Part shown: positions 1-64,000 of the stretch, piece by piece | Layout of the letters: each line of letters opens with the position of its first letter | How positions within the stretch are numbered: position 1 is the stretch's first letter | Assembly: GCA_002633005.1 (NCBI GenBank) | Contig: NMRA01000031.1 | Location: forward strand, 781,185-845,184 | Direction of reading: 5' to 3' | DNA from: Phoronis australis | Lineage: Eukaryota; Animalia; Phoronida | DNA length: 64,000 nucleotides | The notes under the pieces: generated by a model | Database searches by the model: none | Told to the model about the DNA's origin: nothing | What the model saw: the letters and a program-made list of their open reading frames with translations, nothing else | Translations under genes and position numbers: made by a program

Positions 1-526
1 CCTCCTTTGGACAGTGAGGAAGTTATCCACCTCCCGCATTTTTGTGATGTGTATCTAGAGACTCGTGTATTTAATGTTAAGTGAGTTCTGAATTCCACTA
101 ATTAGAGATTTTGTGCAACTCGAAATCACGTTTATATATGATTTTCATTTATTATAGCGATAAATACATTTTACAATTTTTACATCAATGAGAATTGTCA
201 ATAGAATCCGGAGAAATTTGTACTATTTTTATCGTGTGGACAAACGAAAATAAAACTCATTTATCATCGATAGATTCTGACTTGCATGTATACGTATTCT
301 TTCTTCAAGTGATGTGTTTACATTTCGCCCGTTTCCACGAGTAACGTGAGTGTCATTGCGCGTAGTAATGCTGGTCATGACAGCGTGGAGTAATAAATGA
401 ACGCTAAGACAATTTCCAGTAGAATAGCCTTGCTTGAATAAAACATTAGTTCAAGTTTAGACTTTCATTGATCAGCAATAGACTCGCATTAATTATAATT
501 GGAGCCTTCAAAGAGGTTGTTTGTAT

Positions 527-616
527 GCATGCGTTTGTATGCATACGTGCGTGCATGTGCGTCTGTGTGTGTGCATGTGAGTATATGTGTATGTATATAT
601 ATATATGCACATGCAT
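527..616. repeat. Degenerate (TG)/(TA) dinucleotide microsatellite
   Basis: Alternating purine-pyrimidine run gcatgcgtttgtatgcatacgtgcgtgcatgtgcgtctgtgtgtgtgcatgtgagtatatgtgtatgtatatatatatatgcacatgca. Confidence 0.75.
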
Positions 617-888
617 AGCCAGAAGTATTCAACTGTATTAAACGTGGGGACAGGCGTGATGGATCGACTGAGCGATGACGTGTAGCTACCGTCGCGGTTG
701 AGTGGTTTACATAGCAGACCGTGCATACGTCAGTGTATTTATGCATGAACATGTGTGTTTACCTTTAATGTACATATATAGCAGGTCTTGATTCTCCCTC
801 CCGGTGAATGTCGTGTCAGCAGGCGGGTCAACTATCCAGAATATTTAATTGGTTTCCGATGACGATTTCCAAATAACTAGCCTATCAA

Positions 889-1041
889 GGCTGGGTTGCA
901 TAAATCTTCAAAGTTATGCGCTGGATAAATTTGATTATTGCATGACGTCAGGCAGGTGCAATATTCAACAATAACAACGTGGTGCATGATAATGTGACGT
1001 CATTGGTGCTATACGGCGTATAATTTTTATGCAACTGGGCC
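889..1041. mobile_element. Small MITE, PIF/Harbinger-like
   Basis: Imperfect TIRs ggctgggttgcataaa ... tttatgcaactgggcc, flanked by caa/cag (degenerate 3-bp TSD). A similar terminus (gcccggttgcatgaaa) occurs near 46851. Confidence 0.55.
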
Positions 1042-1425
1042 CAGGGAGCCTATCTTATTAACTTGCGTAAGCCGGAGCTGAGTTCCATAGACCGCATAAC
1101 ACTAGCTTGCACTCGCGGCGAAAAGTTTTCAATTTTTGCAACGGAAACAGTGAATTCGGTCCCATAATTCAACATTCCAACCACACCGATCAATCACTTC
1201 AGTGGCCGTCATTTTACTAGGACAGGCTAACACTACTTGTAGCTCCCGAGCGTTCTTGCGAAACTCGTTTTTCATGCGCGTGGTTTGCGAGCTTTTGTTT
1301 TTTGTAAGAAGTAATCATGGTCTACGGAACGCTCTCCAGCAATGCGTTCCGCAGACAATTAAGAACACCACGAAAACACAAGATCAAGTAAGACTGTGCG
1401 AGATATCGCTTTGCATTAAAAGCGA

Positions 1426-2006
1426 CTCACTGGTCCCCTGCGTGCCGCTAGGTAGTCAGTAGCCAGCACGCAGGTATCACTTAATTTTCCTCGGGAAATG
1501 TTTTTACACCGGCGTTTCTGATTGGCTAGTCCAATTCTCAGCAGGCAGCGCTAGATACTCTATAGTCTATGCTAGCATGACTGATGGACTGAAGTGTAAA
1601 TGTGGTCTGTTGTACAGACAAATCGGTGCTCAAAATTTAGGAAATGTGAATCCTAGAAATTGTGGTTGCGCCTTTTCGGAATGCATCTTTCTACTGTCTA
1701 TGTCTTTTGTTTACGGTATTGTCCTGTATTCATAAAGTATGAATAAAACATCGGTTAAATCGGCCAGATATGTGTTTATTGTACATGTATGTGCTTCAAG
1801 CACGCAGCTATTAAATATCACTGCAGAAACGAAATAGTTGTTGGGACGCCACTTGCATGACAAGACTAAAAATCGTTCACAGTCCGCCATTTTTGCACGG
1901 TGTTGTAAAGCTAACCAATGACTGCTGAGGTTACATCAACCAATGCTAAAGCGCGTGCCACTGCGTGATACCTGTGTGCTGGCTTGGCACGTAGGGGACC
2001 AGCGAG
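1426..2006. mobile_element. Non-autonomous DNA transposon (MITE), 9-bp TSD, copy 1
   Basis: 21-bp TIRs ctcactggtcccctgcgtgcc / ggcacgtaggggaccagcgag (2 mismatches). Exact direct repeat taaaagcga at 1417-1425 and 2007-2015. Homologous to 11353-11710. Confidence 0.85.
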
Positions 2007-3601
2007 TAAAAGCGAAGCACGTGATCCCGCGAGCTTTAATGTCGAAATACCTAACGCTGCACGAGTAAGCGAATCAAGCGTAGCCTATGTTTTTGGATGT
2101 CGGTGTAAGATAAAAGTATTATGTCCTCAATAAATGTCTTGCACAAAGCATGTTCTATAGTACATGAATAATCCTCTGTATATCAGGGCGAATGTCACTT
2201 TCTTAGACAGCACGATGCACAGTTCAAATAAAAATGTCATCAGGGAGGAACTGATTTAATTTGACGTATACGCATCGTTAACTACGAAGCAAACCAAATT
2301 ACTGTCAAAAAGCCTAGTCATTTGTGAGACAATTGACTGTCTTTGCGTTAATAGTTTGCCCGAAGACCATCTTAACTGTTTCTTATTTTAGGTGTTTCGT
2401 AATTCAGTAATCCGTTTGTTATTGATTTCTACAGAAGAGAATACGATTTTCATCAAATTTTCACATTGCTACAAGGAACACGTTCTGATTTATACGACGT
2501 TCTTGTTTGTTTGTTTGTGCGTTTGTTAAACGAGAAACAAATGAATGAGATTGCGCGTGAGTTCGCGAGCTCAGAAATTTGCATAATCAAACTAACACAA
2601 CTTGAAAGATAGCACGTGTGGATTTGGTTGCTACCATATGTTTTGACCAGCACTATGGGCACACCAATGTGATAAACTGACAAATGTAATGAGCCATTAG
2701 CTTTATTGACTAATTGGTTTACGTGAGAATCGTTACAATACAACTGCTTTTGGTCTTTTGGTCTTTGTTGTGCGTTTACGCAATATGACCCAAAAGACAA
2801 CTACGAGCCTGGTTTTGAGTCGCATTTTCTTGTGTTGTTAAAATATGAGTGAGGTTACTTGGGCAGTCCAATAAACCTAAAATATCAAATATAATAACCG
2901 TACAAGGAAGATTTTTAAGTGACACTTGCAGGCTAATTTCAGTGACGGCGTGGCCAAATTGGTTAGAAACACAACATGTAGCGACGATGTGAATATGAAG
3001 TAGGTAGAAAATTGTCAAATGTTTTTAAAGACAAGTTTTGTGGCGAAAATGTTCCGTCGCAAATCACTGAACCGTGTTCAGTAAAGCTGATTTACGGTGC
3101 GTGTTGTCACGGGGCTACTTGCTCATATTTAGTCGCATTTACGCGACATTAGATCGTAAACTGGATCAGTATGAGTTATTTACACAAATAATGTCTGCGC
3201 ATGCTCGCATAAACAATAGCGTACGTCTAAACCAAGTAGAGTGCCAGCGGATCACCCGTATATATGTTCAAGCGCATTGAAAATGGTCCCCTTCCGCCTT
3301 TCCCCAGTTTGTGTTTAGACGAGAAGTTGACACTAGAGCAACTGATCGAGTGCAATTCGCTCTACCTCTCAAACCGGTGTGAAAAATGGCCGCCGCGGTG
3401 TCAACTTGCTCAGTGTCAGTCACACACTTGCGCCCGATCAGCTGATCCGTGTTAGTTGCTCCGTGACAGCTGTCTCCCGTGTAAACGCGGCTTTAATAAG
3501 AATCGTAGAATAAGAAACGTGGTGCTGGGGAATAACACTGCATGATGCGGGCTATGTGACCCCGCGAGGTTCGTCATTAGTGCTGTAGTGTAGTATTTGC
3601 A

Positions 3602-3754
3602 GGCGTGCGTTCAGTAAACGCTAGGACCTACGCTAGGACCTAGCTAAAACCTAGTCAAAGTCACGTGTTGTTATTTAAAATACACGGCAATATCTCGCGT
3701 AATCTCGCGAAGTCTTGCTTTTTAGCGAGGTCCTAGCGTTACTGAACGGGAGGC
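3602..3754. mobile_element. MITE, PIF/Harbinger-like
   Basis: Inverted repeats cgttcagtaa(a)cgctaggacct ... aggtcctagcgttactgaacg with cag on both sides. An inverted second copy lies at 6926-7046. Confidence 0.75.
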
Positions 3755-6700
3755 AGATTTCTTGTTTTCACGCTTACAAGTTGTCAATGAATACAACTGC
3801 ACCTTGCTTACTTCCTGATACACAGCAGCATACATGTAGTTAGGAGCATCTTTAATATGCCAAACTAATTACCACGTGCAAAACTGCTCCTCGAAAAACA
3901 GGACTGTAACTTGCTTCAACCCATGAATTATTGGTTCTGACAAACGTAAATTTGAGCAAGACTCTTTATTGGCGTACGTACTTATTCCAACATTTCCGGT
4001 ACACCTTCCAGTAGGATCCGACTTTCTAATAGAAGTCAGTCGTTAATAGAAGCCGTGGGATTAGGTACGCTGAATGCACCAAACCTCTATTTTTATTCAG
4101 TTTTCTAGAAGAACACGATATCTTGACTGAGTTTGATGCGGCGGGTGTTTTTTTGTTTTTTATTTTACTCAGTGAGCGCAGGTCTGAACTCAAGTGAGTG
4201 AAGGTGATAACTAGAATCAACTACATGTATGTTTTTGACCTAATAACCTCTCTAGTTGTGCGCCCGGGCAATGAACCCAAATGGTGACGATAGGGGACAT
4301 CTCAAATTACTAGGACCTTAAGACTTTTTTAAATTAGTGATCTCAACAAACCATTATCCGGCATCGCGCATCTTACAGGTTTGCAAGTTAATTCTGAATC
4401 ATTATCAGCGGAGTTAAGATTGCAAACATACTTCTACTACTACACTGAAACGACGTTCATATGCCGCCTGGTCAACAGGCATGTCGGACGTCAGATTCTT
4501 TGCCTGGTGTTTTTTCTTACTGTCCGCCCTCGAATCAGACGACAGATCTGCCTTCATACCCGTCGGAAACCCTCGGGTATTTTCGTATTTCCAGATTCAT
4601 CTACGTTGTTGGCCAACATTAGCTTGTATTATCTTATTGATTTCCGGTCCGTTATCTCCTCATGTAACCACGTGCGGTATTTTCGGACGAAAAAAGGCAT
4701 GACATATCTTACAATGTCGTGTATATAAAGCATTGCATATGGACTAGTTCTGCTTTGGAAATCTGTGCCTCGTTGTTTCTTCTTCCCTTACTCATAATTG
4801 TCGAACTATTTTTGAACGGCTCACGAAATGTCGTCCATTTCCACCACATGCTGTTTGAGACACAACTTAGTTCGCCGGGCTGCTAAGCGTTAGTACTACC
4901 AAACGTGATTGTTTACAGAAAGATTCTGAATAAACAGCAAATTATCTGAAAATCTCATTTTGTTACTGAAATTTCACAGGTTTGGGAAGTACACGATTAG
5001 ACACGATTAGTCGGTGATCGCTTCTTGCAAGAGACATCTCTCTCGCTAAAGCACAAAATCGCCACGTGTCCTAGACTCACGAGACAGTCGTTGACTGCGC
5101 GCTCTAGTGACCAAACCCTTTGAAGGGAACTACTTTCTACGCAAACTTTTGTGCACGATATGAGAAAGGTAATACACCCCAATGTTGGCTTACGTAGAAA
5201 GGTGAAGATCTTGGGTTATATTCCGAGAGTGCAAAAATAGCAAACACTATCTTATTCCCTATAGTGACTGTCGTGCTTTTAGTTGTCAAATTTATTAAAC
5301 TAAACAAAACTTAATCAACCATAGGTATTATTTAATTGTGTTATATTATATTATCAGTACTGTACATTTTAAGTACATGTAGGCAAGTACCCAGTATATC
5401 GACGAAACTTCACTAGGAGGTCGTCTTTCATACACTATGACAATGTTTTCTATCGTTATTGTACACTGCTAATTGTTTCCCGTCCTTCATTCTTTGTAAC
5501 CGGTAATAAATGTGCTGTGGGAAGAACAACATCGCTTCTAGAGTATTCCAGTTGAAACTAGAAAACAACGTACTGTTGAACCTGTCTATCACTAGGCGTC
5601 TAGCTTGAGCCTTTGCCGTCAGTTCGAACTCGTTTGTCAAACATGAAGGACGTTTTTTGACATTCGTCGATTTGCATTTTCCTGTTGCAAGCCGAAATTC
5701 TACACGTAGTCAATAAAAAATTCGTGTAGTCTTTGTTTTTACGTCAAGTGTTTCAAATGTAAAAAACAAGTAGTACATTTCCACGGCTTATTAAATACAG
5801 AATGGTGAATTTTTGAAGTACAAAACGGAATTTTATTATCAGAAATATGGCGATTGTCATTCACTGTTCAAAAATTGATATCTTCAGAAACAAAACAGAC
5901 GAAATTGGATATTTATTGTTTTCAACAAGTTGGCACGGAAATGGTCTCCAGGAATAATAGTGTCAAAAAGATGGAACGAATCCGGGTCTGATGCACGCTT
6001 GGCACGTGTTGCTCAGTTAAACAAATCTTTTCCGCGATTCCTGTTTTTTCTTTCAATCGCATTGTTGCACTAATGTGCCTGAACTGGTAATCTGCGCTGA
6101 TATTTGCCTATGGTGTTTATTTTATACTGAATATCAATACAGTTAAGAGTGGTGATTTTTCTTGTTACTATTTTCGCCATTTCAGTGAGGTTTAGTTTAC
6201 AGTCGATGGTTTTTTATTGGAACAGTGCATCAGTGATTTACATATCCTTGTTGAATAAGAGCAACTTGAGCAAAAACCTTTGATTGCTAACCGTCTGAGG
6301 AAAGGCTAACACCAATATAGTTGCGTGCTGATGTTAAAGCAGAAAAAGTCGTCTTGCAATGCTTTTTTCGTGGGTTCGATGTATTTATTACGCGTCGAAA
6401 GTCTGGATGAAGTTATATTTTAATCAGTAAAATGTTCACAGAAAGCACGAGCTGCTCTGTCACCTCTCGGGTGAGTCTCAATTCTACAATACTTGTGAAC
6501 TGAACGAGGTCAGGAGAAGTCAGCTTTGTGCGATTGCGCACAAAGGTATCTTGAAGGTAATCATTTCCACAGAAAATATCACCTGGAGCTAGATATATTT
6601 GGCGTCATCTTAACACTCAAGCATATCAACGAGGGCGATTTCCGGTTCGAGGAATATCTCCAGTTGATAGGTCCTTCACGCAATTCTATAGTGAACAGGG

Positions 6701-6925
6701 GTGCGTTCCGCAGACAAAAGGCACTCGTGAAGCAGGCTTGTGTGATAACGTGCGTGGTCGTAATGTATGGCGATATCTCGCGAAGACTTGCGTGGTCTTG
6801 CTTTTCCTGCAAAAAAATTATTCTATGACACGTAGCCCTGACTGTGTGAGGCAATAACAACATTTTCAGTGGATTTCATTAAGGTGGTTTTAAAGTTACA
6901 CTTGGTTCAAACTGGACTTAGACTA

Positions 6926-7046
6926 GCCTCCCGTTCAGTAACGCTAGGACCTCGCTAAAAAGCAAGACTTCGTGAGATTACGGGAAACATTGCCGTGTAT
7001 TTTAAATGAGAACACGTGACTTTGACTAGATTTTAGTTAGCACGCC
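6926..7046. mobile_element. Inverted, partly deleted copy of the MITE at 3602-3754
   Basis: gcctcccgttcagtaacgctaggacctcgctaaaaagcaagacttcg... is the reverse complement of the right part of 3602-3754. Confidence 0.75.
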
Positions 7047-7356
7047 AAGTTTAAAGATAACCAGCATTTTATAAAGGTGGTTTAACTTTTAGACCAGTGG
7101 TCTAGTAAAACCTGGTTTAACTCCAGTTTAGACCTGGTCTAAGTTAATTTTCATTTCACCAACGAGGTCTATATTCCTTAGACCAGGTTTAACTTTAGAC
7201 TTGGTCAGACCCAGGTTTAATACTGTTAAATGTGGCAGAATTGCGCGACATAGGTGCAACTCAATGATGCCACGGTGTGCATTTACGACGCAGCTTTAGA
7301 GCAAGAATGGACTATTTTCAATTTTTAGTTTTACAACGACTCAAGACCAAACGTAG

Positions 7357-7497
7357 CAGGGACCGATCCAGGATTTTTAAAGGGGGGGTTGGATCAAGGA
7401 GGGGGTCCAAGTCAAAAATTTAAATTTGTAGATTTGATATCACTAAAATTAAGGGAAAAAGGGGGTTCGGACCCCTTGACCACTGGATCCGCTTATG
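7357..7497. mobile_element. CA..TG MITE with 5-bp TSD
   Basis: cagggaccgatccagg ... ctggatccgcttatg, flanked by cgtag/cgtac. Confidence 0.6.
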
Positions 7498-7964
7498 CGT
7501 ACACCTGTACGTGTTGCAGGGTGTCCTTCGGATTTCTCAGAATACGACTGGTTGAGCTGGCCGTCATCGCCGTAAGAGCTACGGGTTTGACTGAAGACGA
7601 CATCTTCTGATTCCTCCGATTTAGTACCACCTCCAATTGTCCCCGATTTAACTTTGCCGGGCAGGGGTCTTTCCCCCCGCCTTTGGCCGCAAGAAATAAA
7701 CACTAAAATGACACGGAAATAAATTTTGACATTTATTATGTTGCAGCTAATCGTGAGCGTGTACTTTAATGTGTGTACGTACGTTGGGCACAGGCAATGA
7801 AAAATATCCCCCCGTGATGTCGTGTATCTGCCACTAGGTGCCTCACCGTTTTTATTTGAAATTTTTTCAATGATAAAATTTCCTTTTTGGCCTTCATTTT
7901 TAATGATGTCCTTTAACTGTTTGTCGCTGCATAACTCCTATTGCTGGAACTGTGCAGCCAGTCT

Positions 7965-8107
7965 GGACCAATATCTCTCTAAGTCTGCTGCTTACGTGCA
8001 CTTAATTTGGCACCAATTTTTTTATTCTCTATAACATTGGCTTTTTCTCTGATCAGTTCCGGGAGGGAACATTTTTCCTCATGAGAAAAGCTTTTTGAAC
8101 TTTTTCG
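7965..8107 (-). pseudogene. Myb/SANT-like DNA-binding protein remnant (Harbinger accessory ORF)
   Basis: Minus-strand translation RKSSKSFSHEEKCSLPELIREKANVIENKKIGAKLSARKQQT*RDIG fits the F-x3-E-K-x2-L...ENKK...K-x3-W pattern. The expected Trp codon is TAG at 7979-7981. Confidence 0.7.
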
Positions 8108-8340
8108 CAAATGTCTGCACTGATTCTACTGGTGTGTGTTATTGTATACCCACATGATCAAGGTTTTATTAAATCACTTCAATAGTTATTTTTTGTTGAA
8201 TTAATCCAGATCACCGCAGCATGGCGGCTTGGATACTTTAAACCTGGTTTTACTAAACCCGGCCCTGGTCTAACTAAACCAGGCTTTCAGAGTTTTAAAC
8301 CAGGTTGGTGAAATGCAAGTTTGGTCTAAAATTAGACCAG

Positions 8341-8578
8341 GGCCCCGTTCCAAGAAAACTGACTTAGCTAAAACAAATCTTAAGTTCAGTCTATTTTTTA
8401 AAATCTGTTTCAAGATCATTTCAAAAAAGAGATCTTAAGTTCGACTTAAGTTTTTGTCTTAAGTTTTGTCATAATTTTGATTATCTTATTAGTTGTAGAA
8501 GTTTCAAATCTTGGAATTTGAGACAAATCTTAGACTTAAGTCAAAAATGAACTTAACTCAGTTTCTTGGAACGGGACT
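8341..8578. mobile_element. PIF/Harbinger-type MITE with CAG TSD
   Basis: TIRs ggccccgttccaagaaaactga / tcagtttcttggaacgggact. Exact cag duplication at 8338-8340 and 8579-8581. Internal cttaag-rich subrepeats. Confidence 0.85.
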
Positions 8579-8844
8579 CAGGTTTAGGAAGACCTTTTTC
8601 ATGTAATTTTTAGCAAAAAATAAGGTTCGTTGATTATCTCAGACATATTTTTCACTTAACTACAGGATTTCGTAATTTAATTAATTGCTCGTTCTCTACT
8701 ACGGAAGTGACGTTTTGGGAGGCAAGAATTTCGCGCCAATTTCTTTTCATGTAGTTTGACTGAGAGGTGTCGAGTCAGTCATTGTTCTACCTCGGTTGTG
8801 ATAAGTTTGGTGGTCGTTTGCTTTTGTTTACTAGTCAGTACAAC

Positions 8845-9540
8845 ATGCCACACTGTTGCTGCGTACCGGGATGTACTCATTAACGTCTCACGCGCGCTTT
8901 GGGAGTACCTTTGCATCGCTTTCACTATGAGGATGATACACTTCGCCGTACTAGGCTCGTTCGTGCGAAGAACGGAAAGTTACCCGTCTACACAACGTAC
9001 AAAGCAGTGGAGGGTTACCCAGTGTTTGGCAAGCATTTTCTGCCGTCAGATTTACGAGAGAGATAAGTGCACTGATTTGATGAAGGTCCCTGCGAAACAA
9101 CGCCTGAAGAAGGGTGCCATTCCGTCGCTGTTGATTCCCGACATTGCCCCGTCGCCACCCCAGAGAAATGCGTTTTTGAAGAAGCGAGAAGCCTCGCGAG
9201 CTGTGGCCACTGCTGTAACTGGAGGCACTCCATCTACTATCACCCGTAGCTCCGAAAGTACCCCCAGAGCATGCAATTTCGGGAACTAGCAGAGAGCCAG
9301 TAAGCAGACCTGCAGCGATGCGGAGTAGTGGAAGTGAATACAGGCCCAGTGAAGAGGCTAGTTTGTCGTCCAGTGCACAGATCGGTGAGCCAAACTTTGA
9401 TAAGTTTATTCTGGACTTGTCTAAAGTATTGGAGCTACTTAAATGGGTGCCAGGTGTGTGGCGGGATGTAAGCAGTTTGGGTGCTCAAGTCACCATCCAG
9501 TGGGAGTGCGTCGCGGGACACTCGGGAAAGTGGGACAGTT
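8845..9540 (+). pseudogene. THAP-domain Kolobok transposase N-terminal remnant (stops and frameshifts)
   Basis: MPHCCCVPGCTH*...LHRF...KHFLPSD, then frameshift to QRLKKGAIPSL (THAP C2CH and AVP-box pattern). Downstream KFILDLSKVLELL...GAQVTIQWECVAGHSGKWDS resembles the Kolobok transposase Cys/His region. No DDE core remains. Confidence 0.75.
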
Positions 9541-9541
9541 G

Positions 9542-9699
9542 TGCCTGTGCGTACTCTGCCTCATTATACTCGGGCTCAAACATATACCCACCCACTGACT
9601 GCTCGTGAAAAAAAATTCCTCGTCACCACTGCTATGAACAATGTCTCCGTTACTCACGTCACTACTGTCACGGTAATATGGGTCGCCGACTCCAGACAT
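9542..9699 (-). pseudogene. 5' remnant of Kolobok second ORF (KolX/P2X7-ballast-like)
   Basis: MSGVGDPYYRDSSD...DEEFF, frameshift in the A-run near 9610, then HEQSVGGYMFEPEYNEAEYAQA. The YxFEP motif is typical of the N-terminus of these proteins. Confidence 0.5.
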
Positions 9700-11352
9700 T
9701 CTTAGGTTCACTACAAACTAAAGAATCCCTAAATCCAACGTAATTGGGTTCTCTAACAACCTAGCTTGTTGTAGAATACTTGTCGATGGGAAATTTTAGA
9801 AAAACCGCACGAAAACAAAAGTAGTACAGATCCTCACAGTAAACTCAACGCAGAACCAAATTGGAGCGAAATTTTTGCGTCCCAAAACGTCACTTCCGGA
9901 GTAAAGGACTAGTAATTAATTAAATTACAAAAAGCTGTAATTAAGTGAAAAATATGTCTAAGATAATCAACTAACCTTATTTTTGCTAAAAATGACATGA
10001 AAATGTTCCCTTTGCCTTTAAGTCTAAACCTAGTTTTGTTAAACCACCTTTATGAAATCGGCTGTTTGTGTCATATTTTTAAATCAGTCTCAGTGCCGAT
10101 TTTACAGTTTCGATAAAACTTCGTTCACATATACAGGTAAGTATTTGTCGGCTTTAAATTCGTTTAATAAGATTGATGTCTACACCGATTATTTCGACAA
10201 TTACATGAGAAATGGCCTCTCTCTTTAGATTGCTTACTACCAGCAAATGCTACCTGGCAAGTTTAGATTCGACCATCCGCTGAATATTAACGAACAATAA
10301 TAGAAAAATCGTCTTCGTTGTAGCTGTTATTCCCGTGACTAACTCTCAACGGATAATAACCAGGTCCATTTTTATCACACAGTATTTTTCACATGGTCGC
10401 ATATATTTCGTCACGGACCATATTTCTTTTTTTTCTTTTTTCTCTATATGAATTGCTTATACCCAGCTATCGTACGTACGTGTACATTTTCAAACATTAT
10501 CCCAAGTTCGTGTTCACCATTGTCTCTTGACAGAGTGGGACGCTTTGTAGTTCATTGGAAAAGAACTGTGTTTGTAAAAAAATGAAGTGTACGAGAAAGG
10601 AGAAAAAATATCGTCACTGTTAGTGAGAACGGCTATGCAGTTCGTGAGAGAGGAATATTGATGACTTCTCCGATAATACATTTTGGTAACGCTGACGCAG
10701 GCTAATCCGCATGAAATGCACAAAATTACAATAAAATGCTTATTGTTTATAAACGTTTTAAAATTTTATATATCCACCCCCATACAGCGCCATCTCGTGT
10801 TGTTTTGGTTAATGTTTTGGTGGCACCCTTTGTTTTGTTTTAATACGTGGGTTAGCGTTTCTAATTGTACATGATGAAAGAATGGACCGAATGTCATCCA
10901 TTGATTATTTTAACAGGAAGATAATGCCGCTGTTAACTTGATTTGTTCTAGTTTGAATTTTGTCATTTCGATTTGGCCTAATTAGCCCTGGAGATTTATA
11001 GAAATAAAAATTAGATTCTAATTGATGTCCGCCCTAAGGCTAGTATTCCACTGATTTAACAGGGATTTGTATACAACAAAGACTAGTTTTCATTTTAAAA
11101 AGTTTATTAAACCAAGCGTAAGTAAATACTACATAACCCGGCTCAGTTAGGTCGATATCCATTTCATCATATTTGTTGTCCATTTTTGTCTTTAGGTCCA
11201 TGCGCATGCGTTGTGCCTCTACCCGATTTGAGGCGCATGCACCTGCATAACAATCATTTGAGTAAATCCATGCTTGGGTGAAACAATTCCATTTTTCATC
11301 AATTTTAAAAAGATCTTGTGTTGCCGTTATTTTTTTCCGCGGTAAGCTTATG

Positions 11353-11710
11353 TTCTCTGATTCCCTGCGTGTCGCTAGGTGGTAGAGAACACGCAGGTAT
11401 CATTTAATTTTCACAAGGATTTTTTTTACACCGGCGATTCTGATTGGCCTGGTCGAATTCTCAACAGGTAGCGCTTTACGCAAACGAATTGGCATGACTG
11501 ATTCAAGCACGCGGCTATTAAACATTACTACAGAAACGAAATAGTTGCTGCTACGCCACTTGCATGACAAGGCTAAAATGGCTCATAGTCCGTCATTTTC
11601 TCTCTTTGTTGTAAAGCTAACTAATGACTGCCGAGGTTACATCAACCAGTGATAAAGCGCGTGCTACTGAATGATACCTACGCGTGATCTCTACACGCAA
11701 GGAACCAGCG
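11353..11710. mobile_element. MITE copy 2 (internally deleted relative of 1426-2006)
   Basis: Shares both arms with 1426-2006. Direct repeat gcggtaagcttatg at 11339-11352 and 11708-11721. Confidence 0.8.
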
Positions 11711-14700
11711 GTAAGCTTATGGATCCCTCTTGGTAGGTGATCATCTTGGCTAATAGAGTTCTCCGGCATAGATATTCTTCATTCCGCTTCTTTCCAGCTA
11801 AAATTTATGAAAAGTAATTTGACTGCAAACAATTACGTTTTAATTTATTTCAAATTTATGCTCTGTCGAAACGAAATCAAATATTAAAAATTGTGGTATT
11901 TTTAATTTCTGGTCGTGCACCAACAAAATGGCTACCACAACTGTACGGCAGACACAATCACATGTATAACTTACGAATTGTTCAAAGAAAGTGCTTCTAA
12001 GTTCTGTGAAAAAGAAGTTTAAAATGAGCAATTTATTGTGTTCACCTTTATTTGTCACGAGTGCAGTTCATCATCTAACTGCAGATGTTGTTTCCGTAAA
12101 GGTTAGGGATGCGTCCCGTACATAAAGTTTCTTGCTAGAAAAGCATGATCACAAATGTCTTCCTGAGTTATTGCCATGGATTACTGCTCCTCAAACTAAA
12201 AAAGACAATTCATACTGTGAACATCAAAGAAAAGCCGACATGCACAGTCATCTTTTTTACCCTCGTGTCCTTTCTTTTACGCTGATTTTCTCCTCTGGGC
12301 ATCTGAGGAGATTATGCAGCGGAATCTTGTTCATTAAATCTATTGTTTCATTGATTTCAATAATAGTTCTGAAGGTTCATAAGCTTGATTAATGGTAGAC
12401 CGACAGTTCTACAGTACGGTGGTATCGCTTGGAGACGTCAGAGGCTTGTTGTACGTAATGGAATGAGATACACAGGGTTTTAGAAAATCAATTGTATTTT
12501 AGTCATTCGCGTTGTCAGAAGACAGAGATCACTTGAGACTTTACTGCCATGATTTTGAGGTTTGTATCTAATTGAAGTTATAAGCCAAATAGGCTCAATT
12601 ATACACCCAGGTTTTAGTTATGTTAAAGTTTTTCTTTTCGCGTCATTAACAAATGAATTCGATTGATAAAAGAGTAGACTTGACGAAACGTTTGTCAAGT
12701 TAGTAACATGTGTACGCTATGGACAAACTGTGTAGCTCGGATATAGAAATGATTTCGTAATGGGTAAAACTCACTGCATATTCTGCTAACGCAGCGAAGT
12801 GTGCTTGTCACGTCAGTGCACTTCCTGTTATTGTGTACATTTGAACGAATTGGCGATTTTTTGTTTTTTGTGGTGTTTTTTCTTGTGGGTTGATCACTGT
12901 ACGTGCGAAACTTTAACTAAAAACTTGAAAATCAATGTGAAATTTGAAGAAGATATCACATGTTTTTATGAAAAATATTTATAATGGCTTATGTTCACAA
13001 TCATTCAGCAGACCCAAGGATGACAACGCGGGTTGTTGTCCATTTTTTAGAAAATTGGGTTTCAATTATGCGCAAAGAGTGGATTTTGTTTTATCCGAAG
13101 GTCGGATTATGCATCAAAGCTGTGTATTTTGGAAAATTTCGTAAAACATGCAATTTGCCTGATACTCGGATACCGATAGCGCGCATAAGATAATTTGCAT
13201 ATTCAGTGGTGAGAGCACGATGGCTTCTTTGAAGTGCAAACGAAATGATAACATTTACGTCATTTCCGGGTCACAAATTGTATCGTTTAGTTTACTGAGG
13301 CTTTAAACTATAGTGGATAATACTTTTTATGGGAAGTTAGGTGAATGAATGTGTATTGTTTGTTTCTAAGCTAATCAATTTAATCACCGGTGTGGCATAC
13401 ATATTATTTCCTGTATGACGTCATCAGTCGGAGGAGTTGGGTCAAATCCATACTTTTTCGATTACGTGTGTCCCCCGCATAGGAAAACAAGTTTGGCCGG
13501 AGTAGACAGTGCGCATGCTTGACGATATTAGTTTTGCCGTGCAAGTTGAAACACTCGATTAGCGGAGTCATCTTGTAATCAATCGAAATTAGTTTCAGGT
13601 TTATACTTTGTACTGAAACTTTGGAAATTAACTTCGGGTTAAGTTTTTTCTCGTTTGTTCGTGTACGATTATCTGCGTGCGTTTGTCGTGGCGTACCTGC
13701 ATTGTAAAGGGGCACTTGGTGACCAGCATGCTTACTCCGTCGTTACTAAACGATTTTGATAACGCATTAGGTCTATGTCGTATTGTCAACCTGTAAGTAT
13801 CATGGTACGTAAATCATTAGTCTAAGGATTTACAAGACTGGACACATTCAGTTTAATTGAAGATTTCACCAACTCTCGCGGTGTATCAATAGTAATTGAA
13901 AATAAACAGTACACACTACCCTTTAAACTGGAGACGTTTTGCCATCACAGTCACTGCATATTGAAATATTCACATTCCTCGATATCTTCAACAAGATGTT
14001 TGGTTGTGCATTGCTTTGCGGTTGTGAGTAAGGACACTGTCGAAGTACGCGTCCTTTCAATAATCCACTTAGGACTATCGAGGAACCAGTGGGAAAAGTC
14101 AAGGGTTCCACAACCCATGGGGTTTAAGTAATTCGTCTGATCCGACATCCGTGTGGGGTATAGTTTTGGCCATCAAGGTGCATTTCAATCGGAACAGATT
14201 CACTCCCAGTCCATATGCTCAACGTCATGTGCGTGTATTTGCACCACAGAGTAGCTCGTTCAGAGATTCAACACAGTTTAACCGGAGACTCCTGAAAACA
14301 TATTCCCTCCTGTTATCTCACGGGCTTCCGTCTGGAATTTTTTCCAATATGGACTTGTTGGCTTACGTTTGGGACCTGAATTATGATTTTAATGCTTTGT
14401 GTGGATTAGCCAAGTGAGCTAAGTAAAAATGTGGCTCGTTGAAAGACGTAACACATGTATATATCACTCACAAAAAGTACAACATTCTCCCGTCGTGCGT
14501 TTGTGATGACCTTATGGCTCTGTCACACCTCAGACTATTTGGCTCGAGGTCACACCAAGGTATTCTTAGTACGACCACAAAAAATTGTATAAAAAGCATA
14601 ATCTGAGTAAGGATCGCGTATGTATAATTCTCGTTTCTGACAGTACACAGGGACTAATTTTAAGGTGCCAGGACAACCCAAAAATAACATGTTGCGAATA

Positions 14701-17700
14701 CACTTCCTATAAAAACGACTTCACAGTCCACTGAATTGTCAGCTGGTGACTGCTCACTCAACTGTCTGACCAGTGATCGAACTCTGGTTTATTGTTCAGA
14801 TAGCCATTGACCAGAAAACATCGATACTACAGGATAGAAAACACTCAGAGCACAAACAAGGGGCGATAATTCGATAACACTATATAGCTCTTTGTTTTTA
14901 TGAAAAATTAGTGATAAGGGTAAAGAAACATTAAATACGTCACAGTTTGTTGGGGATGACATTGCCACGTCAGAGCGTTGGCTTTCATTGTATCCTTGGG
15001 ATTTTCATGGGCAATGTTATGCATTCAAACATCCGTGAACAACGTATGACTTAAACGGTGAGTATTGGGCGTTGTTTTCGCAATCTTTTATGAAGTATTA
15101 TTCCTGAAGCCATTCTTATCCTTGGACATTTATCAACACAGGTTTCTGAGAACAGCGCTTGGCTTGATGCTTAAGTCTAATGCCACCAAAACCTGCAACA
15201 AAACAACCCGGAAACATTAAATGGGTGCTTCAGTTCAAAGGTCAAAGCGGACTCTGGTTTTATGGTGTTAGATTACAAGTTCTTTCGATTGCCATCTTCG
15301 CATTTAACAAAAAATCTGGCCTATTTGCGGTAATCTAATATGCCTGTTAATAAACGAGATATTTAGTTACTATGGAAACTTTGTGGATAAGTAGAAGTTA
15401 CAGAGCGAGTAATAGGGTTGAACAAAAACACGGTTTCTTGTTTTTAAGCGCTGATTCTCAGTTGAACATGTGAAGGTAATAACGTGTAAGACGCTCTTCA
15501 ATTCTGGCACGCAAAATACAGATCGAAACGCTGATAACAAGTCTTTTTAGCGGCATATATAGCCCGAAGTTTACCAAGTAGTTACGACATAACAGCTGCG
15601 CCGCAGTTCCCCGTCTCTCCCTGAATGCCTGGCTGCATTGTGTGGAACAATGGAGTGCGTGTCACTAAATAAATAAACACGTCGTGTTGGCCTGTGTCAC
15701 CAAAATACGGTCTTAAATCAAATACTTGTACTTGTCACAAAATGTTGAAGTGTATTATTCCATAAATTTCGAGCTGCATTATAATTATTTATCAATTTTA
15801 CTGAATTATTATTTCTATCAAACCCGCGTGAAGTTTGTCATCTGGTCTTCTATTACGGTACTTCACAAGACAGCAACTGGAGTAGGTGGTTAGTAATTGA
15901 CAGTGAACCTGTGGTATTCGACAGCGTATCAGTCGAAATGGATTCATCTGCATGCCGTCCTCTCCGCACTCGTTGTCGGAATCTTCCTGAGATAGAAAAC
16001 GCATCTGCAACGCGCATCTAAACAGAGTTGGACAACTAATGAGCGATTGATCACGCCCCACTCAGCTTGTTAAATATTTTGAAATCAGCATGATTGCAAG
16101 TCGCTATATTAGCATTAGAATAAATAATAACCATTAGATAATGACGATGAACAGGGATAAGCACGATAAGCACGATAGTAGTGACACAAGTGCCCCCTGT
16201 ACGCGCAGCACTGTGGGTAAAAGTCGCGACTTAGAGTAGCGCGGGGGTGTTTTGGTGTTTGCCTAAGGAATGAGTTTTATGTTATATTGGGTACTTCCGC
16301 AAGTACTAAGCGGATGGGTTTGTTTGCCTTTATCGATGAATACATCAGGCATGAAATTTGAAGAACAAGTACGTACTGTGTATTTTTAGCTTTGCGTGAC
16401 CTGTTTTTTATGAGTTTTATTTTGTTTCTGCCTGAAGATGAGACCTGACCAGTTTCGAAATGTAACGGCTCTTTATCCATTGTGTAAAGTTTGTCGGTTA
16501 TTTATTTTAATTTTGCTCTTTGGAGTGTCGGTTATCTATTTTAATCTTACTCTTTGGGGCATCCACAAATATATTGCGAGTTTCAGCGAGTCTACTCAAG
16601 AATAATTAAGAGGCAACGCTATCGTGTTTTCTAACAGACAGCACTTTCGTGACTTTAACGCATTTTTTGTGCAAGAAGGGTTACTGAAAACAAATGCTGG
16701 TTCTCAAAAGTGATTGCTGCAGCTTCACAGCTGGGCAAGAGTGTTCACATTAATAATAAAAAGTAGCTCAAGTATCAGATACGCGGGAAAATGTAGTAAT
16801 GTCTGAACAAGTTAGCAACACATCGTCCTGGTTTTCCCCGGATGACCCTCAAAGGTACAGTCGACAGATTTAAACAGTCAAAATGGATTTTGGAAGATTG
16901 GTCTGTTAAATGCACACGTTTCCAAACAAGCAAATATGTTGGTCTTTTACATTTTATATCATTCGTCGTTCAAAAAGTATGTCTTTTATTGTTTACGGTT
17001 TTCACCATCAATCATGGTGACTTTTTAAGGCGTACATCGTTGTGAAGAGACGCACTCGAGAAACAAACCGTATGATGCTTGTCATGGTCTGTGGGGGGGG
17101 CTTGATTACTGAAGTTGTATCACGGTGTAGCCTTTGTGTTTTACGTAACCTATCCCATTGGTTCACGTTACTGACTGTGCAACATGACACGTAACGCGAA
17201 CAACAATGCGTACAACACGACAGGTCTTCTGACACATGTGTCACCAAGTACTAAACAAAATATTGCATTTGTAGATATAAGTTGCTGGTTTTAGTTCAGT
17301 TGCAATGAGACTCGCGTCTGTTACTCGGTGGCGCTACAATGATGAAGTGACACATGTTAGAACACTTCAAAGCTTTTTCATGTCAGTAATCTTAGTTGAC
17401 TTGATTCAATTAGAAAGTCAATGCCACGTCCTTGAAAACATGCTTCTCAGCGAGATCTGGGGGTGAGATATTGGCTTGATTTGCGATATCTATCAGCTCC
17501 ACTCAGTAGATGGGTAGGCTTTGCACGAGATTTACGATAATACCAGAAAACAATAATTAATATCTACACAAGCGGCGCATTTCCATTCCATGGTTTTGAA
17601 ATAATTACATAAAAGTATAATCGCTTTGAAATTGGAAGCTTCTTGATATTTAAATCGGTGTCGTTAGATGTGTAAACTGATGAGTCATTATGAAACGCGG

Positions 17701-18580
17701 GATCAATTGTCATGAAATGCAAGCTAAAAATAAACGTCAATGAAAATAGGACGGGTGCTATTCTGTTCTAAAAAGATACTGCATAGGCTCTTCTATCGAA
17801 TGTTTACTTAAGTATTGAAGTAGATGTTTATGCATCATAGTCGCTATACAAAATAAAGATCCAAAATGGATTTCGAGATTTACTTAGAAAAGCAAAAAAG
17901 CATTGAAAGAATATTCGATTATTTACGAGTTGTCTCATTCATGATTATTCTATCAAAGATCTTTGAACAAGTACTAAACACGCATGGCATCGACTGGATG
18001 CCACCGTGTGCACGTTTCGTAATGGTATTTGTGACAACTCGGTCGTTTCCGGTGGAGTAAGCTGCAGTAAGGGGACGTATCCGCGACAGTGCACTTACAT
18101 GTAGACACCGGCAATATTTTCTCAATCGTTTTATTACTTTGTCATCCATATCTTGTTGACTGGGTTACGTAATTTCAAGTCTCGTGAGTTACATCTTCTC
18201 CAGAACGTTTTATGTGAAACAGCCGATCATGGCTCCGCCAAAGTCCTACCGGCATTTGTCTTTGAGGATGTGTGGATCGTTGGGAGTGCTTTGCATTCTT
18301 TCAGATATCGGCTTTAATTAACCCATGCAACAGCTATTACTTCCAACGTGTTCGTTACCACTGAACGGCAAACTTGGGCAGAATAAATGAAAGACGTTAT
18401 TGTCCTTGGAGAATTGACAGCACCTTGTCATTTATAATACTTTGAGCTGTCCTCGACAAAACGTGTGTAGTGTGACGTTCTGTATTCTAATAAGATAATG
18501 GAAGGGTTGATTGAAGCAGACCATAGATTACTTGTCTTTATGAACGGTGTCTCTTGTATTGTAAATATTAATGACATTGG

Positions 18581-18592
18581 TTTTCTTTTCAG
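18581..18592 (+). other. 3' splice acceptor of a 5'-UTR intron of the mAChR gene
   Basis: ttttcttttcag ends 79 nt upstream of the ATG at 18672. Upstream non-coding exons were not identified. Confidence 0.55.
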
Positions 18593-18671
18593 ACAAAACA
18601 TGTGTGTTTGATGGAATTTTCTGCTGCGTAAGAAACCGGATATCACGCCATAGTCTCGTAGGACAATCATC

Positions 18672-20657
18672 ATGGCAGCGGAGTTTGGTGCTCTTGGGAG
18701 TACTCGAGCGACCCCTGTGCGTCCCACGGAGAACTATCCTAGTGACTACCCGGACTCAGTGAAGGCAGATTTGATGTCTTTCCTTAACTATACGGGACCG
18801 TTTTCCGGAAACGTGAAAGTGGATATTCGCAACCCGATTTACTGGATGCAAATTACGAATGGCAGCAACCCATGCAAATACTTTCAAGACACTTGGCAAA
18901 ATGCGTCTGAGTTTTTTAATTGCTCAACAGATGTTGCAAGTACTGTAGTCAGTGTTGCATCTGTTATGAGTACAGCGACGCAGGGTAACGGAAGCACAAA
19001 CGGGACAGATACCGCTGCCACATATGACGTGGGGCTAACAGCCGTGTTCTCGCTGTTGGCTGCAGTTGTAAGCTTAGTTACAATTTTGGGCAATCTACTG
19101 GTGCTGGTCGCGTTCTTTGTTGACCGCTCAATACGTCAACCAAGCAACTATTTTATTGCTTCTCTCGCTGTCTCCGACTGCATCCTCGGATTGTCATCCA
19201 TGCCACTTTACACAATGTATGAGCTGCTTGGCTACTGGCCACTCGGACAATGGATTTGCGACCTCTGGCTATCGCTAGATTACACTGTCTGCCTCACCTC
19301 CCAATATACTGTATTCTTTATAACCTTAGACCGTTTTTGTTCGGTTAGAATTCCAGCAAAGTACCGAAACTGGAGAACTGAGAAAAAGATCTTGATTATG
19401 GTCGCTATTACCTGGATTCTGCCGACGCTCGTATTTTTCATATCGATCATCGGGTGGCAGTTTTTCGTTGGAGTAAGGACGGTTCCTGAAGACAAATGTT
19501 ACGTTCAGTTTGCTAGCAATCCTATTTTCAACACAGTACTCGTCATTGTATATTATTGGATCACATTGTTCATCATGTGTGGTCTCTATACGACCATATA
19601 TCGCGTTGCATGGAACCTCCAGAGAAAGAGCGAGGAAAAGCATAAAAAAATGACGAGTATAGTTAATATGGGGAATGCCATGACAAAAATTGGAATGGGA
19701 ATGGCAAATAACGCAGAAGAAAAGAAAAAATCAGAAAAGGTCTCTAAACCGCCTTTAAAGGTGTCGAAAAAATATTCAACGACCAGTTTTCAAAGTTCAC
19801 GGGAAAAGGATGACGCCTCTAGTGTTGTATATGCGTCTGACTCGGACAGCAATTCACCGAAACACTCCCCGAGTTATAAAAAGCATAGCTTTCGTATAGC
19901 GACACGGGAAGAGCCGCCTAAATCCAGCACGCTGATGGTACCGGTGGTGCATATAACCTCGTCAAACGGTATTGAACAGGCCCCCACCTACAACAAAGTT
20001 ATTAATAACAACATTAATGGAGTTGCCCATAAAGAACACGATCACGGCCAGGACGAGCGTGACTGCTTAACGTTTGTGCGAACTGCTTCCCTGAGGTCTT
20101 CCAATTCCGACAACCCTGACGTCTCAGATCCACCTACTCCGGACTCTCCAGTGTGGAAGAAAAGAATCAAGTTTCCTTCCGATGAGCAAAACAATGACGA
20201 AATCTCAGGCGAAGGGACTAAGCCTGTTTTTGACACTGTGTCCGAACACACTAACGGCAAAACAGTTACCAAAGTGGTGGCGCGGTCAGAACGCAAGGCA
20301 CGATTGGGTTTCAGTGGGGTCGTACAGCGGCTGTCGTTCCCAAAACTTCTTAAGAGAAACAATAAGGAAAAAGTGAAAAAGTCAAAATCCGAAAACAGAG
20401 CAAGAAAAGCATTAAAAACTATAACTCTCATTTTGGGAGCCTTTGTGCTGTTTTGGACTCCGTATCACATTGTGGTACTCATCTATGGTTTCTGTGAATC
20501 ATGCCGCGAATCCAAGCTAATCAACTTGGTCTATAGCATCACCTATTGGCTTTGTTATTGCAATTCGCCGCTTAATCCGTTCTGTTACGCTGCCGCTAAT
20601 CAAAATTTCAAGAAAACGTTTACTCGAATCCTGAAAGGCGATTTCCGCCGTCGGTGA
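18672..20657 (+). CDS. Muscarinic acetylcholine receptor, B-type (mAChR-B / GAR-2-like), class A GPCR, 661 aa, intronless CDS
   Basis: Seven TM segments: GNLLV (TM1), SLAVSD (TM2), CDLWLSLDYTVCLTSQY with the amine-binding Asp and DRFCSV (TM3), long Ser/Lys-rich ICL3, ARKALKTI...FWTPYHI (TM6), YWLCYCNSPLNPFCY (TM7). Multiple N-glycosylation sequons in the N-terminus. Confidence 0.95.
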   Translation: MAAEFGALGSTRATPVRPTENYPSDYPDSVKADLMSFLNYTGPFSGNVKVDIRNPIYWMQITNGSNPCKYFQDTWQNASEFFNCSTDVASTVVSVASVMSTATQGNGSTNGTDTAATYDVGLTAVFSLLAAVVSLVTILGNLLVLVAFFVDRSIRQPSNYFIASLAVSDCILGLSSMPLYTMYELLGYWPLGQWICDLWLSLDYTVCLTSQYTVFFITLDRFCSVRIPAKYRNWRTEKKILIMVAITWILPTLVFFISIIGWQFFVGVRTVPEDKCYVQFASNPIFNTVLVIVYYWITLFIMCGLYTTIYRVAWNLQRKSEEKHKKMTSIVNMGNAMTKIGMGMANNAEEKKKSEKVSKPPLKVSKKYSTTSFQSSREKDDASSVVYASDSDSNSPKHSPSYKKHSFRIATREEPPKSSTLMVPVVHITSSNGIEQAPTYNKVINNNINGVAHKEHDHGQDERDCLTFVRTASLRSSNSDNPDVSDPPTPDSPVWKKRIKFPSDEQNNDEISGEGTKPVFDTVSEHTNGKTVTKVVARSERKARLGFSGVVQRLSFPKLLKRNNKEKVKKSKSENRARKALKTITLILGAFVLFWTPYHIVVLIYGFCESCRESKLINLVYSITYWLCYCNSPLNPFCYAAANQNFKKTFTRILKGDFRRR

Positions 20658-20997
20658 TGCACGTATTACGCTATGAAGTATCCATATGTCGACTGTATTT
20701 TTCAATCGACTCGCCATTTTTGCATCACTTTTGTGCCTGCGCTGTACACGTATTACTTGAATTCCTTCGCCATTGTTTTTTATAACTACATCACTTACTT
20801 TAAAGACTTTTCACGCCGCTTTCAACCTGATTGTGCCTATTTGTTGAAGTGACAGGGTTCTTCTCTTTATGTTTAGAGCTCCAAAAAGTTTCCTCGACAT
20901 AAAAACGTACTCTTGCGCAGTGCCATCAAATGAGGGATGTGCCTTCTCACAGGTTACTGTGAAAGAGTGTTTCCAAAGATAGCGATTCGCAAACATT

Positions 20998-21151
20998 TGT
21001 CAAGTCTGGTGCGCACACCGCCTGTTGGCCACATCATGACACCTAATGAATACAGGTCTGAAAAATTTCTGTCCGATCGGGAGTCGAACCTTGTACCTGC
21101 TGCTAACCGTGCAGACAATCTAGTTCATTCAGCCATCTGGACCACTTGTCA
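20998..21151 (-). mobile_element. tRNA-derived element: candidate solo LTR (Helenus-like) or SINE fragment
   Basis: 154 bp bounded by tgtcaagt ... acttgtca (TG..CA, 7/8 inverted match). The minus strand has an A-box-like tggctgaatga and a B-box ggttcgactccc. No clear TSD. Confidence 0.5.
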
Positions 21152-22504
21152 AACTCAAAAATCCATTAGAATTAGCAGACTTATAAACGTTTGCGATCTG
21201 TATTTCCACGCCCGTTCAATATACCTGTACCTATACCTGTCACGGACAGGATCATTGGGGATATGCTGGTGCATTAATCCCCTCCCCAGACCATCCCCGT
21301 GACAGCAGAAGGCGCAGAACTCCAGGGCTGACGTTGCCTGTAAGCATTTGATTAGACAGCACTCGGGCACGGCTCTTCTTTTGACTCTTCGCAGCATGGC
21401 CATAACTAATACCGGCTTCGAACAGGCGGCTGCCATCATTGAACTCAGCCAGTTGGGATGCACGCCCGTTCGAGATTTACATAGGCCAATCCATAACGAT
21501 AGTGATTATTTAAAACCATTTCCTAAATTTACACCCAATTTGTATTTGCGTTACTTAGGTACCCTGTGTGTACATTTTGTAGCTGAACTTTCAGTTGACC
21601 AAAACGACTTAAATACTTCTCCTGCGTTTTTGAGGTTGGCTCTTCAAATTTCGTAAGGATCTTGGTGCCATATAAGTGCACCCAGAAACTACACTAAATT
21701 TAGATCGGATAAACCGAACCGAATTTCCCTGTCAAAGGTCAGTAAGTGCAAAAGTGATTTTTGAGCTAGACTTTTCAAAAGCAAGCATACGCTTTCCAAA
21801 TCTGAAGAATATTTAAAAAGTCATAATAACTAAAGAGAGCATGTGAAGCTACATCTCACAGGAGACGCTAATGTTGGTGTTCTTTCTCATGCCGCCTGCT
21901 GCTATTAAATAGCAAAGCCGTTGTGGACACTCGGCACAACTTTGTGTTAACGAGTTTCTGTCAAACGGGAACACAATTTATAATTTAGTCGCTGGGTTAA
22001 TGACTTGTCCAGTCAAATATATTCAAATTGTGCAAAACCGGAATTGAGGCCGATTTGACAGCATTTCTCATTACTTTCCCTCCACTTCTGAAGAGTTCTA
22101 GTTAATATAACCTGGGCGCGGGATTTAATATTTGTACTAGAAATATTTTTGATATTTTCCGTCCTTTTTAATACGGATTCAAGACAAGTGTTTGCTATAC
22201 TATGCCCGATTACATTGTAATTTACGCGAATGATTTTCTACTCGAAATTTGCACTTGTTGACCCCTAGATTTGAGCTACAATGTAACTCAAGTAAGAACT
22301 CGAAATCTCTAGTTCATACTTGACAATGTACTCATAACTGTGTGCTGGGTTCATTAGGTGCGAACTAGGATTGCACAATCACCCACGTTAACCGTCTCAT
22401 ATTCAGAATTATAGACACGTGTCTTGGGCTTGTATGAAAGTAGAGCAGAAAATATTAAAAATAACATCGTGTTCGATTTCGAGAACAAAGATTGTCCGAC
22501 CCTG

Positions 22505-22637
22505 GGCTGCGTGCGCGTAGGCCAAGGAACATCGCGAGAAAATCGTGCTTCGATCACTTATGATACATAGCGATATCTAACGAAGGTTAGCGTGATATTT
22601 CTTTTTCACGAGATTCTTCAGTCTACTGAACGCAGCC
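22505..22637. mobile_element. MITE, PIF/Harbinger-like
   Basis: ggctgcgtgcgcgtagg ... tctactgaacgcagcc inverted ends with ctg/ccg flanks. A relative lies at 22834-22960. Confidence 0.55.
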
Positions 22638-22833
22638 CCGTTTTCAAGCATTCACTAGGTAAGCCAACATTATTGCATAATATTTTACTGATACGGAGCA
22701 CTAAATTTGCGAGCCGAATAGCTCAGTTTGGTCGCTAGAGCGTGCAATCAATAACTTGTCTCGTGAACCCGGCGTGCTCGTAGTTGTGGTGATTTTCTGT
22801 GCTAGCGAGCGGCGCCGTCACTTGTTAGAACAG

Positions 22834-22960
22834 GGCTGTATTCCGTAGACACCAGAAAAACTAGAATGATCAAGTTGTTCTCTTGTAATAAATGACAATA
22901 TCTCGCAGACTTGCGTAATTTTACCTTTTCACGAGATTCTTGCGTCTGCTGAACCCAGCT
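22834..22960. mobile_element. MITE, relative of 22505-22637
   Basis: ggctgtattccgtagac ... ttttcacgagattcttgcgtctgctgaacccagct shares its 3' arm with the neighbouring copy. Confidence 0.5.
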
Positions 22961-25900
22961 CTTAAGGCCTCACTTTGGCAACGCGTGCACTGGGCAAACT
23001 AATCGCCCACTTTTCTTATCTTTCAAAGTTCATAGCAAAGTGACTTTTTCTGATAAGTGATTGTTTTTTCTCATCTGTCATCAGTATTTAGCTGTATGAT
23101 TTTTTCGTTGCAAAACCGATCGCCCTGTACGAACTACTTGTGTATCGGATGCGTCTGAAGTCTCGTCTCATCACCTGCTTTTTACGGTTTTTTTTTGGTA
23201 AATGTGATGCGACGTACGCATAACAGTACATACAAAGTGTTGCAATGTGGACATGAACGGTTTTCCGGTAATTTCGTTATTTGTTTTGCTATACTTTTGA
23301 CGTTTAATCATGCATGTGTACTTAGACAAAGTGAAGATTTTAGTGACGTTCTATTTGTATACGTAGACTTTGTAGAGTCTTGGAATGCAATATTAAGATG
23401 ACAAAGCAAAGGTTACAAGACTATGTTTGCCCCTTTGTAGTACCTATGGGTGCAGTCTTTCAACGAGGTTTAAGCAGTTTCCGAAGTATTGGACCAGATT
23501 TTTACAGATAAAGTTCTGCACACTGAAAGTGGAGTGTAGGCCTAATCGCAACCATGAACAGTGAGTGTTGCCTCGAAACGATTCAGGAACGTTATATTCG
23601 TTTCTTTGTCCGTTTTGTTCATGATGTAGATCAGTGTAAAACATTTTACACCGAAAAACAGACATTTCTTTGCCTACTCTGATAAAAGTAGTACAATGTT
23701 GAACTGAAGAACATGTTGCGCTTTCGTAAAAGTCGCTGAATTCATAGGTGTGACACTTTGGAGACTTTCAAGCAGCAATGGAGATTGATCACGTGGGACC
23801 GGTGACTCTTATCGCCACCTGGCTGTACCATGAGAAACTTTTTTTGACTTCTTGAAAAGGACCTTTCATGTTGCATGTGATTAGAACTGCGTTTTAAGCG
23901 AAGACGAATTAGCCGCATTGTTCTCCAGGGGTCACCACTTGATGAGTCGCCACGTGGCTACTTGGAAGTCTCACACTGATTACTGAGTTCATATGGTTTT
24001 CCGTCGCAACTGTATTTTATCAAAATGTCTATGAGAAAAGTGCTTTAGCGTAAATAAATTAGTTCTGATAACTTGTTTTTACATCATGTGTCTTATTCCT
24101 TGGAGGCTTTCTACGTATATCGAAGTTCGAATGTATTTTGGGTCTCAGGAAATGTATTACAGATGTAAAGCGTTATTTCCTGTTCGTGTTTTGACGGAAG
24201 ATAAACAAGATGCGTTTGGTCTTTAATGAACATGTAGATCGTTAGACACCGCCTGATGCTATGTCGTGGAGATAAAATGTGTTCGTTTACGAAAGTAAAA
24301 TGCCATACGTTTAGTTCTGGAAACTTGGTATCTGCATTTCAAACTCTCATGTCGATATCTAACTTGCAGTTTATAAAATAATATTGATTATGTAACATGG
24401 GCGGCGGCGTAACTCTTGAGACCGGGTGACCCATCCATTGGTCAAGCAATGATGTTGCGATGTAATACTGGACGAATATGAGGGCTATGTTTACTTATAA
24501 TAAGCAACGTTCCTGAATGGTGTCAGAGGTCATTTGTATCCAGATTTACTGCGATCAAGAAGACTAAATGCTTCGATTCTATCAAGACATGCTTTTAACT
24601 AATGACTGCAAGCTCGAGTAGACTCGACAGTACCAGGGTTCTTAAATTTGGAGGTCTATAAGTCCGACAAATGCCGATATTTCGGTACGCAATTCCACAA
24701 GGTTCAACAAACCGAACGATCATCTGTACAACTAGTAAGGCTTCGCCGTCGACAGCGAAGAAACAGAAAAATATTGGTGAGCGACAATTAAGCTCAGCGC
24801 ATATTATCAACAATTGTTCGTCGCAATATTTGTTTCAGAAAGCCCAAGCGCATATGAATTTACAATTTTTTGTTCAAAATCATTGTGGGAGCCTTTTGTC
24901 CGACATTGTTGCCAAACGTGGACTTTCGGACCTACCGTGACCAGAGCTTCGGAATAGTGGACTTTCGAAATAGAGGACTGACCTAGTTCGTCAATTTGAT
25001 GTCAGAATGGTGATTATTTTGTTTAACAAATCCTGGACTGCATAATACTAATTAACCAAATCTAATTACGGTACAGTCCTCAAATTTTGGATTCTGCGAA
25101 GCCATTTGAAACCTGGCTGCCTATCGTGCCACAGCAATTGAGCAGGGTGGCAAGTGGTTGGCTGTAGGCTAGCCTCTCCAGTATATCTTCGACATGCTCA
25201 AACACCTGTCGTATAACGAAATGTCGTAACTACAGAAATTACATTTTTGTACTCGGCAGATTAAGTGTCAGCTTTCCGTCTTCCTATTCATTGTCGTCTT
25301 TCCAGTGATGTAAGTTGTTTTTCCACACACGGCACATGCTCGTCTAAAATGTTCATTCTCTCATTGTTTGATGGTTGTGCTCGTCGGCTAGTGACGCACA
25401 ATTGCACAACAAATGCGTCAGTAAAATCGTTTTAAACAAAGCTAAACGACTAGTGTTGTCTGAACAAGGTGCAACACAGTTTTAAATTATCGTTGAAAGA
25501 GATTTTTTTAATTTTCATATTTTGTGTTTTGATCTGCAAGAATGTGAGGGTGACCGAATTACTTTTCAGCTACAGCAGGCAAAACAAAGCCACCTTAGGC
25601 AAAAATGTGAAATTTGCATTGGTTACTGAAGGCCATCTATAATTAATTTAATGATTGAAATCATTTCGAAAACGGATTAATTTCGTAGTAGAATGTAGGC
25701 TTTATGTTAACTGTTTTAACTATATTTCCCGGTTTACAGATTTTTACGTCGGCGTAATTAGGTTTTTTGTGGATTTTGAGTGTTTTTAGTGTTTTGGCTT
25801 TTACATGAAATATTAAACATTTCATTTCTTATTTGTGGTTTATTTTGATATCTATAGGATGTCACCGACTTCGTTTCTGAGTTATATTAATTCAAGCAGC

Positions 25901-26933
25901 GTCGTATAAGATCATGCGACATGACATTCTCAAAGGCGTGCCAATTTCAATGTCACGATTATCCCGCTGCATTACATGAGGTGGTATCATGGCGTCGTTA
26001 TGAAATCGTTGTTATTGAACGTCAAAATAACAGAAACTCAACGTGAAAACAACAATTTTCAACTTAAATAATCTGTTATTTGAAATAAAAAAGCATATTT
26101 AAATGGAGACAAAAACACACTGCAAAATTACATACCACTAAAACATACAGTGCACATTATAGAGAACAAATAACTATTCACTTCATTACCCTGGGTACCA
26201 TAATTTAATTATACCCCGAGTATTTTCAGATGTCGAGAGTTTTTTGGTTATAGGGAAATTCAACTGGTCAAAGACATTTTTGAAAAATGTGGGGAGGTCC
26301 GGCTCCCTCCCCTTGTCCATAGCCAGTGTACAAGTGACAACTGAATTAGCAGATTAACTGGATAGGTGCTGTATGCTACAGCCCTCTAAAAAGAAATGAA
26401 ATTTCTGTAGTCACAAGTGATCAATAAGTAATACATAAAGTTTTATTTTAAAAAGGGTAGAAACTCAAAGTCACTGCTCGAAGATAACCTTCAACTCACC
26501 ATTAAGTTGCAAAACTATTGCGGCCATCACACAACTCGGTCGCCTTAGTTCAAATAATAGTACACATGGTTTAAAACTACAACAACAGATTGATGATTTC
26601 GAAAACTTGAAACTATTCCCTTCGGTGCATTCAATCTGGCTTTAAAACGTATAGGATGGAATGAACTTTAAAAAATCAGTGCAACTACATAGATTTTCAT
26701 GTTCAATGTTTTGCATTAATCACTAAAATATTATCCAGACAAGATACCATTGCACAGTCTTGATAATGCTTTTGCGATTATAGCGAAACGTTGAACATGA
26801 AAATCTACGCAGTTTAGCTGATTGTTAAATTCTTTCTAGGATTTTGCCAAAATCTGAGTTTTTGATGGTGCCATCTAGCGGAACATAGTACGCTTAGTTA
26901 TGGAATGTAAACGAGATGTAATAAAAAGAAAAG

Positions 26934-29900
26934 CTACCAGTAATAATTCAGTGCTTGTTTCAACGATATTACGAAAACTAGAAGCACCGATAGCGATACA
27001 GAATGACTTGGCCGTGTAGCTTCGGCGACATAAGCAAACCGTCCGCCCATCTTGTATTCAGGCACGTGACATCCGGTAGACTCCTTGGAGTAAACAGTGA
27101 ATAGTTCCGGCTTTCCAATGTCAACTGGTACGTCTGAAAGAATTTCGGTAGCTGTGTTGTTCACAAATACCATACGGTCGGCTCCGCAAGGTTTATCAGT
27201 GCCCCAGCACTCCCTGAACAGAGGTAATCTGTCACATGTGGGGTAATCTATCGTGAGTCACCTTCTTGGACTGATTATAGCATTGTCTCGGTACTTTGTT
27301 GGCAACCCGACAATAACCCTCACCATACTATTAATTAAAAGCATAGAATGTTTTCGACGTAAGACCATGTACTGTTCCTAGTCTGTGGCAGCCACAAATC
27401 CCTTAAGAATCATGACTGCTCGTTATAAACAGTGACGGGTCTACTGGGAAACTAATGAAGCTCAGCCCCCGAATACTGAATGCCCCCCCCCCCTTAACTG
27501 TTCTTGTTCACCAACCAAACCCGTACGTGATCGACCTTTAGAACCTGGAAATGTAGATCAGCCATTTTCTACAAATAATTAGAATCCTCACAATTGGTGG
27601 GTTGGAAAAAAGATGCGGCCATGTTGGCTAAAGTTTTCAGGAAACTGATTTCAACCCTATTTTTCACTACTCATTGTCGATTGACATTAGAGGCGGAAAA
27701 CGAGGCTCAGTTGTGGGACTTTAATGTTCCGAAATAAAGATTTTACATTTTCGTATCTTTCATGTTTTCGGGTTATTAATAGTAAAACAACGTCTTCGTT
27801 GGGAAATGGCAACTGTGTCACGTGACCTTAATATCCGGTCCTTCTACGTCGCTTCTAGTGTGTCTGTCGGTACAGATACTCTAGGGACCGTTGATCCTGT
27901 CTGGCCTTTAACTCAGTGAGGCCGACGAAGATGCGTCTGTATTTTTGTGCAAGAAACCGAAAGTATATTTATTTCTTTCGGGGAAGCAAAAAGGCTATCC
28001 ACTGTAAAGCAAAGTACAGTTGGTTGACAACGGGGCCGTCGGGGATTAGCGAGTTTCGAGCGGGTGACTCGATATTCACTAGGTGGTCTTAATGAAGAAG
28101 GGGGCCTCTTTATATTGTATGGATAGATTGACAACAGAAATCTGTTCACCAACGACACGAAGCGTTTGCAGGATAGGATTCCGCGTGACTCACACACGGC
28201 GAATTCATCAACATGGTGTCGGCCTTTCCCAGTATAACGCAAGATACTCGCGAGTGAAAGTCGTTGAGGTCACGTGCTTCGCTCGTAATGTATGGTCCGG
28301 TAGTATCTCGCGAAACTGGCGTGTTCTTGCCAAACTTGCAAGAAATTAGCCTTACGTAAAGAAGTCCAGGTAGAACCATTGTTTCACTGGTTCCACCAAA
28401 TGAACTTCGAGTTTCCTCATTGTACGGCTATTTTGAAATTCTATCCCCATGAACATTTCGTGAATAGTTCACAGGGCCAGGTTTAAAGGGGGGCAAACAT
28501 GCAGTTGCTCTAGGCAGCACCTCCAAGAGAGGGGCCCGACTGAAAGGGAGTTCTTTTTAGAATACGAAAGGCATGTCATTAAACAACTAGAAAAGAATGA
28601 CTGTTAAATCTCTCGTCGAGTAACCCTCCAAGAGGTGTTCCTCCTCAACGTTAGACGTTGTACGATTTCACATGAACATGAAAAGAGAGTCGAATGATTC
28701 CATCGTTCCGCGTGTGAGAAAGGGTGATAAATAAAAAATAACAGAAAGGGGTGGATCAACAGGTCCCCTCCTAGAAGTGGGGCTCATAAGGGTGAAATGA
28801 TATATGATTTCAACGACAGAAAATGAGCAGTAATGGGGGCTACCATCAGTCCACCTCTCCGTCAGGTTAGCAATGTACATCAAGTGAAATGCAAAAATGT
28901 AAAAAGAGAGTGACAGGAAACATCACTACCCCTTTTCACAGAGGGATCCGGATAAATAAAGTTTAGCGTTTCCAACAAATGCCATACTAAATTTAAAAAT
29001 TTAGTTAGTAGTATTCTGTGTGCAACAATTTTTCTCGTATTTTTGAAGTAAGGGTACGTTTACAAGGACGTTTAGACGTCTTGAACTGCAAAATACTGGG
29101 ACCCCTACCTAATAAACAATTTCTTTCAGCCTGAGGGTCAAGCACTGGTAGTTGAAAAATCCGCTGTTAAATTCATTCACTGTTCTATGTTTCGCTGTGC
29201 TTTTATTTTTATTTTATTTTTTTTTGACAGCCCCTCTACGCAGGTCGTCACAGTTTCATCATGACGCCAGAAAATTACTGGAGCCACTCGTTACAAAGGA
29301 AGTACGTACTGGTTTTATTACTCTCGGCGTCCCCTCCTCTTAAGCCCTTAATTTCCGATAAATGGACGCAATATTTACCTCACTGACGGATTTAAGGGGG
29401 GGTCAAGAAGCCCCCCCCACCTCTAAAATTCTCCCACATGTCTGATGGGTAAAATTCTGGCTAATACTCTGCCCTGCCCCCNATCCTGCATCTGCTCATG
29501 TACCTGTATGCATTCAGGTGTCAATCTAATAATTTCCTACAAATATAGGATGAAACTGGAAATGAATTTGTCGATATTTGAAAGTGAGATTTCCACGAAT
29601 AATCGATCTCTTGCCTACTCGAAATTCTCGGAAGAAACTCACCCCGTTTGTCAAGAGGATGTATTTTCCCCGTACTGTTGACAATAGCCTCTAACCCAAA
29701 GCCTGCGCCATGGTCAGTGAGCTCCAACGTCACCTGGAACATGAGATCGTTGACCTGATGACAACTCTTTCGAAGTTTTGACATCTTTGCGAAGCGAAGA
29801 TGCATTTACGAAATTTTCCAATGAATGGGTGCAGTCATTGTCACGCGCAGGAAATGTAACTCTGGCTAAAATAGTCGATAACTTTGTATACAACACTAGC

Positions 29901-32900
29901 AGATATTTCAAATATCATGGCTTCTTTATTTACACGTATCAAGTTTCCTTTGCAAGTAAATGTGTTTCTCGGTGTAAATATTACAAATGCAGCCTGTCAA
30001 TACCTAAGTATTATTACAACCTGTTACCGCATTGCCATCATATTGGTTTTTGTGGGATACTATCATGATCTGTTGGCAATGTTCTCCTTTTGTGGGCTCC
30101 ATGTATTAATATACGTCTCGGAAGGAACTAAAGAGTTAAAAAGTGCGGCGTCACTCTCTGTCACATGTGTGCAAAATTTGCTGTGCTGTGGGGTCCGATT
30201 TTGACAAAATAACATCATTCCACCATACACTTCAACCAAAATATCTTCTGCTCGGCAATCAAATTTCCAGAAACTATATGTTTGCCACAGGTGACACATT
30301 GGAAAAGGTCTACCATCAGGAACAAAATGGCTCAGGAAGTCGGAATACTTACAGTTAGTTTATGTCCTTAATCTCCCTAATTTAGACAATGCTCGTTACC
30401 CGCGTGCAAAACCTGTTAGTTGGGCTGCGTTCGATAAAGAATTTTTGTTGCGAAAAAAACGAGATATGTTACTCGCAATTGATTAGCAAGGCAATTCATT
30501 CCTCACTTGAAAATCGTCACTCCCAATGAAAGATTCGAACTCAATTTCCGTGGGGTGCCATTTCAAGTCCGCTATTACACATATGTCACTTTGCTAAAGA
30601 ACCTACCTTATCACTCGACACGGTCATGTTGAAGGACGATCCGAGGTAGTCGATTCCAGAAAAGTGCAACCTCGTTACACCGGGGGGAAGCACCGGATTA
30701 AACTCAAGCCGCGCAACCCTTATTCTGAGTCCCCCGTACCCAAACAGTAGTGTCTGCAGGAATCCACCAGCCGCTGTTACGTAGTTCACAGCACCGTGGC
30801 CATCTCTGAACTCCGACCATATCTATGAAAACAGAACAGATTCTCATTCACTTTGGATGAAATGTTCTAAAATGACATGTTTATGTCTTGTTCACACACT
30901 ATCGATTTAACAAAAAGGAAATACAATCCACAGAGGTGAATGTAATATTTAATGTCAGCACCATCGTGCCTCGTTCACGACAAAATTCGCCAAAAGATTA
31001 CCTTAAATGGTTCCTGTACAGTTTCATAACTTTTTTCGAAAGCATTTTTCGCTCTGCCGAAGTCTCGTAGCTCCGCCCAACCAATGGTAAACATAGGCCA
31101 CGTCATTGCAGGGCCTTCTGGGTCGGTGGCCTTCTCGTAAATGTCGAGGTCGTTGCGTTTTACATCCGTGTACATGGGCCACATCAGGGGGTAACCCAGG
31201 AGGATGGTATCTGCTTGTTGGACCATTTTTGCACTAACTTAAGCGAAAATGAAAACAGATCACATCATTTATACGAGTGTACTTGTACATAATGTTGAAA
31301 TGTTCTCAATTTGATTGCACAAAGTCTTAAACAAAATTGAACATGCTACATCGACACGAATCATTCGTGTTTTATCTCGAAATTTTGGTCTAGACATAGG
31401 AAAGTGTGTATTAAAAGTTAAGTTACTTGAAATGGAGGGGTTACGAAATCAAAAGACATGCTAGAAATTCAGAGACTGCTTTGAGGAAAAGGAATGTCCT
31501 TCAGTTGCAAATGACATTTGTTAAACCATTTGTCTGTGTTCGCCAAACACACTAATTTCTGGTATATACCTGTTAAATTGTGGTAACCCTCAAATGCCGG
31601 ATGGTAACCTCGAATACGTACAAACTCCAAGTGGATCGACTTTGCCAACATGATCCAGTCATTTGGGACTTCCAGGAGCGGGTCACGATTACAGAGACAC
31701 GCTGCGTATCTTGAATAATGTATAGATATAGCGGCAATGGCGTTCGTGTACATTGAATTATTGACGTTAGGATGTAGCTCGTCCGGACCCATCACCCCTA
31801 CAATAAATGACAAGTAGAAGCTGTCCAAGGATTAGTTTTCAAATGAGAAGACAGGACATTTTTCAAAGCTACTATGAACCTGCGTTCCTTCGAAGAAATC
31901 AACGTTTGATTTTCACCATTGTCCGCAAATTGGTTTGAGCTTATTCCTTTCACAGATGAGAAGTGATTTTATATCTTTCATAAAACTGACACGTGACTTG
32001 AAATTTCATGAGCTTGGTTTTAATAAATATACGACATGTCGGTTTTTTTCTCTAGCTCCCGACTGGGATCACGTCTAAACTGAGTACGGATCATAATAGC
32101 AATGGTAAACGGCATAACTTGTTTTGCGTAGAAAGTACACTTTGAGCCATGGTGTGTAAACTACAGTGCAAAAGTAGCCCGGGATCTCTTACGGTCGAAC
32201 TGAGTATATTGGTAACATCCACTGTTAAGGAATGGAATGCCAACATTGTCACCAACCTTCCTTTTACCACGAGCGGTTGTTTCAGTATTTCTGACAGTGA
32301 GGATACAATCGCTTGTTCGATAATTCTATGATTAAACATTAAAAGCTTTCTTCGCTGTTACGCTCACCGTTAATGTCGTACTTCATCGTCACCTCGTTCC
32401 AAGTGGCCACGGAGACCCAGAACTGAGCCATGTCTCTGATCATCGTGCAAACTTGTTCCGATGAAAGATAGTCGTAATCCCGGGTGGCAGCCAGGTATTG
32501 ACGCAGAGCCAGAGACACAGCGCCTGTTGGCAGTCGATGACAGTGTGGTCATTCGTAGAAAGAACAATCGTGAACGAAATTCTTAACTTGAACTAGAAAT
32601 TGATTTCCGGTAAAAAAGAAGCTTTCTGGTCTTTGTAAAACTTCATTTATGGACTATAGATAGCATTTCCCTTTACACACCTAGGTCTGCAATTATTATT
32701 TTATTTTTAGTCCTTATCATATGAAAATTGATATCAGTCTTTCAGTACCGTTGTCCGACAAATGAATCTTATTTGTGTTCTTCGTACCTTCAGTTACTAG
32801 ACAATCTTAGTGTGATGCTGCTGCGAACGAGGCGGTTGGTGAATAGGGCGTGCACTCTGCCAGAGTTGAAATTGATGCTGTTGTCTTCTAGTTTGTTTCA

Positions 32901-35900
32901 TTTATCAAATACATTTTTCACGTTCCTGATTGACTGAATGATTAATACGTTAATTGAATTACCTGTGACATGTATTTGTTGCTCCGCATTGATCTTGTAT
33001 TTTTCCGGTGTCACCTCCATACCAGTGAATGCGGACTCCCATGGGAAGCGAACTCCCAGATAGCCATTGGTTCTAGCGTTCTGGTAAGCCGAGTCCATCT
33101 TGTTCACGCGGTAGTTGATCATGTGTTTGGCTATGATTGGTTGAAACATTAACACCACCGGCATAATGAACACTTCTTGGTCCCACATCACGTGACCTTA
33201 AATCGAGAAAGGCCAGTCAGCCATACCGACTTTACTTTTTCTTGCAATTGCTCGATACTGGGTTCAATTTTGTGAAAGTATGCGCGCACCCAGCCTTTAG
33301 TATGGGGGGCTCGAATTTCCGACGATGTGGATCTTTTACCAACAAAAAACGGGGTACCACGTCCAGGGCTGTGAATTGTGCGTTTGCGCCTTTTTAGTGG
33401 ACTTTTTGTTTCTCTGAGTCGGACCTTTTTGTGCGCTTCGCCAAATGGGGGGGCTCCTTCGATCCCCCCGAACTCCCCTGGGTGCTCGCATGGAAAGGGT
33501 AAGTATTACAGCTGAGACAATGTCGAAAATTGCCGTTTTGAGCTTTGAGTAATTGAGAGATCTGTGCTACTAAGCAAAATTACCACAAAGAAACGATCAC
33601 TTGCATTAACCCAAAACGAAAGTTTTGATCAATTATGTCCATTTTGATATGATGTGTCTTCCTTTTGTTTAAGTCCATTTTCATCCTGTAGATCCATTTT
33701 CGTGCAGCAAGGCGGTTTTGATCCACTTTATATTTTAACTCTAATTTATATTTCACAAACGCGGATTAGAATGGACATTAATCCTGTTTTCTATCGATAA
33801 TGCTGAAATAATCACAATAGGTCAAAATGACCATAATTGGTTAGGCATACTGAGCTCTGTTTCGATAACGGGACTAATACGAATGGCGATAAAAGTCTAC
33901 GGATGCACGTTAGTGCCATGTGGTCCATTATTTTCTCGGTACCACCTTCCATGGTGTCTCTAATTGGTTGGAGCCGTTTTCAACTAATACCTTGATAATC
34001 CTGATCCTTCGAGCCTCTAGAAAGACCACCAGGACTGATTCCATAAAATTCTCCATTCATCTTGGCCGTGTGAAGAGACGGTAAAGAAGAGAATATGTAA
34101 TACAAAGCGGAGTTGGTGATTTTAGACAGTCCCGGGTTATCCATTTCTATGTGTCCTGTCTTCCACATGTCTGCCCAAGCGTCCACGTGAAGGTTGTATA
34201 GGTGCTCTGAAATTGACACCAGTAGACTAATGGCTTATTCTTTAAAATCAAAGACGAAAGAAAAAGAGGATTTAGATATAAAGCAAACCTTTGTTCACTT
34301 TATCATTGATACGTCGAGCCGACAAGAAGATAATGGAAGACCACTTAAAGTTTATAAAAGTCTCGGTTGGCCTGTCTTGCTTTGTCCTTTTGACTTGAAC
34401 AGATACAAGACACTAGAAAAACGAAGATGAGCTTCAGAAACTTGGGGGCTAAGATTCGATCCAGAAAGGAATTCTTACCACTGGAAAAGAATCCTTACCA
34501 GTCTCAAAAAATTCATGCCATCACGAACCACTCACGAATACAATTTCCCTGCTTGGGTGGTAATTGTACTTGCGCCTGTGTGGTAAGATAGACTATTGTT
34601 GTAATTAAGGGTTGTGGTGGTTGTTCTGTGGTCCGTGAGAAGGGTTCGTTTGCCGCTTGGCGGGTACCAATGTTTTACAAACGTCTTGAAAACAGCGAAT
34701 GTGATATTCTGTTACCTTGGCGATGTCTAACAATGCCGCTGCACTCTTCAAAAGTCTCCCTTGCCAGCTGTTGGCTTTGGTCTATAGATGCTAGAAAATA
34801 GTACGTCCGAATGTCTTCATCCGGGTTCAAGAATATTTCGGTTGGAATTTTGGTGTAATATATGTGGATATCTTGAGTGCTGACGTCACCTGACTCGGCA
34901 ACCAACGTCCTTCCCGACTGGTACCTAATGAATAAGATAAAATCCTGCGTTGAATTTGACAACATTGACTTCCACAAATTATCGACTTTTAAGCTTTGTG
35001 TTGCTAGTTTGCCATTTTGCTTGTGAAACTAGTGTCTAATTCCTTTGCGTGGTCAACTGTGAACTTCCGTGGAACCCATTCAAATATAAAACCTGCTGGT
35101 GGCCGTTGTCAGCATGAAAAAGTGTCTGTTATTCTAAAAATGCCAGAATGCTCTATAGAATTATTGCAGGCCGCTCACTGAGTTCAAAACAGGGCCATCC
35201 TTTTGCATTGGCACGAAACCATGCAAAACGTTCGCAAAATAACCTGAACGATGATGTTCCGTGTTATCAGACCTTTTCTCATTTATCGTGTATCGTTGCT
35301 CATGCCAGCTCTATTTACCAGTTTCCCCCTCTGTAAGACATCCGACCGTCCATGTTTAAGTCTTCACTCTCTGGTCCGTGGAGCAGTTCCAGTTTTACCG
35401 GGTTGGACCCTATCGCATCCGGTGATCTTTTTAGTGTTATTTCAGTTACAAATAATCGAGTATAAAACCGGTGCGCGTAAGTTTTCTGTATCAACAAAGG
35501 GTTTACGTCTGGTATTCGTTCTTCAAACACACCAGTGTGAAAGTTCATGGTGTACCCTCGAGGCACATTTTTGGCAGAGGCACCAGTTGGTAGTACTGTG
35601 AAATTCATGCGCATGGCGACAACGGAAGGTATTCTTGCTCGATGACTTTCGGCTGAAAAAAGTAAATTTCAATTAAAATATGAAGGTGTCGATACGTTAG
35701 TTAAAATACAAGTAATCACGAGTATGGGATATCAAAACATAAGCCAAACACGCTCAAACAATAACAGTATACGGATAACTTGGTGGCGTCTACTTACGTC
35801 CTTTCCCTGTGTAAAGGCCGTTAATGTAAATCGTGTCGCTGTATACTTGACTTGCTAAGTGCCCATTGCCGACAGATGGCATCATTCGAGTGTCCAATGT

Positions 35901-37643
35901 GTAATCATCGTCGAGTGATGGAAGTCTATAAAGATTAAGAAAATTTTCACATAATTTTTAGCACCTATGCTAAAACACACAATTTGATATAGATAAAATT
36001 TTATAGTTCTTGTGCATTTCTCGGGCGCATAACTGTTTGCCTCACTTTTTTATACTAAAATGGTGTGGTATTTAATGTTTCTAGACCGGGTTTAGCGAAT
36101 AAGACGGTTACAATTTAAATTAAAACGAAAATCTGTATGTTGTACATTAAAACAAATCATGACCTTTTTATCCAAATACAAAAGAAAACTGAAAGTCACT
36201 TGTCTTTCCATTCTCAAACAAGAATCGCGTCTCCCCTGTGAAATCTGAAACATTTAACCAATCAAACGCCAGTGACACCAACTTGAATTCCACTCAGCGC
36301 ATGCGTACTTGTTCTTTCATTGCCTTTCAGTAGCCATCATTGTTGAGAGCTGACAACACAGCTCGTAATAAACGAGAGAAAAGATTCTACCAAGGTGATG
36401 ACTTGATCACAGATAGAAAGGCGGAATAGTTCGAGAGAGAAATTGCACGTGAAAACGAACAGCGAATTTGTGAAAGTTTTATTGGGTCTGTTAGTTCATC
36501 AATTACAAAGTTAACAATGAATTACGGATATTTGCACAAGGATCCCTATCAGTCGTCGAGGTCGTAATATTTCAGTTTCCGTCTCATTCTGGTCTATGGA
36601 ATACATGAGCCCTATTCAGAACTCATGCGTACAGTATTTGTTCATGTTTGTTGAATTCTGGGTAAGAGGATAACGTGGCAACTGTAATAATCCGCTGCAG
36701 TCGTACGACCGCCTACTTCACCAAATATTTATTTTGTTGGTCAAAAGTACCCGTGATTGTTGAAAAAATCAGAACTTTGAGAAAAGTCATAACATTAGCT
36801 CTAGTTTCATTCCAAAGCAATTCAAAACCATTCAAAATGTTTAAATAAACACAAGGATTTAGAAACTTTCCTGTGCTAAGACGATGTCTTGACTCCTCCA
36901 CTCTTGAAAATTATTTGTTTAAATTCAACTTGAAAACATGCATGCGTAATACAGCAGAATCTGTCTAGAAATTAATTTAGTGAATCATTCAGTCAAAACA
37001 GCAAAACACAGATTTTTAAAGTGGTAATTAACTTGCGCCTTTTGTGAAATCTCGTTTTTTTTTTCTTTTGGTCACTTACTGATGTAAAAGGGGTTCCATC
37101 TTGTTTCTAAGGTTAAATGGTTTCTGTGCCTGAGAAGAACTCATAGGTTGTTTTGATGCTCTGAAAATACTTCCGGCCAGGCCGATAAAATTGCTTGTAA
37201 CGGCGGGTTAGTATAAGTCCCTAAAGCAATGTTTGTGAAATTTCAAGCGAATTAACGCAATTCATTTCAATTTAAGCAAAGGACCAGGGTGCAATGACGT
37301 TGGTTTTTGAAAGGGAAACACGCTTGTGACGACATGGTTTACAGCGACTTTAACATATAATGGCGCGAATTCTCGTGAATTCTCCTACTGGATGTTTTCA
37401 CGCTTTTCGACGCATTAGGTGCAGCGGAATCGTGATACATTATCGAGTATATTTTTAGAAATCGATCAGTTATAAAGGTCTTTGATCACAACAATCTGTG
37501 TTCCATAGTGAATCAAGTTACGCATACCTGTCCGTGATGACTGTCCACGGGTCTGAACTTTTATCCTGGACTGCATTTCCGAAACCTTGAGAAAATGAGA
37601 CGCGCAGTGACGTCACTAGTATTGCCCATGTCAAAGTGTCCAT
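26934..37643 (-). CDS. PGGHG: GH65 protein-glucosylgalactosylhydroxylysine glucosidase-like (PGGHG/ATHL1 family), 12 coding exons, 787 aa
   Basis: Phase-consistent GT-AG exons (minus strand): 37643-37528, 35925-35798, 35652-35319, 34924-34716, 34206-33991, 33196-32963, 32523-32368, 31797-31570, 31237-31002, 30822-30607, 29733-29643, 27133-26934 (2364 nt). Motifs: SVGNGHLA, SHRARIPS, GISPGGL, YQGHVMWDQE, FPWESAFTG, GVMGPDE (catalytic acid), QQADTILLGYPL, GPAMTW, IWSE (catalytic base), GAVNYVTAAGGFLQ. The first and last exons are the least certain. The symbol denotes family, not proven orthology. Confidence 0.9.
29381..29500. mobile_element. CA..TG MITE with 5-bp TSD (GH65 last intron)
   Basis: cactgacggatttaaggggg ... 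ctgcatctgctcatg, with an exact tacct duplication at 29376-29380 and 29501-29505. Confidence 0.65.
33279..33492. mobile_element. MITE with 5-bp TSD (GH65 intron), copy 1
   Basis: TIRs tatgcgcgcacccag / ctgggtgctcgcatg, exact gaaag duplication. Inverted homologue at 59627-59868. Confidence 0.8.
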
Positions 37644-37954
37644 CTTGTTGATTTCACGACATCTCTGTGTTCACATCACAAAAGCTGTAAGTGGAGAAAA
37701 AGTTTTGGAAAATGCAATACAGCGCTCCCATGCCGTCCGATTAGAAAGTAGATCAGGTGTCTATTCCATTGTAGGAAAAATCCAAAATTAAACGGTATCC
37801 AGACGTGTGATTTGCATTCTTCTCGTCCAACCCCAAAAATCATAAGGCAGATCTGCCTTCCTACCGAGAAGAGCCTACATTCTAAAGACGTGATTTGTTG
37901 TCGGGCTCTGAGATCATGACTGGCCAGAATGCTAACACTTAAAGTCCCGTCGAC

Positions 37955-38150
37955 ACACAGTCTACCCTAGAACAACTTCCACTCGTGGAATCTACCCCCA
38001 CCTTTAAGTGGAGCCTCCACACAATCCGATAATAAGGTAGAGTAAGTTGTCACAAGTGGGATACGTTGTATTAGTTTTAATAGCGTTCACACAACCTCCA
38101 AACCTAGACAACTCGTTCCAGGAGTAACTTGTTCTAGGGTAAATTTGTGT
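37955..38150. mobile_element. Small inverted-repeat element (MITE)
   Basis: acacagtctaccctagaacaa ... ttgttctagggtaaatttgtgt. Confidence 0.5.
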
Positions 38151-38299
38151 TTGGACAGCGCTTTGTGCTTGTTGCTCGCGAGACTACCCGATAGGACGCT
38201 TTTGTGAACGTTTGTTTTAAGCCTCTGATTTGCCTTCTGTATAGATATTCTATCTGCCTGATTATGAAGCGCCAAACTTCCTTCTCACTAAACGAGTAC

Positions 38300-38830
38300 C
38301 TTTCTGCACTTTAACATGTTCTTAATCAACGCGTGGTTTTGTTTAATCGACGCGTAGTTTTGTGTAATCAACGCGTACTTTTAGTTCTTAAACGATGGTC
38401 TTATTGAAGGCGTACTTTTGCTTAATCAACGCGTAATTTTACTTAGTCAACGCGTATTTTTACTTATTCAACGGGTACATCTAGTTCTTGAACGATCTGT
38501 TCTGCTCTTAATCAACGCGGCATAGTTTTACCTAATTAGTTATTTGTTATGTCCAGTCAAAGATAAGTTTACATTCAGTACGTAACAGCGCCATCATTTA
38601 CATGGTCACTTGACAAGGATCTGCAACATTCTTCAAATGTTGCCTTGCACCCATGTATAAAGTCGCTATTTTGAGATTTGAGAACACGGGCGTGATTGGT
38701 TAACATCAACTGATTAAAAGTACGCGTTGATCGTTTACTAGAACTAATTCAACGCCTTGGCTAAGCAAAACTAAGCGTTGATTAAGCAAAACTACGAGTT
38801 GACTAAGCACATTTCAAAGCGCAGATAAAG
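38300..38830. mobile_element. Foldback-type MITE with about 21-bp subterminal tandem repeats
   Basis: The left arm repeats taatcaacgcgtagttttgct-like units; the right arm carries their reverse complement (aaaactacgagttgactaagc). Outer ends tctgcacttt / aaagcgcaga. True termini may extend further. Confidence 0.6.
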
Positions 38831-39498
38831 AGTAGTTTAAAAATCCTTTGGTGCTTCGTACCAGATAAATTTCTACATGCGAACGCTGTATAAGAGTATC
38901 TCAGGGGTTTAAGGATAATGCCTTATCATGACCGCATACAGTATGTTTGTGTTTTGTAGAAATGGTTCTAAGATGGCGTAGATCAGTGCTTGGACTATAT
39001 ATATATTCTGTATATGTTGATCCGGAATAAGTGCATTAGCACGCCATAAAACTGTCACTGTTTACATGTGATGAAAATAATCTTATTTCACATGTGGTAA
39101 TGACCCCCCAAACAAATAGAAGAATTCGCGATATCTAACTGGGTCATGCGACTTAAATTCGCCCAACGCTCTGCTTCGATATCATTATCGTCAATTTCAA
39201 ACAGACGCAGACCAGTTTTGCTAATTGCTGAAAGCTTTCACTCTGTCCGAGTCAGTAACTGCAAAAGTTGTCCCATTATTTGTCATAGCCGGTGTAGCTT
39301 GTTCTTCTAAGAGGTCCACTTTGTTTGGGGTTTACGGTGTTCTAAGGTTGAACTGATTCATCTGATGGTCCATTTCTTAGGAGCAGAGAATATATGTAAC
39401 ATTTGTCAATGATTTGAACTGACGGATACGTTAGCTTTTAAATGTATCCATTCACAAGACCTAAATAGTATGAACAGAAAACGTAAAAAATGTCTCAC

Positions 39499-39542
39499 CT
39501 GTTCGATTACGTTCAGCCTGTAAACTGTCATGCGCACGCGCA
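39499..39542 (-). promoter_or_regulatory. Candidate non-coding first exon and promoter of the GH65 gene
   Basis: Minus-strand donor cag|gtgaga at 39499/39498. The ATG-bearing exon has an acceptor at 37684 and so needs an upstream exon. NRF1-like tgcgcacgcgca at 39531-39542. Confidence 0.4.
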
Positions 39543-40023
39543 GTGGACAAGTTACGCTTTATCTTATCGAATAATGATTAATTATCGCAGTTGTTGACAG
39601 AGCAATGTTCACGTGTACATATATGCACCTCATGGCTTGTGTAGTATATTTTGGTTATATCTATTTCCAAACTTACATTGTCCGTGTCCTAAGTTAAGTT
39701 TTTTTGCAAAGGGTTACATACTCGGAGTTTGTCGATCAATCGTATCATTCCAACTTACCATTTGAATCTTTGAAACAAAGCTTTGCTCTGTAGATTGCCT
39801 TGCCAATCCTTAAAAGTTAGATTAACTCCTTCCAAACTATATTAAATCAGCAATCGTTTCTAAGGTTCCGAAGAATTAACAGACGATTGTGGTGAGGGGC
39901 CGCGCATCACTAGTGATCCTTGGGTGTCTCGATGGTTAGTATTTACCATCTGACATGTTCACTCTAGTGGTTGAGGTCAGGGGAGTCATGAGTTTGGCTC
40001 TCAAAAATTGCGCTCGATCAACT

Positions 40024-40163
40024 CATGGGCGGCGCACCATAGGGTCTGGGGGGGCTATGGCCCACTTTTTTCAGTGCTACACCGCATGGTCTATAGGCGA
40101 TGCACCACAGGGGGCTGAGGGGGCTTTAGCCCCCCCACTTTTTTCAGTGCTGCGCCGCCCATG
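40024..40163. mobile_element. CATG-ended MITE with 5-bp TSD, built from two tandem internal units
   Basis: Perfect 13-bp TIR catgggcggcgca / tgcgccgcccatg, flanked by caact/taact. Confidence 0.75.
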
Positions 40164-41306
40164 TAACTTCTCTGATAACCACTTATAATACTTGAAAATT
40201 CTACCATCCAATTAAGTGTATTAAATTTGGTCACTGCCGAACAAGCTCAGTACTGTACATCACCCATACGATTTTATTTAGAATCAAAATTGATGTAACC
40301 TCATAAAACCATTTGAAAGCTATTTTACGTAACCTAATGCATCATGAATGAATACTGCTAGACTAATCTGGTCCGCTATTGAGAGACACCCAAACCGGCC
40401 TCCGAGTTGATTTTGGTCAACCCACTACAGGTAACTAGGGCCTACTTGAAACTCACTGCATAACGTCCAGCATAACTCCACGTGACAAAGTTGTTTTGAG
40501 CCAGATAATCTCAGTCCCAAAATTGAGCTAGACCAACTCAAGATGTAACCCCAGAAAACTCGTTTCAAAATATTCAACTCAACCACGGATATCATGATTG
40601 AACACTGCACGTCAAATGAGTGGTGGATTACCCTCTCCAGACACGCCAAAACCTCCAATTTTAGCTAAATCAACCCACCGCGTAACCGTTGAAAGCAACA
40701 ATTCCAACATGTTCAGGGTCAGTCCACATGGCACAACAGTTACACAATTTCAGAGGTGGGATGCCTCAGCCAGATCAACTAAAGAATCGAAACAACAAAA
40801 TTCCCAAAATCTCATTTACGATGAAGGAATACTAGCTACTTGATTGTACCTTCCATGGTGAGTCAATTGAAATCAACCAATTCCATTACAAATTTATGTT
40901 ACGGTGACTGTGAGTGCACAAAACGAATAGTTGTCTTTTCCAGGCAAATTGGTTTACAAACTGTATTACCTGAAACTACTTGCTACAAGTACGCACTTAG
41001 CCAAGTACTCAGTAACAACTTTAGTATTTCCCATCCAGTGTAACGAGACCACTTTAAGAAGCCATTGTCGATTTTTTTTACTTCTGTCTGTGTCAGTGAT
41101 TTCAAGTAAATCCTTCACAGGCTATCGGGGAACCACTGATACGATCGGTTACTGACTTCGTCTTTCGTTGCGTGAGTCTTTCAACTCTTCCTCGACGGAG
41201 CACTAGTCCAATCTAAGTTGCTTCTTAGTCAAAGCGGGACTCATTTCAAACTTTTAAGTCGACTCGAGAAATGCCGTTTAAGTACTTTGTTCAAAACACA
41301 ACCGTA

Positions 41307-41781
41307 TTGCTGTTGCCGCCGCCGGTAGCCTGCTGCCTGCTGCGTACCGGTGTCGCTGCTGCTGCCTCTGCCGATTATAATGTCGTCTGATGGCTGTTGT
41401 CTGCCTGCTGTTGATGCTGCTGCTGCTTGTGCTTCTCCTGCTTCAGTTGTTCCTGCTTCTGCTGCTGCTGTTGCTGCCGCCTGCCAATTGCCGCCTGCCT
41501 GCTGTCTGCCGCTGTTGCTGCTGCTGCCTCTGCCGTTGTCGACTGCTTCTTGAGCCTGTCTCCTGCCGGCTGTCGATTGCTGTTCCTGCTGCTTGTGCTG
41601 CTTCTGCTTCTGCTGCTGCTGCCGACTGCTTCCTGCGGCTGCCATCAGTCACCTGCCAGCTGCTGATGCTGCAGCTTGTTCTGCTACTGGTGCTGCTGCT
41701 CATGCTGCCTGCCTGCCTGCTTGCCTGCCTCCCTGCCTGCCTGCCTGCTGTTGTTTCTGCTTCTTCTGCTGATGATGCTGA
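41307..41781. repeat. Compound degenerate (CTG)n/(CCTG)n low-complexity tract
   Basis: About 470 bp of gct/gtt/gcc triplets plus a (gcct)n block near 41706-41747. Confidence 0.85.
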
Positions 41782-44181
41782 AGCTAAAGGACGCGGACCA
41801 AACCCAGACATCGATCATCAATGTACACTATTGCCCTCGTCACTTGAAAAAACATTCTTCACGTCACGTGAGTTTTTATTACAAATTCGCTAAAACTACC
41901 CATCACTAGAAATGAACAATAAAGAAGAAATTCGATTTTTGTGGCTAATGGCAGTGCTCAAGGTAGTTGGTTAGAATGTCATGTGATTTCTTGAATCTCG
42001 TTTTAACTGGGACACTCTTCTTAAAGCTAAATATACGTGAAATGTGTGTTTACAAAATCGACAGTCGGCTAACACAGGGTCGGAAATTTAGTTCATTGAA
42101 ATCGCCACTTTCTGAGTTACAATGCAGGATGCTGACAAAAGCTAAGGAAACTGAAATGAAGTGACGTCAAACTATGTGTCTACAATGAGGCATGCAGCTA
42201 ATTGTCCTCGGAGATGCACAACGAGTTCACTCAGTTGAACAACTGTGTTTTCATTCGTAGATATCATTAGACAACCAAATAGCTAACTGGCTACAAAATA
42301 CAACTGCTTTTCTCAAAATGTCGAGAACCCAAATTTCTTTAAGGCGATGTCGAAGTCTAGAAAAGTGGCCAAATTTAGTTAACTTCCGGAACATCTTTTC
42401 TCGGAAATGGCTGATCGGATTTATTTAAAACTTTCAAATATTACGCTTTGTGCGCTGTCTTCCAATTTAAGGTCAGGAATTGTTTCCATTTTTGTATGAG
42501 AAGCTATGGAAAATTAGGACTTTTGTGTTTCTATGGAAAATTAGGACTTTTGTGTCTCTACGAAAAAAATAAATGTTTGATAAAAAAGAAGCGATAATTT
42601 AAAAAATGTGCAGATTTTTTTGAGACTTTATCTTGAACATTTAAATCAAACAAAATTTGGTCACTGTATTGATACCGTTGTTTAGCTATTATACAGAAAT
42701 GTGACAATAAAATCAAATGTGGAGATTGCCGATGACAGTGAACAGGCTTATTGTCTACAACTAGTATCCCATCTGTCGGCGAATTCTGCGTACTCCTCGT
42801 ATATAGTGCTGTCAGCCTGTGGGAAATGAGTTAAAAGGTTTTCACAATATAAACATATACCTGGTGGATATGGTGAAAGGCACCGTGTCGCCCTGGCCAT
42901 CTTGTTTTACAAGTTTATCTGTGTCTTCTTTTTCTTATTGCCGTCGGACGCGTCGGACCGATTCCCAATAGTTGCCAGTCACTTAATTTTGCCCTTTTGG
43001 GGGATTTCTGGGCGACCCATCTACTTGTTGTGTATCGAACTTCTGTGCACTCTCTGGGTGAGTATAGCGCCGCCTGCCCAAGGCTCGCTGTAACGTGTGT
43101 GCACACCGAAATGACCCTTCACATCGCACACGCCTTTGTAATTTGAGCGGACCACAACTTAGCTGCCGACTACATTCGGTTTGCCCGGTTTGCTGACATC
43201 CTTTCTCGTGTACTATAATTGACAGCTGACAAACAGTCATTTACAGCTAAAAGTATTTTACGGACGTAATTGAAAAGTAAAGATGCACGGGTAATATGAA
43301 TTAAATTCGGCTTCTTACCCGGTTGGGGGGTGCTCTCGCACCCGACGCACTCCTCCCCCGGACACGAGTACATGTATGTTTAATACATATATGATTGAAT
43401 TACAGCTAACATGTGCAACTCGTGCCTCCTGTTGGCCATGAAATAAGTATGGTTAATCATAAAAATTGGTAAGATCTCGCTGAACTCCGATTGCGGTTCA
43501 TGAGAGTACGAAATAATGCTTGTGCGAAAAGAATTGTGAAGTTAGTGCCGTGAATGAGAACAATCAAGAGGGGAGAGGAAGATTGCCATCAACCGTTGCA
43601 TAGATGTAAATTTAGTTGTCCACTCGTTTAGTTGCCATTATCTTTTTACTTATGAGGCCGATGTACCTGTATTCGAAACACTTAGTGCGGTTTTCGGCAA
43701 TGACTTCTTCTCTTCAATTTTTTTGCATACACATGCCTAAGTAGCTGTCATTTCTTGTACATATGCACTGTTTTTGTTTTTGTATCTATTCGAAATACTT
43801 TAATAGATTTACACTGTTGTTTGAATACGTCTGTTACAGTCGTAAAATACTGAAATTCGTTTTCGGTTTTAACTCAGATGTTTCACAAATAGGCGCCCGC
43901 GTCTTACTTCTGTCTGATTCTTTCCCTTGAATGCAGTCTGATTGAAGTTGCGCGCAGTGCAACTATATGCCAGGGACTTTGCGGTAGTACTCTTAATATC
44001 AGAAGGCCCACTATTATGAGATTAAAAATGTAGATTTAAATCAAAAATCTTCATAAGTCCCAAGTTGTTAGAACACTCCGTGCTTAGCTCTGGTGTCCAA
44101 TAAATTGTCTTTTCAGTAGAGCTAATCAGTGACTGTTTAATGTACGGCTGTGCCGTAAGAGGGCAAACCAAGCGTGGATAC

Positions 44182-44224
44182 AGCGCGTGCGCACTGACTG
44201 CAGCAAAGTGTTTACAAGATGGCG
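44182..44224 (+). promoter_or_regulatory. NRF1-like and YY1-like motifs at the CCDC169 start
   Basis: agcgcgtgcgca at 44182-44193 and caagatggcg overlapping the ATG. Motif match only. Confidence 0.35.
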
Positions 44225-47200
44225 GACGTCGAAGTTGTTGACGAGTATGAACTTGAGAGATTACGAGCCGAATTGCAACAAGAAAAACAGATGACGTGCG
44301 TTTTGTATTATTCGTTCTTTTCCAAATGATTTCCAGAACACGTCCCATTATTTTGGTAAAAATTCGAAGGAAAGAAATTGGATTTCCTTGCATTATGATG
44401 TAGAGAATTTAGCGATTTTATGCGAACCCATTTTTAGTCTGTAGGTGAAAATGCTTACATGTGAATGTAGTCTTATCCCTTTGTTGAGTTGTTAAATGGC
44501 ATGTCCACGATACATTTTATGCCTTGGATATTATTGTGAAAGTAAAATTTCGATGGCAGTGAGCAAGCACTTCTTGTATACATAACATTACTACTGGTAA
44601 ACCACATCCATTCAACTTATGCAATTGTTAAACATTCTGCGAGATCACGTGGGGAAGACCACAACTAGGCTTGTGTTGCTTACTATCAGTGACAAGTTTT
44701 TCCTCCTAATTGACGCGGTGAACTTAGGGTAGTGTTGTACATGTGCTTCCAATGAATCATATGAGCCTCCGTTAGGTACTCACTAACGGGCAATTGCCTA
44801 TTAGCTGAATGGTTAGCACGCTTGCCGGGTTTTATGGGGGTCGCTGGTTCGATTCCCGGGTCGGGCAATATCGGCTATTACTACAAATGGCGTAGTCGGC
44901 AAACAGATGATCTACCGATGAAGCACTGACAACTAGTACCCGCGGACCTCAGGACGGTGCGCATGGAAGGTTCCAGGAGTCGAGGACTTGTATGAGAGAC
45001 TATCTTGTGTTCACCTGTGTTGTAGTGGTAAAAGTACCAAGGAACGTTGATGACCTGTATGCGAGACATCCTGGTGTTCACCTTCTTGGTGGCGTGCCTG
45101 TTCTGCAGGAAAGGGGGGAATGTTGTAGATGTGCTTCCGGTGAATCATATGAGCCTCTGTTAGCTACTTGCTAATGGCAATTGCCTATTAGCTGAATGGT
45201 AAAGTATGCTTGATGGTTTTATGGGGGTCGCTGGTTCGATTTCTGGGTCGGGTAATATCAGCTATTACTACAGCAGGAATTACCTTCCTATAAAAAGGCA
45301 GGAAATACTACTTTTGCAGGCTCACTTTGACAAATGACACAACTCACTTAGCTCTGCCAATATTCAACCCAAGAGGATAGTTGTCCTGACCCTGTGTAAA
45401 ATATATGGCACGGTTTTTCCTGATGTGTTTTATTTTCAGGGATATGTTAAATCAGTCAGCAGGTGAACTCAAACTGACTGTGGATCAGTTGGAAAAGAGG
45501 TTTGATAGTGTTGAACAAGAAGGTATGTTTATCAATATTCACACTTGTTAGCATGGGCTATGTCTAGTAAAGATTTGTTGCTCAGCAACAGTGTACCAAC
45601 ATGCTGCAAAATCTACACTCTTTCACAGTGCCATTTCTGGGTTATTAATGGCATTGTACGAGGATTATGCATTGGCAAGCCCTGATTCAGTGTCCGTCGT
45701 GGACTTCCAAACAATGGGGTCTGGTGAACCCAATTTTGGGAGTGAATTTCAATTTTTTGGGATTGATGGAAATGGTATCTGGAGAAATCAAGTTACACCA
45801 GCACTGAACAAAGCAGGATGTGTTGTGGAAGAATAAGAAGAGTATAGTGAAACTTTCATCAATGAAAAGTAAAAGAAGATAACCAAGAAGTGAAGTGGGT
45901 TGTTTGGAATTTTGTAGACATTGTTTCTTGCACCATATCAAAAATGAATCCAGGGTGATACACACATAAATCAGGGTGGGTTTTTTCATGTAACTGTGTC
46001 AAGTAACTAAAGAATGTAGCCATTTAGGAGCACGGGTGGTCATTATTAATGATCTGGGAATAAATTCGAAAAGGTTGATGAATCAATTTTTTTATTTTAC
46101 TTGATGCTTTGTTATTTTGAGTGAGTCAAAAATATACACAAACTTGTGTGGAGTGCAGCTTTTATAGAAATGTATTGCGTCATGAATACGAATATTTTTT
46201 TCTCAACATCATATGCTAATTTATGATAGACTTTTGTGACCTTTTAAGTATTCCACAGCTCAAGTGTCAAGACTCAAGAGCCCTCTGTACAGGCTTCCTA
46301 AAAACATGGTCTCAATACTCAAATAGGTTATTGAAAATCCTGAATTGACAAGCCTCAAATTGCTGATCATTGATCTGCTGTTTACAGGAAATGAGTGGAA
46401 AACAAGATATGAAACTCAAGAAGAAATGAACCAGCAGCTCCAGAGGCAGATCTTGTTGTTACATGAAAAAGTTGAAGAGACCCGACAGGCAATTAAAGAA
46501 GGTAAAGTATAAGATAACACTTTCTGCAGAAAATTTGGAAATTACCCTGTTCTGAGGAAATGCAAGCTTAATGATACCAAAGAAGTTCCCGAAATCTTGT
46601 CAAAGCAGTTTTGTCAAAGTCATACGACAAAACTGAAAATGAAAGAAGATGATTTAGTGAATTAAATCTGTGCATAATTAGTAGAAAGTGTTTGCCTTAA
46701 AATTTAGTATTTTTTGTGGTAAAATTGTTCTCAAAAATACTACACTTAAACAAAGCAGTTTTATATTTCATGCAGATTTGTGGATACACTAATACGTTAA
46801 GTCCAATTTCTGCCTGAAGATGTCATGTCATGTTAAGTATAGGGTATCTATGCCCGGTTGCATGAAACAGTCCCTAAATGTTAGGGATGTCCTTAAGTCT
46901 TAGGGACGTACTTAACTTTTAGGGACTGTTGCATGAAAAGTTCCCAGTTAATTTAGGCATTAAATAGGGACTCAACTTTTGGGCTACCTAAAGTAAGTCC
47001 CTAAGTTGTGTGTTTCACCTGGCACCACCTACTATGAACCCAGTGGTTTTAAGCTAACTGAACAGATTTCGTCCAAAAGGAGTAGTTTTTTCATTGAAGT
47101 GATAAATATTTTAAGAATTTGTATTGAAGCTAATGCTAGCCATGTGATACAGCTACAAGTGTTTCGTCTTTTGTCTTCCCATTTTTATCTGCAGTGGTGT

Positions 47201-50200
47201 AATGTGTGTGTAATTGTGAGAGTTAGTGAGTTGTTGAAATAGCCTTGTCTCGTGTCCTCCTCAATAGATGTTGTTGTTTACTGTTGCCCTTGAAGAAGAG
47301 CTTGTTGCCTCAGGTAAGCTAGGTTTGTGGCACGGATTTGAAATGATTTGTTGCAACATATGTAACATCTAATTAGTAGTTAAAACATTTGTGTTCGGGC
47401 ACGCGTGTAATAATTTATGTACTGTGTGAATTTTTAAAGTTTGGATGTATGGAAAACATTTTTATGTGTTACAGTTAATTTGATTAAAATATCGAGAGCT
47501 TGTGATTTGAACAATGTATAATTTATTATGTAACATTTAACACTAATTGTTAGTTTTGTTGAAAATATTTAAGACTGAAGTTGTAAACGCAGTTTTCTGT
47601 TACTTATGTGCATCTGAAAGTTCTGGGAATGCACTAATAGTCTTTAGAATGTCACAGATAAAGGAGTATGCAGCTCGCTGCATGATTCACGTAATCTTAA
47701 AGTATTAACCGCACCACAGTAGTTGCACATGCACCAATCTATGGTTAAGTGTTTGTTTACAATAGTATCAAGTCATCAAGTGTTTCTTTTTATAATTAAT
47801 GCAACATCCTGGTTTAGGATCAGGTCACTTTATAATTTGATGCGCAAATTAACTGAGGTCTCTTGTATGTGATTACGTTTGTGTTTGCAAACTCCATTTG
47901 TTGCATGTTTTATTTATTGTATAATAGTGCAACTTTTGGCCTACACATCTATATCAGAAAATGTGCATTTTTAAAAGATGGACTTTGGTCTTTCTACATG
48001 CTAGGCCTATGCAACTTAACTTCACTTATAAGCTCAGGTGACCTTCCCTTACATATGTCTGTGTCTTAAACTGTTTTCCTTTGTATATCTCGTCTATTCT
48101 TAGCATTACTTATAGTCAATGCAAAGTTGAATACACGTCTACATTTACCATTTTGGAACGGATAAGTTTCACACACATATATCTTTAAGTTAGCTCCTGA
48201 CATCAGTAAGTGCATTTGCATAATTCCAGATATAGGCACATCTTCAAATATTACATCATGGGCTTAAATACACGTGTATATGTGATTCATATGTGCTAGA
48301 TAAATTCTTCACCATTGAGATACCCCACCATTTATTGTTAAGTCTCGCCTTCTCTCATGGTAATGCTAATACCTGCAGCTTGGTTATCAGCGATGAAGAT
48401 GGAACTTCATATCGAGACATCTGTTGCTCGCTTCTTAAGACACTATAACCATCATCTACCAGAGTGAGACCTTGCACGTATTGATGAAAATATGAAATGT
48501 AATTAATATTGTATTCATGTGAGCGGTCCACAATACCTGACATGTCTGTCTGTCTTTCAGGAAAAGAGGCCCAACACGCACCTAGGACAGGGGGTTACAA
48601 CCTGGAAGAGGTAAACTAGTCTCTGTCTCAGTTGTCTCCCACACTCATTAGAAACTTGGCCTTATCATGGTTGTGTGTGTACTTCATAAATAGATTTGTT
48701 CACAGATCGCAGTAGACAGAATCCTTCATTGTTACAAACGCAGATTTATCTTTTTGTATAGAGTAGGGCAATTACCTAATTTGCTATGATGTCATGGCAA
48801 TAACATATTGTGTGGAAAAATAAAACTATGGTATACTAAAACGGGTGATTTTTCAACCTGTTTGATTTTTAAAATTGAATTCCTCATGAAAGTCTGTGTT
48901 GTTGTTTTTTTTTCGAAGAAATACGGTAGGCAAAAACGATGTCATTGTTTCTGTTGTGATGACCCATGGACTTGACTATGGTACACAATTGGTTTATGAC
49001 TTGTTAGCTCTAACAAAAGATCACCAGAACGCTTCACTATATAAATGACTCTTGCCATAGAATCTGCGGTTTATGATCAATATGTTACTGTCTTTGTTTT
49101 AATAGTTTGACCTAGTTGACAGTGATACCCTTGAAGAAGTGTCATCTGTGTTGATGGACCTTTTACGATCTCTCCAGCACACATTTAGAATGATAAATAA
49201 TGACCCCGTCACCACCAAACTTCAGTCAAGATTAATCTCGAAAATTGATCAATCGCACGACGTGTTTCATGTGAACTTTCATATTTCACGCTACGTGATT
49301 GGTTGAGTTAAGTGTCAAGTATTGGTGGTCATGGGCCCTTTTGACTAAAAATTATGTCTGCTTTGAGTAAGGTAATTTCCCACAATGGCGTATCTTGCTA
49401 TTCATAAAAAGGTCAAGAGGCATCTTTGCTGTAAGATAGGATAACATAATAATGATTTATGATGATTCAATGCATATTGGTGTATAAGCCTAACTTTGGA
49501 CTTTTTAATTGATAATTCCAGGCAAATCCACATATGATAAAGATGTTGGAGAGAGAAAAACAGAGCCTTGCTGGCCAGCTGAGAGATTTGGAGTGGAGGC
49601 TAGACCAGGAGTCCAAGGTTGGTTGGTTTGACAATAAGTTATTGAGAGTTACTGAAATGGCATCATAAATTATCAGGGAGGTATACAAGTTTGGCATTTG
49701 TGATGTGTGTAAAAAACACATTTCTTCAAAATGTTTTTTCCGTTAATTTTCTGTAATTAATTTAAAGTTGTATTTTGTCCTGCTTAGTTGGCTAAAAATG
49801 AAAATTGAGGCCTTTTGCTCTCATAAAATTAATCTCATAACATTCCTTGCCATGTTAGGATTCTATTTGGTTACCATCTAGAAAATCCAAACCATCTGTT
49901 ACTCGAGCAAATGCTTTATTGGTGCTGGTCAAACCTAAATTTTTAATTCAAAATGACACTAGCATGCATTGCCTGTGACTTGAGTTAGTAATGGAAATGG
50001 ACTCTATCACTATAAGGAATATTATGAGACCGATTTAATGTCAGAGTGTAAAAGGCCAAATTTGATTTTCGTTTTTAGCCAGCTACTGTATAGCGCAGAA
50101 TGGAGCTTTAAAATTGTGCAATATCATCAGGTTGGCTATATTTTCCAGTAACTATTTATAGACCTAATTCACGCCAACAGGAGGCGCGTTCCAAAACGAG

Positions 50201-52245
50201 GCTTGTTACGATAGCTTTTTTGGCAGGCGTACTCAGTGTATTCCACGTTGCTCGAACGGCTAGAAAAAATACGGCCACTCAGCTGTCTGTTTTACAATCC
50301 CTAAGGACGTTGAAATTTGGAAGCGTTGGGTCATTGTCATACGCCGCTACTAAAGAAAATATGTCCGTGTAAAATTTATAAATTTTTTCAAAAAATTATA
50401 ATCGACCAGCCAGGCTGTGTTTTCATGACTGCGGGTTGAAAGATGATGCATATTTCTTTCCAAAAAGGTCAGGGCCCTTCTTCACTCGATTTTGGGGCCG
50501 AATATCGGCCTTATTTCCCTCTCAAAAATACTAAAAAATCCCCCGAAATTCCACCCTAAAAATTCCCCTAGTGATTAAAAAGTAGTTTCCCGCGAAGCTC
50601 AAATCACCTGTAACCACACAGGTGACAATTTGAAAGAGCACAAAATGCTTCCTGAGACAGAGCCTATGAAAGCTTGCAACAGCAGGGCGGAGGTGCTATT
50701 GATGATGATTGGGAGGTAGATTTTCCCCGTCTCGGCGAAAAAGTTCCCTTTTCTGAGACACCTTTCCCCTCGGATAAACAAGGCCTCTAAAGAAACATGA
50801 TAACTATGCTTGCTCAGTCTAGTTAACTGAAATAGACGTAAGAATTATTAAAACCAAGAAAGCAGAATTGATGGTCAAATAATTACTTGTGAATGTGTGC
50901 ACGGGAGTGAATGAGAACCTGGTTATAATCATGCGAAAGCGATTTCTGGGGCTGTGCTCATTTGTTTTTCAAAAATTAAAAAATGGTTGTCCTTACCTCA
51001 CTAGGAATTAGGCTATGCTTGATGTTAATATTCTTGATCAACAAATTAAACCAGATGTGACTAATTGCATATGAGAGCAAAATGTGATGAGACACCATTG
51101 TCAAAAACATCTTCAACTCGTCAACAATACAAGCAGATGACCTGGTTTGTGTAGAAAGCATTTTTATCACCAATTTTCAAGAAGAAACGTAACACTGCAT
51201 TCAGCATAATACCTAATCCGTAACACTATGATCGCCGCAGTTTGATCATATTTACGTTTCACGTTTCAAACCTAGTTTTCAGAAAAAAGCTTATACCCTT
51301 TCGTAGACAACTCTTTGGTGTATTGACTTGTTCTCTCATGTATTTTTCTACATCGCTGTGGTTAATTTCCGACACAGTTTTTTAAAAGATTTACTATCCA
51401 GGTTGGACTCGAAAGACTGGCCATTTAACTCGCGTAGTGTCAACTTCCGCTTTGTTTATCGCAGTGAGCCTCGCTTTGGATTTTAATGTCCGCCGCGTGA
51501 ATTAGGTCTATACTTTTGGTTCTGTTGTACCTTACATATTGTGACTATTTCTTCAGGCTTACCACAAAGCAAATGAAGAGAGAAAGAACTACATGCTGGA
51601 AATAAACTCTGGGAAGTACAAGGTGGATCCATATAAAAACCAAAAGAGAACAGCGTCGCGAGACGATGCCGCATCTAAAACACCTCGTGAACGGTAAGCC
51701 AAGCACGAGGTCTTTCAGTTTGTTAATTAATTGGTGCATAGGTCACGATCGATGTATCGTCTGCATTGCGATGAATCTCTCAGCGTACAAACTGTTCATT
51801 CCCTTGGTTAGATTAGATAGGAAATCTCACTACTTCTATTTACTAGTTGAATAACTGGAGGCATCTCTTCAATAAACAAACGATTTTTGTCCAACCTTTG
51901 GCAACAAGATTTTCAGCTGTGCCCATGAAAACTGGACTTTTATGTTCTGAAAAACACGCTATTTAAACAACTGGGCAACCTAACTTTGGGCTTGGTGACT
52001 TGTTTTCCTGACTCGCACCCCTCTAATGAGTGGTCTTTGGAGGCTTAGGTATTATATCTCTGGAAAGACAGTACTTTTTTACCTCTCCTGGTCCTAACTT
52101 TATCCTTTTCTTTAATAGCAATATCCCTGAGGATCAAAGAATCATCGACCCGAAGCGAGGCCCAATCAAGAAAACAGCTGCAGTGCAAAGGTTACCTAAA
52201 CTGGACAATGAGTCAAGTCACTCCAACACTCCAATATCCATGTGA
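44219..52245 (+). CDS. CCDC169: Coiled-coil domain-containing protein 169 homologue, 7 exons, 227 aa
   Basis: Phase-consistent GT-AG exons: 44219-44295, 45440-45522, 46388-46501, 48561-48610, 49522-49617, 51557-51693, 52119-52245 (684 nt). Family motifs EGNEWKTRYETQEEMN, LEREKQSL...LEWRLDQESKAYHKANEERKNY and DPKRGPIKKTAAVQRLPKL. Confidence 0.9.
44733..45272 (+). mobile_element. Miniature non-autonomous LTR retrotransposon (TRIM) with tRNA-like LTRs, Helenus-like
   Basis: LTRs 44733-44885 and 45121-45272 (TG..CA, about 20 differences by eye). PBS tggcgtagtcggca at 44888-44901; PPT aggaaaggggggaa at 45107-45120; flanks gtag/gcag. A and B boxes in each LTR. Lies in CCDC169 intron 1. Confidence 0.9.
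46851..47010. mobile_element. Terminal arm of a PIF/Harbinger-like element
   Basis: gcccggttgcatgaaac followed by repeated gtccctaa/ttagggac subrepeats. The other end was not confidently located. Confidence 0.45.
50160..51509 (+). mobile_element. Decayed ISL2EU-like DNA transposon with THAP remnant (CCDC169 intron 5)
   Basis: Perfect inverted ends at|agacctaattcacgc ... gcgtgaattaggtct|at (AT TSD). 50237-50347 translates CIPRCSNG*KKYGHSAVCFTIPKDVEIWKRWVIVIRR, the N-terminal half of a THAP domain. Confidence 0.75.
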
Positions 52246-53730
52246 CATGTTCTCATATTGTTCACTGTAACACTGAAGGGCTGGTCCTGGTCTCTGGAGA
52301 CTTGAGGAGAATGTGCCTGCTAGTTGCATGGGAGCTAGTTCTCGTATTTTAGAACATACCTCTGCAGGGGAGGGAGGCAGTAATTTACAGCGTTAGGGCA
52401 AACTGTCGATGGTGACACAGAGGGGTGTGTAAAATCGTCAAAGGTGTGAAATTGGCAATGATGTGAAATTGGCAATGGCTAGGGGATATGTGAAATCTGT
52501 GATGATCGAATTGGAGACATTGATCAAGTTTAAGTTGTCAGTGACTTTGCTTCCGTGCACCAATTATGTAAGAGGAGGACTTCAACAGCCATTTGTTTCA
52601 TGGCTGACAAAACTTGAGCTTGGTTGACGTTGCGACCAATTGCAAGGTGGTTAGCAATTGGTAATGACAGTGGCAGTATTGCCAATCAAATTTATACTTT
52701 AGTTCCACCTAATTATTGTCTAGATACCTTTCAAGTCCCTCTATAACTGAACATAGAGCGTATAGTCGAGGTACAGTAAAACAGTACAAGACAAAAGTAA
52801 TCAAACAGGATACAGTTTCCATGTCATGACGGCTAATTCTGTTAACGACGACAAAGACTGAAAATAGATATTAGGGCGGCAAAATTCTTGTAACAGAATG
52901 GTTCAGCCATTTTGATAAATTTTCTATTAATTCCGCTTTATTCTTTGGCGTGAGGGGAGACAACTCTGACAGTGAAACGTATTTCACCCAGCCGTTATGA
53001 CGGAATTATGGTTTATTTTGTCTGAATACTGTATGTTGTAAAAGGAAAAATAGCCTCATGGCTGCTTGGTAAAATAGAGTTCAGAGGTCGTGTGGCCTCC
53101 ACAAAGCTTTGTTCTTTGACTCTTCTTCCCGCGTGATATTAATCCTGGCCTCTCTGTCCCAAGCCTCTCGTGTACAATATTTGTTGTCATTTCTGATGAA
53201 GGGACAGTTAGTAGAGAATTAAATGTGTGTTACTGTACATATCTGTGTTATAGGTAATGTATATTTCATTCATGCGACTGTACGGGTAATCTGAATTGTG
53301 TCAAAGTGACTCCTTAACTTACCAGGTGCAGAGCATGTAATGCTTTGCGGAGGAATGGTACCCGGACTTGTCAAAAACTATTCATCTTGAGATGTGTTGT
53401 CCCATTTACTGAAGTGTTTTCCTTGCACTTTTCAAAGTGTTAAAGACTCATAGTTCCTGCCAGTTGAGTGGTTTGTGAATGGAAAATCGTATTTTCTAAG
53501 CCCATCACTGTGTGTTTGGTGGTTGTGGTTATTTCCTGCACTGAAGTCATTCATAGCGATGTAATTTATTTGGTCAGGTAAGATCTATATAAAGATCAAG
53601 CTAGATTTTTGTAGATTTTTGCAACAAAAAATTGTGTCGTTGACAATTGAATGAGGATATTGTCACAGTGTGCTGCCTATAGAACTGATCTCAGATAGCA
53701 TACTTGTGAAGAGACATACTGTAGGTGCAC

Positions 53731-53865
53731 TGATACGTACCAATGTGATTTGCCCTGGTGATGTCATCAGTGTAGTGATACGTACCAGTGTGATTTGCCC
53801 TGGTGATGTCATCAGTGTAGTGATACGTACCAGTGTGATTTGCCCTGGAGATGTCATCAGTGTAG
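53731..53865. repeat. Minisatellite, 3 x 45 bp
   Basis: Unit tgatacgtaccagtgtgatttgccctggtgatgtcatcagtgtag, with one substitution each in units 1 and 3. Confidence 0.95.
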
Positions 53866-56800
53866 TACCTCTTTACACGTGACTACAGCTTAGGTCACCT
53901 CACAAAAAGGGAGCCCCAACTCAAAGTCAAAGGGTAATGAAAATTGTGACCACCGATGGTGTGGTGGAAAAATTGTGGCCGCTGGGAGCAGTAGCGAGGA
54001 GACTGTGGCGACCAGGAAGGACACCTGTGGTGAGCAGAAGCAGCTCTGACAAGCATGCTAATGTCTATGACTTTTTGGTGTTCTTGGTTTGCATAGCCTC
54101 ATTCTTGTATATTCCATGTTTACAGTTGGTTTTGCTGTTGGATGTATTGTAAATGTGCCATACTGTATTACACTTAAAGCCTGCAGGTTTGCTGACGTTT
54201 GTTCAGTCAGGCGGCTTGTACATATACCCGTAAGTTGATGTATTGTGTAAGAAATTTTATTTATAATTGGCCTGTAATTAATGTACTATGATTTATGTGT
54301 TTTTACTTTGCTTAATCGTTTTCATTGAATGGGTATTTAAATAAATTTGTTATGCAGGCTTAGTAGTTTGAACAAATTAGATGAAACTCATGGGTCTCTC
54401 CAGTCCATGGTGTCAATCATCCTTTGAAAGTTTCACAATGTGTATACACACTACCATGTGGTACTTTTGGTTGTTGAACATTCCACGAGAGGGTGCTACT
54501 CAGAGATATGAATTACTCCTTCCACTTTTCTCACTGAGAGTTTGTCAAGGTGAGGCCAACTACTAAGCTGTGGAAAAAAAAGCATACTGCCTTTGCGGGG
54601 GGAGTTAAGTTGACTGGGAAAATCATGCATTTAAAGTAGGCCGGGACTGGAAAACGTGCTGGCCAGCTCGGAGGTTACTTGGCTCGAGAGTCTGGCTTCT
54701 ACTGGTTTTCCTACGAAGGGGCACCTTTTCTGACAACTTTCCTGTAAACTTGAAAGCGTGTCTTTTCCGACAATTCCTTAACAAGGGCCCTATTTAGGAG
54801 ATTTGCCTTCAATGCATTTAGCTTTCACTGATTTACAGAAAATTTTTAATATCCATAATTTTAAGTTTTGTTGCAAAAGGTATAGTGGTCTGACATGGCA
54901 GCTCTTCTTGTGCTGTTTCAGTAATGATGGCAGGTACATGAAAATTCATTTCAGTAATTTATTGGTCAGTTTTGTGTTAACTGTTGTAACCTTAGTTCTA
55001 ACCAAAAGAGAACATGAAATTGTTTATGCATGTATATATCTAAAAAAGAATTGTTGCCTTTAGTTTGAACATTTCTATGCTCACTCACGTTTTTCTGAAA
55101 TATTTTTAAAAATTACTTAAAAGTTAGTCTTACCGACATTTTCGAACCCCCTAGTAGTTTACGTGGGGGGTCACTCTACGGAATTGGTGTTTAATGAAAT
55201 TATAGATAGAACTGTCAAAGCTGTGAAGCTGAGGAAAATACTGAGCTAATTGCTTCTGCCTTTCTTAATGGGTCTTTCTAAAGTTTTTGACTTTTAATCG
55301 CTCAATTTCTCTGGATAAGCTGAAATTTACAGTTGTAGTTTCCATTTCTTTAAAAATTTAGGAAGTCTAAAATGGTTCCAATTTCTGGGGTGTCCTTTGG
55401 GTCTGGTCAAGGTCAACTATTTACAGTTTTTTGATTTTGTGAACTGTAGCCCTAGCGCATTCATACGCACACTATAGATGTCGCTCTTGTTTGTGTTTTT
55501 ATTGTTGGCCCAGCGGATTACACGCTGATAATAATACCGTAACAGTGGTTCGTAAAACTTTATTTATGATACGTGTACGTGATACGCATACGTTTATAAT
55601 AGGTTATACGGTTACGTTATGTTATACGTGTAGGATATGTGATACGATTAAACCTGAAACAATTAATAAAGATAATACAATTTCTAATACCAATTGAAAT
55701 ACCAAATACATCATACTAAAATACACAAAAATGTGTGTCTGATAACATATTCAACTCACAATTAGGCAAACACTACTTAGCAGAAACTTGTAGCTACGGA
55801 ACAATTGCTATGAATTAATCAAACAAACAAAGAACTGAGGATTAGTTGTTTCTAAACTGAAAACAAAATTAATACTACAGTCAAACATCAAGAAACAAAG
55901 TTGTCTCTTCCCAACGCTGGGTATCTGATATTTTTGAAGCAAGCAGCAGTCTCTCTCCAAAACATAAAACCCACAAACTTCCTCCAAAATGCTAGCTCAC
56001 TCCTAGTTTATGTCCAAAACAGTTCCTGAATAAAGTCCACCAATGAACCCAAGCCATTGCCAAATATTGTGTAGGACAATCAAAAGTTGAGTAATTTCCG
56101 TTGTGTAAATGACAGATTATTGTCGTCCGAAATGCCTCACCCCAAGCTGACCAGTTTTAAAGAGTTAAAGTTACACAACTAGCAATACAAAGCACAGTGG
56201 CTATTATAAACATCCCACAACTGGTCAAAGACATGCGGTGAATCACTTCCTATGCACTCATAGGAGGTTACAAATTTTGGTAAACAATAAGATTCATTAA
56301 TTATTCAACAAATTAGACTAATTGTCTGCAGCATCATGTCACCAACAGTTGCATTCCAAATGGTGTTGATGCCACTCTTATAATTGTGTTTATTTATCGC
56401 TCATTTTCTATTAGTGAATATCTTAATTGTTATTTCTAATGAGACTGCCGAATAAATTACGTCCTTGTTAATGTAAATAGACTGGCTTTAAATACAACTA
56501 AGAGGAAGTACGTGGTTTCTCATAAATCTTCCAAGGTTTTGATGTCGGGAAATGAGCCAGTTCTTTTATTTTGCTTTGTATAACTATTCAAGATTGCCTC
56601 ATGTGGTCATCACATGTAATCAGTTTATTGGGGAAAATTCAGTTTTTGCAATTTTCTGAATATAACGCCCTTGTCTAGCTTAATTTCGATTTTGGCATAT
56701 TAATATACATGTCTGAACATCATACAATATTTGAATTACAGAACAAACCTTTAGAATTATCACATCTAGTTGTTTTTATGGCCCTTGCGGATCTTTTAAT

Positions 56801-57014
56801 TAAGATTACAAGATACTCAAAGACTTGTTTGTTGCTGCATTCACTTTTTTGATAAATATGTTCATAATTCACCATTTTCACATATTAATACATTTAACTT
56901 AATCAACCACGGATCCGTTCATCAACAATAAACTAAATCAACAACGTCATCTTTTACATACATCTCGTCTCAAATCTTTTGCAAAAGATTCAGTCTGCAA
57001 TGCCTAGTCAAGTA

Positions 57015-58413
57015 TTTTTATGCGCCCACACATTTATATGTGGACGCATTATGCCACCATCTCCGTCCGTCCGTCCGTCCGTCCGTCCGTCCGTCCGTCC
57101 GTCCGTCCGTCCGTCCGTCCGTCCGTCCGTCCGTACGTACGTACGTACGTCCGTCCGTCCGTCCGTCCGTTCGTCCGGGCGGCGTCCGTGCGGCGTCCGC
57201 TGCTCTATCTCCAAAACTCTTTGACATACGCTCAAGAAATTTGGCATATATGTTCCATTCCTGAATGGGACGGCATGAGCGAACTTTCGGACGGATCCGA
57301 CTACCGGTGTGCCCCCTAGTGGCAATTTTAGTTTTTTACGCTTACCTTTGTATCTTCAAAAGTCCTTAACGGATTTTCATGAAATTTAATATGTAGGCAC
57401 TTATTAGTGAGATGACGCTATCCTCCCGTTTTCGGATGGATTCGGCGTAGTTTGTGCTACATAGTGGCCATTTTTACTGTTTTCGAGTCTGTTTTTTTTT
57501 TGCGTCCACCCCTCTTTTAACCAAACCGCTCAAAGGTGATAGTGAAAATTGGCATGTATGTGTTTACTATAAAGAGGACGGTTGACGATGATTTTTCGAC
57601 GATTTCGACTAGTTTGGGGCCTTCTAGTGGCAGTTATGTTTTTGTTGCGCCAATGGCTGTATCTCCTAAACCGTTCGCAGAATCTTTACTAATTTAGCAA
57701 GTGTATTTATGTGATGTTGACTACGGATGACGACGACTTTCAGACAGATCTGACTACTGCTGTGCCCCCTAGTGTCAATTTTAGTTTTTTCCGTTTAACT
57801 CAGTATCTTCAAAGGTCCTCAACAGATTTTCATAAAATTTTAAATATAGGCATCTATTGGTGTGATGACGGTATCTTCCTGTTTTTGGATGGAATCGAGG
57901 TATTTTGCACCACCTAGTGGCCACTTTTGCTGTTTTCAAATCTTATTTTTGGTGTCCATTCCTGTATCAACCAAATCATTTGAAAATTGGCCTTTATGTT
58001 CTCAGTGTGAAGACCACCTTTGATGATGGTGACTGATTACTTCTTTCGCCTCCTAGTGGTAGTTTTGTTTTGCACCCATAGTTGTATCTCTTAAACCCAC
58101 TGCAGGATCTTTACTAAATTTAGTTAGTAAGTGTATTTATATGAAGATAACAACAGACGACGATCACTTTCAGGCGGATCCAATGGACACTGTGCCCATT
58201 AGTGGCAATTTCATTTTATTCTGCTTTCCTTTGTTTTTCTGAAGTTCCTTGAGGACAGATTTTTATGAAATATGGTATGTTCCTGTTTTTGGATGGATTG
58301 TATGTTTTTGCGCCATTTAGTTTCCATTTTTATGATACAAATGAACAAGCCTAAGAGCACACCATTTGCAATGCATTCGTGGGCGCATTTCAACGTTCCG
58401 CGCTGCTCTTGTT
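57015..58413 (+). mobile_element. Helentron-associated non-autonomous element (HINE/DINE-1-like) with internal tandem array
   Basis: Starts in a T-run. SubTIR atgcgcccac (57020-57029) with a partial inverted copy just downstream and its partner gtgggcgcat (58379-58388). A (GTCC)n microsatellite is followed by about 145-bp tandem units. Confidence 0.75.
57062..57176. repeat. (TCCG)n/(TACG)n tetranucleotide microsatellite
   Basis: Directly visible; part of the HINE-like element. Confidence 0.95.
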
Positions 58414-59626
58414 AGTACAGGCTTCTATTAATGTTATACAGGGACCTTTAGAATTCGTTAAGGAACTACGAATATGCTATTATTCATAACGAGCTTCTCT
58501 TGTTGGTTTAATTTAATTTGTATTGCCGCCCAATTGAAACTGACCTTTGACCTTCTTCTATCCATTGCACAACCCGTGCAGTGCATTTTTTTCTGCCGGC
58601 TCCGTGACCCGCTTACTTCTCGGGTCATTCACATAGTCTCCATTAGCTACTTGAGTGCATATCCTAAAAATCAACTGTCCAAGAATCCCCATAGAAATTT
58701 TTTAAGTTTATGGAATCAACCCTTGCAAAAAGGCTGTGTTTCTGGACATTTCATTCGGAAGCTGCCTACAATTCGGTCCCTTTTTCTTATCCACTCTAGC
58801 TAGATGGATATACTAATTTCCAGCTGCACCTACATCTTTGAATATAGTCGAGTACTCTTCGAGGACAGGCCTCAGCAGAAAACAAAGAAATCGGTAGGAA
58901 CGTATCGAAAACTTGCATTTTCTCTTGACAAGGAAGGGTTTCAGCATTGCTGAGTCTCACAAAAATGTTGGTCTTGCGCGCACTGAGTTCTTTGAACCAA
59001 TACCAATAAAGGTGTTCTACTGTGACAGTCACAAAATGCGTTCAATTGTGGACTTCGCTTCGTAACCCTAAGTACGGCATCCCCATGTGCCCAGGCATGT
59101 TCTCTTGAAAGCGATGTTCCGTACTAGTTATGTAGGATCATATTGATAAGTGAGCACATTTAGCCACGTATCAACAAAACTGTAGATTTTAATCCAATAA
59201 AGGTATGCAATATATATTTACGGAAAGTACAAGTCCTGTAGAATTTGATGTCTACTCCTTTACGAATTTGTCGTTAGTTGGGTTACGGGACCATATCTTT
59301 TAATAAAATTTAGCAAACAGGAAGATAACGTAATAGCAAAATAACAATGTCAATGACATGATCAATTTTTATTTCCCATAAATACTCAAGATTAGATTTC
59401 AAAAACGTTGTTGCAGTTTTATAAAATATATTTTTCGCTTTATGCAACTTCAGAGATTTTTTCGCGAAAACCAATGAAAGTCCTATTTTGATAGCCCCTC
59501 ATACAAAGGTGGCACATTTTAAAAACACTTCCTTATCACTTTTTGAGACTGGTGCGCAAAGCATGCTATCAGAATGTTACATGTGGGATATGACGATCGG
59601 AAGTTAGCCAAATTTGGACATTTTTG

Positions 59627-59868
59627 CATGCGCGCACCCAGGGGGGCTAGGGGGCCCCAACGAGCCCCCCCATTTGGCGAAATGGGCAAAAAGGTCCGCC
59701 CCCGAGAGACAATAAATTCCGAGGAAATGGGACAAAATTGCACTAAATAAGCCAAATGCTTCCGTTTTTTTTTTTTTTTTTTTTTAGTCCGCCCGCTCTT
59801 TTGTAAGCAAAAGGTCCACAACGCCGGGAATTCGAGCCCTCCCAAATTGAAGGCTGGGTGCGCGCATC
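59627..59868. mobile_element. MITE with 5-bp TSD, inverted copy 2 of 33279-33492
   Basis: TIRs catgcgcgcacccag / ctgggtgcgcgcatc, exact ttttg duplication at 59622-59626 and 59869-59873. Confidence 0.8.
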
Positions 59869-61929
59869 TTTTGTAGGGTCCTACAATAACTTAAATTGTT
59901 AGATGTATGCCTAATTTACATGTAGTTAGTGTAGGCCTGCGGGACGCCCAAGTACTGACGAAATGACGGTGAGAACATGTGGAAAATCCCATGCGTTTCA
60001 TTTTTAAAGCCAATAACGAATTTTAGATTTTGAATTCATCTTCGTGTTTTAATATTTTTGCTAGCCACATCTATGCTAGATTATTTTACTGCGTCTTGTC
60101 ATCTTGTGACACGTGACAGATACGGCTTATGAGATCCCCAAATCAAAGCAGTCGTAAATTCGAGCTTGTATTCAAAATCTCGAGCCCGTAGCTGAATCTA
60201 TATCGGGGGCACCGCGCCATGTTGTGCACGTCAAGGTGCATTATGTATGACTTACTAATCTGCATAATAATACTGCACGAGCAAGATATCATCACAATTA
60301 TCCTGATTTCATACGAAAATAGACAAGAAAACACTATGTCAAAGTGGGATCGTGTAAATGCGAGACACAATTACAGCACTTTAAGGCTGCCAAAAAAATA
60401 ATGTCCTGTGTGTGAGTTGCTCGACATTCTTTGCCAAAAGAAGTGAACACACAATAAAACAGCAACACACGTCTATGTTCACTTTTTAGCGATAAATTTG
60501 CATGAATTGAAATGTTGCTTGTCGAAAGTTATTCGATTCAAGAAATTTTAAACCAGCAGTTCCTTCTGTTTTGCTGACTACAAACGAAAATTGAATTTAT
60601 TAATCCTTTTATTCACATAAAATCGGTCTCATAATATTCCTTTCCATGATTGGATTCTATTTCCGTTACTAACTAAAAACATTTCAGATTAAATTGGGGT
60701 TCGCCGACCCTAAAATTGTGAATTCGCGAATTTAAATGGGGCATGTGACTTGAGTTTTCGGCCCATTGGGTAACAATTCAAGGTCGGATGAGAGTGGTAA
60801 CATTTTCAAACCCCAAAGCGCTTCGGTTTTAAAAGAATTCAACGTTGACAGCTGGCAGTGGCTAAATGCCCTTTAATTTACCTTTTAAAAAGACACTGCG
60901 TTTTTGGATTCCGGTGAATGAAACGTGATGAATTGAACTAGTTCATTTTTCGAAATAAATACCACCATCATATGACTGAAATTCGAAACTAAAGGGCGTT
61001 CTACTTCAAATTATAAACTCATCTGAAAATCTTTGAAAATCCCAAAACAGTGGAATTATTTTATTGCCAAAATTTTGTTGGAATATGTAACCCACTTCAA
61101 AAATCCCTTGCTGTATGAGACAAGATGATGCTACATGCTATGCTGTTATCTGAAGTTGTCTTATTATTATTTGAAAGTTCAAAATTATGGTGACATGTGG
61201 CCTTCTGAGTTTCGTCCTTCGCCAACTGATTTTAATATGTTCCGCCAAGTGTCGCCCCTGTTTGTTTACGATGCGTCGTTCAGAGGGAGTCTACAGTAAC
61301 AGCCCAGTCATTAACAGAAGTATGGCGCCAGTGTCTGAATGTGTGTGAACGGGATTTTTGGAAAAAGCTTTGAAATCTTCATGTAAAAGGTAAGCAGTGA
61401 TAAAATGGGACCATGAGTAGATTTTCATGACTATTTACATGTCTGATGTCATGATGAATTTCGAATTTCCTTGCCGTACACTTGAAATCGGCTCAAATTA
61501 TTTCGCCGACTTGGTGGAGCCGGCCACTGTCTGGAGACCTGTGTTAGGCAAGCTATATCAGTGAAGGCTGTATTGCAGTTTCTATCTGGGGTCGTGTTTG
61601 CTTTTGCGCTGATTATCGTGATTAGAATGTGCTCGGTTTAGTTACTTTTGAAAACATACCGCATTGACAGCAAATTAGTAAGATTGGTTTTTAGCGTAAT
61701 GTTACAAATTCGTTGTTTATTGAGCTTTGAATTCACAATCGGACATCCAATGACTGTCGATTTGTGTGAATTTTATTGAGAATGTGCACAGTAATCTGTG
61801 AGTGGTCCTTTGAATGGGGGTAATAACTATTACAACAGGTGTAAGAGTACCATCTGGCGATTGTGTACATTGGTCATCATATAACCTGAAAAAAACGGAA
61901 TTCCCCATGTGGAACTAATGGATGTAGTC

Positions 61930-62030
61930 GCCCACCTTTATACTGAAAACATAATGTCATAATGTACAGTTAGTTAAGCCCACCTTTATACTGAAAACAT
62001 AATGTCATAATGTACAGTTAGTTAAGCCCA
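61930..62030. repeat. Perfect 48-bp tandem duplication
   Basis: gcccacctttatactgaaaacataatgtcataatgtacagttagttaa twice, followed by gccca. Confidence 0.95.
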
Positions 62031-64000
62031 GAAAATGCCGAGAAGCATAGCATTACCAATACTAGAAAAGTGAAAATGTAAAATAGGTGTTGAAAAATGA
62101 CCTCGCTCGTACCACTTGTACGGGTGCGGACCATACGTTTGGCGTTATTTTCGGATTTTTTGTTTGAGCGTACATTTTATGAGCTCAAATTCTGGAATAC
62201 GATTGGCAAATATGGTGTACATCTCTTATCTTCAAGCAAACATTTCTGCCTGTGTCGAGCGCTAGTTACAGTGTTTAATAATTTTTGTGCAATATTTGTT
62301 GCACTGTGTGGAATGTGTAGTGTGGAGGCTCGGCTGCTCGGAATTGTGTTATTATAGGGCAGGTTGTTCTAGACTAGAGTAACTCCTGTGAACACCACTA
62401 TAATCACTAGTTACTGTTATACACACCAGCTTTGCCATGTTGGTGATCAGTCGTCTATTCTCTTTCTATACAGACAAACAGTTTTCGCTTTATTAATTTT
62501 CTTCCCTACTGCTTTTGCCTGTCATCTCAAGCTTTAAAAGGGAATAAACTGAGACACCGTCTGCCAATAGCTGTTACAAAGCCATGGCACCATAGATATT
62601 GATGGCACTGGGTTCCTTCTTGAGGTTAGTAACCATTTTTAGCTTGAGTTGAGACCACGCCATGTATTGCTGGCCACAACTGGTCAGTTTCAGTGGTCAA
62701 GATAGTATGGTCATCAGAGGAATTCCAGGTAATTTATTACAATGAATGGACAATGCCATGGCCTCCCAAGTAATTCTTGTAATGAATGGTCAATGGCATG
62801 GCCTCCCAAGTAATTATTGCCGGTTTTTACTCACCTTGTAGGTGTTCAGTCAAAGGGTCTTCAGTACAGGCCACAAAATGGTGAAACAGTGAAAAAGGGA
62901 AGAAAACTTTACTTCATCATTTCCAAAGTTTATTTTGAATAACTGTCATCAATGGACACACAATGAAATTTGAGCTAACTTTAGCTTTTGGAAGTTGAAA
63001 ATGTTTATTTTGGCTATTATTTTTCTTCAAATTTTAGGGGATTTTACAGTTGTTATCTTTGTGGTCATCTCACCACAGGTCCATTCATGGAAGTGACTTT
63101 AAGGCCTTTTCATACTTTCTTAACTCTGGTATGAGCCGAGCATCATCATAAACTGTGAAATAAACTGAATTGTTCATACTAGCTTTGGTAGTTAACGGAC
63201 ATTGAAGTAAATGGTAGGTGATGCTGTCGTCATTGAAGTAATTGCGAGATAGCATCCCATGCACGCTAAGATTTTTTCAGTGTGACAATTTGAGAACATT
63301 TATGTGTGCTAATTGGCATAAAACTTATTTCTAATTCTATTGGTGATTACTCGAGCAAAACAGAAGCAACTATTAGCTTCAACACTGCCCTTTAATTGTT
63401 GACGATAACAGTGGCCTCTGGCGATAACTTCGATGGGACCAAAGTTGACCGTTCATACCACACTGCAGCGTTGATGTTCCGCTGTTAATCCACCTGTTTA
63501 CTGCGAATTAACTCAATGTTGATAACTTTGATCCAGGACCGAAGTTAACCATTCATACTGACCGCAACTACCCAAAACGTAGATGCCTGGCCATTGATAT
63601 AAAAGAGCTTATAGACATAAACATTTAGCCGAGTAATTATGAGCATATCGCAGTTTAGAAACACTTTATAGAAATTATATAAGAAACTAGCAGTTATGCG
63701 TACATTCTCAGAGACTGTGTTTTTGCACAAGTGAGGTTTAATTATTTCCGAAATAGTTGTGAGCATGAGCAGCACTGGACCAAACTTCTGTCAGTCTTAA
63801 GTCACTTTTTCATGACACAGGCCCTTGGTATATAGCCCTGATTCAAATTCATTATGAGTTTGAGAGCTAGTGTCTGATAACCCTGGCAATTAACTGCGTT
63901 TGCTCAGAATTTTAATTACCTTTCTTTGTTGTTGTATCACATTTGGAAAATGGATACAAACTGTTCAGCCAACACAGATGTGAATTGCTTTTGTTTCTAA

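What the first reader, a model, noticed from the sequence alone, without database searches (positions are those of the whole stretch)
44733..45272. SINE-LTR hybrid: 540-bp LTR retrotransposon whose LTRs contain a tRNA-like Pol III promoter
Seen: two 152-153-bp direct repeats with TG..CA ends; a PBS 2 nt after the 5' LTR (tggcgtagtcggca); a PPT abutting the 3' LTR; a 235-bp non-coding interior; and a near-perfect 4-bp TSD (gtag/gcag). Each LTR holds a tRNA-shaped unit (44796-44867) with A box tagctgaatgg and B box ggttcgattccc, oriented toward the PBS. Known: the PBS is complementary to the 3' end of eukaryotic tRNA-Ser (...UGCCGACUACG-CCA). Plant Cassandra TRIMs carry 5S promoters, and, as I recall, a recently named Helenus (TRIMp3) group carries tRNA-like LTRs with 4-bp TSDs in animals. 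Inference: a Pol III-transcribed parasite mobilised in trans by a Gypsy-type element. The class is probably known but is rare, and this family may be undescribed. Many LTR differences are C>T at CpG, suggesting a methylated, older insertion. A T4 run inside the tRNA-like unit may impair read-through.
Basis: partly seen in the sequence, partly recalled or inferred. Interest (0 to 1): 0.8.

Follow-up and report, generated by a model that had tools for sequence, protein, structure and literature searches.

The report
Old Helenus mini-retrotransposon with palindromic promoter
This is a decayed copy of a very abundant, gene-less 540-base jumping element of the Helenus type described in 2024, sitting in an intron of a marine invertebrate gene; it is likely copied by RNA polymerase III, and a palindrome just ahead of its tRNA-like promoter, which many published relatives share by eye, may help define and join the ends of its RNA.

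Summary
In detail: LTRs of 153/152 bp (87% alike, TG..CA), a 14-nt primer site matching tRNA-Ser, a 14-nt purine tract, a 235-bp non-coding interior, and GTAG/GCAG flanks. DNA runs of one sample show a large family: over 1,000 contigs per run lie on the stretch, with unrelated flanks piling up exactly at the LTR ends. RNA reads suggest two more copies with 4-bp duplications and show this copy spliced out with intron 1 of a DUF4600 gene. It meets the tested criteria of Helenus (Kojima 2024). Its primer site is absent from that paper's sequence file, and the host appears to be a non-molluscan lophotrochozoan. The scan has noted Helenus-like elements before (46 findings, at least 13 genomes). Pol III transcription is not shown; RNA-seq gave no start or end. 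New here: each LTR holds a 23-24-nt palindrome ending in box A. By eye, 54 of 76 published non-insect animal Helenus LTRs and both Ajax carry the same module with different self-complementary centres; the paper's text does not mention it. It may set a short, self-pairing R region. Verdict: new family of a known kind, with a testable mechanistic lead.

The parts
44729..44732 (+). left target-site copy GTAG
44733..44885 (+). 5' LTR, 153 bp, TG..CA
   Evidence: loose ends of other copies pile at 44885/44886
44771..44787 (+). upstream hairpin that shares its 3' arm with the palindrome (imperfect in this LTR)
   Evidence: sequence, predicted fold of the 3' equivalent
44782..44805 (+). 24-nt near-palindrome with perfect 10-nt core 44789-44798, ending in the first four letters of box A
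   Evidence: (I9, I10)
44802..44812 (+). box A-like motif, 5' LTR
   Evidence: motif definition PMC10886601
44830..44833 (+). T4 run inside the tRNA-like unit (candidate leaky terminator)
44846..44856 (+). box B-like motif, 5' LTR
44886..45120 (+). non-coding interior, 235 bp, with a 38-bp internal repeat (44979-45016, 45046-45083, 79%)
44888..44901 (+). primer-binding site, 14 nt complementary to the 3' end of tRNA-Ser
45107..45120 (+). polypurine tract, 14 nt
45121..45272 (+). 3' LTR, 152 bp, TG..CA
   Evidence: loose ends of other copies pile at 45121
45170..45192 (+). 23-nt palindrome of the 3' LTR (core 45176-45185), preceded by a competing hairpin 45159-45174
45189..45243 (+). box A (45189-45199), T4 (45217-45220) and box B (45233-45243, one letter off) of the 3' LTR
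45273..45276 (+). right target-site copy GCAG (3 of 4 match)
44296..45439 (+). host intron 1 (GT..AG, 1144 bp) of a DUF4600 gene that holds the element in the same orientation
   Evidence: spliced reads 18, 4 and 3 in runs X5-X7; Pfam PF15372 on later exons

Best explanation
This is an old, CpG-decayed copy of a multi-copy, non-coding miniature LTR retrotransposon of the Helenus type in a host intron; its family was likely transcribed by RNA polymerase III from the tRNA-derived boxes in the 5' LTR, likely primed by tRNA-Ser, and likely copied and inserted by the proteins of an unidentified Gypsy-type element. Shown: the anatomy, the family, the intronic site, the CpG decay. Inferred cycle: Pol III would start in or just ahead of the palindrome (about 44782-44796), read through the weak T4 of the 5' LTR part of the time, and stop at the same T4 in the 3' LTR, giving an RNA of about 430 nt with a repeat (R) of 35-50 nt; the palindrome, present in both copies of R, is predicted to pair the two ends (or two RNAs) and so aid packaging and the first strand transfer. 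I put the class at about 0.9, Pol III use at about 0.6, and a role for the palindrome in end-pairing or termination at about 0.4.
For: Anatomy. Family: 1,080-1,559 contigs laid per DNA run, summed depth 120-490 times the flank over the interior and 2,400-4,500 times at the LTR peak (rough, not a copy number); 45-64 contigs per run break off at 45121 and 26-34 at 44885 into unrelated sequence. Two probable further 4-bp duplications in RNA reads, GCCC/GCCC in X7 and GAAG/GAAG in X5 and X6 (table 7; that the two flanks belong to one insertion is inferred). Helenus definition and 4-bp TSD/Gypsy link; 4-bp TSDs are the rule for Drosophila Gypsy families, 5 bp for Pao/BEL (PMC3276498). T4 is a minimal, incomplete terminator (PMC5725217 abstract). 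Palindrome self-duplex -27.6 and -30.6 kcal/mol, matched by at most 0.13% of 4,000 random window 24-mers; 17-21 expected pairs between the two copies if the RNA starts at or before 44788. Palindromes and end-to-end pairing serve Ty1 dimerisation and cyclisation (PMC4974528 passages).
Against: No RNA start or end pile-up in three RNA runs (18-19% of each read); reads lie on both strands, antisense exceeding sense over the 5' LTR bins, and 67-71% run on into unlike sequence, i.e. mostly passengers in host transcripts. No tRNA call by ARAGORN or Rfam and no fold above shuffles. The palindrome beats only 143 of 200 shuffles in the 5' LTR (57 as good) against 199 of 200 in the 3' LTR; any repeated palindrome pairs in a fold prediction; with a start at 44796 the cross-pairing falls to 3.8 pairs. 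The 25-nt stretch identical between the LTRs is not unusual (p=0.43). One X8 contig runs past the LTR end into flank, so at least some RNA (if it is RNA) does not stop at the T4. The TSD here has a mismatch. All four DNA runs are one sample and may be the window's source. No autonomous partner was sought, as no genome is held.
Confidence: 0.72

Rival explanations
1. Same element, but the RNA ends just before box A of the 3' LTR: Pol III would start inside the palindrome, so the hairpin cannot form in the 5' LTR, while in the 3' LTR the whole hairpin is transcribed and helps release at the short T-run that follows, giving a very short R as in Cassandra.
For: Hairpins within 7 nt improve Pol III release at T4 in yeast (bioRxiv 10.1101/2021.08.27.457903, section read). 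Cassandra has an 18-bp R inside its 5S part (as told in PMC10886601). By eye, published LTRs with the module have TTT straight after the palindrome and often lack a T4 after box B (about 16 of 54 have one, against 20 of 22 without the module).
Against: T3 is below the minimal T4; this family has TATT there, weaker still; related families are not independent counts; no RNA end seen.
Confidence: 0.15
2. An ordinary TRIM transcribed by Pol II (own LTR or host read-through); the tRNA-like part is a relic of an ancient SINE insertion and no longer a promoter.
For: RNA reads are mostly embedded in host transcripts on both strands; cloverleaf lost; Pol III use is unvalidated for all Helenus.
Against: Boxes A and B are kept while the anticodon arm is lost, the pattern expected if the promoter is what matters; 1 LTR difference in 50 nt around the boxes against 19 in the other 102 (post hoc).
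Confidence: 0.12
3. Two independent SINE insertions, or a local duplication, that mimic an LTR element.
For: The TSD is imperfect; no second copy lies in the 64-kb window.
Against: PBS and PPT at the exact LTR borders, TG..CA ends, no tails, and an interior that is itself repeated over 100-fold.
Confidence: 0.01

Closest known systems
Helenus (TRIMp3), animal families; Kojima 2024, PMC10886601 (whole main text read; supplement parts 1, 5, 6, 7, 10, 11 of 11 read and two searches)
   Same: Under 1 kb, two LTRs with a tRNA-like unit keeping TRGCY..YGG and GGTTC, tRNA 3'-end PBS, PPT, 4-bp TSD, many more LTRs than interiors. LTR 153 and interior 235 bp lie in the range of the mytilid families (e.g. 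Helenus-2_MyGa 144/226). The layout ahead of box A resembles Pinna, mytilid, scallop, nemertean and fish families.
   Different: None of six short motifs of this element occurs in the supplement (line breaks could hide some, but not the PBS, which opens a record). The two tRNA-Ser primer sites in Fig. S2 are of other types. The only T4 lies inside the tRNA-like unit, and TATT replaces the usual TTT before box A. The host does not look like a listed species.
Ajax (5S-type TRIMp3 of nemerteans; same paper)
   Same: TRIM with a Pol III promoter remnant; by eye both Ajax LTRs have a short self-complementary stretch plus TTT ahead of the promoter.
   Different: 5S-derived promoter, tRNA-Leu primer, 5-bp TSD.
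Cassandra (plant TRIM; PMC7215508 passages; the 2008 paper was not held)
   Same: Pol III promoter and terminator inside the LTR, short R, self-complementary LTRs that fold on each other.
   Different: 5S-derived, plant, iMet-type PBS; transcription shown there, not here.
Ty1 PAL and CYC elements (PMC4974528 passages)
   Same: Palindromes proposed to dimerise the RNA; pairing of the RNA ends needed for reverse transcription.
   Different: Autonomous Copia-type, Pol II RNA; the elements lie in the 5' region and coding part, not in a Pol III promoter.

Membership tests
Helenus | TRIM: under 1000 bp, no coding capacity | tested here: met
   540 bp; longest stop-free frame 87 codons
Helenus | Two LTRs with defined ends | tested here: met
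   153/152 bp, TG..CA, 87%; other copies break off at the same ends
Helenus | tRNA-derived sequence in each LTR with box A (TRGCY, YGG) and box B (GGTTC) | tested here: met
   Both motifs in both LTRs, 44 nt start to start; met by motif only, as ARAGORN and Rfam call no tRNA
Helenus | PBS complementary to a tRNA 3' end | tested here: met
   14-nt match to the human tRNA-Ser template in PMC3299991; the host's own tRNA set was not available
Helenus | PPT next to the 3' LTR | tested here: met
   14 purines, 45107-45120
Helenus (animal) | 4-bp TSD | tested here: met
   3 of 4 here; two further probable exact 4-bp pairs in RNA reads; no full table possible
Helenus | Interspersed family with solo LTRs | tested here: met
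   LTR depth about ten times interior depth; unrelated flanks at both LTR ends
Helenus (animal) | PBS shared with an autonomous Gypsy element of the same host | not testable with these tools
   no genome held
TRIMp3 | Transcription by RNA polymerase III | tested here: inconclusive
   RNA-seq of unspecified selection shows no start or end
tRNA-derived SINE | tRNA head at the 5' end, LINE-like or A-rich tail, longer variable TSD | tested here: not met
   62 bp precede the tRNA-like unit, ends are TG..CA, no tail
Retrozyme | Self-cleaving ribozyme in each LTR | tested here: not met
   no Rfam match at E up to 10 over 44600-45400; an undescribed ribozyme is not excluded

The most novel reading that the evidence does not exclude
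A hairpin-plus-palindrome module fused to box A is a conserved, covarying cis-element of one ancient lineage of animal Pol III mini-retrotransposons (fish, coelacanth, bivalve and nemertean Helenus, Ajax, and this family). It solves the problem of using one LTR sequence as both start and stop by making the R region self-complementary, so that the RNA's ends pair and the 3' LTR alone terminates.
Probability: 0.33. Interest if true: 0.62.

Novelty: new member of a known kind. Interest (0 to 1): 0.4.

Why it matters
As a family it adds a primer type and probably a host lineage to Helenus, which is modest. The palindrome matters more: how a Pol III transcript can read through a terminator in the 5' LTR yet stop in the identical 3' LTR, and how it jumps strands with a very short R, is unanswered for all TRIMp3 except in outline for Cassandra. 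A module shared across vertebrate and lophotrochozoan families would also question the paper's view that these groups arose separately. Both points can be tested in zebrafish or oyster, where RNA and ChIP data are within reach.

Tried and rejected
No genome is held, so no genome-wide census, TSD table, host tRNA match or partner search. ARAGORN and Rfam found no tRNA or ribozyme (two chance-level hits at E 5.8 and 7.1). A box B-LTR end-PBS pattern gave 1 viral and 2 metagenome loci; two are the same contig, none has an LTR pair or similarity beyond the pattern: rejected as chance. No RNA holder was listed by the run search. The tRNA-like unit cannot prime its own PBS (best 8 of 14). The 25-nt identity between LTRs is not significant. 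'Goes back about 387' joints are expected when solo LTRs fit partly to either LTR, so they are not counted as tandem arrays. No empty-site joint is among the 15 joints shown of 91, so fixation is unknown. A target preference with a central TA is hinted by DNA loose-end consensus lines but the two probable TSDs in RNA reads do not fit it. Host placement rests on one gene and a quick tree (SH-aLRT 81 with Lingula); 34 of 120 listed hits were used. The 2008 Cassandra paper was not held. Searches 'Helenus+retrotransposon+tRNA' and 'TRIMp3' gave no later paper on animal Helenus; the scan's notes had no look-alike sequence and none on the palindrome.

Full report
Observation. The coordinates are right. 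Two direct repeats of 153 and 152 bp (44733-44885, 45121-45272) begin TG and end CA, are 87% alike (11 transitions, 6 transversions, 3 gap columns; K2P 0.12) and enclose 235 bp that open, after two letters, with TGGCGTAGTCGGCA and close with 14 purines. The flanks are GTAG and GCAG. No frame in the element is open for more than 87 codons. The window holds no second copy. Contigs of all four DNA runs cross both element-flank junctions without a difference, except that the X4 3' piece is listed the same way from 45216 (table 8); these runs are one sample and may be the window's source.

It is a family. No genome is held, so I laid public runs on the stretch. In four DNA runs 1,080-1,559 contigs lie on it; summed depth is 4-53 on the flanks, 120-490 times that over the interior and 2,400-4,500 times at the LTR peak (the tool warns this is not a copy number). 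Contigs break off into unrelated sequence exactly at 44885/44886 and 45121 (26-34 and 45-64 per run at the two main sites), as expected for many separate insertions and solo LTRs. RNA reads of other samples show GCCC on both sides of an LTR in X7, and GAAG on both sides in X5 and X6 (table 7); pairing of these flanks is my inference.

Setting and age. RNA reads splice 44295 to 45440 (GT..AG; 18, 4 and 3 reads), so the copy lies, same strand, in intron 1 of a gene whose later exons match Pfam DUF4600 (E 1e-12 and 1e-7; the name CCDC169 is recalled). CpG observed/expected is about 1.0 over most of the window but 0.38 in this gene body. Of 31 sites I picked from the shown rows where most other copies read another letter, 20 are C>T or G>A in this copy and 11 of those are at CpG (background 28%, p=0.011; only 40 of 100 and 40 of 142 rows were shown). 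So this is an old copy decaying in a likely methylated gene body. A muscarinic receptor in the window has its best named hits in Lineus, Lingula and molluscs (the top three at 44-57% identity); a quick tree of 35 rows puts it outside molluscs, annelids and arthropods and weakly beside Lingula (81). The host is thus probably a lophophorate-like lophotrochozoan not among the paper's species; a phoronid is a guess, and one gene cannot settle it.

Primer and promoter. The PBS matches 14 nt of the human tRNA-Ser template printed in PMC3299991 (one passage seen). Boxes A and B are in both LTRs, 44 nt apart, and the combined pattern is rare by chance (0.017 per window). But ARAGORN and Rfam see no tRNA and the unit folds no better than shuffles: a promoter remnant, not a tRNA. 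The T4 is in both LTRs, is the only T4 on the strand, and is kept or lengthened in other copies, so the family spread with it. RNA-seq does not show Pol III use: 584-636 reads per run, both strands, two thirds running on into unlike sequence, no start or end pile (selection unspecified, 18-19% read, so a short unpolyadenylated RNA could be lost). One contig of X8, a guessed RNA run, covers 44837-45253, exactly one period plus 30 letters, which hints at an expressed copy with matching LTRs; a second contig leaves the LTR end into flank.

The palindrome. Each LTR has a 23-24-nt near-palindrome whose last four letters are the start of box A, around a perfect core GGCAATTGCC, and a hairpin just upstream that competes for its 5' arm. 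Its self-duplex is stronger than 99.87% of random window 24-mers; against LTR shuffles it is significant in the 3' LTR (1 of 200 as good) but not in the 5' LTR (57 of 200). Reading Kojima's Data S1 by eye (not computed), a self-complementary core followed by TTT directly before box A occurs in 33 of 51 bivalve, 18 of 18 vertebrate and 3 of 3 nemertean Helenus LTRs, 0 of 3 Lingula and 0 of 1 ctenophore (54 of 76), and in 2 of 2 Ajax. Wasp and fungal families were seen only in part, did not show this form, and are not counted. The cores differ while staying self-complementary: GGGTTAACCC, GAAGTACTTC, GAAGATCTTC, GTCCGGAC, GGGAATATTCCC, CCCATGGG. About 16 of the 54 have a T4 after box B, against 20 of the 22 without the module. 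Families are related, so these are not independent counts. The paper's main text has no 'palindrom', 'hairpin', 'inverted' or 'self-compl'; its figures were not visible to me.

Mechanism. Shown: structure, family, site, decay. Inferred from the class (PMC10886601; Drosophila Gypsy TSDs in PMC3276498 passages): tRNA-Ser priming, and copying and insertion by a Gypsy-type helper. Inferred and untested: Pol III starts in or near the palindrome and ends at the 3' T4, which as a minimal terminator (PMC5725217 abstract) can be passed in the 5' LTR part of the time; the two palindrome copies are predicted to pair (17-21 pairs if the start is at or before 44788, 4 if at 44796), as palindromes and end pairing are proposed to do in Ty1 (PMC4974528 passages). 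A rival ends the RNA before box A through hairpin-aided release (bioRxiv 10.1101/2021.08.27.457903, abstract and one section), but this family has TATT there.

Comparison and novelty. All testable Helenus criteria are met; SINE and retrozyme criteria are not. Six motifs of the element, including the PBS, are absent from the supplement, and Fig. S2 lists other tRNA-Ser sites. Repbase itself could not be searched, so 'undescribed family' rests on this paper and searches. The bivalve TRIM paper (PMC6934838 passages) describes a different element without a canonical PBS. The scan's own notes list 46 Helenus-like findings in at least 13 genomes, none alike in sequence. Verdict: a new family of a known kind; interest 0.4, carried mostly by the palindrome lead.

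Noticed in passing
window 18675-20657 (+): Intronless 660-codon muscarinic acetylcholine receptor gene; used to place the host.
   Followed up: yes
window 44219-51700 (+): DUF4600 (recalled as CCDC169-like) gene with a CpG-poor body (o/e 0.38 over 45273-50000) in a window that is otherwise near 1.0: mosaic gene-body methylation.
   Followed up: partly
window 46858-46938: Near-perfect fold-back of two 40-nt arms 1 nt apart (83% complementary) in a host intron; looks like a small inverted-repeat element.
   Followed up: no
window 8596-8742 and 9858-10003: 147-bp inverted repeats (89%) about 1.4 kb apart, enclosing open frames with a THAP-like Cys/His pattern by eye; possibly a DNA transposon remnant.
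   Followed up: no
window 57283-58330: Tandem repeat of about 450-bp period (72% alike) next to a (CCGT)n microsatellite near 57070-57190.
   Followed up: no
window 41240-41890: GC-richer low-complexity stretch of CTG/GCT-type repeats with long open frames on both strands.
   Followed up: no
window 44979-45083: 38-bp internal repeat in the element's interior; RNA and DNA joints show other copies with 39-bp and 76-bp interior differences.
   Followed up: partly
window 44809: A copy expressed in X5 and X6 carries a 4-letter insertion in box A and a different sequence upstream of 44794, i.e. a truncated or rearranged LTR.
   Followed up: no
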